NCBI GenBank assembly: GCA_036172245.1
Contig: JAYWIR010000002.1
Span: 1,302,001-1,366,000, forward strand
Length of the DNA: 64,000 nucleotides
From: Raillietiella orientalis
Lineage: Eukaryota
Reading direction: 5' to 3'
In this document: piece after piece, positions 1 to 64,000 of the stretch
Position numbering within the stretch: the first letter of the stretch is position 1
How the letters are laid out: every line of letters starts with the position of its first letter
The notes under the pieces: model-generated
Told to the model about the DNA's origin: nothing
Database searches by the model: none
The model's input: the letters and a program-made list of their open reading frames with translations, nothing else
Made by a program: the position numbers and the translations under genes

Positions 1-3000
1 AACAGGCGGTTCACTCTCATACATCTGCGAACGCTTGGATGCTCCTATTTTCGAAGAATCTCTGGAGAGAGCTTGTGGTTTCCGGACACCAAGACAATGA
101 AACAGCTGAGCCAATCATCACAGCGATATTCAACACCACAGATCCCCGGCGCCGAGGATCTCCCGTGACTCCCAAAGCGGCTGGCTGATCTTGCAAGAAA
201 GCGTAGAGACATCGACCTTGCATGTAACAAGAGACCCACTATCCGGTTCTTGCAGTTTAGTGCAGGGCGGAGCTGTTTCGTTCCTTCTCCGCCAGAAGAC
301 TTTGAAACAAAGTGGTTGCGAGCTTTGGAAAACTAAATCTCCAGGAGACTCTCAAGTGGTTTTCCAGTTGGATTTTCCTGAAAGATTACCTTGGGCAGAT
401 AGATCGAGCAGAACCCACTTGCCAGCAGGAAACCCGAGACTTTCGATAACAATGACAAACGCAGCTTATTAATGGAGCCATAGAATAGGACCAGTAACAA
501 GCAGACTGAAGGTCGTGACTCCATCCTGGCTCTCTGCCTGTCCCATTCAGGAGAGAGCCATTGTTCCTGTTCCCAAAGCGATTTCTTGTCCGGAAACCAC
601 AATGAAGCATCTGGAGGGAGCAGGAGAGTCGGAACGACGCAGAAAGAAAAGAGCAAGACCGATCGGACTCGACTCCATCTGGGAAACGCGACCTTGCCAA
701 CTGTTGAGATGCTGCAAGAGTCATCTCTTGATTCTTTCTAGGAACGGTCGGAACCCGCCTTCTGGGTCTGTCGAGAAGGAGGAGAGAAAGAGAAAGAAAA
801 GGAGATCTGACGAAATCCTTCCTCTCTTTCCTCGGAATGAAGAGTGTCCATGCGCAGGAAGGGCATCCACGGGTCCAGAGCATCTGCAGCAGCTGCACAA
901 ACAGGGGGTTGGTGTCCCACAGTCAACAGCTACCCACGTCCAAGGTTCCCAGAAGAGCTAAGAGAGGAAGGGATGCTCCCAACGAGTCCATACACTTTGT
1001 TTCCTCTCCTCCTCCTTTCCCCCACTTATCCTTCCTCCTACCCAGAAAAGGGACAAAGAAAAAGTCTTCAATCCTGCTGAGATTTTCGCGTGACAGGAGC
1101 GTTAGAGAAAGAAAGAATGACTCTGATCGGCTGTACTCTTTCTGATGAGCAGGTCCAGAAAGGAGCTAGGTTCCTCATGGTGCCACCGCAGGAAGGGAAG
1201 GGCAGTTCGCCCTTCCCTTTTAGCCGAATAGCTTCAGTCTTCGACTCCCCTGGATCTTCTTGATGTCGCGAACTGCTCCCGTCTCCCAAGGGAGAAGGGG
1301 CTCTCCTGGACCTTCTCGAAGGACTGAAGGCGAGGGGCCCCCTGTAGGGAAGCAGCAGCTACAAAGGCAGGAAACGGATCCTCCTACGCCATGAGCTCTC
1401 CTCCCAGCAGGAGAGACTGCAGAGGCGTCTCTCGCGGCCAATGCGAGGAGGACGTTCGCTCTTTAGGTTTCCAGAACCAGTGGTAGGAGCTCGGGGGAAG
1501 GAAAGAGAGGCAGACTGTGCTTAGAATGGCGTCGTCAGCCGGACCTCCTTCCTCTCCGCATTACTCGTGTTGTCTCCAAAGGTAGAGCTGAGCAAGGTGT
1601 TGCCAGGGCGCCTCCCGCCTCTCCTCGGCGATCCTCAGGCGGGGGCGACTGCTGTACGAGAGCTTGCCTTCCTCTGAGGACAGCGCTTTCCGGCGGACAG
1701 AGACGATAAGGGACACAAGAGTGCTCCACCCCCCCCACCCTGTCCACCTCGGAGGGAGGTTGCGCGCTTCCTCCTCTTCCTCTGGAGGAGTCTTCCCAGC
1801 GCCACGCCCTCCGCGCCGGTGCTTCCTCAGGGCAGCAGCCGAGGCCCTTCGTCCCAGGGACGGAGACTCGAAGCGAGGGGCGGGCTCCCCCCAGCCTTCC
1901 TGCACAGCGGCGCTGCTGGTCCTGCCCTTCTCTCTTCTCCTCCGGAAAGTTTCCGTCCCTTGCTGCCGCGCGGGGGTAGCGATTCGCACTCACGCGGTGG
2001 AGTGTCCTCGCTGCTGCGTAGCGCGCGCCAATGACAGATTTGCGTGCCCCGGCGCGCGTGCGCGCACGAACCGGGTCTGAGCCGATCGATCGAGTTCCCC
2101 ACGCGGCGAGCGGCTCCTTCGGCCGAGGCTTCGCGGGACGACGACGATGCCCTTCCTCCTCGTGGGGCAGGGTCTCCGTGCCCCACCTCGAGGGGTTGGA
2201 TGCGCTCCTCACCCGCACACATCGCACGCGAGACATTCTCTGGAGGGCGTTTTCGTATCCCCAAGGAACTCATGTCTCCTCAGAGACATACGAAATCCTC
2301 TTCCACAAGTCGTGGTTCAACGTGTGCGCGCGATTCCGTCCCGCTGAGCGGGTGGCGCCGAAGGACCACCCGCTCAGCCTGGACCCGAAGTCCTAGCCGC
2401 CGCTTCCGGAAAGGACCCGCACTCAGGCGGAAAACGGCGCGGCTGTTCTCGTAGCCTTGCCATGGACATTCGGGAAGATGTACCATCCGCTCCAACCAGG
2501 ACTCCATTGGAGGCGAGGTCCTTCCTTCGCGAGAAGTGCCACACCTCAACGGCTCCCTCCCTCGAAGCGCCCTGGAGGACGCAGCCATGACTCCAGGGAA
2601 GGTTTACCAGCGTCCCCGGGTGGCGGGCCTCCGCGCACAATGGGAGCGGTGCGATCCGCGAGACCAGGGTCGGAAGAGAGCGTCCCACTCGTATTCATTG
2701 CCCGAGGATACGTGAGAGCAATGGGTCATTTCGTTTCTGACTGATGATTCGCGCCTGCATGAGTGAGCGACCTTTGACCTACGAACGCTTCTCCCCGTTC
2801 CCTTCGGAGAGCGCGCCACGCAGAAAACTCCCTCTTGGCCCACCTATGCTGTCCACTCGTGAACGTGGTCCGATGGCCGCTGCAGACTCCCGACGCGTAG
2901 AAACTGCGGCGTTGCCCGTCATCGGCCGATCTCAGCGCGACTGCGAACCTTTTTCGTTGTTGCTCACGTTGCTGCCGCTGAAGCGTGTCGATCGGTCTTC

Positions 3001-3532
3001 CACCAACGTTGCCTCCGGCACACCGCAAGGAGATTCTTCTCTGCGTAGGGACCACCGCTTCTGAGAGCGAAAGAACTGTTTTTCCTGAGAAGGACAGGAT
3101 CCAGACTGAGTGTCGGCTTGGAAAAGAGTCGCCCCAGGGACCTCCGTCCCTTCTCTCGACTCTCCCTCAAAAGGCTACTTTCAGAAGAGTAAGTACCCGT
3201 CCTGCATGCTGGGAAGCTTCGCAGGGAACCCTCGCGAGGAAAGTGAGAAGAGCCGGGAGAGGACTATCCAGGCTGGAGTTTTTTCTCTTCTCGGACGTTG
3301 CCAAGTCGGGAACCACGAGTAGCCTCTGACTTCTCTGCTGCTGCAGCCGTGATCTCAGAACAACAAAATAACAACAACGACAGCCGGTGGTTCTCATGCG
3401 AGCGGTTGGCTGTGCACCTCTCCTCCACTGGCCCGCCAAAGCGAACCCAAACTGCCTCCTCCCTTCCTTTCCTGCCTTCCGGAGCGCACGCGCAAAACGG
3501 AAGAGCTGTCCAACAGTAGCCTTTTATTGTCA

Positions 3533-6500
3533 TCACTCTAGGATGTTGTTGTTGCTGCTGGAGTTTTTGTTTTCGGAGGGAGTCTGTTCGTCCACGAACA
3601 GAGGGTTTTTCACTTCCATATCGCCAGCCTGAAACGGAACAGCACAGTGGTGACGATGCGTAGGCACGTGGCTTCTTCCCGCCTCATCCAGAACGGTCAA
3701 GAAGTACCCTTCACCCCCCTCCCCCTCCCCTTCGTCCTCCATATCGCGTGCGCGTCGCCGCGAAAAAGCTCGAAGCGAGGTCGAGACTGCGCGGGTTGCA
3801 CCGTCGCCCGAACTGTCGGAGGTCTGTGCACGCCTCCTTCTTCCCTCCTTGTAGGTAGAGCATGCCGGGGCGCAGGTCAAGCGCATCAGCAACCAAGCGA
3901 CGACAGGAAGCGCCCTACCCTAACACTGCGGCGTGGGTTTGAGGTCACCAAAACTGCGTGGGCTCCCCCACTTTCCCTTTCCTTCTCTCTTCACCGGCAA
4001 GGTACAAAAACCCTTTTCCCCAGCGCGTCGGAGATGGGGGTTCCGGGGGAAAGCCGTCGCTCGCGGGGAGATCGGAAGTGCCGGCGCGCGGAAATGTGTC
4101 GCCGAGGGGGAAGCGCCACGGGGAGCTGTCGCCGCTGCAGCACACACACAAGCACATGACGCATGACCCCGATCCGTTTCCGCGCGCGCCGCGAAACCAA
4201 TGTTTCGAGCGCCGTTCCCGAAACCGGAAGCTCGCGTTGCGTGGTGGATGTGTGGCCTCCCCTTCTCGGCTTCGGAGCCCAAAAAACAGCGCGTGGGCCG
4301 CGCGCGTTTGCGGCGTGGTACGCACGCGAGCAAAGCGTTGCGTGCCCTCCCACCGGGTGGTTCGGCAACGTCTTGGCCCGTTGACCTTTTCGAGATTTTC
4401 TAAGCACCTGCTGCGCGCTCAAGGGACTTTTGCCATCGACGCGTGTCGGGCACACCGCGGGTTCCGAGTGGCTTCGCCCCCTATTGTGGATCCCTGCGCT
4501 GCGGACTCCCATCTGAATGAGCGCGCTACTGACGTGTGGTTCGGAAGTGTAGGCGGGAGAGCGGCTCTGTGGTGTTCGAATGTGTGCTGCCACTTGCAAT
4601 CGTCTCTCCCTTCACTGGATTTATGGCCGTTTTGTTTCTTGTTTTTGCTCTACCCATAAAATGTAATGTATACACTTTCGCCGTGTTTCGAAGACGACCA
4701 GCAATTTTTTCTAATTCGTTCTGCCTCAAAACACGCACAAGTCCACTTTTGCATGCGTCATGCTTCCAATGGAAACGACGCAAACGGGAAACTTTTCTCT
4801 CTCTCACTTTTTCCCCTTAAGCCCCGTACATATACGCACACACATATACATCCTACATCTACATAATGAATGCATGTGCGTGTAATTTCATTGCGCAACT
4901 GCGTGTGTATACGCGATAAAGGATACACAACTTTGGTATGCATTGGAGGATATCTTCTCTGAGAGCTGCTGACGTCATCACGAGCATCACGAAAATCGAA
5001 ACGCGTCAGACGAGATTCCTGATTTCCAGAGATACATTTTCTCATTTCAGCTGTTTTTGTGTGTATTTCATTCTTTTTGTGTGTGTGCGTGTGTGTGTGT
5101 GTGTGTGCAGTTACAAATCTAAGCGATCGTTCGGCGACGATGATATATACAGTTAACGGCATCTCGCGGAACGTACCTGAACGGAGGAGAGAAAGGAGGG
5201 TGAGACCTAAAGCACGGGCAAAGACCGGCGACCGTGGCTGTGAAACGGTGGACGGACACACATTACCGATTCATGACGATGACTGGTGCAAGAATGCAAA
5301 AAGACGGGCTGAGAAATTGCGTCGTGCCGAGCGAACGAAGGTGGTGGTGTGGTAGTTAACACGGCGCGCAGCTGCCGCGAGAACGAACAGGCAACAGCAA
5401 GCGTGCATGGCTGGCGGCGCTGCCTCTGACTTTCGTGATCTTACTGAAACGCTTTTTTTCCCTTTTCCTTTTTCTTTCCTTCCTTTTCTTTTTTTGTTCA
5501 GTGCTCGCTTTGCCTTTTCGTGATTTCCCGATTGTGAGAGCGCAATGTCCTCTGAGATCGATGGCCTCCCTCCCCTACACACTCGCATCTCCCGGCTCAG
5601 AGATGTTTGATGGTTTTACCGACCTCGTGGAGGTACGCGGGAAACGCATATTCCGGGTTGGTCCCTGACTTCGTCGTTCCCCCCAACCTCCCCACCCACC
5701 CCCGCGGCCGATCTCGGATCGTTCGCCGGCTCTCTCTCTCCCCAGTCTGTTCACGCAGCAGAGTGAGCCTCAGGTCATGTCGGAGCTGCGCAGGCGACGA
5801 CGACGACTCCACTTTGCTCTTCGGAACGCCCATTTGCCTGGCGGCCGCTCTCGTTTTAATCCCCAGCGAGAGGCAGGAGGGAGGGGCGGGAAGGAAGAAA
5901 GAGAAAACGGCTCCTAGGCGACACTTGGCACTGGCTGGGCGATGACTTGTATTGTTGGTCTGCTCTCGACCCTCGATCCTCCCGGGCGACTGAGGGCGCC
6001 GGAAGGGACAGGGAAGTAGAAAGGAGAGGGATCTTGGTCCGGCAGCAGCAGCTTCACGAGCGCGGACCGCAAGCCGAGTTGTTTCCTCTCCTTCCTCCCT
6101 CGCCCTTCCTCTCGGGCGCTCCTTTCTTTTCCTGCACCCGCTTGCCTCGGTGACCGCCCCGAAGTGGGGGGAGGAAGGCAGTGGCCAGAAAGCTCGGAAG
6201 GAGCGGGTGACATGACGGGAATGGAAGAGGAGGATGAGCCGAGCCACCGAGGATCGTCTCCCGCGAAGAAAAAGGGGAGGGGACACCTACTGTTGCCAGT
6301 CCAGGACACTCGTACACCGTGTAGTCCTCGCATCCGTCCTCGTTGGACTCCACCTCGGAGGACGCGTTGTCGTCCTGGGTCCTGAAAGGAAGAAACGCTT
6401 CAGCGGCTGAGCTCGACCCTGAGGGGGTCAGAAATGCAGAGTGCATCCGCGCCGCCGAGGTGACAGGTCATGGGAGGGGGGAGAGCACCCGGAGCGAGTA

Positions 6501-9500
6501 AGGGGGCGGATACGAGAGTCAGAAGCAGGAAGGCACTCTTCCTGGACTCTCCTCCCGCGTCCAGCTGAGCCTGGCTGCTCTGCTCGCTCCGGTTGCTGCC
6601 CCTCCCCTGATCCGGATGAAGGGACGAAGGGGACGGATTTGGACGCCCACCTACGTTCTTGAGGAGGGAGAGGAGCATCCCTCCCAACCCAGGCTGAGGA
6701 AGAGCCTCTCAGCCCGGGGAGGAGCATCCCGATTTTCAGGAGCGCTCCGTGGAACCGACGGCGGAGTCAACCGACCCCCCGAGAGGCGACGGGGACGAAG
6801 GGAGTTCGCACTGAGGGCTGTCGCCGACAACACCATCATCTTTCCCCTTCCCTTCCCCTACTCACTCCTCCATGGCAATCATCTGCTGCTTCTGGTGCTG
6901 ATAGTGGTACATCTGCGCAGACTGCGCCAGCTTTGTGTCTCCGGAGGGTCTGTGGATCTCCTTCGAGCGCCTGGTGACCCCAAAGGCCGGGTAGTCGGCC
7001 TCGGCGGCGGCCTTGGACTTCCTTCTTGCGCTGAGGAGAAAAGATGAGGCGAGCGGGGGGGAAGGCGCAGGGGAGTCGAAGAAATGGACCTTAAGCAAAT
7101 GGAGGGGAGGAGGAGGGAAAGGAGGAAGGTTCTTTCCGGGGCTGCACACCTCTTTCCGTTTGCTGGGGGCCTCTCTATCTCCCTCCCGTATCCTCCTCCT
7201 TTATGAGAGCGGCGACTGCCCCCACTGGCTACAGAGTGTCTTCGTGCTGTATGCCAACGGATGGCCTCCAAGGACCTGACCTCGTCCACTCCCAAGGGCC
7301 CAACAAACTCCATGCAGGAGGCACGCGAAGATTGGAAAGTCCCACCTCACCGTCGACGCTGTCCGGGAGCGCCTCTTTGAGTCTTAGAGGGCACTGGAGG
7401 GTCTCCCGCCGGCCCTGGGATGAGACAGTCGATGCTGTTTTTCCGAGAGCCAACTAGAGGTGCCTCCTGGGAGCAGCTCTTCCGGTCCTCCCCACATCGA
7501 CTGGTGCGCGCGCACCACTCTCCTACTCTCTCCCCTCGCCATTCCCGCCGGATAGTTGGATGTCTTCCGGAGCCGGCGGACCAACGCCCAACAGCATGCA
7601 CGCGCCAGCAGCCCGTCGCTAGGCTTTTCCTAGGACTGCTTTCACCCCTCACCCCCATCCCCATGCAGCTATCCCAGAGAGCTGCTCTTAGCCATCTCTT
7701 CGCGGTGCTTCCGGAGGGGATGCCTCTCTGCCCACAAAGGTGATCTGACCAGCTCGGCGGGCGGGACGTGGGCTGAAAGGGAGAATCGCCCTCTGGGCTC
7801 CAAACTCGTTCAAGCCATTGTGGAACGAAAGGACGGGCAGGTGAGCCAGATTCGGGAGCCATAGCCGTCCTGCGCTCACCCTCTCCCCTCACACTCGGGA
7901 GCCAGCGGACCGAGGGAAGGAGAGCTCCCGATTCTCTTTTCGGGAAAGGGAACCCCCGCTCCCCCCGAAAAGGCTCAGCCGCGGAGGCTCAGCTCCATCA
8001 TCCCGAAGCATTCCGATGGTGCTTGGGGAGGAGGGACGGAAAAAAAACTCAGTCATCGAGAATGTTCGTTTGGTGGCTCCCCTTTCCCCGTCTCTGCCGG
8101 AGCAGGCGAATCCTGGAATCCGTCGCTGCGGGAAGAGACGCCTCCGGCTCTGCGGGACAAGGAGGTTCCCTCTTCCCCCTCCGGCGCTCCCAGAAGCTTT
8201 GACGGAGATCATCACGGCTACCTTCGTCTCCTCCTCTCCTCGTCTCCTCTTCCCTAGAAGAAGAGGAAGAACTGCTGCCTCCCTTGCCAGAAGGAGTCCG
8301 CGAACCGTGACATCAGTGCACCCTCCCGATTCCGGTCTCCCGGAGGCTGATCGGAGCACTGGAAGAGGAGATGAGCACATGGACGACGAGCACGATCTCC
8401 GTGCCCGGAAGCAGTAGCAGCAGCTCCACAGAGCCCGAGTTGAAACATCTCCCTTTCTTCCAGGACAGACCCCCTCCCTTTTCCTCTCCTCCACCAAAAG
8501 ATGAGGAGGAGGAGGGGGAGCTTAGCTGGGCGCCACCGCAGCTAAGGTGTTTTTCCTTCCCATCTCTCTCCTTCATGCCCGAGGGAGCAGGGGGGCGGGT
8601 GAGGGGTAGAGGAAGTGGGGACAGCTGCTCACCTGTACAAGTAGAAACCCACGACGGACATTAGGATGACCACCACGGAAGACAATCCGGCGACCACGGC
8701 TGGAAACGAAGAGAGATCGATCCCGGGAGCGTGTGAATTCTCCCCTAACCCTCCCTCCCTCAGTCCCCTTCCCTCTCCCGAGATAGAGAAACCTCCCCCC
8801 TTACCGACCAACAGGAAGTCCGAGGACATCCGCTCCTGCTGCACCTCCAGGACCCTCTTCTGTACGCTCCTTTCCGTCTGGATGGCGTCCTGCTTTCCGG
8901 AAACGGGATCTTGGGAAAAAATGGGGCGCAGGGGGGGTTAATTTCTCCGGGGCACACAGGTCGTCGTGCGCGCAGCAGGAGGAAGGCTAGTAGGGCAAGG
9001 CAGCGGGAGAAGGGATTTGGGAGTCTGCCTTTCCTCACGCATCCCAATCCTTCCGCCGTCTCCCAGAAACCTCCTGGTAGGGGCGAGGGGAGGAAGTGAG
9101 AGGAAGCAGCTCGGAGTATTTACGCAGAATCCCGAGGATGTTCCAGAGACACAAGGGGGGAGGGGGGAGCGCGGAGGATCGTTCGTTCCCTGGAAGAGGG
9201 TGCGTCCCGTCGCCTCGACAGGGCACCTCGTTTTTCCCGACGTAGTCACTCCTGCCAGGAAAGGAAGAAGAGGACGAAGGTAGGCCTCCTCCGGTCTCCG
9301 CAGGAGCTGAGGCCGCTGGCTCAGCAGCGGCAACCGAACTTCGAGGGGATCGCCGGTGGGGACGAGTCGAGACGAACGTCCCCGAGTAACAAACTCGCCC
9401 TTAAGGCAGGGGTAACGGAATGGGGCTCTGGGTCGATGGAGGGCAAGGAAAAGGGGAGAGAGGTGCAAGGAGAAGGGGCCGCCGATCCTGTGGACGCCTC

Positions 9501-9886
9501 CCTCTCCCGGAATGCATCTCGAAGAGCGCCCGGACGGTGATGGAAGGAAAGGAGGAGTGGGGGGGAAAGCGCGCGCGCCTCACCTTCCTCCTGAAGCTGC
9601 AAAGGGTGCGGTTCGCCGTCGGTTCTCGGACCCTGGGGAACGAGCATCCTCGGAACGCCGCGGGGCCGCGGAGCGAGGGCCCTCCAGGGCTTCTCGGTCC
9701 CCTCGGCCGGCTCGCGCAGCTCCTCCTGCAGGTCATGGAGCTTCCTGAGGAGTCTTACCACCCCCAGGTACTCTCTCAGGGTAGTCTCCTCGTCCCGGAA
9801 GTCCTGGACGTGGGGAGGCGGGAGCGCCCACCTCCTATGCAGGAATCCCAAGCGATCGAGCCGCGGAGATGGTCCTGGTAGCTGAC
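3533..9886 (-). CDS. NPDC1: NPDC1/cab-1-like single-pass membrane protein, spliced, 5'-partial. Exons (minus): ~9886-9584, 8909-8805, 8699-8633, 7030-6866, 6381-6291, 3628-3533
   Basis: Exons are joined by canonical GT..AG introns with consistent phases (1,1,2,2,0). They read ...MSSDFLLVAVVAGLSSVVVILMSVVGFYLYS (TM helix) ARRKSKAAAEADYPAFGVT...GDTKLAQSAQMYHYQHQKQQMIAMEE...EDYTVYECPGLAT-AGDMEVKNPLF...stop. KLAQSAQMYHYQHQKQQM and YTVYECPGLAxxGxMEVxNPLF are the hallmark C-terminal motifs of the NPDC1/CAB-1 family. The 5' boundary of the 9584 exon is uncertain and the signal-peptide exon was not located. Confidence 0.9.
5078..5107. repeat. (TG)n microsatellite with one interruption
   Basis: Directly visible, in the last NPDC1-like intron. 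Confidence 0.9.
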
Positions 9887-12800
9887 CTACGGCGATAGGC
9901 CGCGTGACCGTCCGTGAAGTCGAGACTGATAGGGCCCCCCACCTCCCGCCCCTAATGGCGGTTGGGATCCCCCGGGGGAGGATTGTCCATCCGCCCGCTA
10001 CCCTCTCCGTGTCCGTCCGTGAAGATTCCCTACTTTCCCACCTCCATCGATGGCCCGCGTATGATCTCTCCTATCTCCTCGATGGGGGCGAGGCCGGACG
10101 CGGAGGAGGTCGGTTTCGTTCTCTCAGCATTTCGCCTGGACGATGAGCAGGAAAGTGATGGGAGTTCTGTCCCGGGGCGATGGGAGGAACCGTTCGTTTC
10201 AGACTTCCTCGGTCCAGCGGCATGCAGTCGGCATATCTCTCCTTCCTCCCCCCGGATTTCTCTAGGGATGCGTTTGTGCCGAAGGAGGTGGCCTCTGTAG
10301 CTCCCAGTGCGGCATGGATGGTGAGTAGGAGCCCGACGTGTCGGCATTCCATGATGCTACGACTCCAGGATGAAGGTCGTACGCGCAAGCCAGTGAAGCA
10401 TCTTCCTCTCTTTCCGAGGGAGCAATTGGGGGGAGGAGCACCGATATGCGTTTTCCCAGGAATCTAGGGAGCGACAGGAGGAGGTTGAAGGAAGCGCCCG
10501 TCCCTCCCAGGGAGGCCGAAGCTTTCTGACCCCTGCAGCCGCGCCCCACTGAAGGGAGCGCCGCTACCCCGTAACCCCGAGTGTGGGCTCTTCCCTGAGG
10601 GAAGATGCCTATCCCTGGTGCATCAGTCGAACTTTGCCCCCTCCCCCCTTCCCCTATTTTGGGCCACGAAGAGGACTCTAGCGATTCTGAATTCCGGAGG
10701 AGACATGGATGGACCCTCTCGGGCTTCGGAGATGCACGAAGGATAAGCAAGCGCATCCGGGATATCCAGTAAAGCGAAGGGAGGGGAAAGAGAAAAGAAG
10801 CAGCACTCGCATCTGGGGAGAGGAGAAGTTCACCCCTTCTCACAGAGGGGAGAAAGGGGGGTGAATTTTTTGATTTCGCTGCTGCTGCTCTTCCTGCCCG
10901 CAGTCCAGGCGGGTGACCTGTCCGTTACCCGCGTTCACTTCCCCTTCCCTGTCGCTTTCCCTCCGGTGCCACCTCTTCTGGTTTCCGCAGCGTGGAATGA
11001 CAGACACCCTGTGCAAGTGCCCTCGGGGCTCTTGGCCCTCCGGAGGAAGAAGAGCCTCGAGCGGTCCTCTTCTTCCTTCTCCTCGGACAAGTGCGTCCCC
11101 CGGGATCGCCTTCCAAGCATCCTGCGGTTCCAGGAGGTCGAAAAGATGGCATCTCCCCCTCCTCCCTCGCATCTCCGATTCTGCACTTCGTTGCCATGGT
11201 GGCAGTACCTCCTGTACCACTTCTCCGAAGGATTCTCGGCGGCGACGGAGATGGTGGGAGCTGCGCGAGCAGCTGCCGCCGGGCAGTTGGGAGCGTGCGA
11301 GTGAGGCAGGTGGAGAAGGGATCAGGTCTGCGTCCTCTGGAGGAGGTGCTGCTTCCGCATGCTCTCCAATAGGGTTTCAGACTCAGCCAGCGCATCCCGG
11401 TAGGGAGGGATAGGGGGTGTGGGAAGAACATGAAAAGCCATGGCGGCGCCTGCGAACCCGCCGGGAACGCTCTGCCTCGCCGATTCCACTTTCATCCGCG
11501 GGCGTGCGAGGTACCGGGGATGACGTCAGAGGGGGAGGAGATCGATAGACACGCCGTTCTGAGGCAGCTGGGGGCTGCGTCTCGCTAGATTCCCGTCCGC
11601 TGGGGTCGCATCTCCCATCCCTCTCCGCCTGCGTGGACCTGCCGCTACGCACACGTCAGGTAGCCAGGACGGCTGGAGAGGCTGTATGGGGAGAGGGGAA
11701 GAGAGGGAAGATAGGAAATCCGGATTTCCGAACGAAGGACAGAATGTGTCGAAACTCCCTTTGAGCACGACGGTCCAGCGAGACGCGAGACGCAGGGACG
11801 CTGCACCGCCACCTCCACTGCGCGCACGAGCCCGGCGTCCCGGTCGGTTGACGGCCGGGCTCAGGGCATCGGGGGAAGAGGTGGGTGAGGAGGGGAAAAG
11901 GAAGCATTCCTGGAGCTGCTACCACCTCTCCCACACCCCTGAGGTGTGGGCAGAAAAATTTCTGTCCATCTCGTGGATCCCTTTCCGTCCAAGGAGAGGT
12001 GGGCACGAGGGGAACCGGGGAAGGGAAGGGAAGAGATGGGCGGGTGGCAGAGCAGCGCTACCTTGCCCGGGAGCTTCCCTGACATCCGCTCCTCTCCTTG
12101 GATCTCTCTGGACCCGGCTGCGAGTCTGCCAGGCTCCCTCGCCCCTCGTCCGGAGAGTACGACTCGTCGGGAACCACCTACCGCCTGATTCCTTACGCGG
12201 ACGACGGATTCCTCCCCTCTCCCCTTTTCTCGGGAGAGGACGGTCGAGTGAGGAGGCGGAGTCCCTGATGCCGCGTTCCCTGAGCCAGTTCAACATGTCG
12301 GGATGTAAACCGTGTGGTTGCAGTCGATGATGATCCACTGCTCCAGGCAGCTGTCAGAACGAACATTCCGTCCATGAACGGGGTAGGGTGCGCGCGTGCC
12401 CTTTCCCTACGCTCTCGCCACCAGGTCCTTCGCCACTTCACTCCCCTTTCAGACGGACGGGGAGACGTCCCTCTCCCTCGTCATCCAGAGTGATGCAGAG
12501 GCAACGACGTCCCTATTGCGTGTACGCGGTGCGGCAACAGCTGTTCCCTCCGCCGCCCTCGCCCTCCTCCTCTTCCCGCCCTCTCGTACGCTCATGCCAG
12601 TGACGCACGAGGCCTGCGCGCCGCTTCTTCCTCGCCCGCGACCTTGAGAACGCCGCTGCCGACCGCATCCAGCGATGGAGCTCCCCGGTGGCGGTGGCAC
12701 CTCCTGGAGGCCCCTCCGGCTCCCAGCCTTTCCTTCCCGTCCTCCTCCCCTTTAGCGAGGCAGGGCAGCGTCCAGAGTTGGCGATGCTCTGGACGGGAGC

Positions 12801-13525
12801 GCACGCGTGCCGCGAAGAGGCAGCATCTGGCTCCAAAGGCGGGAGTTCTGTGCACCCGGACCCACTCCCTTTCTTGGACGGGGGGGGAGCCTGGGTCGCG
12901 ACCCTTCACCCTCCTCTTCCTCTTCCCGTGAACCTTCCGCGTGCACGCTTGCCCCACGCTTCCACTACGGGAGGACGGCCAAAGGGCTGGGAAAACGAAC
13001 ACGTGTCCCCATTCTCCCCCCAATAAGGGGAGTGCTGCTCCCCTTCAGGGGAAGGAGACGAAAGGGCCCCTTCCAGCCATCGCTTCGGATGATGGCTCCC
13101 GTTGTCAAGACGACCTTCGGGTTCCGCGAGAAAGAAGCAGGAAAGAGGGAGCGGCAAGGGAAAGGGGGTAGAAAGCAGAGGAGAGAGGTGAGGGGATGAG
13201 AAAGGATGAAGGAGGGCTGAACTGGAAAAAAAAAAAAAAAAAACGGGCGCGCGCGCATCTGCGCCACGAAGGCGGAAGAGACGAGTCGACGGAAGAGGAG
13301 ACACAAGCGCGGGGCCGGGTGGGCGGACATGCGGGTGTTTCCAAAGATGTAGATGGAGAGAAGAGGCAGGTAGGCAGCAAGGGGGGGATCCCCTGGAGCC
13401 TTCCGCCATTTTTCCCCCCCGCTCCTCCTCCCTCCCTCCCTCCGCGTTCACTCGCTCGCCCGCCTCTTCCCCGGGCGGACTGCGTTACCGCCGCAGGGCG
13501 CGCGCGACGCCTACCGTGCGGGTAG

Positions 13526-13649
13526 CGGGCGGTTTCCAAGGGACGGAGGACGGCGCTGCAGAGTAAGGAGATGAGGTCCACGGTCCAGAGGAACTTCCCA
13601 GCCGCGGTCATGACCTGCGAGCATCACAACAGGCTGTCGTCAGGTAGCG
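13526..13649 (+). repeat. Dispersed ~125-bp repeat, copy 1
   Basis: Aligns by eye to 19195-19320 with 11 substitutions and one 2-nt indel (core ggcgctgcagagtaaggagatgaggtcc..ggtccagagg.acttcccagccgcggtcat). Confidence 0.9.
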
Positions 13650-16600
13650 ACGACGCCCCGGGACCTACTGGCGCACGTTTCCGAAACAGGCGGCGTTCCC
13701 GGAGCGGCAGCGGACGTTATCGAGAAGGGGAGGGGAAGAGGGCGGTGGAGGAGGGCGCGTGCGCGCGCTCGTGCGAACGCAGAGCACCTGCGCCTGAGCG
13801 ACCCTGCAGCGGCAGGTGCTCTCCGGAGGATGCTGTGGACTCCGGCGTGCTGTGCGCGAGCGCCGGCCCGCGCATGCGTGGAGAAGCAGGAAAGGAGGGA
13901 GGAAAGGGGAAGGCAGGTGTCGGAGTAGCGCGCGGCATCGCTTCCCGCTCCTGGAGAGGAAGGGGGAAGATGCAGCGAGGACAGGCAGCCTGGGCGCGCG
14001 CGCCGCCGCCGCCGCACCGGAGGGTCGGTTGGTCGGCCTCGCCGATTGCCTTGCGAGACCCACAAGGAACGCTCCGCGGAGGTTGGACGTTCCTGGCTAT
14101 TTCCCCCGTCTCCTTCCTTCCCCTCTTTCTTCCCTTCGGAAGAAGGAGGGAGGAGGGGGAAGTGCGCCGCTGTTCCCTGTCCCACTTTTCCCCTATCTCC
14201 CCATCCCTCGCTTTGACTTCCCGTTGGATTCTCGTAGCGTCTGTGGAGGCGCAGGCACTGAAGGACGCACGCGCCCAGACATCTGGGGACAGCGGTTTTT
14301 GTACGCGACCTCGCGCGCTTCCAGAGGGAGCGGAATGCAACGGGAGGAAGAAAGGGGAGGTGCGAACGACAGATCAGCTGGAAGCGCTCCCACAGACCCG
14401 CGTCCATTTCCCATCACCCTGCTCCGCGTGGGCGTGCTCGGAGAAGACTTAAAAACCCAGCAAAGCGCCTTCCTTCAGGACGGGGCAGCCGTCCTCCACC
14501 CCTGCACGCGAAGCTCCTGGAAAAGATGGCGAGATAACCCGCTCCCGCCGGACGGGTGAACTCCGTGTTCGGGGTCGGAGGGAGAAAAAGAAGTGGGGAG
14601 GATGACAGGGGAGAGTCATCACCACTGAACCACGTCATCGTCGACTCCAGCATGGAGGTCGCGGTTTGGGACGTCTGCCCTGGGAATGGGCATCGGTGGA
14701 AAGCTTTGGGATGCTGGAGAGGGGTCAAGAGCCTCACCGCCTAACTTCCTATATCCACCCATGGGCCTTGACGGCTACTGCTGCGACGACACGGCCAGAC
14801 GATGGGCGCCCGAAGGCCGCAGGCGGTAGTGGCAACGTCATCTGGGTCCGGTCCAGACCAACACAGCGTGCTGCGAGTTACCCTCCCTCTTCTAAACGCC
14901 TCTCCTCCACCCCTTCCTCCGTCCTCTTCCGCCTCTCCCTTGATTCAGTTGCCGCTCCTCCCACGGCTGACTCACCGTCGCACGTGACCCCGGGAGGAAG
15001 AGTGGAGCTCCTCCTTCCCCTGGTCCTCCCGACTCGAGGGGCTGCGCTTTTCGTTCCGCGGGACACCGCGCGCACGGGTGTGCTGGGGAAGGAAAGGGGC
15101 AGATGGGTTCCCAGAGACAGCCGTCACACCGCCTCGAACGCAGGAGTCCTTCAACCCCTCCCCCTCCTCTTTCGACAGCAGCGTCAGTGAGCTTCCCGCA
15201 GTAACGGCTCCTTCCTCGTGCCAAGCCTTCGGGAGGTTTTCATCCGATTCGGAAAAGAGGAGGCCAGAAGGAGAGAGGCTGCTATCCCCGCGGACCTCGG
15301 ACAGTTCGGCTCGCCCTGGACCACCAAGTCTGGCAGAAGACGACCCTCCCAAGCGGTTCCTCCGGGCAGCGGCGAGCCCTTCAGACCCTACGCTCCCGCC
15401 CTGTCCTCCAGGGAGAAGCGAGGGAGCTCCTCGGAGGAGGGGGGTCCGGAAGGAGATCCAAGAGGATGCGAGGTGACCGGCGCAGGGACTTCCGAGTGCC
15501 GGAGGGCGAAGAAGCGCGTTCCTCCCTTCTCCCGAGAATAGCCGGGGGTCGCTCTGGGGGAGCCAGTGCGATCACGCGGACAAACCTCGTCCGCCTCCTC
15601 CTCCTCGGCTCCCTCCTCCGTTTGCCAGACCCGCAAGAAGTGCGTCTGAACAAATCTCCCGGATCTTGGCGTAGCCCATATCCTCCCTCCCCAGAGGGAA
15701 TCGCACACCGCTTCCTGCTCCCTCGGTCCCCCGACGACTCGCGTCCTCGCGGTCCCTTTCATCCTGCTTCTTCCCCCAAGCGACCTCTCCGAACGACCTT
15801 GCCCGGCCTGCATGCAACTCTGAGCAGCTGCTCAGACGGAACGGGGCCGCGGACACGCTTCCAGAAGCGGCGGCAAGGGAAGGACCCGCGGTTCTCTGGA
15901 GCTGCCGCCCTCGGGCGAAGAAATGGAACGGCTTCCGCTGCCCCGAGCCAGGGCGTTTTCTTCAGCTATTCCCCTTCTTTCTTTCCTCCCAGAAGGCCAG
16001 AGGACCGGAGACTTCTCCATCGGAACCACCCAGTTCATATCGATGATTGAGGAAGGATAGAAGAAGAGGAAGGAGTGGGGGACGCTGAAGGACCATGCAG
16101 GGGAGAGGCAGCCGAACTCGTGAAAGAGCGTTCGTGGTCAAGGAAAAGCAGCGGGGAGGAGGGAGGAGCCGCGGGCGAGAAGGGTGAACTGGCTGTTCAT
16201 TGTCCCAAGGGAGAGTGTGGAGAGAGTCAAGCGGAAAGCGCCTCCTTGCCTACTGTGCGCAGTAGCACTGCTCTCGACAAGAGAAAGACTTGGAGGAAGC
16301 AGGTGAGGGCGGATCTGACCATGGAGACGCGGTCCCCAAGGATGAGCAGGGAGGGTCCCAGAGCCCGACCTTCTCGTGCGAAGACATCGTCCAGCTTTAC
16401 CGCTTGCCGTCCAGCTGGCGAGTCGTTCTCGGCCCGAGCCCAGAGCTCGTTCGCCCTCGAGGGTTCAGGCCTCCCGAGGCTGGTCAATGCGTTTCAGCAA
16501 GAGGAGGAAACAGCCTGAACTGCGCCTTCCCTCCCTCCCGGATGACTTTCGAGGAAGAAAAGGGAGAAAGGGAACGTAGAGGAGCGAGAAAAGCAAGGGT

Positions 16601-17836
16601 AAGGAGAAGAGGAAAGAAGAGAATGAAGGAGGAAGAGGAGGAGGAGGAGGAGAGGAAGTCTGCAGGTCCGAAGGAAAAGAACAAGGAGGAGAAGCCCCGC
16701 TAGCTTCTGCTCCCTCCAGGGGAAAGGAGAAAACAGGAAGGGTTCTTACTGGAGCATTCCCAGAGAACGAAACGGGATTGAGAGAGCGGCACAGCTCCTT
16801 GGCAGACTCGAAGGAGGCTGCTAACACCCCAACCCAGAATGGTGCGCGGTTCCGTTCCTCTTCGCCGCGCAGGGAACTCATGCAAGCGGCGGAAGCGATC
16901 GCGACGCATCGCCACTCACTCTGCTCCCCTTTTCCGGGAGACCCTCCTGCCCGAGGGAGAAGTGGCGAAGGGTGTTCCCGCCAAGCCGCCGGAGAAGCCT
17001 TCCTGGAAGCTCCAGGGACACCTCCCAGCGCTCGCTGCCCCGAACTCCTGGATGCATGCCGCGAAGCTCTCTCGCGAGAAGAGCGAAGACGCGCCTACGC
17101 CTGGCTTTTCCGTCCGAAATCCGAGGCCAAAGTTCCGCCCGCAGCATCTCACCTTTTCGAGATGATGGTGATGCTCTCCGCAAGACCGTGTCACATTGAT
17201 CTCGAGAGCATTGTCAGCATTATCCACATACAGGCCTCGGAGACTGTGCATCTTGCCGTCTCGAGGGCGCACGTACCCGCGGCACCACGTGGCGTTCCCA
17301 CAGGGTCAATTCTTTCGCTCTTCTGAAAGGCATCCTCCTCAAAGGTTCCGTAAGCAGACTCTCCGCACGTGACGAAATGTCAGAGGCTGCCGCTGTCTTC
17401 CCCTCCTGGGAGTCAGGAGCGAGAAGATTCCAGCCACTTCGCTCGCTGCACGATGGGGTACTTCATTCATGAGGGCGAAGGGGCAGTAGAAGAAAAATGG
17501 GGTGCGAGAATCTACTTTGAGCTTTTATTGAGGTCTCAGCGGATCGAACGGCACGTCCATTTGTGGAGCAGCGTGTCTTTCCCGTGGGGGAAGGTCAGGC
17601 CAGGTCATGATTTAGCAAGGAAAATGAAAGGATGACGAGAATTGCTGTGCCCAGCCAGCCTCGTCAAAGAGAAGGGTGCTGACTTTGTGATAAGGCTGGC
17701 TGATCCAGGGATGTGAGCGTAGCAGCGTGACCCTCCCGTCGGGGCGGTACCCCTGGCAAAGCGGAGGATCTTCAGAACGGAGTAGGTGCGATGACGACGG
17801 CGATGCCAAAGACGAAGCGGTGGAAGAATTTTTCCT

Positions 17837-20800
17837 TCACCCGCATGCTTTCTGGAAACACACCGAGGCAGACGGGAGACTGTATGCAGGTCTTCGTACG
17901 TAGTGGGAAAGGTACTGGAACGCGTTTTCTTCCGACAGCTCCCCGCTGATGACCTTCAAGATGGGCGCGTAGAACCTTTGCAGGATCATGGAGGCTTTGC
18001 TTTTCATCTTCAGCTTCCCCTCAAGCTGTATCGCACGGAGGCACCGCCTCCTCGCCTTGGACTTGTCCCAGCGCTTACCTCACTCACATTGATGACCCGG
18101 TTGCCTTCTCTGTTTTCGAACGTGCTTTCCCTCTCGGTGGCTTTCTCGCAGAATCGGCTGGTCAGAAGGTCTACGATCCCTGTGGCTGTTCTCTCGAAGG
18201 ACTCCTTGATCGAAATGTCGATGTACAGCACGCTGAAATGGTAAAATAAATTATCAGCCCAAGAAAGGAGGAGGGAAGAAAACGGTCGTCAGATTCATGG
18301 GATCAGCATTTCGAATCATTCGAGAGAAAGCCTCTTCCCGTTCCTCTTTCTGTGTCCCCCCGTTTTGCTTTCCCATCCTTCTCACTCACCCGCTGGCCTT
18401 TACTTGGTCCCCCAGTGCGGAAGGGAAGTCGCGCGCTTTCGTAGAAGCAAAGTCAGTCTTCCCCTTCCTTCAGCGGCAGTTGAAGGAAGGGGAAGGATAG
18501 GGGGGAACTGATGACGATGGAAGACACACGTGGCGATAGAGAGGCAAGGACGAAATCGATCCATTCTGTGTCCGTTTCGAGCCAATAACCAGGGGGAAAG
18601 AGACGTGACCAGGATGGAGTCTGCCGAGGAGCATGAAAAGCACTCAAAGCTACCGTTGCGAGGAAGCATTTACCAGCCAGAGCTCCGCTTTTCCCCATCC
18701 AATCTTTCTTCCCGGACCACGTAACCGAGCAGCACACGACGCGTGCGCGTGCCAGATCCGCTTTTGTGGTTAGCTGGGTGTGACTCACCAGCTTTAGAAA
18801 GGAAAGCCGTAAATCATCTCCTAGCATCAACACGCGCAAAGGGACTGAATCTACAAGGAGTGCTCTTCCTGGGGAGAGGGTCGATCTCCAGGCAGCGGGA
18901 AAGGAGGCTCGATGTCGTCGTCGCATCGGAAGGAAGGGAGGAAGCATCCAGCATTCTGAGGAAGCCCCCAGTGACCATCAGAGAACTACGCCCGTTGAGC
19001 ACATCCGACTTTCGTGGTTAGATCCGCAGTGTTCAGGTGGTCACCAGGAAACGCGGTAGTTGCGTGGCAACGACGAAATGCACCGACAAAGGGCGACGTG
19101 ACTGCCCCGCGGCAGCGCACACTATTAGCTATCGCTGTCGCCGCATCACGTTCGAGAACCATAGCCATGCCGTCTCAGCAAAAAGCATGGCAGCCGGGCG
19201 GTTTCCAAGAGACGGAGGAGGGCGCTGCAGAGTAAGGAGATGAGGTCCGCGGTCCAGAGGGACTTCCCAGCCGCGGTCATTCCCCGTGAGCACCACACAA
19301 CAGGCTGTCATCAGGCAGCGGCTCTCTCCGACTGGAGCTTCTGCACCAGCTCAAGTAGTTGAAGGCAGCTAAAAGTTGCTCGTATGTCCCGGAGGGGGGC
19401 AGGAGGGAGGGAATGGTCCGTCACGTCAACACTCCGAGGGAAGTTCGAAGAAATGGAAGCTGCGAGGCAGCAGGAAAAAAAGAAGAAAAAAAAGGAGTAT
19501 CGGTCCCGCAAAAAGCTACCGTGAGCGTATCTCCAGCGAGGGCAGTTGCAGGTTTTAGAAAACGGCCTCACAGGTAGAATGGGATCCGAGAGCGAAGTGG
19601 AGGAGATGAAATCTGCACGCGGAGAGGAAGAGGACGGGATTCCTATTGGGAAGGTGGCAGATGCATTTCTTTCCCGACGACCCATAAGGGAAGCGGTTTC
19701 TACGGGAACATCTTGCCCAAGACGGCAGTGAGGATATTCTCCTGACTTAGTTATTCGGCGGTGACATCCGTGCGTGGACGGTTGCTTGGCACTTCGATGC
19801 TCCGGGCAATGGGCTTAGGATCTGACCATCCGAAAGGAAGGAGGTCTTCCGACCCAGAGATAAAGGGGAGAAAAACTCCCTTTTTACGCTACAGCCACCG
19901 TTCCCGCTTCACGCTGGCCTCCCTGAACGGCATATGGTCGCGCTTTCTCTTTGAGCGCGCCACACCGCTCCTTTCCTCGTGAATCGGCCACCACCACCGC
20001 CGAGCGAAGACTTCCTGTCGGGATGAGCAGAGCTCTGAGCGCAGTTCTTCCTGAACTGTGAGTGCGCTCTGCACCCTCCTTGTGAAGGAATAACTCGAAT
20101 GCCACGCCCAGACAGAGGGGCCGGCAGAACGCCTCCCGCCCCCCTCCTGCCACTTGGCACTTGCGAACATTGGGAGACTGATCCCTATGCTCCGTAGGGT
20201 GGTGGTCGCTAAGAAGCCACAGCGGGTAGCGGAAGGCCGACTCGGTGATGGAGCCCTCCGCATTCGGAAAGCGAACCTCACCCCTCCCTTGCCCTGTTGC
20301 CTCGTTTCGGGGCGTGTTCGCAGCTCAGCCAGTCGTGGTGCGCATCGCGCGCATGGGAACGCATCGAGTCGGACCGATCATCAGCCGCGTACGCGTATAC
20401 CGAAAGAACCGACGAAATGACGCACGGAGTTTTTCGGCGGTTCTTCTTGAGCCGGCATCACTTTCGACGAGATGGTCTGAACAGCGAGATTTCCCGTGCG
20501 TCCGTCCACCACGCGCACCGGCGAAGATCTGATGCCTTCGACGGATTTCTGCTGGGACTACCAGACTCTCCGGATGCGATGCTATCCTTGGGACGCAGCT
20601 GATGCCTCCCCGCTGCCAGCTGCGTTTGTTTGCTCTTTGTTCACTGTGGACAAGAACGCAACGCGGATCCGAACGATTGCGGGGAAGCTCGCGGCAGCCT
20701 TGCCTGCCGTCTGCCATCGCAGGTGAGAGGCAGGCGAGAGATACTTCTCCATCTGCATCTCAAGGAGGAAGCGATTCAACCGAAGAGGGGGAGGGGGCGA

Positions 20801-23800
20801 TTGGGAGGAAGGGGAGGAGGGGGAAGAGGTCGAGGTGGATCATGACCCACCCCAACCAGCCACGGAGGCGAACGGGAAAGCCACGCTGCGAAGCGAACGC
20901 AGCCAGTTGAGCGGAGGAACCCCTCGTCGGGAGGAACGCACGTGTTTTCGATTCGTGTCGCACTCATCGTGGAGGACACGACGGCTGGAAAGAGACCGCG
21001 CCAGCTGCTGTCGGCGGCGCCAGCACCTTCCCTCGTGACAGACAAGTAATCCAGTCAACGGCTGCGACGTCTAAGCGCGGTTTTGAATTTCCGGGGGAAT
21101 TCCGATCCAAGAAATCCCCCGGGGAGACCTTTGTTTCCACCCGCAAGGGTCTTCTTCAGCGCTGGACCATCCGGGGGGGAGGGGTCTCAGGATGATCCTC
21201 CAACAAGCGATAGAGGAAACGAGGACGCTTTCGATCTTTCAACGGTGCGGACGGGGGTGCTCAAGTTAAAATGAACCAGAGAGCAGCGAACTCTTACCCC
21301 GCCCGGGTTTCGCGATGTTCGTCCCAGTTTCCTGAGCGGTCCGGGGGCGTAGCTACCTGTTCTGACAAAGATCAGGAAGGCTGGGAACCTCCCATGGGGA
21401 AAGGAGACGGGCACCGTCAACAAGGTCAATCGATCGTTCCCTGCAGCCTGCATACGAAGGTCCTCGGATTCAGTTTCCCGCTGGCGGGCGCATCCATGAG
21501 TCCAGAAGGCGAGTCCGGAGAGAGCGTGACCCGGGCGTTCGCACCTGAGACCGCACTTTTCAGTTGACGGAGAGCTCCAAACGTCTCCTCACCCGCGCTC
21601 CTCCGTATCCCTAGTTCGTCGCCAGGCGCTCGCGCCCTTCGCGCTCCCCACCGCCGCCGCGCTCTCATCCTCTTTGCACCGTTCCCGTGCGAGAAGGGGT
21701 GTAGACCGCAGAGGGGCCTTCGACCTGCGCTCAGTCAGTCCTCCTCCCGCAGGGCGTGCAGTGCTCTTCATCCCTTATGCACTTCCGCAACGTTTGCTCA
21801 TACCGGGATCGCCTGCGGATCAGGCAGGGCTTAAGGTTGTTGTGCCTTGCGTGCGTGTCTCGCTCGCGGGGCGGGAATAACCGTCGCTGCCATTTGGTTC
21901 ACTACCGTTGCCATGCATGACCGTTGATCCAGTCGCGGAGGAATGTCCTGCGGGAAGCAGACCTGTGCGCTGCCTTAATTTTCTAGTTAGGTGCGGAAGA
22001 TCGTTCCGCCGGAGAATCAATAATTTCGCTTTCATCTACTGTGCGAAATAATCCTGCACGGCCTTGGTTGGGCAGAGGGACCTCTTGGAGGCGCCACTGG
22101 CGGCATAGTAAGTACGTCTCTACTAGTACGAGACCCGGCACGACGGAGGATTTCCGCTTCCTTCCCCATTCGGGGGGAAGCCCCACCAGCGGCTCGCCGG
22201 GGCTGCGGCGGCGGGTGGGTGAATCGGAGCGACTCGCGTCCGATCGGATTCGGGTTCCGGGAGGAAACCCTGAATTTGCAAGGCACGCGCGCGGGTGGAT
22301 GCCGGGAAACGCCAGATGGGGCACTGCGCGCGGTGGCCACGCGGGGTATCCCAGGTTACGCGAGCAGGAAAAGACCAAACCTTTCCTTGCAGCGCCAGGC
22401 GGCCCCGACTCGAAGCGGCAACGGTTCCGGCCTTCCACCAGATCCGTGCCGGTTCGTGCGGCTGCTCATCTCTTCCGACGGGACACGTCGTTGCGTCCAC
22501 CCGGAAGACGGATCAGTCGAGAGGAGCGTGGGGGTGTCGGCAAGAGTCCCTCTCCGGAAGTCAGGTGAGGGGCGGCACGTTGGGGGGACACGACGGAAAG
22601 GAGGCGCCTTTTTCGGCTCTCTGTCAATTCACTCGTCGATAAATTCCGGGCGGAGAGGCGCGGCAGACTGAGAGGGAATCCGTGGGCCCGCGGAGGCCCC
22701 GCGTCTCAGGCATCGGCTGAAGAAAGTGGCGGCGGAGGCAATGTCAAATTGTTCCGACGCCCCTGCGGACTTCGAAGTGGGCGCAAGGAGAAACTGTCTC
22801 ACGCCCTGCACCTGTCTTTGACCTGCGCCGAAGCTCATTTTGAGAGTGCGTTGTGTGAGCGCGGAGACCAAGAAATGGAAAGCGCTGATGGTGCCATCGT
22901 TGAATTTGGAGATGGGAAGGGGGGAAAGGAGAAGAAAAAAAACATTGCCGGTTTGGCGGGGCAGGGAGAAGAGGAGAATGACGTTGAAAGAGAGATTGGC
23001 ATTTACTCACTGAGTGGCAGGCAAACCCATCTCTTCCAGAGAACAAGCTTGAGTCAGATTTCGAGGGAACCCGGAAATCACCCATCCTCGAGTCAAGCAA
23101 TCGTCCTCACACAGGCGCTTCTGAAATCCAGTCCATCATCGTGTTTTGTTTTGTTTTGTTTTTTATCTTTATTTATTTATTTATTTTTTTAAAAAAAAGG
23201 AAGGCAAGGCTCCAAGTCAAACTTCCGAATGAGCGAGCGGTGATCTGTGAATGCCCTGAGCACGACCCAGCTGAGTGTTCGTGCACCTTGGGAATTACGC
23301 GATGTCGGTAACAAAGGATGGGCGGCGCGCGCACGTACGCACTGCGAGACGCGCGGCAAAGCTCCGTGCGCGGGAAGTCGCTGGGACACCTGCACGAACC
23401 CCGCCGAAGACGCCGCTGCACGGGAAAATGGTCGCATGGATGGAGGAGACACCGGGAAAGGCGTTTGACGGCTTCAAAACAAGACGGAGGGCGAGGGAGC
23501 GATGAGCTCGAAGACCTCGCTGTTGTTGTCGCTCTCTCGGAAGAAGGGTCTTTCCCTCAGAAGAACGACGACAAACAGGAGAACCAAAGTAGGAATGGAG
23601 GGCGTACAGGAAGTGCAAAGTAGTATCCCCTTCTGGAGCAGCGCTCTCCAGGGAGACATTCTCAAGGAAAACAAGGTCGCTTGAATGCATCCCAGCAAGG
23701 AAAGGATTCCTAAGGATCCCAGGTGAAATTTCCGACCATCACTTTTCCTCCGGACCGCTGCCTTGCGGCGACTGAATGGGAACCAGAAGAACAAATCCAA

Positions 23801-26800
23801 AAGAGGAGCGTGCTCTCGTTCGCCATGGTAACTAACGGGGTACGTGTTCAGGAGGCCACGGGGCATCCGTACGCGGCTGTCCCGGCCCAAAGTGGCACGA
23901 ATCTGCAGGAACGATCAAAGTGGCCGTTTCCGCAGGTTCGTTGGTGGAGGGCAGCTTTCTCGGGTAGGCACGAGGCTCCATCAAAAGGCAGAATTGGCCT
24001 GATCAATACGGCATCAGAAGGAAGAGAAGAAGAAGGAAAATGTTCAGAGTTGACTTTCAGCTCGAGGTAACCAACGAAACGTTCACTCATTCGAGCAACG
24101 CTGATTTTCCCTGTGCTGGTCAGAAGAGGGAAGACCACGATTCGGTGACACGATCTGCCAGCTTCATCGACCCGTTCCGAAGTCCAGAACTGCTCCTTGG
24201 TAGCGCACATCTCGAGGAAACTTCGTTCGAGGCTTTCTTTCCCCTCCCCCAGGCATCGAGTGCGCTCCGGCATTGCATCTAATTACTCCACTTCAAGTGT
24301 TTCCACGGATACTTCGGCTACTCGCAAAAGCTACCGCAGGAACGCTTCCTTCGTCGGCAACTGAGATCAGCTGCTCGAGGGCGAAAAGTTGAAACAAGAG
24401 AAGGCGATGAAAACTTCCTTGAAGACCTGTCTTCCCAATGAGGCTTCTCGAAGCCGAATCGGTCAACAGAGGCACGGAGGTGCGCGCTGGCATGGCGCCG
24501 TCCCTGGCATCAGGGCATTCGCCAGGGGAATTCGTGGATTGCGGACACTGATAGTTGCATTCAGCACGCGTACAAGCAAGAAGACGTCTCGAAAGTTTCT
24601 GAGCACTCTGCGACAGAAGAGAAAAATATCAGATGCACCTGTCTGAAGCACGTCGTGGAGCGACTGCGAGGCTCCGTGACTCACCGAGCCCAGCTGGCTT
24701 ACGAGCGGATGAGCGACTCGAATAGATCAGCATCCTCAATTCAGATCAGAAAGATGTCTCTCGTGCTGTTAAAACAGAAGAGAGGAAAGGGAGGATGGTT
24801 GAACGACAAAGAAGCATCTCTCCTTCGACCGTCTCGCGGGATAGTGGCATTCGCAAAACTCCACCCACCTTTCCCAAGTGTTTCTGAGAGACCCATCGCG
24901 TTCTCGAAGATTCTGATAACTTTAGAAACACCCTGTTCCATGCGATTCTTGTAGAGGTCGTTGTGGGGTAGCCGTTCCTCGCCGTGCCCTCCATCTTGAA
25001 TCTGTGAACCTGCCTAGACAGAACAGGAGTGCCGACTCGGCTCAGGAGAGAAAGAAAAAAAAAAAAAAAAAGAAAAAGGAAGGGGGGGGAGGGGGAACTT
25101 TCGGTGTTCGAGACTCGAGAGGAACCCTCCTTGTTTTGCGGATTCAATTGTCAGTCCGTTCAGGAAACCCAATCCAGACAATCAGAAATCAAGAAGGATT
25201 CCACTGCTTTCTAGCCGTCAGAGGATCGGCCTCTTCAGCAACAGTGCGAACAGGGTACGGTGCTCCAGTGCACCCTCTTAGCGTGAGCAGCGAAGGCGGC
25301 TCCGGTAGCCATGCTTTCTCGAAGACGTCCAACCCTTCCAGATTGTCCGGGAAGGCGTAGAGGGAAAGATAAGCTAACTCACCGCCTTGTTCGCGTGCGG
25401 TGCAGGTTACGAGCACTGACCTCAAACTGCAGTCGGGTGCACAGCAAATTTAGGGCGAATTCCTCCACCACCGTACTTTGTCCGGAGTGCTGCTCCTACA
25501 GATCCGTAGTGAGCGCGAATCCCCGAGGGGAATGGGTTTATCCACGTCCACGAAACAGTCCACGCAGACGGTGCATTGCAAGTGCAGCACGAAGGAAGAA
25601 GCCCTCGAAAGACCCACGAAGTTTTCCACAAGCCACGGGATTTTCAGATGCGTGAAACGGAAAGGGAAGAGGTCCACCCTGTTGTACTTCTCCGATGGAC
25701 GAATGAATGCCAGTTTTATCCTAGGATATTCCAGTCTTTCGTCCATTCTGTTCTTGAACGGTACAGCATCAAAGAAACGACCTAGCAATACTTCTTTCAT
25801 TATCACTCAAAGCTCACATGGATCCGTTTTCAGCGGCAGTGAACCAACGCAAGGATGCGTGGCAAACGATCCAGATAGCTTTCCCAGAAAAGGCTGGGAA
25901 ATTTCAGAGCGTTCTGCGCGCGGACGCAATCTTCACGTTGCGCGCGCCCTGTGGATGGAAAACACACTGAGATAAGCGAATCGGCGATACTAAATCTTTT
26001 GATAAATGCTGCACCGAGCCGCGTCTAGGAATTCTCTGAGGTTTTTCTGGAAACGGGATCGAGAAAGGAGTCAGCTTTATCTTTCATATCGGTCATGCAC
26101 CCTGCGAGTTATTGTCAAGGAATGTTTTGAAAATGTTTTGAAATCTTCCTGGACGGCTGCGCGAAAGCAAAGGAAGATGAACGAAACGTGTTTGCTGATG
26201 ATGACCTTGTTATGAGCCGCCTCCGCGTCTATAGTGTGCGCAAGGAAGGCGAAGTCAGAAAGTACTGACAGGCCGGTGACACAAGGGAGGATTGCTGCTG
26301 CCAAAGAGCTGCATATACCCACTGCACCCCCCCGAGAGACGCTCTTGCTCGTTTCTCCGCAACGTGTGCACTTCGTGCTTGAGAAACACAGCGGTGGTTT
26401 CCCAAGCCCAAAGCGGCGCTGCTCTTTCAAAGAGGAAGGAGGCGGCCGTACGGAGTTTCGAAATTAACAGCCAAACCGTCTTAGAAAACTCCGTGCTCGT
26501 TTGCTGATGAATAAACAGCCGAAGAATCCATGAGGACAAAAAGTGTATACCGCTCGGGTTTTTCATGTATCAGATGGGATAAATAGGTCAGGTACACATC
26601 ACACCCATGGAACAACCATACCGGGGAAAGCATGTCCTAACGACATGACTGCACTGGGACGTAATCGATAAATCTCTTTCGGGAACAAGTTTACTTCCGC
26701 CGCAGGCTTCGCAACGGCAACGCCAGACTCGAAACGCAACAGGGGGGAAAAAAAAAAAAAAAAAGCCCACGAAATGCGTCATCGACGTTTCTGTCGCTGG

Positions 26801-29800
26801 CTGGGACAGGCCGAGCGAACGAACGAAATAATAAGATGGTGTGCACAAAGTTTCTTTAGGTGCAAGAGCATTCGCACGAGCGAATGGGCTTTTTGCACCC
26901 TCCAGCGCCCGCACAAGTGGGGCCTGTATCGACGCGGGGCAACTTGATGACTTTTCGCGCGCCGCTCTTCCGCTAGGATCGCTAGTTTCCACGCCAGCAA
27001 GTTGGGCACAGAATCGAATTCTGTCAGGAAAAGAAAGAAAAAATAAAATAAAATGCCCTTTTCGGAAAAGTCTGAAAAGACAGTCGATGGCCAGGGCCTC
27101 AGCTAAAAATAACAAGTACACAAGCAGTGTGTTGGCTAAATGAGTTTTCCTTCAGTGCCGCCACATCACTAATGAGACCGCTCCGTACGTGGAATGATAA
27201 CAGACAGACAGGAAAGAAGGAAGATGAAGATGCCATGTTTTGTGTGACCTCCCAAAGGGAGGTTTGATGTCAGGTGTTGTGTGTCTAAAGGTATGGCTGG
27301 CCTCTCGTAACACATTCAACCACCTCTGCCACCACCTTCCCCTCCCCCCTCCCCACAGCTCCCCTTCCCAGACTCGCAGCGATAGAATTTTTGAGGGGTT
27401 CACCAAAGGATTCTCACTTATGGAACCTGCATGTCGAGTGACCCTTAATCTAATCAGGTTGTCGAAAACCCTGCCTCGAGAAACAAGAGCCGTGGCTGTG
27501 AGAAAGAAAACCGAAACAACTCCGATGCGGCTCTCTGATGAGCCTTTGCTGGTAGGAACTGTGGACGAAAGGAAAGGGAAAATGGATAAGGCGAGTTCCA
27601 CCTCGACGGCTGCTGGCAGAAAGGCGACACTGGAAGCGAAGGCTTGGCATTTCACAAGCGCGCACTGTTGCGTCCGGCGTTTCCGGGAGCGAAACCCACT
27701 CTCTGTTTTTCTAAGATCAGGCTGGAATTGCGCAGGACTAGAAGGCCCCGATCGAATTCTTCTTGCATGCGCTGGGCGAGCGGGGACGGAGGAAACTTAC
27801 CTTCACCACTTCGACCACGAACGCGTCCGGGACCAGAGCCCCTTTCTTCAGGTAATGCGAGCAGTGTCTTCCCAGTAGAGTTTTCCGGCGGCACTCTCTT
27901 CGGATGGTGGTGCCGCAGTGCACTGGAAAGTTCGTGTGCTCAGTACCGGACACACGTCGTCGTAGCAGCGGCTCGCGTCGGATTTTCGTCTGCGGAGGCA
28001 CGCATCTTCCCGCGCTTGTCTGCGTACTGCACGGATGGCAAGATGTGGGAAACTTTTCCAGGAGCAAACACAGGAACACGGGACGGCAGAAGAAAGAGGA
28101 CCCTATTTTTGCTGTTTTTTGGTTTCTTTCTTTTCTTCAATAAGGCACTCGAAAAAGAAATTCCGAAAGCATAAAGAACTCGCCACTCTGGAACCTCAAA
28201 GGCGAATCCTCTCTCGATCCCGCGTGCCTCCCTCTTTTCGAAATTTCCGGAAAGAAGCCGTTTTCGCTTCTGCTGGAATAACCTCCCGCACTTCCGGAAG
28301 GACGAGCCTTCGGGAAGGAGTCCAAGAGAATATTCGGAAAGTGGCTGCTGCAAGGACAGAATCTCTCGTGAGATGCACTTGCTTGCCCACTGTCTTCCGT
28401 GGGCATCCTTAGTTACCGTTGCCACCGGAGGCGTCTCGACGGAAAGAGAGTTTTCTCAGCTCGCGTCTCCTTTGACCCTTCCGGCAGCAGGCGAGTTTTG
28501 CTCGAGGAACAGTTCCTTCGAGGGACACTCTGGATGCGGGGACGTTCCAACGTACGCATCCTTCGCCGCAAGCAGCGAATCAAGGCGGTAGGTGAGCACA
28601 GCAGAGTAAGAAGCCGATGCATGTAGCCGCGCTCGTCTCGTCTCACGCAATGGCTTTCTCTATGCACCGCACTGATCTTCCGCTGGATGGGAAGAGCGGA
28701 CACAAAGCACAGATAGGGAAAGGGGGTAACAGGATGTGTAGACCGCAGATGTCTGCGAAGGATTGTCGAAAACCAAGCACAGATGCCATCTCACAGCGGA
28801 CGAGCCTTGAAAGACAGCTATAAAGAAAGAAGAATCCTTCTTTCTTTAGAGCATTGGCTGTGATGAGATCCTCGAGGATTTTTTTTATTTTATTATTATT
28901 ATTTTGAAAAAAACTCACCGTTCGTTTTCCGGTAGTTTTTCTGGAACTCCATCCAACACTGTTTGAGATCTCAAAGTGCCGTAACGAACTTGGAGTCTCG
29001 GCAGCCTGTTAGTCTAGTCTATTTTAGTTTTAAATAGACTCGGAAGCCTATTTAAGACCTTTTGGTCAAGCTGTCTTTGTCCTTCGCGTAGACTGGCAAA
29101 ACTTCCATCCCGGACTCCTTCTCCGTTCCTCCCACTTCAGGAGCCGAATGAAACAATCTTTCATGACTCCCGAGTGGTCTACGCCGAAGCCTCCCGAATT
29201 CTTTCAAAGAAATGCAGCAAAATCTTTGGAGAGGAAACGAGCAATTTGGAAAACGCGGGAAGATATTAGGTGAACGGGACCAAGGAGGCGAACACGCCTT
29301 GCTCATGGGACCACCGGGTCTTTAAGTGAAGTCCTCCTAGAGGAAGGAAATCTTTCCCCGGGAACGGCACTCTGATCCTAGTCAAAAGGCCGAGAAGCGA
29401 ATAAATGGCTACTGTTGTTAGGTAACCCCAAAGAGTCTCCTGCTTCCCAAGAGTTCCTTCGGTGCATTTTCTTCCCTAGTCCTGGATATCATTTCTTCCT
29501 GTCCAAGCGTAGCAACGTGGTGGCTGCCCTGCTGAGGCGTCATGAACCTGTGTTGTCACCAGAGAGGAGTGTGGCCGAGCCGCACGGATTGGAATCCTTT
29601 CGGCGCTCCTCGCAAGCATCCTGACTTCTCGAGGAATGATTCTGCCCATCGATAAAGCCCACAATCTGTGCAATCCATGCTGTTCGGATACGGGAGTGCT
29701 GGAGACGGTCCTCTCGAAACGGAATCGCACTGCGAGAATCCTCACCATCCCAAAGTGATCCCAAGCTTTGTTTGTCTGATCGACTGAATTCCGGTCTCCA

Positions 29801-31281
29801 CCCTGCGCAGCAGCAACGAAAGATGGTGCCTTGGGACAAAATCCAAAAGTGTGACCTCCGCTCGTTGAGCAGCACGGACCTTTCCCTGAGATAGACACCG
29901 CAGACGCTCAGGAAAGAGAAAAGGGACCCAAGATGCCAGCTCTCGAGTTGTGTAAGAAGACATTTCATGCTGCGTTGCCAGTGAAATTGGCTGTCGGCAA
30001 GGAGAGACTGGACAATCGCTACTAGTGCTAGGACGGTCCTGTACCATGTGACTGCTCAGTGTCTCGTTGGTATAGTTCGCGCCAGAGCTGGCGTGAAGTC
30101 AGAAGGTTTGCACTGTGGGGCGCTTGCAAGCTGACTGCAAGTGGATTGCGGCTAAGAGGGACACCCCAGCGATGTCAGAAGACAGAGGGAAGAACAGCAC
30201 CAAACAAAGGGAATTTCAAATCATCTGGAGGATCCGCTGTACTTCAGTTTACATCTTCCCGTACGACTACACAACCGCTTTCCCGGGACACAGCCTGTTC
30301 CCTATCTACGGACCGCGACCTGTATGTACACCTTCGATTCCCTAGGCAGATTTCGGTTTCCGTTCGAACTGAACGTTTAAGCGGAAACGAGGAACCACTT
30401 TTCGTCTGGTCTCGGAGTGTTTCGTTCGAATCCTCACAGGAATGTTAGCCAGCCAAACCTTATTGCCACCTACAGTTCCACACCACTGATGAACCTGCCT
30501 GTGCGCCTGTGACTGCACAGGTGCAGTTTCCACTAGCACAATCTCTTCCCGTTCTTTTCGCAGATTGCTGCTTTCTTTCACTAACTGGACACACTTGAAT
30601 CACTGACGCTTAGCAACGCCAAAAATGGAAATTTCTCACCATTTCTGCAGGAAAATTCCATCTAGAAAAGTCGAACATTTCAGAGTGTATGAGTATGACC
30701 AAGGAAGGGTCATTTTATAACAGGAACCCCGTGATGTGCAAGCGTTCCAGCTTCTGGTTGAAGAACGTTTTTCTCTGTGTCGATTCTGATCGTGGTATTC
30801 TTTGGCGTCATTTATCATTGTGATTATTCAGCGTTTTTTTTTTTTTTCTTCTTTTCCTTTCTTCGTTTACGAATCTTCACAGGAGTTTTCCATTCCAGCT
30901 GACTGCGTCTTCCCTGCCTTTCGTGGAAAATTTCCCCAGGAATGGCAACGTCTCTGATTTTATGCTTGCCCTGCGCATCTTCTCGATACCATCCTTACTT
31001 TCGTTTAGAGGGTTGCTTGATTGAGAGGACTTTGCAAACACTTTGCATTCCTTCATTGCTTCAATATGTATCAGTAGGTAGTTGGAAAACTTTCTTACAC
31101 TCTGAGTGCCATCAGGATTCCTTTTCCGATAAGACTTTCTCTAATCTGAACCGATCCGAACTTCGAAAGACCAAAAATGAAGGACAGAGAACCGAGGGGC
31201 TGAACCAAACTAAACATCCAGAAATGCTGTAATCATTGATCGCACCCGCATATTCCCACGAGGGAGATTATTTTTCTATCC

Positions 31282-31338
<57 letters not shown>

Positions 31339-34300
31339 TCACACGCACGCACGCAAGCACAAAGGAAGGAAAAAAAAACACACACAAGATCTGCAGATGG
31401 GATCGAGAGAGCTTGATTTGGAAGTCTTTCTGAATAAATTTTCCGAACGCAGGAATCATTTCAATCCTCGAGCTTCTCGGTTCAAAAGAGAAAAAGGTAA
31501 AAAACAACAACATCGCGGGATGGGGAGGTCTCTAATGTTCCAATCACTAAAAAATTCGGATCCAGATGTTTCTGAAAGGGTCTCGAAAACTTTCTCGGTG
31601 GATCTGTCCTCTCCGTACGATTTTCATGCAAGCCAGGCGTGGCAGACGCAAGATTCGAGTATCTTCCTGCCACTCGTAACGAATGCTCGCGAAGAACGTG
31701 CAGTTTCGTCATGAATCCGTTGCTCGCCGAGCGTGGAAATCATTATATCCGCGCGCGAAGCAATAGCCGAAAGAGATCCGTCTGGAGCGTCGCAAATGAG
31801 GCTGCTCCTGCAAAGCAAGTCTTCCCCGAAAGAACTGTCTCTATGGTTGCGCTAGGGCGGGGTGGTCTACAACACAGAGGACCCGCTACCGGTTGCCGTT
31901 CCTATCCTGTGACGCGAGGATCTTTTTTTTCTTTTTTTTTTTCTCTAGGGACCAAAAGGATGCTGTCGTGATCGTGCGAAGCGATGCCACTCCGAAGGCG
32001 CGAGATCGAAGGAAGTTGATGGTCGAATTCTGAAACGACTCCCTCAGAATGAGATCGCGTAAAGACTCCAGGAGGCTTTCAGATTTTCAGATCTGTTACT
32101 TCTGCAGTGTGCTACACATCTTTGATAAAATCTCTGGTAATCATCGTCTCTTCACCCCTGAATCGCCTCCGTCCGTTCTTCTTTTTTTGGAATTGCTACT
32201 TCCAGATTCAGCATCTTCAGCATCTTTCCGGGATCGACTGGGACACAGTCGAAGGGTTTTGTCTCCCCATGGTGATTGTTGTCTATGTTGTGGTGGCATG
32301 GTTCTTTCGGTGAGGTGGAGCTGAGGCATCTCATCTAAGGCAAGCCTCCCTACCAAAGATTGTTGTCTGGGTATCGCCCTCAAACCTCTACCAGAGAGGT
32401 CGAAGAACGCTTTTATTGGTCGCCAGCATGGATCCGTTTTCGCTGGTGCCCGATTTTTTCGTTCCAAATCAGATTCGGCTTCAGGCTTCTTCTTCGCAGC
32501 ATCGTCTCTCTTCATCAACTCCCCTTCTCCCTCCTTGACTCTCTCTCCCTCCCTCCTTTGCCGTTCCCCCTTCAGCACGAATGTTCTTCCTTCACCCCTA
32601 CCTCCCTTTCCTGAATCTCTCTCTCTCTCTCTCTTTTTCTTGCAAACAACCTCCGACGAAATTTCCATTATCCCGTTCATCACGGCAGGAGAGCACGTGA
32701 TTTTGAATGCGCGGCGATCTTCCTGTTCCCATAGGAATCAGCCTCCCTTAACACCTCCTTGATGGTCTGCAATGGCTCCTTGCCTGCTGCACCAAAAAAT
32801 CTCTTCCGTGCCCGCTCTCCGCGCGCACACGATCGTAATCCATTCTTCCGTGGCTGCTGTCGCAATGGAGTTTTCCCATAGTGGTAATTTCCCCGTTGCC
32901 AACGCCGTCGCGGTTTCCCCACCCAGCCCAGCGCATGGGATGTTCCTCGCTGTCGCAAGAGGAAGATTCGAAACGTCCCGTTCCCTCGAGGGAGGGAGCT
33001 CGATTCCACCTTGAGTCCCGAGTCGCGGGCCAGACACTGCATTTTCCTCTCGGTGCGGGGTTCTCGCGCTCGCCGATGCGTCTCCCTTTCGGGAATGCGT
33101 GACGCGCCACTTGCCCGATGGACTCTTTTTTCTTCGACGGCTGGCGGACCGAAACCATCCAGCATCCAAATCCTAGTCTCAGTCCCGAGCGCACGGTCTC
33201 CCTCCTCAAGAACTACCTTCGTGCTTCTGCAAGTATGCAGAGCTTCTCAAATCTTCATCGAATTTTTCGCCTCCCGCCCCCCACCGTTTGCGTGAACGTG
33301 GAACTCTAAAGTTTTTCGGCCTCAGCACTTGAACCTTTCCGCAGACTCCACTGCATTTTCCATCGGCACTTCCATGGATCGACCAAAAGATACGTGCTAA
33401 AAGTACGTATCTTCCCCTGCCGTTTGTCCCGCCACCCCTCCTCCTCGATCACAAGCTTCCCGTGCTTCTGGGATTTAAGGAGCTCATAAGGGTATGCTGT
33501 GTTCCGTAAAAGCAGGGTCGAGGGAGTTTTCTGATGACGCAAGCGCGCACGACCCTATGGAGTCGCAGTGAACCACCCGCATAATTCCGAGTTTCTTTTC
33601 CCGCTCGGCCGAACCAGCCTGCCCTCTGCCGGCCCAACTCCACGCGGGCGAAGCGAAGGCGTAGCTGAAACAGGTTGCTCGCCAGAGGAGGGATAGCAAG
33701 GACTCCCCCTCGTTACCGAACGCTCCTGGCCCGAACCGAAATCCCAGAGGCCTTTGGCTGGTCGTTGCGGGGAAAGAGAGGCACACCGGACCGAAGAGTT
33801 GGCTTTCCGGAGAAGCATGCGCCGGATTGCACAAGAGACATTCCAGCATAACCCTTGGATGACATGAAAGAACACTGGAATGACGAAGCTCTCATATTGT
33901 AACTTTTAACATTAGCAATATGGTCTACTCTTTTTCAATCTGAGTGCAATTGCCTCTTCCCAAATGTCACCATTGTGTAATAACTTTTCTCTATTATACA
34001 TCAGCTCCTCTCTTGTTTCTGTCGCAAACTCAAAATTAGGGCCCTCAACAATTACATTGAGAAAGATCTTAGGTGATCACGTTCCTCAAAAAGGCTCCTT
34101 GGTTGCACCAGATAGACTGAGGTTTGACTTTAGTCACAACACCCAAGTTACCCAGGATCAGCTATTTTTGATAGAAGATATGATGAACTCTCTAAGTAGA
34201 GAAAATCTTTCCACGTCTACAAAAATTCAGAGCATGGATCAGGCAATAGATGAAGGAGCTATGGCGTCGTTTGGCGAAAAATACGGCGACCAAGTAAGAG

Positions 34301-37300
34301 TGGTAAGTACTGGAGGTTCAAAAGAGTTGTGTGGCGGCACTCATGTGGAGCAGGACACGGAATTCTGAAGACGGGTTGGCAAATCTGTGGTTATTACTGA
34401 CGTGTCCTTGAAAGAAACTGTCGTGGCATATCGATCGCCTCTGCTCCGCTAGGAGGCTTCTCCTTTCCCTCCCCCCTTACCCCCTCCTCGTTTGGATGCC
34501 AAGACGCCTGCGAAAGCGGGAAAGAAACGGTCAATTCTCAAGCAAATTCGCCGAAAATTCAAAGGTGAACGAAACGGGAGAGGAAGAGACCTCTGTAGCG
34601 AAGCACAGGGTTTCTCCTCGAAGGCGAAACCGATGAAAGGCATTTGTTCGTCTCGGATCCTGTGATAGACCATGACCAGTTGCGGTGCGGTTGTGAAGTA
34701 AACAGGAAGCACGGAATCGCGATCCCTCTTCCGGGCTCGGTGCCTCATTTACGATTCGCAGAATCCTAAATTGCAGATTTAAAATCAAGGGTTGGTTCCG
34801 TTTGACGGAAGAGGCCGTCCAGCAGGTATTTGGTGCGCTTTCTAGACATCGGACGCGAGTTCGTGACAAGAAGGAAGCGCACATGTTGGTGGCGACTTTG
34901 CAATCAGTTGCACCAGCGCAATATTTCACGACATGACTGACCAAACTGATGTCGAGAAAGAAATGCAAGACGCAGACTTAAAGCAGATGACTTCTCCTCC
35001 CTGCCCCCACCCACCCCCTTTTTTTTTTCTTCTTTGTGACTGAAACTTCGGAACTCTTTGGAAGTCTGGGATAACCGTGCTCGTACATCAAGGAAAGATG
35101 AAGTACTTGGTGATTTATTATTTCTCAGAGAGAAAAAAAAAAAAACGGGAACGAAAATCGATCAGAGCTTAAAAATCCTGATTGGGAAGAGGCTGGGGAT
35201 CCAGTTCAGGAAGGGAGGAGGGAGGATTTCCAGAGGGATTCCTTTTGCATCTAGAGGATTCGAGAAGACTTCGTTGTGGTGGTTCTTTTCAGCAGCCTTT
35301 TCAGACTCTGACAGAACTTATCGAAAAGTCTTGCGCTTTTCATGGAAAAGACTCTTCTTCCCATGGTTGGGGAAGAAAGTTTCCCTGCACAAAGCAAACG
35401 TGCGATGATGTCCATGCAAATGAGAGTCCGGCACTGTTCCCTTTCTTCTTTTGATGGTTCCGTTTGTAGAATGAAATATCCTTTCGATGGCTCACGCGGT
35501 CCATTAATTGTAAGAGAGAGAGAGAGAGCCGAAATCGTAAATTTTTCGATAAAAACCCTCCGTGTGGTAATAAAATGAACTCTTATCAGACATTTTTCTC
35601 TCTCCTCCGGTGCATATTCAATTCTCCAAGGATCCTCTCCATCAACTATTGCATTATGCCATAGAGGGATCCAACCCGATCCCGAGAACAAATCTCAGTT
35701 TTGAAAAGCTTGGATAAATTTGCTACATTAATCCCTCTTTTTCCTAAGAGCGTTTGTTGTCAGAAAAGGGAAAGATTTTTAGAGTTTTCATTTCTTTTTT
35801 TACGTTTGCTCTATAGACTGTCAGTTGAATCAGGATCTCCAATCTGTGGACTGAGCTAAGATAGAATGCATATATACATATATGTGTGTGTGTGTTCCCT
35901 GTAAATGCAAACAAGGAGGGATAATGCATTGCCTCGGACTGCATCCGTTCGCTAACACAGCTCACGAAAGATTCCGTTTCCGATGTCCCCAAATGATTCC
36001 CCCTTCTGTCGCAATCTCTGGCGACCACCATGCGCGCTCATGGATCTGTTTCAGATCTCGAAATGTAATGTTAAGCGCCATGCCTATACTGTCGACCGAC
36101 TGCTCGCCGAGCATGCTGCTCTTCGTCCCCGCACCTGCTAACTGCGGATCTCCGAAATCACTTGTCGGATCGCTGTTTACTCTGCGCGCCCTGGAGGGAA
36201 AATGAGGATGGCTTACCTTCCACAAGGTCGAACTCTGTAGCCAGACGAGCCGCGTGTTTTCGAAGCACCGAGTCGCAGATCCCTAGTAGCACAACCCTCA
36301 GCATCACTCGGCGATGGTAACGAGGGAATTGGCATATGAAGGCCATGGATTCGAAGTACATTTCTTTGAAGGGAAGGTTTCCAGGAAGAATCTAAAACAA
36401 CGGAGCTGCGGTCACCACTTCATTAGACGCAGCTTCAACGCAGCTCCTTTTCCGGACGAATGGTTTCGAAAGTCGCAGTGAAAGAAGCATGTTGTTTCAT
36501 GCAGCAGTCCTCCGCAAAGATTAGTATGCGGGCGCTGATAGCGTGCACACCACACCTTGCCATGAGGGCCTTCAGTAGGAAACAGACCACAACGAACAGA
36601 CTGTAGATGGCGACAAAAGAGAACTGATCCGTTGCTTGACCAAAGCACTTTCGAAGCTGGCTTGACGCTAGTTTCACGGGCGTCGTAGAAGATGCGAAAG
36701 CTGAACCTCCTCCAAAGCAAGGGTGGTGGTGGAATGAGAGAGAGGGAAGGGGGGGGGGGGGGGAACGTTGAAAAGTGGACGTAGAAAAGAAGAAGGAAAG
36801 AAGAGGATGTGTGTCACTTGGATCTTGGATAGATGGATTCCGCCAAGAACCACAGCATGCGATACAGGAGGAAAACTTGAAGAAAGTTGTTTCGCTTCGA
36901 AGAAGGCTGTTTGCGACGAAAATTGCAACGATCTCAAACGGCTGCTTTCGGCACGGTACGCTCCATGAATGAATGTGCAGAAATAGGGAAGCGTTCAGCG
37001 GGTTTTTAAAGTGCAGACAGCAACCTCCTGCTCGATGGTGGCGGCTCCACTATAATATCAGCCGATGACGTCCCCCTTCAGATCGAGCATGGCAAGGTGA
37101 CGCATTTCTGTTTCTTTGTGCAAAAGAGCTGGACTCGGAAACAGGCAGGAAATAAAATTTGCTTGTAAAATTCTCAGGAATGCTCTGCGTGCCGACATGC
37201 TGGACGGTGTTTCGCATTCGCTCAACATTCTCTCGGCAGTTTCTTTTCCTTGGAGAACTCCCAGGTCACCATTGGCGAAGGAAGAAGCAAGCTGAGCACA

Positions 37301-40300
37301 ATCACCGGATTTACTTTGAGGGACACCGCGTTGGATGGAAAAGCTACAAAGGCGTTTTGCGGTTCGAGGGGAAAACTGGAGAAGCAAAGGACTGTGGCGT
37401 CCGAAGTACCCTTCAAGTAAAGGAGAATTAGGGATTCTGGTGTGGACTGATTGGGACTCGAGATGCTCAAGGTAAACTGATCCCATCTACCTATACAAAA
37501 TGGGATCGTTGAAAGAGAAGCGAGATTTCAACGGATTAGCAAGCGATTGAATTTCCTTGGGACGAGTGTTGTCTGAGTGTACTTTCGCTTCTTCTGCGCC
37601 TTGATGGCTAAAGCGTCAAGCATCTGCACAGTTCCTCCGCAACCACCACATCCCTCCCGAGATTCCGAGATTTTTTCCCGGTGTTCGTAAGAAGCGAATA
37701 CCAGAAAAAAAATGGAAATCGAATGCGAATAATTAACGTAGAACGAAACGCCATGACAGTGGCAAACAAACCGAGAAAGGGAATCCATGCTCAAATAGAA
37801 AACAGGATCATAGATGACTGGCAGAGGCGATCTTCTTCAAGAGAAACTGAGCGCATTGCCAACGCAGGCCACCTTGAGCTTCATACCCACTCGAACAGAA
37901 GCGATTTCAGCCTCATCGCGCCGACCACGAGGCTGAGAAGGAACCAGTCCGCGCATCCCAAATGGGTTAGGAATGTCTGCTGTGGGCGGCTTCGAAATGA
38001 GAACGCGGAAATGAACCCTCAACAGCCTTTCAGCCAAGATGCTCGAGACCAACTTTTCATCAAGTAGGCGCCCCATTTGTCTCAAAAACATTTGTTCCAG
38101 TAACTGATCAAGAGCTCCTACTGCAGTGCCCACCTACTTTGGAATCTCCCGCTCCTTACTGCCTACTTAGCAACCGTCTCTGGACGCGAACAGAGTAACG
38201 CACTTCCTCTTGATGTGTACGTGTACACACGCCTGTGAAAAATTCACGTCAACCATTTGCGGAGCCGTTTCTTTCAAGCATGGTAATTTGAAAGCTGTTG
38301 TTAAAAATGCACAGAGCATTTTTTTCTTGTTTTTTCTCTAGAGACTGAGCATTTTGGAAGACATTTCCAACTGAAGTCAAAGAATCATCGAAGAAAATAG
38401 CGAAGACAGCCGTCACGCCAGCAGCAGCATAAGTCCGCAGAAAAAGAACAGAGAGTGACGCGGTTTACTCAAAAGTTACAGTTCTAAAGTACCTTTAAGT
38501 TTGATTTGTATACTTCATGAGCATATTGAGAAAATCGTTTGTACACAATCTGTCTCTGCAACTCTTCTTGATCTTGAGGCGCCCTCACGAAGTGTTTCTT
38601 CGGCGGCAACTTATGGGAGAAATATTCTTTCCGGATGCTATCTGCTTCTTGCAAAAAAAAAAAAAAAAAAAGTCATGATGATGGGACACCGTCACATCGA
38701 ATTGTTTTTTCATGGCTTAACAAATCAAACTTTTTCCTAGCACTACAGAAAGAGACGAGATCGCTAAGGTTGCATTGCTAATTGAGATTACGTGCATCTC
38801 TTGAAGGTGTTTCTCAGATCCGCACAGATCTTCTTCTTCAGGAGATGAAGTGCAAGAACCATAAACTGAAATCGATCGTAAAGGAAAGAGGCTTAACTTG
38901 GAGGAATGGCCTCGGCGAGGCGTGCAGAGGGAGCAAGCAGGAAGTGGAGCACTCACAACCATGGAATAAACAAAACTTTCTGTTTGTTATGGATTTTCCC
39001 GAGAGATGCTGAAGGAAGGGAAGCGCGGGGGCCAGCAGTAACCAATTCGATAAGCACGCTGAAATGAGACATTCCCTGAGACAATTGACGCGGACTTCGA
39101 CACTTTTAATGCGTGCTCAACTACCAGTGTGGGCGACCGCCTCAAAATGCCGATTCGACGATTCCTCACCGTTTTTCCACAAGGAAACCAGCGACGATGC
39201 TGCCCTCCCTAAATTCTCTGGGGGAGCAGACCCGAAGCTTGAAACTCCTTCTCTGCATCAGACGCACCTCTCACGAGAGCCTCGGAGAGCGGACGGACAG
39301 TGGGCGGTTTGGAAACAAACCGACTCCACCTCTTTCACTTATCTCTCCCGTGCATGCAGCACCTGCCGCAGCCCCACCCATCCCGGTCGCCTTCCACAAA
39401 CCCCAAAGCTTTGGGGAAATTCCAGCGCAACAACCATTCACTTACGAATCCCTTTAATTCGCTTACCAATTTTTCTTTTGTTGCTCAACAAGAGAAAGAG
39501 AAAGAAAGACGAAAGGAAAGGAGAGCTAGAAATCGAAAAGGTAGCTGGGGAGCCACAACTCCCCTGACTCCTTGGAAAAAGCGGCGTGGACAGTGAAAGG
39601 CAGCAAGGATTGAACGGTTGGAAAGAGCTGCGCCTGATGGTATGCTGGAACAACTGGCTTGGCACGCGCGCATCAGTGTGAAAGTTGCCGCTCCCAGGAG
39701 CCTGTGAACCCGCAGCTAGAGGACTAGTCAGTCCCCTCGAGGATCCCGGGGAACGTCCCCCCTCGAGGAGGGTACCCAGGTGCTCCTTGCTCCGTAGAAA
39801 GATCTGTAAAAGATCAGGTCCCTGTATCTTTCTTTCCCAGTCCCAGATGACTGCCTGTTTCGAAAGGCTTGACATGCCTGGAAGTGATTGCAACTCTACG
39901 ACTCACTTCTCCCACGACGGGTGCCGATGAAGCAGCTCGGAAGCTCCGATTCGCAAAGTCCTCCTGCATGAACTTTGCGAATCGGACTCCTTCGTGAAAC
40001 TTTCGATCTACCTTTTTTTTTTTCCGTCATCGCATTCAGCGCCTTCAGATCGAAAAAGTAGAGTAAAATAAAATTGCGGATGCTTTTGTGAAGATTTCCG
40101 GATTGTCTGTTTCGAAAAATTTCGCATTTCCTGCTAGAATCGAGGATCGGTTTCTCTCTTCTTTAGGTTTCAATACATCGTCGCAGCATCCTTCTTCATC
40201 TCTGCCTTCTGGTCTTCCCTGTTGTTCAGATCCAGGCCAGCAATGCCTGCAGTTTCTTTTCCACCCGCCTCTGCACCTTTCGGAATCCACAGAGGCGAGC

Positions 40301-42130
40301 CTGGGTTTGCGAGCTCCGAGACAGAGACGCTAAATTGGGAGGGGGAATTTTGTATGCAGCAGTAGGTGACGTGACGCACAGAACGCATTCTGATAGGCAG
40401 TACAGACGTAATGTATAATATATTCTCTGTCCCAGAATATCCCATCCATTCTCAAAAACCAAAACGGCATAGGTCACTTGAAAGCTTGGGAACGAGTTCC
40501 GGAGAGTGTGACCCAACGACCTTCAGTCCTTTCGTTAACGAGGAGAGAGCCTTTGGTAATCTGGTCGCTACGTTCCTGTCTGCATACACCTTCCAGTGTA
40601 TCCCCGAATCAATGAATCTCACGTCTGAGAAACAAACACTGCTTTTTCAGGTCCTGGATTCCATCTACACTTCCCGGTGGAATCACATCCCATCTCCACG
40701 TGGCACGGCGTTCGCACGGACCAATACAACAGCATCAGCAGGAGAGCCTGATCATTGAGAGCATCCGGTAGTCTGCAAAGTGCGGAAATTGGATCCTTCA
40801 GGTCCCGATGCTCGAAAAACCTGGACCTACGTTGGGTAGCGAATTTTTCGAGCACCAGTGTTAGTGGTGGTGCTTGACAGGGAAACTCGAGGGGTAAGAG
40901 AAATTGGCTTCCCAGATGCAACGTTGGAAGCCTAGTGAAACGCATGGAATTTGTGAGCAGAAAAATTCTCGAAAGAGTGGAAGCACGGTCGCCGAATCTG
41001 AGAAGACAGTTAGGGAGCAAGACAAGTCCCATCTATCCAGGGGCCAGCAACCTCGCCAGTTTCCTTTGAAGTGCAGAAGGAGACACAGCCGATGGCCGAG
41101 AACCATACAGCATATCACTTGTCTCTTCCGCGACCTTGGATTTTCATTTCTAGCGCACAGGGAAGAGAAACAAACACTCCATCGCAGGGGGGAAAAACTG
41201 ACCCCTAGGTGACATCTATTGCTGTTGCCGCAACGAGCGAAACCCAAAAAAGAGAGAAAAATGTCCAATCACCAAAGCGTGCAGAGAGTTCCAAACACTT
41301 CCGTTGGAAAGCTGCACTCACTGGAAGATCCCCTGCCTAATTTTGTTACTCAAAGTCCTACTGAAAGGAACAAGCAGAGGAAGCGAGAAGATGCTGTTCT
41401 CTGAATTCCCGTTTTGTGTTTCGGAATGGTTTTCCCGAAACGGATTCTTCACAAGATGGGTAAGAAAAAGAAGAAGAAAAGAAAACACACACACACACAC
41501 ATCTGTATATAAAATTATTACAAACCACCCTGGACGTAGGAATGAGAATTATCAACGACCGCTACCTGTGGCGTATTCGGGCTTCCAACTCCACATAGGC
41601 TCTAAACTTATGACTTTGTCGGGAAAAACATCGCTGTTTTGTAGGGAATCCACATCATCTCTGGATTTCGGGAAGCCTGAAGAGTTGTTTGACGTACCGT
41701 TAGGATCAGCGTCATAAGGTAGGTGCCGAAACGATGGACGATACCGACCGTGAACTAACCATCCCTGAGAAGTGCAGTCCTGTTGATTAACTCTTTCCAA
41801 AGTCAGTTTTCCCCAGGGAATTGAGGTCATTTCGTTTTTTCGTATCTTCGAGAGGGACAAATAAGGTAAGATTGTCAGAACGAAGGTCGTAAACCTAACT
41901 GCTTGCTGGAATTCTCGATGTGCACCCTGGATCACGGATTCTGGCGTCAAGCAGACAGCCTTCAAGCTTTGACTAAGAACATTTGCAAGCCTAGCTCCAG
42001 CAGTCAACCACGAAGGATACAAAAGAAAGACTTTAACAGCTTTATGGTTTCCTTCATCTTTGGTTAAGTGCTCCAAGATGAACCCCAGAATATTCTTTGG
42101 CTGATGGATAATCAGCTCTTGCAAAAGTCT
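17837..42130 (-). CDS. AK8: Adenylate kinase 8-like protein (N-terminal docking helices plus two AK domains, both P-loops degenerate), 5'-partial. Exons (minus): 42130-41900, 41845-41749, 41676-41566, 38641-38493, 36391-36217, 27922-27801, 23120-23011, 18232-18079, 18025-17837
   Basis: Nine exons with GT..AG boundaries and matching phases give one 1338-nt frame (445 aa + stop) colinear with AK8 as I recall it. Landmarks: [81 protein letters not shown]...[59 protein letters not shown]. The first coding exon (~25-30 aa expected) was not identified. An optional 48-nt in-frame intron (17899-17852) does not change the stop. Confidence 0.82.
19195..19320 (+). repeat. Dispersed ~125-bp repeat, copy 2 (in AK8-like intron)
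   Basis: Same-orientation copy of 13526-13649. Confidence 0.9.
31286..31337. repeat. Compound microsatellite (CA)20(TA)6
   Basis: Directly visible. Confidence 0.95.
33836..33884. repeat. Degenerate Wolbachia palindromic element (WPE)-like relic
   Basis: agacattccagcataacccttggatgacatgaaagaacactggaatgac resembles the ATTCCAGCGTCACGCGCTGGAATGAC / CACTGGAATGAC repeats of Wolbachia intergenic DNA (from memory). It sits just downstream of the nuoI stop. Confidence 0.6.
33912..34052 (-). pseudogene. nuoI: 3' fragment of alphaproteobacterial NADH-quinone oxidoreductase subunit I
   Basis: Manual translation (below the ORF-track cutoff): [46 protein letters not shown]. This matches the conserved NuoI C-terminus ([33 protein letters not shown]). 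The 4Fe-4S cluster-binding part is missing. Confidence 0.9.
34057..34352 (+). pseudogene. alaS: Internal fragment of bacterial alanyl-tRNA synthetase (editing-domain region)
   Basis: [27 protein letters not shown]...[17 protein letters not shown]...[11 protein letters not shown] are canonical bacterial AlaRS motifs. The fragment is truncated at both ends and has non-conservative changes at conserved sites ([16 protein letters not shown]). Confidence 0.93.
39945..39986. repeat. Perfect 15-bp inverted repeat with 12-nt loop
   Basis: tccgattcgcaaagt-cctcctgcatga-actttgcgaatcgga. Confidence 0.9.
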
Positions 42131-45021
42131 CTGGAAACGAAATCGAAGATAGCATGTTACATGTGAATTTTGGATCATTCTGTATTCATCAATCTGTGCT
42201 CTAACGTTAGTAGAAAGTTTTTATTTACTGGATTCCGTTTGGAATTTCAGAATTTTCAAAGGAAGAGAGACGCCATTTGAGAACATTTCCACTGAGCACC
42301 TCTCGATTGCGCATTCTCGCAGCAAGTTTCCTGTCACAGAGTGTTGCCGAGTGTTTCTCTTCACTCCCAGTCAGCGTAACCATTACTTATTCCTGTTGAG
42401 GGAATCACTCGTGCAATCCCTCCGAATCAATCAGTAACTGACTGCCAGGCCCCAAAGGCCACCGGGGGATCTTGCGACGAGCATTCATTCTATGCCCAGA
42501 TGCTGGAAGTTGAAAACTGCCCCTGCCAACCCGTGTCGGAAAAGATGGGTTTGCCATCCCGGAAGGCAGAGATGCGTGGGCAGGAGGGGGGTTTACGGGT
42601 CGAAACGGAAGCCGAACAAAAAGAACGATTCCGGGAAAACTGCGCTTCGAATGGCCTCGCAGCGCTGTTTCCCTGAATATAGCACGCGGGCATAATTTAT
42701 TAAAAAGAATCCCAAGATTCCTTCGATATTTCAAGCCGAAATTCGTGAATCGGTTTTCTTCATATCCGAATGAAGAATGCGGGATTAGTTAGCAGAAAAA
42801 ACCTCCTTCACGTAATATAGCTGTCACATTCATCAGTCATGCCGTTTTCAAACATCGAGTGCTATTTTCGTAGTAGGCCTCCTTGATATGTTCAGATGTG
42901 TAAGCTCATCTACCCACCCACTGCCCTTTTGCTGTGGATTTTTTGGCGCGCTAAATAATAAAATGGTCTCGGAATTTGCGAAATCCCCTTCAACTCATCA
43001 GAATCCACGTAATCAGAACCAACTAATTTGCTGAGGAAAACACGCCCAGCTTCTGGACCTTGTGCACAATAAGGACAAAAGGAGCTTCGGAGATGGCACG
43101 TTTCCAAAGTAAGGAGTGAATTCGTGGAACAAATCGATCATAAGGAGAACTGCCCTTGTCTGAAGCGAGACATTTTGCTTCGGACCATGGATGGCTAGTG
43201 GTTTCCAGAGCGAAACAACATCATCAACTTGCAATAAGCATGCAGTTTTTTTTTTTTTCTTCATCTCTCTCCCTCTCTCTCTCTCTCTTACGAATAACAG
43301 CAGGAAGCTGTTTGACCAAAGTACAGTAATTACTCCAAAAAGGAAAGTTTGAAAAATGATATTCAAGCTGCACAAAGGAGGAGCAGAAATTCAAGAAATA
43401 ATGGAAGACTCGGAAATCTCCCAAAGACAAAGGAATATTTCTAATCGTATTTTTGGCCTCTTGATGGGCCGTTGTCCATTAAGCTAAGCGCCACCGGGAA
43501 GCGCCATCCACACACGTGGCGTACAACAGCAAACCAACGAAGAGAGGAGGTCCGCTGAAAGGACATTGCATCGATCTAGAAAGAAGACCACAGCACAATA
43601 ATTGACATGAACGAATGATTGTGTGCCAAAGAATCGCAAGCTCCCATCTACTAGATCAACCAATCGGATGGTAAAGATGCTAGAGGAAATGAAAAAAAAA
43701 AATCATCATCGGCTCCACTGCGACTGGTTGAAAACTACATTTCCTGACTTTCAGCTCCGTAAATGCACAATGCGTGTGGTCGAAAGAAGATAAAGCACGG
43801 CCAGAAGGCAGACCTCTAGTAAAACAACGTTGGTTAAACAAATGGGAAAACAAACAGTGAATGTTGGCATTGAAGATTTGAATTAGAATGTCGAGCTGCA
43901 GTGGATGTCGTGAAGATTGAGTACGAAATTTGTGGAGGTGCCAGCGAAATAATGATTCTCCCTTAAATGATAAGAGGGAAGACGGAAATTGATTTTATTT
44001 CCTGCTTGTGTTCGAAAACTCTGCAGGGCGAACGAAAGCGAGTTTCACGAAGGATTTCCACCTTGCCGGCAATCATAGAACACTGGCAATTTTCCGCACC
44101 TTCTTGGATCAAAATTCGTTGACTTTTTAAACCTCGCAGCAGATCAGCAGCCGTCCTGTGAGGTGGCTGCCTCCTTCGCTATGACTGTCATTTTAAATAA
44201 CGACATTATTCCCTCTTTGGAAGTCCATCGCTTGCAGCCCTCCTAAACTGTGGAGAGGCGAAAGTCTTTCCGAGGTGTAGGAATCTGAAAACATCGTTTG
44301 AATAAAAAATGTGCGTGGCTGGTTATCTTTCGATGTTTATGTATTTTGAACATTCTCCACATTCCCTACTTGCCTACTCTCCCTGATCTGATGATCTTTC
44401 ACTGAATAGATGAACGTATCGAATTTCCGAAAAACCCAGGCTTTATTGATTCGCTACACATTTCCACTTCGGATTCCGTTTTCAACGTGCATTTTCCGGC
44501 CTTCGTTCTCATCCGTCCTCCCTACGTCCCCGTCGTCATGGGCGCTTCAATTAACGATAATCCATACTTCACACCAAGCAAGCATATCGGCTCGAAACAT
44601 CACTGAAAGGAATTCTTGTCTGAAAATAATGACACCAGCAGAATTCAGAGGATACACTTGTGGGTTTACTGACAATTTCAGTGGAGTTCTCCGTTGCTCA
44701 TGCCGAAGGATGTGATTCTATCCTATGCATAGCAACTTGTTTTCACAAGAGCTGTATTAGAGAACCTTGCAAATGTGAGAAATGAGGAATGGATACATCG
44801 GTGAATACAGCTCTTTATGTGCAACCTCAGCTGCTGCCACGCAACTGCCAATGTTTTCTTTTCTTCTTTTCCGTTTTTATTTGTTTCCTGTCAACGAAGA
44901 GCTTTTCTGATCCTCATTATCATAATTCTTACTGCAAATCCAACTCGCAGAGAGCACATGTCTTGAACATACGCAAGAAATTGTTTGCTCGCAAAAAAAA
45001 AAAAACACATTGAACGATAGC

Positions 45022-45063
45022 ATCCTATCCTTCGTCCTCCATTCGGAGGACGAAGGATAGGAT
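45022..45063. repeat. Perfect 19-bp inverted repeat with 4-nt loop
   Basis: atcctatccttcgtcctcc-attc-ggaggacgaaggataggat. Confidence 0.92.
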
Positions 45064-47189
45064 CCAGCCCGATCATCGCTTCATTCTGAAATCTGCAACT
45101 TTTGTTCCACCCCCTACTGATTTCCTTGCTAGCTGTATACATCAGTTGCCTCTTTGTCATCCACACGATTGCCTTGATCAAATTCGAGACGGTGTTTTGA
45201 GGGACGCTTCAATCCGCTTAGGAAACTCGTGGTCCAGTTTTCGCTCGCTTTCCCGGTCCATGTACTTCAGGTTGATGTGAAAGCGTGTATCTAATGATCT
45301 AACAGGCCAGTTTCACAAGCATCTCCCTGTGCAATGATACTCAAAAGGCAGAAGATTCCCTTTCGCCAACTGAAGTAGGTGCACCGTTTCCGTATTGGGT
45401 TGTCCCCTAAGCTGAATTTTCGCTACCTCATCTATTTAATAGAGGGGTTGCTTTGCTTTGCGAAAACACCTTTGCCAGGATCTGGTAGTTATTTTTTCGA
45501 ATCCATGTAACGGCTCGTTTCTCTAGTGAATTGAGTGACTCCAAAACTTCATGTGCTGTTTCGAACCGAGCCCCGCACTAAGGGTGTGGTGTGCACACGT
45601 ATATGGATGTGGACGCAAAACCACCGCATCTGAGAAGTCGGGATGATTCTTTTGACTAACAAACTGATACTGGTTTCAAGAGATACTGATTCTTTAAACT
45701 TCCAGTTTGTTGATGACAAAAGGAACACATGCATCCAAAACAAAAACAAACAAACAAACTTGGATTATGGAAAGCTCAACACAGCGGGAGACGCACGGAA
45801 GCTCTAGAGCGATTTTCGCATGGTACCATTGTATCCAACTGGCTTTGAGACTGAATATGGGACTTCCGTTGCCGAGGCAATAAGGCGGGGCGATGGAAAC
45901 TTTGCTTTCATGATGCCTTTCAGGCTGTTTCAGGAAAATACGTCAGACTTTGCTTTAAAAAAAAACACACACACACACAAATGAATAAAGTGTTTTCTAC
46001 ATGAGGTTTACCTCATTGATTGCAGGCCTGAAAGTAAATACAGCCTTCCGTATTTACTTTCTACCTTTAGAAAAAGCTATGAAAGTTTCCGATCTATGAA
46101 TCCGCCGATTACGTTGAATGCTAAAAAAAAACAAATCAACTTCCGCTGTTGGACGTCTGGCGGCCCTTGACCGTCTTTTCAACAACTTTCAATATTTTCG
46201 ACTGAAAATTTATTCACGTTGCTTGTCCATAAAGAAAAATGCCGACACCTGTGGCATATTTAAACAGGCTAGGAGTCTCACGTGCCTTCTTCTTCCGCAA
46301 TCGGTCGGTCTGCCAACTCTGTGGTGCCCCACTCTGCCCTAGTCGCTGTCGGGCTCACCCGAAGATGACTGCTCGCCGTCTTCCTGTTTTGCACAACCCT
46401 TTGCAAACTTGATTTCCCACCGCGGAGATCATACAAGGCTGCTCTGTGGACCCAGCTCTCCAACCGTAATGGACGAAACATTTGCATTCGAGACACACTG
46501 CGCCAGATTTCCTGCACATTGCTCCAGAAAGTTATTGCAGGATGACTCGCTACTGACGTTCTTCGTGTTCGACATAACTTTATTTGTGGCCTGAGTTGTG
46601 CTTTGATCCATCAGCTGGGACTCGACCCGCAGAGAATAATCTACAACCGCTGTTTGTTTTCCACTTGAAGCTTCTATACGAGTTTGTTCGTCTAGCACAA
46701 GCACTAATAAAGTTAACTTTGCAAATGAATCCAGAAAATTCCCCTTAAAGGTCTTCGTTAATCTAAAGGTTTTTTCCTCCACTTGGTAGTATCCTTTGCA
46801 CTGTAGTATGTGCCACCATCGCACGAGGTGCTAATAGGAACCGGTATTAGCGTGCGCTATTAGCGTGCATGTAATTGTAGTTGGAATACCTATCATCACA
46901 TTGAAAAAGTGCATACTCCGATTACATAGGAAAATCATTTTGTGTTGCATCGGGGAAGTCACTGAATGGAAAGGCGTTCGTTTTCCTCAACAAGACTCCA
47001 GCGCAGATTTCTGCGGGAAAATGTTACATAAAACTAACGTATGGTTTAAGAAATCAGCATCCAGTCCCTTGAATAAATACATAGAGCGGTTGCTCATGTA
47101 GGGAAAGCATAAAGATCAGGTGCAGGAGGAAGGACGCACAGCAAAAGAAATGTTTTCTTCAGAATCAAAGGATGAAGGAAAACATTCTT

Positions 47190-47279
47190 TTAAAATACAT
47201 TTGATTCAGATGGGCAGAATACCAAGAAGGAAACATTTCCTTCTTGATATTCTGTCCATCTGGATCAAATCTGTTTTAA
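47190..47279. repeat. 90-nt near-perfect palindrome (44-nt arms)
   Basis: 47190-47233 is the reverse complement of 47236-47279 except at 5 positions. Confidence 0.9.
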
Positions 47280-50200
47280 TTTGCTGGATTTTTCCGGTTT
47301 CAAAATGCCATTACGGTGTCTCGCCGCCCCAAAATTTAGATCTTCACCCCCCCCCCCCCCCGCTCTGATGTCTTTCACCGTTTTCCAGCTTGAGAGCAGA
47401 GGAAAGGCGGGTCGACCCTAAACGGTTTCGCTCACCGGTGTATCCATCAGTATAATTAAGGCAGATAACCCGGTGAGTGCCTTGGAAAAGGCTGAAATAG
47501 AAATCAGTCACGAAGACACCGGATATTTCCTGCATCTCCACGTTTATGTCTCCGAGCGCTCGGTTCCCTCCGTAGGAATACGTCTTTCTCTTTTTGGGGG
47601 ACCTACGTGAAACACAACGGAGAGTTCGTGCTGGTTGCACTTGACGACGGACTCGGATGCTTTCCCGACGATACGTGGAACGTGCTTCATTGTCGCATCT
47701 TGGATTTCAGTGCCACACAATCGGCTAGATGGTCCATTTCATGACGGCCTTGTGTGACGGCTTAATCGTTCGGCTCAGCATGAATCCTCTACTGATACCT
47801 CAACTTTGAGATAGAAGGAAATGTCGCTTTTGCCGATTCTCGGGGATGGTGCAGTTTTTTTTTTGTTTTTTTTTTTTTTGGGGGGGGGGGAGGGGGTAAA
47901 TTTGAGTCCTTGTCGAGGAGCATTGAGGTTTGAAGGCGGGGTTTCATCGGTTCCAATCGACGCCGCGGTCCTTAAATGAAGTTATCAAAACGAAATATGG
48001 CATGTGTAATAAAAAGATAAGGGTATTTCCATTTTAAAGAAGCCTCGTGCCATTCCAACGTCGGACTGTGGCTTCCTTTCCGGATCAAACGCTACGTGCT
48101 ACAGATCAATGCGCCATCTACCGTCATCGGGGACATTTAGAAGAAAACGAGAAATTTTCCACCCGAGAATAAAACTTCCACGTTCATTCAGCATTGCGAA
48201 CGGAAAAACGCAGATTCAAAACGGACTGATTAATAAATGGGAAGCCGCCATTCGTTCTCTACTTGGTGCATCTTCGAAACTTTCAAATTTGCCAAATGCT
48301 AAAATGATGCACGCAAGCAGGAGGATGCCAACCGTGAAGCAGGTGAATCTGCTTCTCGCTGTTGCTCTTTCGGAAAGCCTGACAAAGCCGTGTTAACGGC
48401 TAGGAAAAAAGCTTACGCTGAAGAGGTCGCTCAACCTGTGCTTTTCCGAGTAAATGCCGAAAATGGGAGGAATTTTCATGGGCCTTTCGAGATGGTCCAC
48501 CATTTTCCGTCCAGCTTCGATCTCTCCGGGTGCTCCACTTCACGAGGGGAAAAGAAAAACCAGAATGAGCCGGCTGATTGTTGGAAAAAGAAGGGGGAAA
48601 AAAAAAAAATCCGTGCACGGCGATTGGCTGGCGGGAAAGACGGCGATTGTTGAGATCGCGGCAGAGGGGACGCGGAGGGATACAAGCAGCACCCGGCTTC
48701 GCGACGCCTTGGAAACCACGAGAGCTCGGAGGTGCTTCCGGCACGCCACAGCCGTGCTGCTTGGGCACGCACACGTTCTCACCTCCGCCTCCCCGGGCAA
48801 ACGCAGAGTTGCGCACAGAGCGCTGGATCGGTCAGCCAGGGCAGATCAGCTTGATGGAGCACGCTCGGATTCGCGTTGTGGACAATTGCTTCCGGAATGA
48901 GGGGAGTCACAATCCACGTCACACAATCTGATGTGTCGCGTGACTAGCGAGCGATCGAGCACATGGGAAAGCAGGTTTCAGGTTCGTGATGAAACCCCCC
49001 GGGCTTCCTGCAAGTTCCAGATCGCAAGAAATGCCGCTTTTGCCGATTCCTAGGGATGGTCTGAATTCCAATTTTTCAAAATTCAAAATTTCGTCAAGGA
49101 ACACCGAGATTCGAGTGGGCGATTCGTTTTCTTTTCTTTCGCCCGTGGTCCTTTAAATGACATTGCCGTATTACCGAGACGGAATGGAAGGGTTGCACGT
49201 GGAACACAGAATGGTATTCCGATCAAAGGGGCACTGGCTCTGATTTGCCACGAGGCAGATCCTGCGAACACCTCGCTGGGATGCATAATTCCGATTCTGG
49301 ATTGCTGGATGGTCCCAGGGTGACGCCGAAACATTGCTTTAGTTTGTTTGCAGAAAAGACGCGATTCGTCTCCATCCCTCGTGAAAGGAGTGCCTCGCTG
49401 AGCATCGGGAAAAAGATTATTGAATTCCATGCCGTTCCGGAAATCACCTCGCCACCGTCTTTTTAATAGCTCGTTTCGGAAAGAAAGGCTACGGGAGGAA
49501 GGGTTCCCCTTCTTTGACTGGTGGTAATGGATGATTCTGAAGCAGCTTCGGGAACTCTTCCCTGACGAGCACTGGCGAAACCAAATTTCTTCATTTTCTG
49601 GTTCGTTTCGTTTCTCAATCGCGAGCTTTTACTGCACTGTGCTAATTAAGTTGAAGCCGAAAGCCTGACAAGACCTCGTTGATCAGAAGGCACACGTGGT
49701 ACATTTCCCTCCCACACCCGTTGCTGGATCGTGTTGCTGGATCCTGGATCCCTCCTGAGAGTCCGGGAACGCTTCGCTGAGAACCTCCCGCTCCCGATGG
49801 GCAGCGGCGGAGAGGCCTTGTGGCTCCTCTTCGCGAGAGACTCTCGATGTCGCCTGCAGCTTCCCTGGCAGCCCTGCACTGCCTTTGTGGGATTGCGGCG
49901 GCGGGAAGCCGCGCCGAAAGAGGCCAGTCGAAACGGTGACGTCATTGCAATCATCCGCTCCATAAGGAAAGCGACAAGATGGCCGCATCTCTGCCAACAG
50001 AAGGAGGAAGTTACCAGCATCCTCCAGAGGGTGCTGAGGACGCCAGGAAGGAATCTGTGATCCCTCCCCCCCTCCCCCCCCACCAAACATTTTTAAACTG
50101 AACTTTCGTGTTTTTCTGTTGTTGTTGTTGTTTACCCCTTCCCCCACTCCTCCTGTGCGCACTTCATCGGGGAGCTGCTCACGAGAAGCAGCCCCTCCGA

Positions 50201-53200
50201 GGCACCTCCCTCTGTAGTGGTGATGTGGAGCCACTACGAAGGGAAAAGACATTTTTTACGTTTTATACGACTGCTTTTTTTTCTTTTTGTACATTTTTTT
50301 TTTCTTTGCAATAAACGCTCCGGAAGAACCGGGTGAAAACAAAGTGCATTTTCTTTTCCAGCTACGCTGCAAACAATGTACAAGTGTACACTGCCACCAT
50401 GCAAAGGCTGTCGCTCAACGGTGTACTGCATGCAAATGTAGAATGCGGAGACACGCTGGAACGACATGCATTACACTTGCGAGTGGCAAACACGGTGGCC
50501 ACGCGGACTGGTGAGCTCTGGGCTACCGCGATCAAACACAAGGGAACCACAAAACAGAACGCAGCGGCGTGCGTGAGCCGGAAATGCGCGCGACGGAAAA
50601 TGAACGGAGTGGCTGAGTGGTGGACGAAGTGCGAAACGGACTGCTGCTTCGGTAAAAAGAAAAATCTCTCCCTCACCCTCATCGCAGTTTGCATGCCGGA
50701 ACACAAGCGTGACCAGTCGTAAGACGAATGGACACGTGGCGTGCAAAAGCAACGGGCATCTTAAAACTCAGCGATTTAAAAAAAAAAAAAAAAGGCCGAA
50801 GACGGGGCAGCCAGCTCGTGAACGATGGAAGTTGCCCAGTTTGAAACTTGGCAGCCCTGTTGCTGACCGGGCATTTTTCCCCCTTTGCCGCTGCTAAAAC
50901 GGGAAGCCGGAAGAATGATTTCATCAACCGGAAGTTAGGTCGATGATGGAAGTTTCGAAGAACCGTTCCGCTCGCGTTGGCAGCCGCGTGACTGTGGTGC
51001 CCGTGAGCCGTGCCCAACCTTGCGGGTTCGAATCCCCACGTGGAGGATCGACTCCGAGAATGGGAAGGGAGTTGTTGTGGGTTTCGAGTCCCCCACCCCA
51101 TCCCCACGCAAGATGACGCTGGTCGGCCTGCTCGGGTGCGGCACTGGCGGGAGCTGGATGCCTCTTTCGACTGGCCGGGATTGGGAGCTGATGCTCTGGG
51201 GTCTTTCCCAGGAATCAAGGAGCCGTTCCCCTCCAGTTATGAAAATAGAGCCCTCTCCCCCCTCGGGGCTGCCTCTCCAGAGCGTGAAGAAGTGCGCTGC
51301 TCCCTTCGAGGAGGCGCCCTTCAGCGAAATTGGGAAGCATCCCTTAGGGGCTCACTTCGGAGAGGGAGGAAACGAGGATAGGTTCCCTCGCGGGTTCCCT
51401 CTGGAGAAGAAATTCCAGGAGTGGATACGCTCCTGGTTCCCTTTGGAAAAGAAACGAGGAACGTCCCCTTCCGAGGGACCCTTCCGGAGGGAATACAGAA
51501 GAGGTTCCCTTTGGGATTCCCTCCGGAGCGTAAGAGGAACTGGACCATTCCTCTGGACCCTCCCTGGATTCATAGGTTGCTTCCCTTCCAGGGTACTCCC
51601 TATAACTTGAAGAGTTACGTGCACCCTCGGGTGGCACGGGCAGTTTCGTGAGGTGCCCCCCCTTTCCTAAGAATGCGGGCGGCTCGAAGGCGAACGGCTC
51701 TTCAGCACTCCTTGAGAACCAAAAAAAAAGAAAAAAAGAACCCGAAAAAAAAAAAAGCTGGAAGGAAAGCAGCGAAAATAGAAGAACTCCAAAGGATGCC
51801 CATCATCCCAACCCCTAACGACCTCCCCATGAGATCGCCACCTGCCTTCGTAAAAAAATAAAATAAAAAAATAGTTCTGCTTCAGAAATCTCTGCGCTTG
51901 GGGTCCATGTTCCTCGAACGTATGGAGGAGGGATGTGCTGCCAAGATGGGGCCCCCGTCGCTTCTTGGGATGGACTTCTTCAGAGGAAACGCAGAAGACA
52001 CGAAACAAGCCCTCCGGCTCCGAAATGAGACACGGAAAAGCAACGAGAAAAAAGGGGTTTCCCACCCCTCTCCTGTTACTTTAAAAAAAAAAAAGGTGGC
52101 AGCAGCATCTCTCTGGAGAGAGAAAGTCCCGGTTACCCCGTGGAATCCGCTTCACGTTGCCCTTAGACGGACTGCAGCGTTCCTCTTGCAACGGCAAGCC
52201 GGGGTTCTTCGACGTTGCTCCGCTGCGGGCATTTCGTTCCCCCCCTCCGACACCAGTCCCCTCGCTCTCTCTTCATCGCGTCCCGCGCACAAGTTCCCTC
52301 CCCGTTGCCACTGGGAACATCCGTTGAATCTTTTGCTCCCTTCTCTCCTCCCTTTGGTACCTCCCATCTCCATCAGCGCTTTCCTACGATTTGCCTGATG
52401 CGGCACCCAGAGTAGATCAGAAAAAGAATGGAATGAACTAAAGAGAGATCTTTCTGGATTCCCGTGCAACGCTTATTCCAAATTCCTCCCGGTTCGTATA
52501 GGCAACGTTATTTTTTTGTCATCAGGCAGTGGAAGAGCTTCTCTTCTCTCCATCTACGATTTTTGTTTTGTTTTGTTTGTTTCTCTTCCCAGGTTCTGCA
52601 CCCCATCCATTCAGCCGGGTTGGCACGACACCCCGCTCCCCTCGTCCTCACCCTTTGGGACTGCTTAGAGCTCTTCGGCACAACGTTGCATCTCTGAGTG
52701 GCTGCCGCCGCCCACAAGCTCCAACGCAAGGCGATCATCCGCGTAGGATCTCAGGACTCGTCGCCGGGATTCTCTTGTCGGGAAGCATCGGCCCTTGGCA
52801 ACGCGCAATTGGTCTGTGCGGCGATTGGCAGCGCGGTTCCACTGCAAATCGGTCCAGAGATGCAATCCGTGATCGCTAGCACGGAAGACCGCAGCAGCCA
52901 CTTTTCCAGACACCCACTTTTTGGGTTACGGAGAGCCCTCCGAGCTCAAGATTTCCGCAGCGACCGCGAGATGCGTGAGAACGGTGGATCGATGGGGGAG
53001 ACACCTTACGGAAGCGCTTCTGCGGGAAGGCGCGACCTTCCTCGCCGACAGCGTAGCCTACTGAAAAGCGGACGCCGGAGGGGATTCGTTTGCCCCACTT
53101 CGTCCTTGCACCTACTTCTCACTGCCCCCTGGAAACTCCTCCCAACCCCCACCCCATAGCAATGGCGTTGCCGTCGAGAAAAACCAGTCCTTTCCCTCCG

Positions 53201-54849
53201 GAAGTGTTTGCGCCTCCCCAGTCCGAAGATCCGCCATTCGAAAACGCGTCGGAATCATCCGTGGTTCTCGTGGCAGCCACCTCGGACATCTCGCCGCTCC
53301 TCCCCCAACTTTCCCTCTGCTCGAAACTTCCCTGCAAAGTTTTCCACCTGGTCACGCCGGGGCGTTTATTAAAAATAAGCCAGTCAGGAACAAAAATTCC
53401 AACCTGAGACAGCAAGAAACAAAGGGAGGGTCCACTGGCACGCAGGTCCGGAAAACGGAAAATCCTGAACAGGAGAGGGACAAGGGGAGAACAAAAAAAA
53501 CAAAAACAAAGTGGATGGGAGGGACAGGGATCTCTGGTGTCGTTCCGTATTCACAGGGATAAAAAAAAAAAGGAAAGCACCAAGAAAATTACGGAAAGAG
53601 TGGGAACGATGATTAGGAAAAAAAACAAAGGGAGGGAGGGGATAAGGATCATGGGGTCCACTGTTCCAAACCGTTCATCGACCGGCGGTGGATGCCGAAG
53701 ATCTACTTCCCTGGAAAGTCGTCCACCCCACAGCGCACCGTAACCATGGGACCGCTCCGAACTCGGACGGCTTTCTCTCTCTCTCCCCCTCTCCCCCGCC
53801 CCTAATGAGGATTTCGCGTCTCGATTTGCTCTTCTTATTATGCTTCGAGTTCTAATCATGACCCTCCAGAGTTCTGATCCTAATTGGGTCCGGAAGCACC
53901 TCCTCCATTTTCGCTTTGGTGCGCGCCACCGTTCCGCTGCTCTTGGCGCCAAGACCGGTCCCGGAAACCTTAACAATTTCTCCTTGTCCTTCGTGATGAC
54001 TTCCCGCTGCCGCTGCCCCGCCATCTTATTTGCTCCTCCCGCTAGTCCCTACGCTGCCGACATTCCCAGTCCCCCTCTTTCCCCTCCCCTTTCCTAGCAG
54101 CGGAGCGTTCTTGAGGAAAGCGCCAGTGCTCGTGTGCATCGGAGGAATAACGAAAATCTTCCTGGACCGGGAAAACAGAGATTCCCGTAATTATCCAGGA
54201 GTTCTAGTCCGCGGCATCTGATGCGTGCAACCTGCCAAATTAAGCGTGGTGGAAGGCTCTTAGCGCTCATTTGCTCGGGGATTAAGAAGAGGCCTTCCGG
54301 TTCGAGATGGAGAGTTTCGGATCCCTGCTCCCGGGCCCATGGCCCTCCTACCAGCCAACTTTTCAAACGATGACTTTCTTCCTTGCTCCCTCCCCTACCC
54401 CTCTCCCAGCTTGGAAAGAGCTTTGATTCCGCTCGCGCTGATTCCTCTCGGTGTCCGCCATCTCGGCGGAATCTCGCGGAAACGCTTTCATCCTGGTTTG
54501 ACACCCGGTTATAAAAAATAAACATACAGGTCAGTGGCAGGATACTTGGTCCTGCCACGTTACAAATGTAACCATGGGAACCTGCCGAGTACCGGCATGC
54601 AGGCCGGCGAGGTTCGTCTCGGCAGCACAGGGGAAGGGCAGACAAACAAAAAAGAAAAATGAAACAAAAAAAAATGGTGAGGGTTTGAGAAGGGATCAGC
54701 GGATACTGGAGGACGTCCTCTGCATTCTTGTAAGGATGCCGACAATTTCCTGTTTCAACACTCTTGATTGGGTCGTCTTGACGCAATCCTCATTAAAGCA
54801 AGAAACAAACATAAGAACGACAAAGTAGATGGCATCCCTGTCGTCCTAA

Positions 54850-55747
54850 TCTCCTCTGAAGTTGCTCCATGCAACCACGATCCCGCGTAGGCGACACGGT
54901 GCTGCTAGGGATGTGGCCGGCGTGAGGAAGCACGTAGGAAGAGTACGTCGCGTAGGAAGACGTGCTTTACAACGTCTCTGGCGTTTCTGCCTGGGGTTCC
55001 AAGGGTCGCGGCAAAGAGTTCTCCAAGGGCCGGAAGACACCACAGTCCACTAGGAGGTGCGGGAGGGATTCCCACTCCCCGCACCTTGCACAGTTTGGCT
55101 CCACACACTCCGATGTTCAATGATGTCGGCGGGTGTTGCACGGTAGGCCTTAGTGCATCATCATTAATGCCGACCCCTGCCACTTCAAAGGAAGAGTGCG
55201 GGTGTTCATGAGCACCGGGGGGCCAATGCAGTTCTTCCTCCGGAATACCCAGTAGCATACCACAGCACAAAAGTCCACGAGGTCGAGCAATCGGGATCGC
55301 AGCGTCGGTGAGCTGGCCCGTCGTCCACTCGCTCAGTCCTTTTCTCCTTCCGGAGATTTCTACAGTAACCTCCCATCTAGCCGTAAGGCTGCAGGAATCG
55401 AAGGGAGGACAGCGTGGCGGCGAGGGAGGTTCTGCTTGCCCACGCACTCCTCACGGGATCCTCCAGGATCTCCTGGAGCGTGCAGCTGTTGCGCGCGTAC
55501 AGGAAACGTCTCACCTGTTCCGGATCCTCGCCCACGTGCGAACGGTTTCCTGCAACCAGGCACCACTGTTCGCGGTGTGGCAAGAGATCCATCCGTTTTT
55601 CCTGGCTAGAGTGGTCACCTGACGAAGGTGCAGTCCGCAGCCCTTTTTCGAGGAGCCAATGACGACTCAATCAGAAGGAAAAGGGAACTCCAAAACACGG
55701 AGTTTCGTGGTCATGTGAAAGATGTCCCCTTGAACCGGGGACATTTC
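54850..55747 (-). mobile_element. Degenerate L1/Tx1-clade non-LTR retrotransposon, 3' part of ORF2
   Basis: Minus-strand translation with stops and frameshifts: TRTLPLKWQGSALMMMH*GLPCNTRRHH*TSECVEPNCARCGEWESLPHLLVDC (CCHC at 55042-55092). This is the zf-RVT zinc-knuckle pattern of L1/Tx1 ORF2. Upstream, DIFHMTTKLRVL resembles the RT C-terminal KLxVLG motif. Boundaries are approximate. Confidence 0.7.
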
Positions 55748-56849
55748 ATGCAGTCCTTTTTCGAGGAGCCCTTCCTTAGCGGGACCTTTTAGTGAGGCCC
55801 CGCTAAGGAGGTGGACAGTTCCTCGATACTCCTTGAGAACCAAGAAAAAGGAAAACGAAGGGAGATGCCATAGGTGAAGCAACGCATCCGAATCAACCGC
55901 AGCTGCTCTTGGCCGTACTAAAAGAAAGGATGCTCGCCACTGGACATCTACAGAAGCTTCCTCCCAAATGCAATGAAGGGCAGTCAGAAACGAAGACGAG
56001 CATTCTGGAGGTCTAGAAGGGAATGCCACTCAAATAGGCCGAGCCCATCATAGGCGAAATGGCAAGGACCGGATCACGGCGCAGAATCAGCGGTTCGGAA
56101 CAACGAAAGGAATCGAAGGAGGACGCAACGGAACGAAGAGGATGGAGATAGTGGATGCCGACGAAAAGCTCGAATTGGCGTTGCCAGGCAGCAGCAGAGT
56201 GGAGAGACCATCGCTTATTCCCTGTATCCTGTGAAAAAGGAACTACAGTGTCATAAGGTAGCATTCGGGAGCGAGGGGACCGCCTCCAGGATGGAACGAG
56301 GCGAAAGGGTGAGTGACCTTGACAGCAGCGCGCCGGAGCAGAGGCTTGAGGTTTCCTCGAGAACGGGCTGCTTTTCTGGGAGCCAACAGAAGAGACGATG
56401 GCGAGAATCCTGCAGAGCCAGCGGTGTCACTGACGAAGTTCCTTCTCGTCCCTCTTCCTCTCGAAACCGGGAACGGTTTCCCGGTAACTGTGTGTCCTGA
56501 CAGCACGGATCACGTTCGCGGGACGAGCTCCCGAGGTTCACGTGATCGAGTGTGGAGCTTGGCGTCTTCACACCGGCTTCTTCACTCTCGCAACAACAGC
56601 GCTCCCGCCCAGCAACCGACTCAGAAGACGCCCAGTGAGTCCTCCCGTTTTCTCCTCCAGGAGACTTCACTGCTGTTGGAACAGCATTTTTTCCCCCTTA
56701 AGCAGTGACTCATCTTGTGGGATTCACCTCCGTAGCAGCAAGGGTGTCCAATTCTGCAGAGAAAAAAATTTTCGTCCCAAGTTCACTGACTGCTCCGAAT
56801 GACGTTATCCACCTGTTAATCCACCTGTCGCGTTATCCTGTCACCCATC

Positions 56850-57250
56850 CACAGATGCTTCCTAGAATGACTCTTCCCGTCTCCACGAAACTGCTCGCCG
56901 CGGTTTTCCGCGATGTCCGGCGCGAAACGCGGTCTACGGCCCTCTTCCTTTACCACAGGAAAACGTCGCAGGAAGACATCTTTCACGTGACCACGAAACT
57001 CCGTGTTTTGGCATTCCCTTTTCCTCCTGAGGACATTGGCACGCTCGAAATGTCCCTGGTTCAACTGCTGCCAGTTGAGGAATCGGCGAAGATCGAAGGA
57101 ACCGAAGACACGCGAAGCCGGCGGAGGGCCGTCCCCGGCTGCCAGTTCGTGGCCACCGGATCTCTGGAGCAGCACAAGCTCAGATGCGCCAAGGGCTCTA
57201 CCAGGACTTACGAGAGAGTTCCGAGCCAGCCGCGGCGTCTGCATCTGCGC
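56850..57250 (+). mobile_element. Degenerate L1/Tx1-type reverse-transcriptase C-terminal fragment in opposite orientation
   Basis: MTLPVST...RSTALFL...IFHVTTKLRVLAFPF...RRAV resembles the region after YADD through KSxxLFL / KLxVLGxxF of Tx1-like RT. It shares a ~55-bp segment with the minus-strand copy at 55671-55726. Confidence 0.55.
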
Positions 57251-60236
57251 CCGCTGAAGAATGCAGCGTCATCCATATCTGTCGATTCCTCCGCTGTGCC
57301 GCTTCCACACCGCGTGGAAGGAGATGGGCGCAGCTGATTGAAGCCACGTCTTGTCGTGTGTCGGCTGTGTTTGTTCTGTCCAGACTGCTGCCTCTGCGTT
57401 GCCATAAGGACGTCGCAAATCGCGCGATGAACGCGCATACACGAAGGAAAGGGGCCACCAGGCTGACGTGGAAAACCCGGATACATTCACCTCACAGATA
57501 CGGCAGTTCAGACCCTCCAGGATTCAGGAATTAGAGAGGCCAGAAAGATTTCTACTGTTTGCAGCCATTTATCTAGGGGAATGCCCGAATCCTCAGTGTA
57601 GCTCTAAAAGCTCCGAAAGTTGGCGCTTGCTGTCCACTTGGAAAATAAAAATAAAAAAAATGAGGGTGGGGAACTTCACAGAGTGGTAGTTTCCATGGAC
57701 ATCCTCGTCGATCGTTCGAACGAGTGTCATGTATCGCGATCCTTATTCGAGCAGAATTCTTGTCCACCCACGCCTTCGAGGACGAAATTCTAGAGCCGCG
57801 TCGAAGAACCCTTGGTGATCATGTGACCGGTTCTGGATTTGCAGGGGACTTCTGCGCCTACCCATCTCCCCACAAATACCCGCCTCGTTCGATCCGCGTT
57901 GCTTCCCCTTCAGAGCGAGTCTCCTTTCATGCTGCTTCCTCAAATTCCGAGTGTCTTCCAAGGTTTCCTCCCCTCCCTCCTTCCTCCCCAACTCGGATGG
58001 GCGGCAGCAGGGAATTTCCTCCGCTCAGCTCCTCTTCCAAGAGCGCGGCGACACTCCCCAACACTTTTGGCACGACCGTCATGACAAGGAGACGACTCCC
58101 GCGCCATCCTGCTCAGCTTCCGGATTTCAGAAAGACCTTCGCAGGGCATCCTCTAGACCCTCCGGAGGCCGACAAAAAACTCGAGTTTCGCGCCGAAGGG
58201 CTCTGACATCGAGCGGGCTCCCAAGAGGAACCGGAGGAAGGGCATCCGGCAGCACTTCCGACTCCCGACCACCACGAGCAACCTCCAGCCTCCCCGCTGC
58301 ACCCCGCAAGCGTTTCCAGGGAAAGCGCGACCAGACAGAAGCCAGCTTGCCCTTGGCGATCTTGTGTTCGTGGCGCTCGGCTGCTGCTCTAGGGGAGGGC
58401 GAGCAGAAAGGTCCGAGGAGCTCGGCGTGCACGCCAGCGGCATCATTTTCCTGAGCCAGCAGCTTCTTCGCCGCATCGCTCAGCAGGAGGAGGAAAGGTG
58501 CGCGCGTCCTGAAAACTGCGGCTACTCCCCCCCCTTCCAGCGCCGGGATCCCGCGCGCGTAGCTTTCCCCTAAATCCTCTCATCATCCTTGAGCTCGCGG
58601 CGATGATGACGGCGACGACGACGCTTGGCGAGATGACCCCTGCCGCAGGGCGCTTGCGGGAGAGGAGGTCCCCTGGAGAGAGCCACTTTGGAAAGCATTT
58701 TCAGAGAAAAGATCTTAAGGACAGACGGGAGCCAGAGTAAAAACTGGGGGCAGTGAGGGAGGGGAGAGGGGGACGTGCCGATGAAGATAAAGGGAACTTG
58801 GCGCCGCCGTCGGATCCGCTACGCTCCGAGGCGGGGCCTCAGACGCAGCACGGCCGGCTGGCCGAGTCGCCAGCTGCATTGCCATGGGACGGCCGCACAA
58901 GCACGTTCGGAAGTGCGCAAGGACAAGGAGGGAACGTGGAAAGGAGGAAAGGGGACAGGACAGGAGCCCTCCGCTCTTCTCAGGACCGGGTGGTGGCCTC
59001 AGACTCCTTGTGCTCGCATGCCACGTCCATCGCGAGGAACTTCAGACGTTGCGAGAACGTCGCTCGCCTCTTGCTGCAAGGACAAACAGAGGCGGACTAG
59101 CAGACAAGGACCCTCCTCCAATGGGTACTGCTACCTCTTCCGGAGGGAAGACGCCTCCGGGTAGCGAAAAGGGGGAAAAGGCGGTGGACGCCCTCATCCT
59201 GCCTCGTCTTCCTCCTGCTTCGATCGTTTCTCGTCGACCTCCGTTCCGGTCGTAGCAGCAGGGAGCGCGGAGGTTGCCTCGTGCGCGGTCTCCGGCGGAG
59301 CGGGGAGGAGGAGGCAGGAGCCGCGTGCACGCTCTTGTGGTCACGGTTGCTGCCAACATCGGCAGTGCTCCTCTCGAAGACTGGACTCCTGCTGGGGGTC
59401 CAGAGGCAGGGGGGACGAGCTATGGCGGCGGCAGAGAGTTCCTCTTGTAGAGGTGGCGAGCGAGCTCTCATCAGAACTCCTCCGATTGTCGGGGAGATCA
59501 CTCGCAGAAAAGGCTTGCCGCGGAAACCATGGTTACGGAAGGGAGGACGGCTCGAAAGGAAAAAAGAAACGGAAAAACAATAGAAAATTTTCAAGAGGAT
59601 TATCGACCGACTGCCGGCTTTTCTCCGTGGGAAGCCCGCGGAGCTGCCGTGAGCACGAGAGAACTTGGAACTACCGTCCTGGAAAGAGCACGGTCCGGAA
59701 GATGTTCCCGCGGGAGCAGAGCCCGTGAAGAGGCCGAAATTGAAAGGGAGGGCGCCCCTGGAGCTTCTCTCAGCGTCCCGTTCCTTTCGGGAAGATCCGC
59801 GGGCCATGAGCCTCCGGAACTGAGGTACAGGAAGACGCCCGGAGCGACACGCGTTCCCTGGCAACGGCGCGGAGGCTCGCGCGCCGTTGCCAGGAAAGAA
59901 CTCTCGCGCAACGAGGCTCCCGCTGCAGCCTGACGGCCGACAGGCTCGCTGGTCTCCGTGAGCCAACGCAACCTCTGCGAGCGCGCGTGGGATCCCCTGA
60001 AGGGAACGGGCGCCGCCGCCGCAAGCGGCGGTGCGATTGCAGTGCAAGCTGAAGGGTGCTTGCCCAACTCCTTCGCATCCTTTCTCCCTCCCTCCCTCCC
60101 TCATGACGCGCGAACTCCAGAACGACGAACCGGCCGTGCGTTGGATTCGGGGACATCTCACACTTCTTCGCTCCCCCTCCCCCCCTCTCGCTCTCCTGGC
60201 GCTCCCGAAAACTTGTTCCTTCTTTCAGATCCCAGA

Positions 60237-62396
60237 ATGGATTACGTTCCCTACTTCGGGGACCTCATCCCCTTTTTTAGCACGTTCAGTTTCTACCTCG
60301 GCGGTCCGAATCAAGCGAACCTGCTGTTCACGACCGCGCTGCTCGTCGGATCGCTGTACTACTGCATGGCATACGCTCTTCAGGAGAAGCTGGTTGCCTC
60401 CGAGCGGCTGGTCATGAACAAGCAGGCCCTAGCATACCCCTACGACATAGACTGCGTCGTTTCCCGCATGCACGGCCTAGCCATGGACAATAACTTCTTC
60501 ACCTACCTCTACAACTCTTGCAAGATCATTCCCCAGATCATTCTGGTGAGGGGTCAGTCGGAAGTGACCCAGGGGGGGACGAGACCCGCTCTGGGGATCA
60601 TCAACGGGGACACCATGAGCTGGACCACGTACTCCGAGTGCCAGAACGAGATCCAGCAGATCGCCTCGGGTATGCGTGCACAGAAGCTCGTCTCGAAGGT
60701 GTCCAGGAAGGTCAGACCCGAGTGCGTTGGAGTGTGCGCTCCCCGGGGACCCGAACACACCATCATAGAGCACTCCATCATCCTCCTAGGAGGCGTGTAC
60801 GTCCCGGTTCACAACCACTACGGCAACGACACCATGATGGACATCATCCGGAGGACACGCATGCGGACGCTGTTCATTGGCGACGTAGAGAAGGGGAAGG
60901 TCATTATCGAGAGGCGCCCGCTGACCCTGAAGCACTTGGTTGCCTTCGAGTCCGTGGGCATGGTGCTGAAGACCAAGGCCAACCTCAAGGGGCTCAGCTA
61001 CCACACGCTGTCCTCCCTGAAGAGGAAGGGTGGTCGCAAGCTGCTCGACCTGCACAAACAGATGTCATTGCTGCTGCCCAACAGGGTCGTGGCCTGCTTC
61101 TTCACCGTTAACCACAGCGAAAAGTCCCGAGGCGTTCTGTTGACTCACGAGAACCTGCTCTCCGCAGCCACTGCGGTCGCTGTGCACCTAGACCAGCTGT
61201 TTCTAAGCCCTGACGACGTCTACCTGGCCAACGTGGGCAGGCATCATGCGTATGAGATGCTCTGGAACCTCTGCGTGCTGATGCAGGGAGCAAAGCTGGT
61301 GTACGGCACAGGAGACATCCAGAGCGACCTCAGAGTGGCCCGCCCGTCGTTCCTGGTTACCCCCCCCTGGGTTGTGAACGAGGTGTACGACAACTTCGTC
61401 GATACCTACAACAGCATGGGGGCGTGCACTCGCATGTCCACGGACTGCGGCTTCACCAAGAAACTGTCCAGCATGGAGCGCAGTTCCATGATGCGCGGGA
61501 CCTTCATGGACATGAAGTTAGGCCGCCAGGTGCAGAAGGCATTCGGCGGCCGGGTCAGAATCGTGATCGTCAGCGGTGGACCGATCTTCAGGGACGTTGT
61601 CGTCTTCATGAGGGCGTGCCTGAACTGCTTCGTCCTGCAGAGCTACGGAGCTGCCGAGACCAGCGGAGTGGCTTGCATGACCGTTCCCGGAGACAACATG
61701 GTGGACCACGTCGGGCCACCCTTGCCGTGCAACCACATCAAGTTGATCCACCCGGAACTCTTCACGTACACGCAAGTCACCCCGCTGGAGCTGCTTCGAC
61801 GAGGGTCCTATGTGGGCGAGATCGGAATCCGCGGGACGAACGTGGCGAAGGAGTACATTGTGTGGAAGGACGACAAAGGGAGGTATAGCAAGGAGGAGAT
61901 GGTCCTGCTCGTGACGGACGGGCAAGACTTCTTCCGCACCAACGACCTCGGGCGCATCCTCAGTAATGGAGCCATACAGCTCGTCGGCAGGAAGAAGATC
62001 AACGAGAAGAACGCTTCAGGAGAGTGGATTTGCCCCGTCCACCTGGAGAAGATTCTCAGGGACCACGTCAAGGTGATCGAAGGCATCCACTTGCACGTGG
62101 ACAGATACCGCTTTTACACCATAGCGTTTGTTAATGCGAAAGAAAGTAACGCTCAGAGTGAACTGGTCTTGAACGAGATCTTGCAGTCCTGCGCTACCTC
62201 AGAGAAAGTCAGAGACCTGAAGAGCTACCAGGTTCCCCAAGCGGTTGTCATCGCTCGTTCCACGATCACAAAGGCAGACCACGCTGCGAGGGACGAAATT
62301 TTAGTGAAGGAACACGAGCACGACTTGGAAGAGACCAAGCAAATGTCCCCGACGGAGAACCAAGTCTTCGGAAGAGCTCTGCAAGACATGTTCTGA
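60237..62396 (+). CDS. Intronless long-chain fatty acyl-CoA synthetase (ACSL)-like protein, 719 aa, with degenerate adenylation motifs
   Basis: Long uninterrupted ORF with strong C/G third-position bias. The first ATG is at 60237 (track ORF starts at an upstream GTG). It has an N-terminal hydrophobic segment and ACSL landmarks: WTTYSE, GVLLTHENL, DDVYL, FGGRVRIVIVSGGPI, SYGAAETSG, HVGPPLPCNHIKL, GEIGIRGTNVAKEY, FRTNDLG...GAIQLVGRKK, GEWICPVHLE, LKSYQ. Confidence 0.92.
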   Translation: MDYVPYFGDLIPFFSTFSFYLGGPNQANLLFTTALLVGSLYYCMAYALQEKLVASERLVMNKQALAYPYDIDCVVSRMHGLAMDNNFFTYLYNSCKIIPQIILVRGQSEVTQGGTRPALGIINGDTMSWTTYSECQNEIQQIASGMRAQKLVSKVSRKVRPECVGVCAPRGPEHTIIEHSIILLGGVYVPVHNHYGNDTMMDIIRRTRMRTLFIGDVEKGKVIIERRPLTLKHLVAFESVGMVLKTKANLKGLSYHTLSSLKRKGGRKLLDLHKQMSLLLPNRVVACFFTVNHSEKSRGVLLTHENLLSAATAVAVHLDQLFLSPDDVYLANVGRHHAYEMLWNLCVLMQGAKLVYGTGDIQSDLRVARPSFLVTPPWVVNEVYDNFVDTYNSMGACTRMSTDCGFTKKLSSMERSSMMRGTFMDMKLGRQVQKAFGGRVRIVIVSGGPIFRDVVVFMRACLNCFVLQSYGAAETSGVACMTVPGDNMVDHVGPPLPCNHIKLIHPELFTYTQVTPLELLRRGSYVGEIGIRGTNVAKEYIVWKDDKGRYSKEEMVLLVTDGQDFFRTNDLGRILSNGAIQLVGRKKINEKNASGEWICPVHLEKILRDHVKVIEGIHLHVDRYRFYTIAFVNAKESNAQSELVLNEILQSCATSEKVRDLKSYQVPQAVVIARSTITKADHAARDEILVKEHEHDLEETKQMSPTENQVFGRALQDMF

Positions 62397-62479
62397 AGGA
62401 GCAACCTGCGTTTCAGCGCCTCCGGACAAGAGCAGCTGTGGGTGGACTGCTGACGTACGGCGACGAGGCCACGTACCGA

Positions 62480-62485
62480 AATAAA
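62480..62485 (+). terminator. Probable polyadenylation signal of the ACSL-like gene
   Basis: AATAAA 84 nt after the stop codon, followed by a GT-rich stretch (ctttgtgtgg). Confidence 0.5.
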
Positions 62486-64000
62486 CGCTTTGTGTGGAAC
62501 ATTGAGAGCACGAGTTGGTGATGGAGGGTTTCTCGAAGAGCAGTGGGGACTTATTCCTTGAAGAGTCATCCCCCTGAATGAGCAAAGCCGACGTGGAATA
62601 AATGGACGTCTGTGCATTCGTGATTTCGATTCTTTGGAGCCAGCGGAGGCACTTCGACCAACAGAAAACGGTCAATTTGACCACGAGGCTTCTGAAGCAT
62701 TACTTGCATTTCTTCGTTTTCATGAGCAACGGAAGAGTACTCTTCTTGCTCTCTTTCCACGCCGTCGAAAGAGAAATCAATGAATCTCCAGTATTCCCGA
62801 CGCCTAAGTTAGGGAAATGAATGAGCTGCGCCCATGTCTTCTCCAATATTTTCCACATCGTATGTGCAAGCAGTACAAGGCTAAGGGAGACTCCAGGATG
62901 AAGAAAAAAAAGCCTCGTACCACGAGGTTCTCTCCCTTCGGGCGAGTCTTCTCCATGAAGCTCCCTGTGGCCTCTCTCGGACCGCAGCTTGAGATGGGCC
63001 CAGCTGAAGATGGAGTTTCGACGGTCCACCACCGAACAAGAAGATTTCGAACGGTCGCTTGCGAGCAAACCCTTGCGACACACCGATTGTTCCCACCAAA
63101 ATCCAGAATCCATCTTTTTCGGTTGCTGCAAATCCCACCTTTGGCCGCCAAACATATTGCTGACGGGAGGCGAGGAGGGCGGGGTGGAGATTTTTCCCCA
63201 GTTGCCTATGCGCAGGCCATCCAAGGCTTTCTCTCGTGGGAGGGTGCGTTTTCCGAGCAGTCGGCTTGTTTTTGCTGTCCAACGAAGGCTTACTCTTGTC
63301 ATTCACACCTCCTTCACAAACGAGGAGGTAGGCTGCATCGGTCCACGAGGCGACGCCAAGGGCACACGAACCCTTCGCACCACCACGAAATGGCGCCCGT
63401 ACGGCTCGTCAGCGCGCTTAGCCGTTAAACATGCTTTCTGCTGTTTTAGGGGAAGGACCGGGATGCTGTGGAGATCTGCTTTACTCGTGTGGTGCATCTG
63501 TTGCCGGAGGACGAAGCGGCTTTCTGTTATGGGAAAATCCAACAGGAGCTCCTCGTCTCTGTGCTTTCAAAATCAAAAAAAAATAAGGTGCTTCTATGGA
63601 CTTCCGGGAGAACCCACCTTTATGACTACAATTGTCCATGGGGGTGCCAAGGTGAAAAGCATCGCGAAATCGCTGATGCTTTTAAGAGGATTAACCGTTC
63701 AACGAATCCGATGTCTAATAGCGGTGCTGCGCTTTTATGTGACCATGTGACATCATCCGCATCGTGGTGTTCTGGAATTCGAGGTTTGGCGATTCCTGGA
63801 TCGGGAATCCAAGGTACACACAGGTAGATAGATAGAGCATGTTCACAGACATACATTTATATATACATGAACAGATACATTGTGTGTCTAGACGCGGACA
63901 AACATCCTTAATCCATCAACTACTATCCCAACTTTTACAAGAAAAACTTCTCACAGGGAAGGTTTATTCTAATTCCCTTCTCTCCATTGTTGTCTTCTTG

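Follow-up and report, generated by a model that had tools for sequence, protein, structure and literature searches.

How did pieces of two bacterial housekeeping genes come to lie, joined to each other, inside a long eukaryotic contig? An earlier note on this locus had described an AT-rich patch made of two bacterial gene fragments in opposite orientation, each broken mid-gene, and had read it as a chimera of two separate Wolbachia loci captured in a host intron during break repair. We examined the patch within the window, that is, the whole 64,000-nucleotide stretch of DNA analysed.

Two Wolbachia gene fragments and their donor

The insert occupies positions 33854–34352 of the window (499 bp) and consists of two Wolbachia-derived pieces. 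Searches with blastn against Wolbachia loci placed its left limit at 33854, the internal junction at 34052–34060 and the right limit at 34351/34352; the limits first proposed, 33836–34352, were exact on the right and 18 nt too far outward on the left. A GC scan and profile matches confirmed the patch as originally described. Its GC content is 40.7% compared with 50.4% in the 2-kb flanks, with a low-GC island at 33850–34250 in which 100-nt windows fall to 0.32–0.43 GC against 0.48–0.67 nearby, and the two pieces lie head to head, each gene broken off mid-gene. Chance is ruled out by far for both nucleotide matches (alaS piece, E = 2e-107; nuoI piece, E = 5e-62).

The left piece carries the 3′ end of nuoI on the minus strand (33912–34057), comprising the last 48 codons and the native TAA stop (33912–33914), and is truncated on its 5′ side. 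It matched positions 115–161 of the 162 in the NCBIfam NuoI profile NF004539 (E = 6.5e-19; score 68 bits, family cut-off 225), was 82–88% identical in nucleotides to Wolbachia in locus alignments, and stops at the same codon as 31 Wolbachia homologues. The profile match sits in a minus-strand ORF of 54 aa (33912–34076); as the earlier note had remarked, the nuoI part is absent from the ORF track, because 54 aa falls below the usual 60-aa ORF cut-off. Next to the stop lie 58 nt of Wolbachia intergenic DNA from 3′ of nuoI (33854–33911, minus strand), and alignment to Wolbachia loci L115, L116, L118 and L122 starts at 33854. This leftmost stretch had been omitted in the earlier description. The outer 31 nt of the spacer (33854–33884) resemble a short repeat that some Wolbachia genomes carry at several sites: extra 31-nt matches to this motif, at 86–91%, were found in genomes G005, G015, G047, G048, G041, G038 and G032, and an exact search of 142 loci for the left-end 31-nt motif gave no matches.

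The right piece is an internal alaS fragment on the plus strand (34052–34352; 100 codons, in frame from 34054), truncated on both sides, with homology stopping at 34352. The plus-strand frame 34054–34365 matched positions 567–667 of the 847 in TIGR00344 (E = 3.9e-30; score 105 bits, family cut-off 457). The piece spans the region before and into the second additional domain, tRNA_SAD, of which 20 of 44 Pfam positions were matched, and it aligned without gaps to genome G013 at 88% nucleotide identity over 300 nt. Substitutions fall at near-universally conserved AlaRS residues: P11, M44, S48, S72 and T86 each occur in 0–1 of 79 Wolbachia-like and 0–1 of 118 other bacterial homologues (197 in total). 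No functional protein can be made from either fragment. The nuoI piece is not the full-length protein scoring at the family cut-off that a functional NuoI would be, and the alaS piece lacks the full length, with its catalytic, tRNA-binding, editing and C-terminal parts, and the family-level score of a functional AlaS.

The DNA at 33800–34400 matched 59 of 60 genomes of the genus Wolbachia, with identities of 73–88% for the alaS piece and 76–88% for the nuoI piece; among other Anaplasmataceae, used as a control, 29 of 38 genomes matched, with the alaS piece reaching 74% at most. The best 79 AlaRS proteins among 5.8 billion were 72–89% identical and the next match was at most 65%. Every genus-named protein among these best 79 was from Wolbachia, and three were from metagenome-assembled genomes labelled ‘Rickettsiales bacterium’. 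The five top NuoI proteins were 79–83% identical, the two named ones being from Wolbachia, followed by Ehrlichia and Anaplasma at 69–73%. Together with the intergenic extension, these nucleotide and protein matches uphold the Wolbachia origin proposed earlier. Best matches to mitochondrial or nuclear NDUFS8 and AARS, which the earlier note had named as the result that would speak against it, did not appear; Wolbachia proteins topped the searches, and the insert derives from within Wolbachia and not from organellar or host NDUFS8 or AARS.

The trees placed the insert within Wolbachia. In a tree of the concatenated pieces (444 nt), it fell inside a 12-row clade (support 94/92) on a terminal branch of 0.16, compared with a median of 0.031, and in an alaS-only tree it belonged to a starred 12-row set (96/88). 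These 444 nt gave no supergroup placement. Nor did a 100-residue protein tree with named Wolbachia, in which the insert lies outside both the starred Litomosoides/Wuchereria clade and the starred wVulC/Tribolium/Bemisia clade and has no set position among the rest. No genome exceeded 88% nucleotide identity to the insert, and no protein among the 5.8 billion exceeded 89%. Judged by these identities, the donor appears to be a Wolbachia lineage without a close sequenced genome, the nearest being only 88% identical in nucleotides.

The internal junction and the host surroundings

The nuoI and alaS pieces abut without filler, and their blastn matches overlap at 34052–34060. We aligned the junction three ways, using the window, the alaS locus L087 and the nuoI loci L118 and L115. 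At 34052–34057, where the window reads TTACAT, the two compared Wolbachia parents have one and the same hexamer, and the window departs from it at the third base. Extended through 34060, the parents agree at 8 of 9 nt. In all 39 genomes that carry both genes on one contig, alaS and nuoI are separated by 13.4 kb to 1.34 Mb (distances calculated by hand from match positions) and in none are they adjacent, which bears out the suggestion of two separate Wolbachia loci. The insert is thus a direct joining of non-contiguous donor fragments, as in mosaic end-joining insertions. Divergence is alike in the two pieces, with dS values of 0.50 and 0.60 and terminal branches of 0.15 and 0.13. Exact scans of metagenome contigs returned no matches to the left host–insert junction or to the internal junction.

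In the assembly, 33.8 kb of non-bacterial DNA lies on one side of the insert and 29.6 kb on the other, with a dinucleotide signature that differs from that of the insert; no ambiguous bases (N) occur in the flanks or anywhere in the 64-kb window. Comparison of positions 1–64000 with the five closest genomes found no further Wolbachia-like DNA. No direct or inverted repeats bracket 33854 and 34352, and neither a target-site duplication nor terminal repeats were found; the 6-nt microhomology at the internal junction and the lack of transposon hallmarks together match what defines a mosaic end-joining insertion.

The placement in a host intron was not supported: there is no exon-like signal within 8 kb of the insert, the nearest lying at about 25.5–25.8 kb on one side and at 60.2 kb on the other. 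One clear gene was found in the window (P0003), which is annotated as a eukaryote-like ACSL and scored 66.8 in an amino-acid coding scan. Its best match in a full HMMER search was 27% identical (E = 1.5e-65); the ten top matches looked up by name, scattered across eukaryotes (a nematode, an ichthyosporean, an oomycete, a spider and a chromerid), reached up to 30% identity, and a word-index search gave 13 matches at 20–27%. Pfam searches of single ORFs returned only AMP-binding and tRNA_SAD. An Rfam scan gave no matches, and no telomere-type repeats were found.

Selection and probable decay in the insert

Compared with the consensus of its nearest clade, the insert has 51 differences, 35 of them at third codon positions; the number of changed codons is 15 of 145. 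In neutral simulations the average was 34.8 changed codons, and none of 20,000 runs gave 15 or fewer. The dN/dS of the insert is 0.10, within the 0.02–0.15 seen for live Wolbachia genes. These values supersede our first-pass count of sites unlike every clade member, a count that leaves out variable synonymous sites and so gives too much weight to nonsynonymous ones. The third-position bias therefore suggests that most of the divergence arose in the living donor lineage.

Second-position changes made up 10 of 51 in the insert; in seven live Wolbachia from outside the clade the figure was 29 of 370 (Fisher p = 0.016, with rows that are not independent of each other). Changes private to the insert relative to all 31 Wolbachia were nonsynonymous-heavy (10:3 compared with a pooled 59:43), an excess that is not significant (p = 0.24). 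The substitutions thus show a mixture of purifying selection and relaxed constraint. The second-position excess and the five odd AlaRS residues point to neutral decay of a few percent, perhaps 2–5%, since the transfer; as the dN/dS lies inside the live range and the private excess is not significant, the case for decay rests on a handful of sites. Two compositional signals were set aside: amelioration of GC towards the host, the insert’s GC and GC3 both being inside the Wolbachia range, and an AT-to-GC lean among unique changes (16 to 8), which one live genome likewise shows (11 to 2).

The earlier note had stressed open frames with few damaging changes, and the native frames are indeed stop-free. 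Its dating of the event as fairly recent needs qualifying: the transfer seems neither fresh nor ancient, given 88% identity to the nearest genome that would be mostly donor-lineage divergence, with perhaps 2–5% decay after transfer.

Probable capture of the fragments and what the insert may record

On this evidence, the insert is probably a nuclear Wolbachia transfer (nuwt), an inert two-fragment fossil joined at microhomology and end-joined into a chromosomal break. Two short stretches of a single Wolbachia genome, originally far apart in it, would have been joined head to head at the 6-nt microhomology and ligated into the break by non-homologous or microhomology-mediated end joining (NHEJ or MMEJ). 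Capture was most likely a single germ-line event in a host that presumably then carried Wolbachia, and neutral drift may have altered the insert by a few percent afterwards. For the break-repair capture proposed in the earlier note, the junction microhomology fits end joining, and a double-strand break would be its presumed starting point.

The pieces of a real nuwt might instead have been captured separately, by successive insertions at one site, or be what deletion or rearrangement left of a larger insert. Large nuwts that fragment over time are described (PMC12693587), as are neighbouring nuwts of Brugia malayi that stem from separate regions of the Wolbachia genome (PMC3849323). This course of events is improbable here, as the pieces are equal in divergence and branch length and abut exactly at a microhomology without filler. 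Moreover, in G013 and G032, the nearest genomes that carry the two loci on a single contig with the same relative orientation, the loci stand in the opposite order to that of the insert; by our working by hand, a simple internal deletion therefore should not be able to yield the junction.

An artefact, in which reads from live Wolbachia in the sample or in another carrier organism were mis-joined into the host contig by an assembly or library error, is a touch more improbable. It would account for a divergence that is mostly what a live gene under selection would show (dN/dS 0.10; 35 of 51 changes at third positions), and microhomology joins are typical of laboratory, in-vitro chimeras too. 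However, a 499-bp mosaic of two loci flanked on both sides by some 30 kb or more of non-bacterial, N-free DNA would require three false joins, no further Wolbachia DNA turned up in the window against the five closest genomes, and the second-position excess and five AlaRS residues near-absent from 197 homologues do not suit a gene on which a living bacterium depends. Co-option, with the insert or an open frame in it serving as a host exon or regulatory element, is very unlikely indeed. A 150-codon frame (33916–34368) does stay open through antisense nuoI into alaS, with an ATG at codon 17, and both native frames lack stops, but frames also stay open in 17% of neutral simulations. Radical changes affect universally conserved AlaRS residues, just a truncated domain remains (20 of 44 tRNA_SAD positions), the pieces scored a weak 8.8 and 8.3 in the coding scan that gave 66.8 for the clear gene, and a GC3-periodicity scan listed nothing at the insert.

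As a nuwt, the insert is an ordinary mosaic of a well-known kind. Like the nuwts of Brugia malayi, most of which are 100–200 bp and mostly non-functional (Ioannidis et al. 2013, PMC3849323), it would consist of short Wolbachia gene fragments in a host chromosome; many of the Brugia nuwts, however, are near-identical to the resident wBm, recent and of known donor, whereas the nearest genome to the insert is 88% identical (PMC3849323). NUWTs average 434 bp in Onchocerca, and those of filarial nematodes, whether or not these carry live Wolbachia, are described as ‘genomic fossils’, neutrally evolving markers of past infection that are placed by phylogeny, some of them from supergroups other than that of the current infection (PMC12693587); Wolbachia genomic fossils are also described in Dictyocaulus viviparus (PMC4046930). 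The insert resembles these filarial and Dictyocaulus NUWTs as a small, probably neutral Wolbachia remnant, but the nematode hosts have many per genome and here there is one insert in one 64-kb window (PMC12693587, PMC4046930). Its construction recalls complex numts and nupts, non-contiguous donor fragments end-joined at double-strand breaks without target-site duplication, for which junction microhomology is the expected signature; their donor is an organelle, whereas that of the insert is a bacterial endosymbiont (PMC6215612, PMC2567098).

Most nuwts are inert and they occur commonly, which makes the insert unsurprising in itself; its value is that of a marker. The clean junction of two fragments at a microhomology offers a neat natural case of endosymbiont DNA captured by end joining. 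The insert also cautions curators against purging a short bacterial-looking patch from a long host contig as contamination before the reads have been checked. We consider it rather unlikely, if less so than the alternatives above, that the insert is the only record to date of a deep Wolbachia lineage that has yet to be sampled, in a GC-rich, gene-poor host outside the known Wolbachia range, left by past infection or by close association with an infected arthropod or nematode. Should the host prove to be no known carrier of Wolbachia, or to belong to neither the arthropods nor the nematodes, the recorded host range would be extended. As a marker, the insert would record that the germ line of the host’s ancestors was exposed to a Wolbachia without a close sequenced representative.

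Limits and gene content of the insert

Using blastn against fetched Wolbachia loci, we set the limits of the insert at 33854 on the left and 34351/34352 on the right, a total of 499 bp; the earlier note had the right end correct at 34352 but began the insert at 33836, 18 nt too far left. The nuoI and alaS matches within it overlap at 34052–34060. The window is GC-rich (0.42–0.65 per kb) and dips to 0.32–0.43 in 100-nt windows at about 33850–34350, with 40.7% GC in this island versus 50.4% in the 2-kb flanks.

On the minus strand lies an open frame of 54 codons (33912–34076), residues 7–53 of which match NCBIfam NF004539 (NuoI; model positions 115–161 of 162, E = 6.5e-19, 68 bits versus a full-protein cut-off of 225). 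A plus-strand stretch (34054–34365) matches TIGR00344 (alaS; model positions 567–667 of 847, E = 3.9e-30, 105 bits versus a cut-off of 457), and Pfam shows the beginning of a tRNA_SAD domain there. These partial matches on opposite strands bear out the earlier description of two housekeeping-gene fragments, each broken mid-gene. A stop-free frame of 150 codons (33916–34368, plus strand, ATG at codon 17) also runs from antisense nuoI into the alaS fragment; it is probably due to chance, and is a frame to check should transcripts turn up.

The two pieces meet at the sequence TTACAT (34052–34057). The corresponding hexamer is identical between the compared nuoI (on this strand) and alaS parents, the window deviating at its third base, and the parents are alike at 8 of 9 nt at the junction. 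Such likeness is a signature of microhomology-assisted end joining, to which mosaic organelle inserts made through end joining are a mechanistic parallel (PMC6215612, PMC2567098). We found no direct or inverted repeats bracketing the insert, and so nothing that points to carriage by a transposon. Outside the insert, 1–64000 gave no match to the five closest Wolbachia genomes. Its outer 31 nt (33854–33884, in the spacer downstream of nuoI) have 86–91% matches elsewhere in some Wolbachia genomes, with, for example, three extra places in genome G005 and two in G032, and have the look of a short repeat dispersed in the intergenic DNA of Wolbachia.

The two loci lie on one contig in 39 genomes and are adjacent in none of these, their distance, worked out by hand from the match places, running from 13.4 kb (genome G047) to 1.34 Mb. 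In G013 and G032, the nearest genomes with the relative orientation of the insert, locus order is reversed versus the insert, so the junction would not be expected from a longer insert that had simply lost an internal part. The two pieces are alike in dS (0.50 and 0.60) and in terminal branch (0.15 and 0.13), which fits one donor at one time.

Wolbachia origin and donor lineage

Nucleotide matches to 33800–34400 were present in 59 of 60 Wolbachia-genus genomes, with 73–88% identity for the alaS piece (best in G013, 88% over 300 nt without gaps) and 76–88% for the nuoI piece. In a family control of 98 Anaplasmataceae genomes, 29 of the 38 outside the genus matched; there, alaS identity reached at most 74%, and matches other than alaS were confined to short stretches of the nuoI end, which is highly conserved.

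A pattern-based first scan with the alaS fragment, covering one genome per prokaryote species, gave 579 confirmed relatives; the best three were Wolbachia (83, 81 and 69% amino acid identity), with the others among the 80 retained at 53–62%. A search of 5.8 billion proteins gave, as its 79 best full-length AlaRS, sequences with 72–89% identity to the fragment, every genus-named one being Wolbachia and three being ‘Rickettsiales bacterium’ MAGs; below these, identity drops to 65% or less. Thirteen nearly identical NCBI AlaRS of 866 amino acids (P0070–P0081 and P0087; 79–80% identity to the fragment) lie on contigs of ~15.5 kb; as a set, these short Wolbachia-like contigs are oddly redundant. 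The five best NuoI proteins have 79–83% identity, the two named ones being Wolbachia, and are followed by Ehrlichia and Anaplasma at 69–73%. The Wolbachia match also extends 58 nt beyond the nuoI stop into intergenic DNA. The best nucleotide and protein matches, together with this extension, uphold the Wolbachia source given in the earlier note over its alternative of mitochondrial or nuclear NDUFS8 and AARS; an NDUFS8 gene of either kind would not share the intergenic stretch.

For trees, loci were taken from the best 30 places per search plus three more, giving 31 genomes per piece, with both pieces present for 26 of 60 genomes. The concatenated DNA tree (444 nt) placed the insert in a 12-row clade (support 94/92) on a terminal branch of 0.16 versus a median of 0.031, and the same 12-row set was starred in the alaS-only tree (96/88). 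Neither the nuoI-only tree (144 nt) nor a tree of 100 protein residues that included named Wolbachia resolved the place of the insert; in the latter it lay outside the starred Litomosoides and Wuchereria clade and outside the starred wVulC, Tribolium and Bemisia clade, with the shortest path lengths to ‘group A’ strains and the Penenirmus auritus strain.

Against a consensus built from its 11 nearest genomes, the insert differs at 51 of 435 sites, 35 of these differences falling at third codon positions, and 15 of 145 codons are changed versus a neutral-simulation mean of 34.8 (15 or fewer in 0 of 20,000 runs). Its dN is 0.051 and its dS 0.53, a ratio of 0.10, compared with 0.02–0.15 in live Wolbachia. 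The third-position bias and the few changed codons indicate that most of the 12% gap to known genomes arose under purifying selection, and hence in a living bacterium of an uncollected lineage. The donor is predicted to be a Wolbachia lineage absent from collections.

Signs of decay and host setting

The insert also carries signs of relaxed constraint. Second-position differences make up 10 of 51, versus 29 of 370 across seven genomes of live Wolbachia from outside the clade (Fisher p = 0.016, with rows that are not independent). The AlaRS residues P11, M44, S48, S72 and T86 each occur in 0–1 of 79 Wolbachia-like and 0–1 of 118 other bacterial AlaRS, and among 31 Wolbachia the NuoI changes K23R and N44S occur in none and the Y48C residue only in G003, all three striking residues of little or no variation there. 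From about six surplus second-position changes, we estimate that neutral divergence since insertion may be 2–5%. Both frames stay open in 17% of fully neutral simulations, so the absence of stops fits this estimate, as does the absence of indels. The decay reading is weakened by the private changes of the insert against all 31 Wolbachia, whose N:S of 10:3 is not significantly different from the 59:43 of pooled live genomes (p = 0.24), and by a GC content inside the Wolbachia range.

Two independent coding scans (amino-acid composition versus local background, and three-base GC periodicity) found a sole strong gene in 64 kb, the AMP-binding, long-chain acyl-CoA-synthetase-like frame P0003 (about 60207–62393, plus strand; intronless, 717–729 codons, Pfam AMP-binding E = 2.9e-40). 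It has GC of 0.55/0.37/0.80 by codon position and an N-terminal hydrophobic segment; its best relatives have 27% identity at E = 1.5e-65, and the ten top matches checked by name, scattered over eukaryotes (nematode, ichthyosporean, oomycete, spider and chromerid), have up to 30%. Moving out from the insert, weak exon-like segments are first met at 25.5–25.8 kb to one side and at 60.2 kb to the other, so its proposed position in a host intron draws no support from these scans, which leave room for exons with weak codon bias. An Rfam search of the window gave no match.

Across 1–64000 the host DNA is unusual in its dinucleotides, CpG o/e being 0.92, TpA 0.45, and GA and TC 1.25, with 25 purine/pyrimidine tracts of at least 25 nt. 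Internal repeats are almost absent, there being only two pairs. One is a 126-nt direct repeat (13526–13649 and 19195–19320) whose copies are 90% identical and separated by 5.7 kb; the other is inverted and 56 nt long (55671–55726 and 56975–57030; 93%). A perfect (CA)20 microsatellite lies at 31286–31325. Such GC-rich, TpA-poor, repeat-poor DNA is unlike expectation for most arthropod or filarial genomes.

Probable integration and significance

That the insert is an assembly or library artefact, not present in the host chromosome, we consider very unlikely. Against it stand the make-up of the insert, a mosaic of two loci in 499 bp flanked by 33.8 and 29.6 kb of non-bacterial DNA free of N; the contrast between flanks (CpG o/e 0.92, TpA 0.45) and insert (0.48, 0.66); and substitutions that a live bacterium would not tolerate in an essential gene. 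When metagenome contigs were scanned for exact copies of the left host–insert junction and of the internal junction, each gave 0 matches. The intrinsic sequence evidence favours a real insert, which has the look of a genuine two-fragment nuclear Wolbachia transfer that is inert and has decayed by a few percent.

Wolbachia inserts that are short, fragmentary and non-functional are already well documented, and this insert is of the same kind. The majority of those in Brugia malayi are 100–200 bp (PMC3849323), and those of Onchocerca average 434 bp and are fossils of past infections, at times from supergroups now absent (PMC12693587); Dictyocaulus viviparus is likewise described as holding such fossils without live infection (PMC4046930). 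The present insert would matter more were its host to fall beyond the range of hosts known for Wolbachia, or were additional inserts to reveal a new, deep donor lineage.

What the first reader, a model, noticed from the sequence alone, without database searches (positions are those of the whole stretch)
60237..62396. Intronless ACSL-like gene with a destroyed ATP/AMP-binding loop: candidate retrogene pseudoenzyme
Seen: a 2.16-kb CDS without introns, while the other genes here have exons of ~70-300 nt. The adenylation P-loop reads CFFTVNHSEKSRG (from 61095) instead of (Y/F)TSGTTGxPKG. YLPLAH becomes YLANVGRHH, GYGxTE becomes SYGAAE, TGDIG becomes TNDLG, and the C-terminal TPTxKxxR catalytic-lysine motif is not recognisable. 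The frame, membrane anchor and codon bias remain intact. Established: these motifs are required for acyl-adenylate formation in ANL-superfamily enzymes. Inference: a retroposed ACSL duplicate kept for a non-catalytic role (lipid binding, scaffold, or regulator of active ACSL), plausibly germline-expressed.
Basis: partly seen in the sequence, partly recalled or inferred. Interest (0 to 1): 0.7.

Follow-up and report, generated by a model that had tools for sequence, protein, structure and literature searches.

The report
Intronless dead fatty-acid ligase gene family
An arthropod genome keeps four intact, intron-free copies of a fatty-acid-activating enzyme gene that have all lost the loop needed to use ATP, so they probably act as non-enzymatic lipid-binding proteins, a role not yet shown by experiment.

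Summary
Confirmed and extended. The 719-codon ORF (60237-62396) is a full-length ACSL1/5/6-type protein with a confident ANL-fold model, but its P-loop Ser, Gly, Pro and Lys and the C-terminal catalytic Lys are gone. Three more intronless paralogues in this genome (27-34% identical) have also lost the loop. The four form one clade (100/100), sister (95/94) to the only intron-containing ACSL1/5/6 gene found, which has at least 11 exons. All 7 other ACSL genes found keep the loop. The four share a new Arg and Trp in the gate region and keep the TGD Asp, YG, hinge Arg and GE. Open frames at this divergence exclude neutral decay. Best reading: a retroposed, then duplicated, non-catalytic membrane lipid-binding family. 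Weak X-box evidence (3 of 4 genes) points to ciliated or sperm cells. Expression, activity and orthologues are untested.

The parts
60237..62396 (+). Uninterrupted 719-codon CDS of an ACSL1/5/6-derived protein (P0001)
   Evidence: AlphaFold2 model pLDDT 84.3, pTM 0.87 with a 115-sequence alignment; ANL fold by Foldseek
60324..60380 (+). Candidate N-terminal membrane anchor, residues 30-48
   Evidence: KD19 1.54; helix 27-54 at low pLDDT; the paralogues score 2.46, 1.97 and 1.52
61101..61133 (+). Degenerate P-loop FTVNHSEKSRG (residues 289-299)
   Evidence: S, G, T, P, K are present in 122, 121, 113, 118, 120 of 122 relatives and in 0 of 4 clade members
61230..61265 (+). Gate region NVGRHH...W: His337 kept; clade-specific Arg335 and Trp343
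   Evidence: R and W in 4 of 4 clade members, 0% of 121 canonical rows
61641..61658 (+). SYGAAE: Tyr-Gly and Glu kept, Thr lost; Ser shared with the intron-containing gene
61938..61952 (+). TNDLG: Asp570 kept (4 of 4 clade members), preceding Gly lost
61986..62024 (+). Hinge region: Arg585, Gly595 and Glu596 kept in 4 of 4, Lys591 in 3 of 4; Asp584 lost in 4 of 4
62241..62291 (+). Shortened C-terminal loop without the TPTxK lysine; terminal Arg685 aligns
62480..62485 (+). AATAAA 84 nt after the stop, followed by GT-rich sequence: candidate poly(A) signal
   Evidence: read from the sequence; use not tested
59853..59898 (.). Two X-box-like (RFX) sites forming the arms of an 18-nt inverted repeat, 339-384 nt upstream of the ATG; candidate promoter element
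   Evidence: single copy in the genome
59958..60228 (+). Possible 5' UTR intron (GTGAGC ... pyrimidine tract CAG); inferred only
   Evidence: read from the sequence; no RNA data

Best explanation
A processed copy of the animal's ACSL1/5/6 gene was inserted long ago, lost the ATP-phosphate loop and the adenylation lysine, gained a new Arg and Trp at the fatty-acid gate, and then duplicated into four genes. Shown: the motif loss, the clade, its sister relation to the intron-containing gene, and long-term retention of the frame and fold. Inferred: the protein cannot form acyl-AMP; it stays membrane-anchored and uses the retained ANL fold to bind or hand on a lipid (fatty acid, acyl-CoA or long-chain base) without ATP, possibly in ciliated or sperm cells. 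My odds for the steps are: no ligase activity about 0.9, kept by selection about 0.95, retroposed origin about 0.75, lipid-binding role about 0.5, sperm or ciliated cells about 0.5.
For: Own-genome searches with all four proteins give the same four long intronless ORFs (translations). Mixture-model tree: clade 100/100, with C31 95/94. Three rare residues are shared with C31 (H192, S469, D490; 1-3% of 121 relatives). P-loop kept in 7 of 7 other ACSL genes and 0 of 4 here. Of 60 columns at least 90% conserved, the four keep 32-38; canonical rows keep a median of 58, minimum 46. Conservation among the four follows family conservation (rho 0.33, 570 columns). Neutral simulation: 0 of 200 frames open at 70% identity or less. 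Yeast Faa1 S271A (P-loop Ser) keeps 11% ligase activity but normal long-chain-base uptake, while D538A (TGD Asp) loses both (PMC4853782); all four lose that Ser and keep that Asp. FadD13 K487A loses about 95% of activity (PMC2793005). X-box-like sites lie within 500 nt of the ATG in 3 of 4 genes, at -195 and -186 in the two C25 genes whose DNA does not otherwise align.
Against: No assay, no expression data and no orthologue from another species. The structure model leans on an alignment of active enzymes and I could not inspect its pocket. The window protein alone falls in an unresolved group with C31 and three other animal ACSLs (quick tree); FastTree did not join the clade to C31; branches are long. 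Plain BLAST scores to C31 (181 bits) are no higher than to two ACSL1-type proteins from other organisms (185). X-box enrichment is weak (P 0.02-0.13 for four consensus forms, 0 of 4 for the strictest, uncorrected; none in C43), and the source paper says a single X-box is not predictive (PMC2375033). In yeast Fat1 the Asp mutant kept some import, so the Ser/Asp pattern is not a clean rule. The anchor of the window protein is marginal. C31 itself deviates (His to Phe, Lys to Arg).
Confidence: 0.5

Rival explanations
1. Purely structural protein: abundant, ligand-free building blocks of a sperm or membrane structure, like the Drosophila S-LAPs.
For: S-LAPs lost catalytic residues before the family expanded, include a retrogene and tandem pairs, and build sperm paracrystalline material (PMC3078892, PMC6388916). 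Same history here; weak X-box hint.
Against: Ligand-site residues (D570, R585, YG, GE) and two new gate residues are invariant at 27-34% identity. The N-termini look like membrane anchors and two are acidic, unlike matrix-targeting peptides (judged by eye).
Confidence: 0.2
2. Regulatory subunit: binds the active C31 ACSL in a heterodimer and damps, targets or feeds it.
For: Human ACSL6 isoforms form heterodimers, and a C-terminally tagged inactive subunit suppressed the active one (PMC2868784).
Against: The natural inactive isoform 3 did not inhibit in that study. The four are only 26-28% identical to C31.
Confidence: 0.12
3. New chemistry without ATP, such as acyl transfer from or hydrolysis of acyl-CoA, using the retained hinge residues and the new Arg.
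For: The loss is selective: phosphate loop and adenylation Lys gone, hinge Arg, Lys591 (3 of 4), GE and gate His (3 of 4) kept.
Against: No invariant new nucleophile appears among the shared derived residues; Glu474 is kept in only 2 of 4; no precedent came up in my searches.
Confidence: 0.1
4. Still an acyl-CoA ligase with alternative motifs in a fast-evolving genome.
For: The genome evolves fast (its ACSL3-type gene is 41-46% identical to named arthropod relatives); a Lys (296) and Arg (298) lie in the loop; C31 also deviates.
Against: The four loops share no replacement motif; 7 of 7 other ACSL genes keep the loop; single changes at these sites cut activity by about 90% or more.
Confidence: 0.05
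5. Decaying pseudogene, or a horizontally acquired bacterial gene.
For: The genome carries bacterial DNA (alaS-like fragment at 33964-34368); no transcript was seen.
Against: Neutral drift to 30% identity gives about 19 stops. Best hits (15 proteins, where named bacterial-type) reach only 59 bits against 169 for single-domain eukaryotic ACSLs, and the protein does not group with the two bacterial-type sequences tested.
Confidence: 0.03

Closest known systems
Animal ACSL1/5/6 long-chain acyl-CoA synthetases (EC 6.2.1.3; PF00501; ANL superfamily)
   Same: Length, N-terminal hydrophobic helix, fold, nesting within the animal ACSL1/5/6 group; YG, TGD Asp, hinge Arg and GE kept.
   Different: No P-loop, no C-terminal catalytic Lys, no coding introns, new Arg and Trp at the gate; 22-30% identity to the listed relatives.
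Yeast Faa1 S271A separation-of-function mutant (PMC4853782; passages and Discussion read)
   Same: P-loop Ser lost and TGD Asp kept; that mutant is nearly dead as a ligase but still supports long-chain-base uptake.
   Different: An engineered single change in an ACSL3/4-like yeast enzyme (family placement recalled); here the whole loop is rebuilt in a natural, selected clade and no transport has been measured.
Drosophila sperm leucyl aminopeptidases S-LAP1-8 (PMC3078892, PMC6388916; passages read)
   Same: Lineage-specific expansion after loss of catalytic residues, with a retrogene and tandem pairs, beside an active paralogue.
   Different: Different fold; testis expression and structural role are shown there and untested here; these proteins look membrane-anchored.
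DIP2 (FAAL-like ANL domains; PMC12055004, passages read)
   Same: A eukaryotic ANL-fold protein repurposed for lipid regulation.
   Different: DIP2 needs its adenylation activity (D523A and L687A abolish function), so it is not a pseudoenzyme precedent.
Human ACSL6 isoform 3 (PMC2868784; passages and section 14 read)
   Same: A natural inactive ACSL form that can pair with active subunits.
   Different: A splice form lacking the gate, not a separate gene lacking the P-loop.

Membership tests
ACSL1/5/6 lineage (descent) | PF00501 domain over the curated cut-off and ANL fold | tested here: met
   138.7 bits against cut-off 29.9; pLDDT 84.3; Foldseek top hits are ANL adenylation domains
ACSL1/5/6 lineage (descent) | Groups with animal ACSL1/5/6, not ACSL3/4 or bacterial enzymes | tested here: met
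   Inside a 99/98 group of 21 rows, sister to C31 at 95/94; apart from bacterial-type rows; long branches
Active acyl-CoA ligase | P-loop (Y/F)TSG(T/S)TGxPKG | tested here: not met
   FTVNHSEKSRG
Active acyl-CoA ligase | C-terminal adenylation Lys (TPTxK) | tested here: not met
   Loop shortened and Lys absent in the tail alignment; Lys679 lies nearby but is not shared by the paralogues
Active acyl-CoA ligase | YGxTE, TGD and hinge Arg | tested here: inconclusive
   Y, G, E, D and R kept; T473, G569 and D584 lost
Active acyl-CoA ligase | Acyl-CoA formation in vitro | not testable with these tools
   needs an assay
Pseudoenzyme | Fold and frame kept under selection while catalytic residues are lost | tested here: met
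   7 of 7 other ACSL genes keep the loop
Pseudoenzyme | Expressed protein with no measurable activity | not testable with these tools
   no RNA run listed for this stretch
Retrogene | Lacks the introns of an identifiable parent at another locus | tested here: met
   C31 has 9 introns inside the aligned region and a further exon upstream; none in the four ORFs, which lie on three other contigs
Retrogene | Poly(A) remnant and target-site duplication | tested here: inconclusive
   None evident in the flanks printed; not expected to survive at this age
Retrogene | Parent's introns are ancestral, older than the duplication | not tested
   no gene structures of other animals were available
RFX-regulated ciliary or sperm gene | X-box conserved in sequence and position across species | tested here: inconclusive
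   3 of 4 paralogues carry a match; P 0.02-0.13 uncorrected; no cross-species test

The most novel reading that the evidence does not exclude
This is a natural, selected family of ATP-independent lipid carriers made from ACSL: evolution's version of the Faa1 S271A mutant, with a new gate Arg standing in as counter-charge for the lipid head. It would show that the disputed transport or binding function of ACSLs can exist, and be selected, without acyl-CoA synthesis.
Probability: 0.2. Interest if true: 0.78.

Novelty: new variant of a known kind. Interest (0 to 1): 0.52.

Why it matters
Whether long-chain acyl-CoA synthetases move or bind lipids apart from activating them is described as a hotly debated question (PMC4853782), studied mostly with engineered mutants. 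Four natural paralogues that lost ATP use but kept fold, anchor and part of the ligand site give a direct test in faa1 faa4 yeast. I found no report of a natural P-loop-dead ACSL clade in the Creative Commons library (listings and abstract starts only; subscription papers are not covered). Dead, retroposed, expanded enzyme families are a known pattern, which limits the surprise.

Tried and rejected
Orthologue search: the word-indexed search with the window protein gave 15 distant hits, 20-28% identical; the four-member profile gave 7 hits at E 1e-20 or better, 22-27%; the full HMMER search of 50% representatives gave 6837 hits, and the best 150 listed look like ordinary ACSLs at 22-35%. The top hit P0021 is a fused pair of active-looking nematode ACSLs. 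119 of the other 149 listed hits (600-780 aa) entered the alignment; the 30 dropped were not checked for the clade's Arg and Trp. One of them (P0042, 488 aa) has an odd loop that keeps PKG and was not followed up. A relative's spliced ACSL3-type protein exists in the collection (P0200, 81% including read-through introns) but no close match to the clade came up; this is no evidence on expression. Sequencing runs: no RNA holder listed; one DNA run gave three short identical contigs and no variants, so no dN/dS. dN/dS between paralogues was not attempted because they are saturated. The first fold, with 5 sequences, was unusable (pLDDT 40). The 18-row careful tree did not finish; its quick tree is cited. 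No AU test was run. ESM Atlas returned only ordinary AMP-binding clusters. No 7-mer is shared by all four upstream regions. Pfam scans of 293 stop-free frames (149 of 171 listed for 36-60 kb plus 20 more of them, part of those for 16-36 kb, and 10 kb beyond the window) found no host gene around the ORF; a gene without Pfam hits would be missed. No complex prediction was run, since I claim no binding. No supplementary files were read.

Full report
Observation. The window holds one uninterrupted ORF at 60237-62396 (+), 719 codons. It matches Pfam AMP-binding at 138.7 bits. An AlphaFold2 model built on 115 aligned sequences is confident (pLDDT 84.3, pTM 0.87; the first 70 residues are low), and its best structural matches are ANL adenylation domains such as carboxylic acid reductase, MatB and 4-coumarate ligase. 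That model leans on active relatives, so it shows compatibility with the fold, not the shape of the pocket.

What is lost and what is kept. I aligned 127 rows: the window protein, five other proteins of this genome, the two halves of P0021 and 119 of the other 149 library hits (those of 600-780 aa). Among the 122 rows outside the clade and C31, the P-loop Ser, Gly, Pro and Lys occur in 122, 121, 118 and 120 rows and the C-terminal Lys in 118. The window protein has none of them. It does keep His337, Tyr470-Gly471, Glu474, Asp570, Arg585, Lys591 and Gly595-Glu596. Of 60 columns at least 90% conserved it keeps 32; canonical rows keep a median of 58 and never fewer than 46.

It is a family. Searching the genome with the protein found three more long intronless ORFs: C43 (753 aa) and a tandem pair on C25 (746 and 764 aa). 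Searches with each of these return the same four as the top matches; these counts are lower bounds. They are 27-34% identical to each other. All four lack the P-loop, each with a different replacement. All four carry Arg at the Leu of LPLAH and a Trp eight residues on, found in none of 121 canonical rows. Conservation among the four tracks conservation in the family (rho 0.33, p 9e-16, 570 columns).

Origin. The only intron-containing ACSL1/5/6-type gene found lies on C31; ten exons of 87-267 nt with GT-AG ends join into an open frame and one more exon lies upstream. It keeps the P-loop core. In a 32-row mixture-model tree the four form a clade (100/100) that is sister to C31 (95/94) inside an ACSL1/5/6 group whose named members are animals. 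Three rare residues link the clade to C31. Against this: branches are long, FastTree left the clade near the base, the window protein alone was unresolved among five rows including C31, and BLAST does not favour C31. Bacterial origin is not supported. The simplest history is one retroposition, loss of catalysis, then DNA-level duplication; retroposition is inferred from nine missing introns and unlinked positions. The host is an arthropod by the named hits of its ACSL3-type gene (41-46%); I could not place it further.

Selection. Six ACSL3/4-type genes on C60 and C1 and the C31 gene all keep the P-loop (7 of 7), so fast evolution alone does not explain the loss. A neutral simulation without indels left 0 of 200 frames open at 70% identity and gave about 19 stops at 30%. 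GC3 is 0.80 against 0.63 and 0.50 in the flanks. An AATAAA lies at 62480. These show long retention; they do not show current expression, and no RNA run was listed.

Mechanism. In yeast Faa1, changing the P-loop Ser leaves 11% ligase activity but normal long-chain-base uptake, while changing the TGD Asp removes both (PMC4853782; passages and Discussion). The four proteins lose that Ser and keep that Asp. With a hydrophobic N-terminal segment (KD 1.5-2.5) and new invariant residues at the fatty-acid gate, I judge an ATP-independent, membrane-bound lipid-binding or carrier role most likely (0.5). The same paper notes that Fat1 D508A kept some import, so the rule is not clean. Rivals are a structural role as in the S-LAPs (PMC3078892, PMC6388916; passages; review passage PMC9114714), a heterodimer regulator (PMC2868784; mixed evidence), new ATP-free chemistry, residual ligase activity, and decay.

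Cell type. An earlier scan note on other genes suggested looking for RFX X-boxes. Matches to published forms (PMC2375033; passages) lie within 500 nt of the ATG in 3 of 4 genes: -384 here, -195 and -186 in the C25 pair, none in C43. Against 608 background tiles the chance is 0.02-0.13 for four forms and the strictest form hits 0 of 4. Here two such sites form the arms of an 18-nt inverted repeat that is single-copy. This is a weak hint for ciliated neurons or sperm, no more. The neighbours are an AK8-like gene on the other strand about 18 kb upstream and SBDS beyond the window end.

Novelty and verdict. By descent it is an ACSL1/5/6; by the defining motifs it is not an active ligase. I found no published natural ACSL clade of this kind in seven library searches (listings and abstract starts), and no earlier scan note by sequence or words. 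Dead, expanded retrogene families are a known pattern, and earlier unchecked notes list several other dead enzymes in this genome. I score it a new variant of a known kind, interest 0.52: solid anatomy, an easy and informative yeast test, but no expression, activity or cross-species data.

Noticed in passing
G000:C31:2170676-2204600 (loci L014, L015, L021, L022, L040): The likely parent gene is itself unusual: P-loop YTSGTMGMAKG, Phe at the gate His and Arg at the adenylation Lys; it keeps 52 of 59 conserved columns. The whole ACSL1/5/6 line may be weakened while ACSL3/4-type genes are expanded.
   Followed up: partly
G000:C60:301477, C60:323351, C1:9943753, C1:2514110, C1:2523311, C1:2541879: At least six ACSL3/4-type genes with intact P-loops and short, sometimes in-frame introns.
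   Followed up: partly
window 59854-59897: 18-nt inverted repeat, 94% complementary, 8-nt gap, each arm an X-box-like site; folds at z = -4.0; single copy in the genome.
   Followed up: partly
   Followed up: partly
window 41555-42220 and 27741-28136, minus strand: Exons of an adenylate kinase 8-like gene, a flagellar-type protein by recall.
   Followed up: partly
L051:5400-6900 (+) and L051:7975-8632 (-): SBDS gene in short exons and an RRM-protein gene just beyond the window end.
   Followed up: no
L050 and L018 (C43); L011:9188-10000 (C25): The C43 paralogue lies just downstream of an STK11IP-like gene on the same strand; a gene with IMS_C and UBZ domains (Y-family polymerase type) lies near the C25 pair.
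   Followed up: no
window 63450-63827: A 125-residue open frame with only a faint glutaminase hit (E 0.023); possibly an exon or fragment, not resolved.
   Followed up: partly
window, whole: The pattern GTTNCYNRGNRAC gives 10 strand matches (8 places) against 1.4 expected from shuffles; the cause, such as repeats or real sites, is unknown.
   Followed up: no
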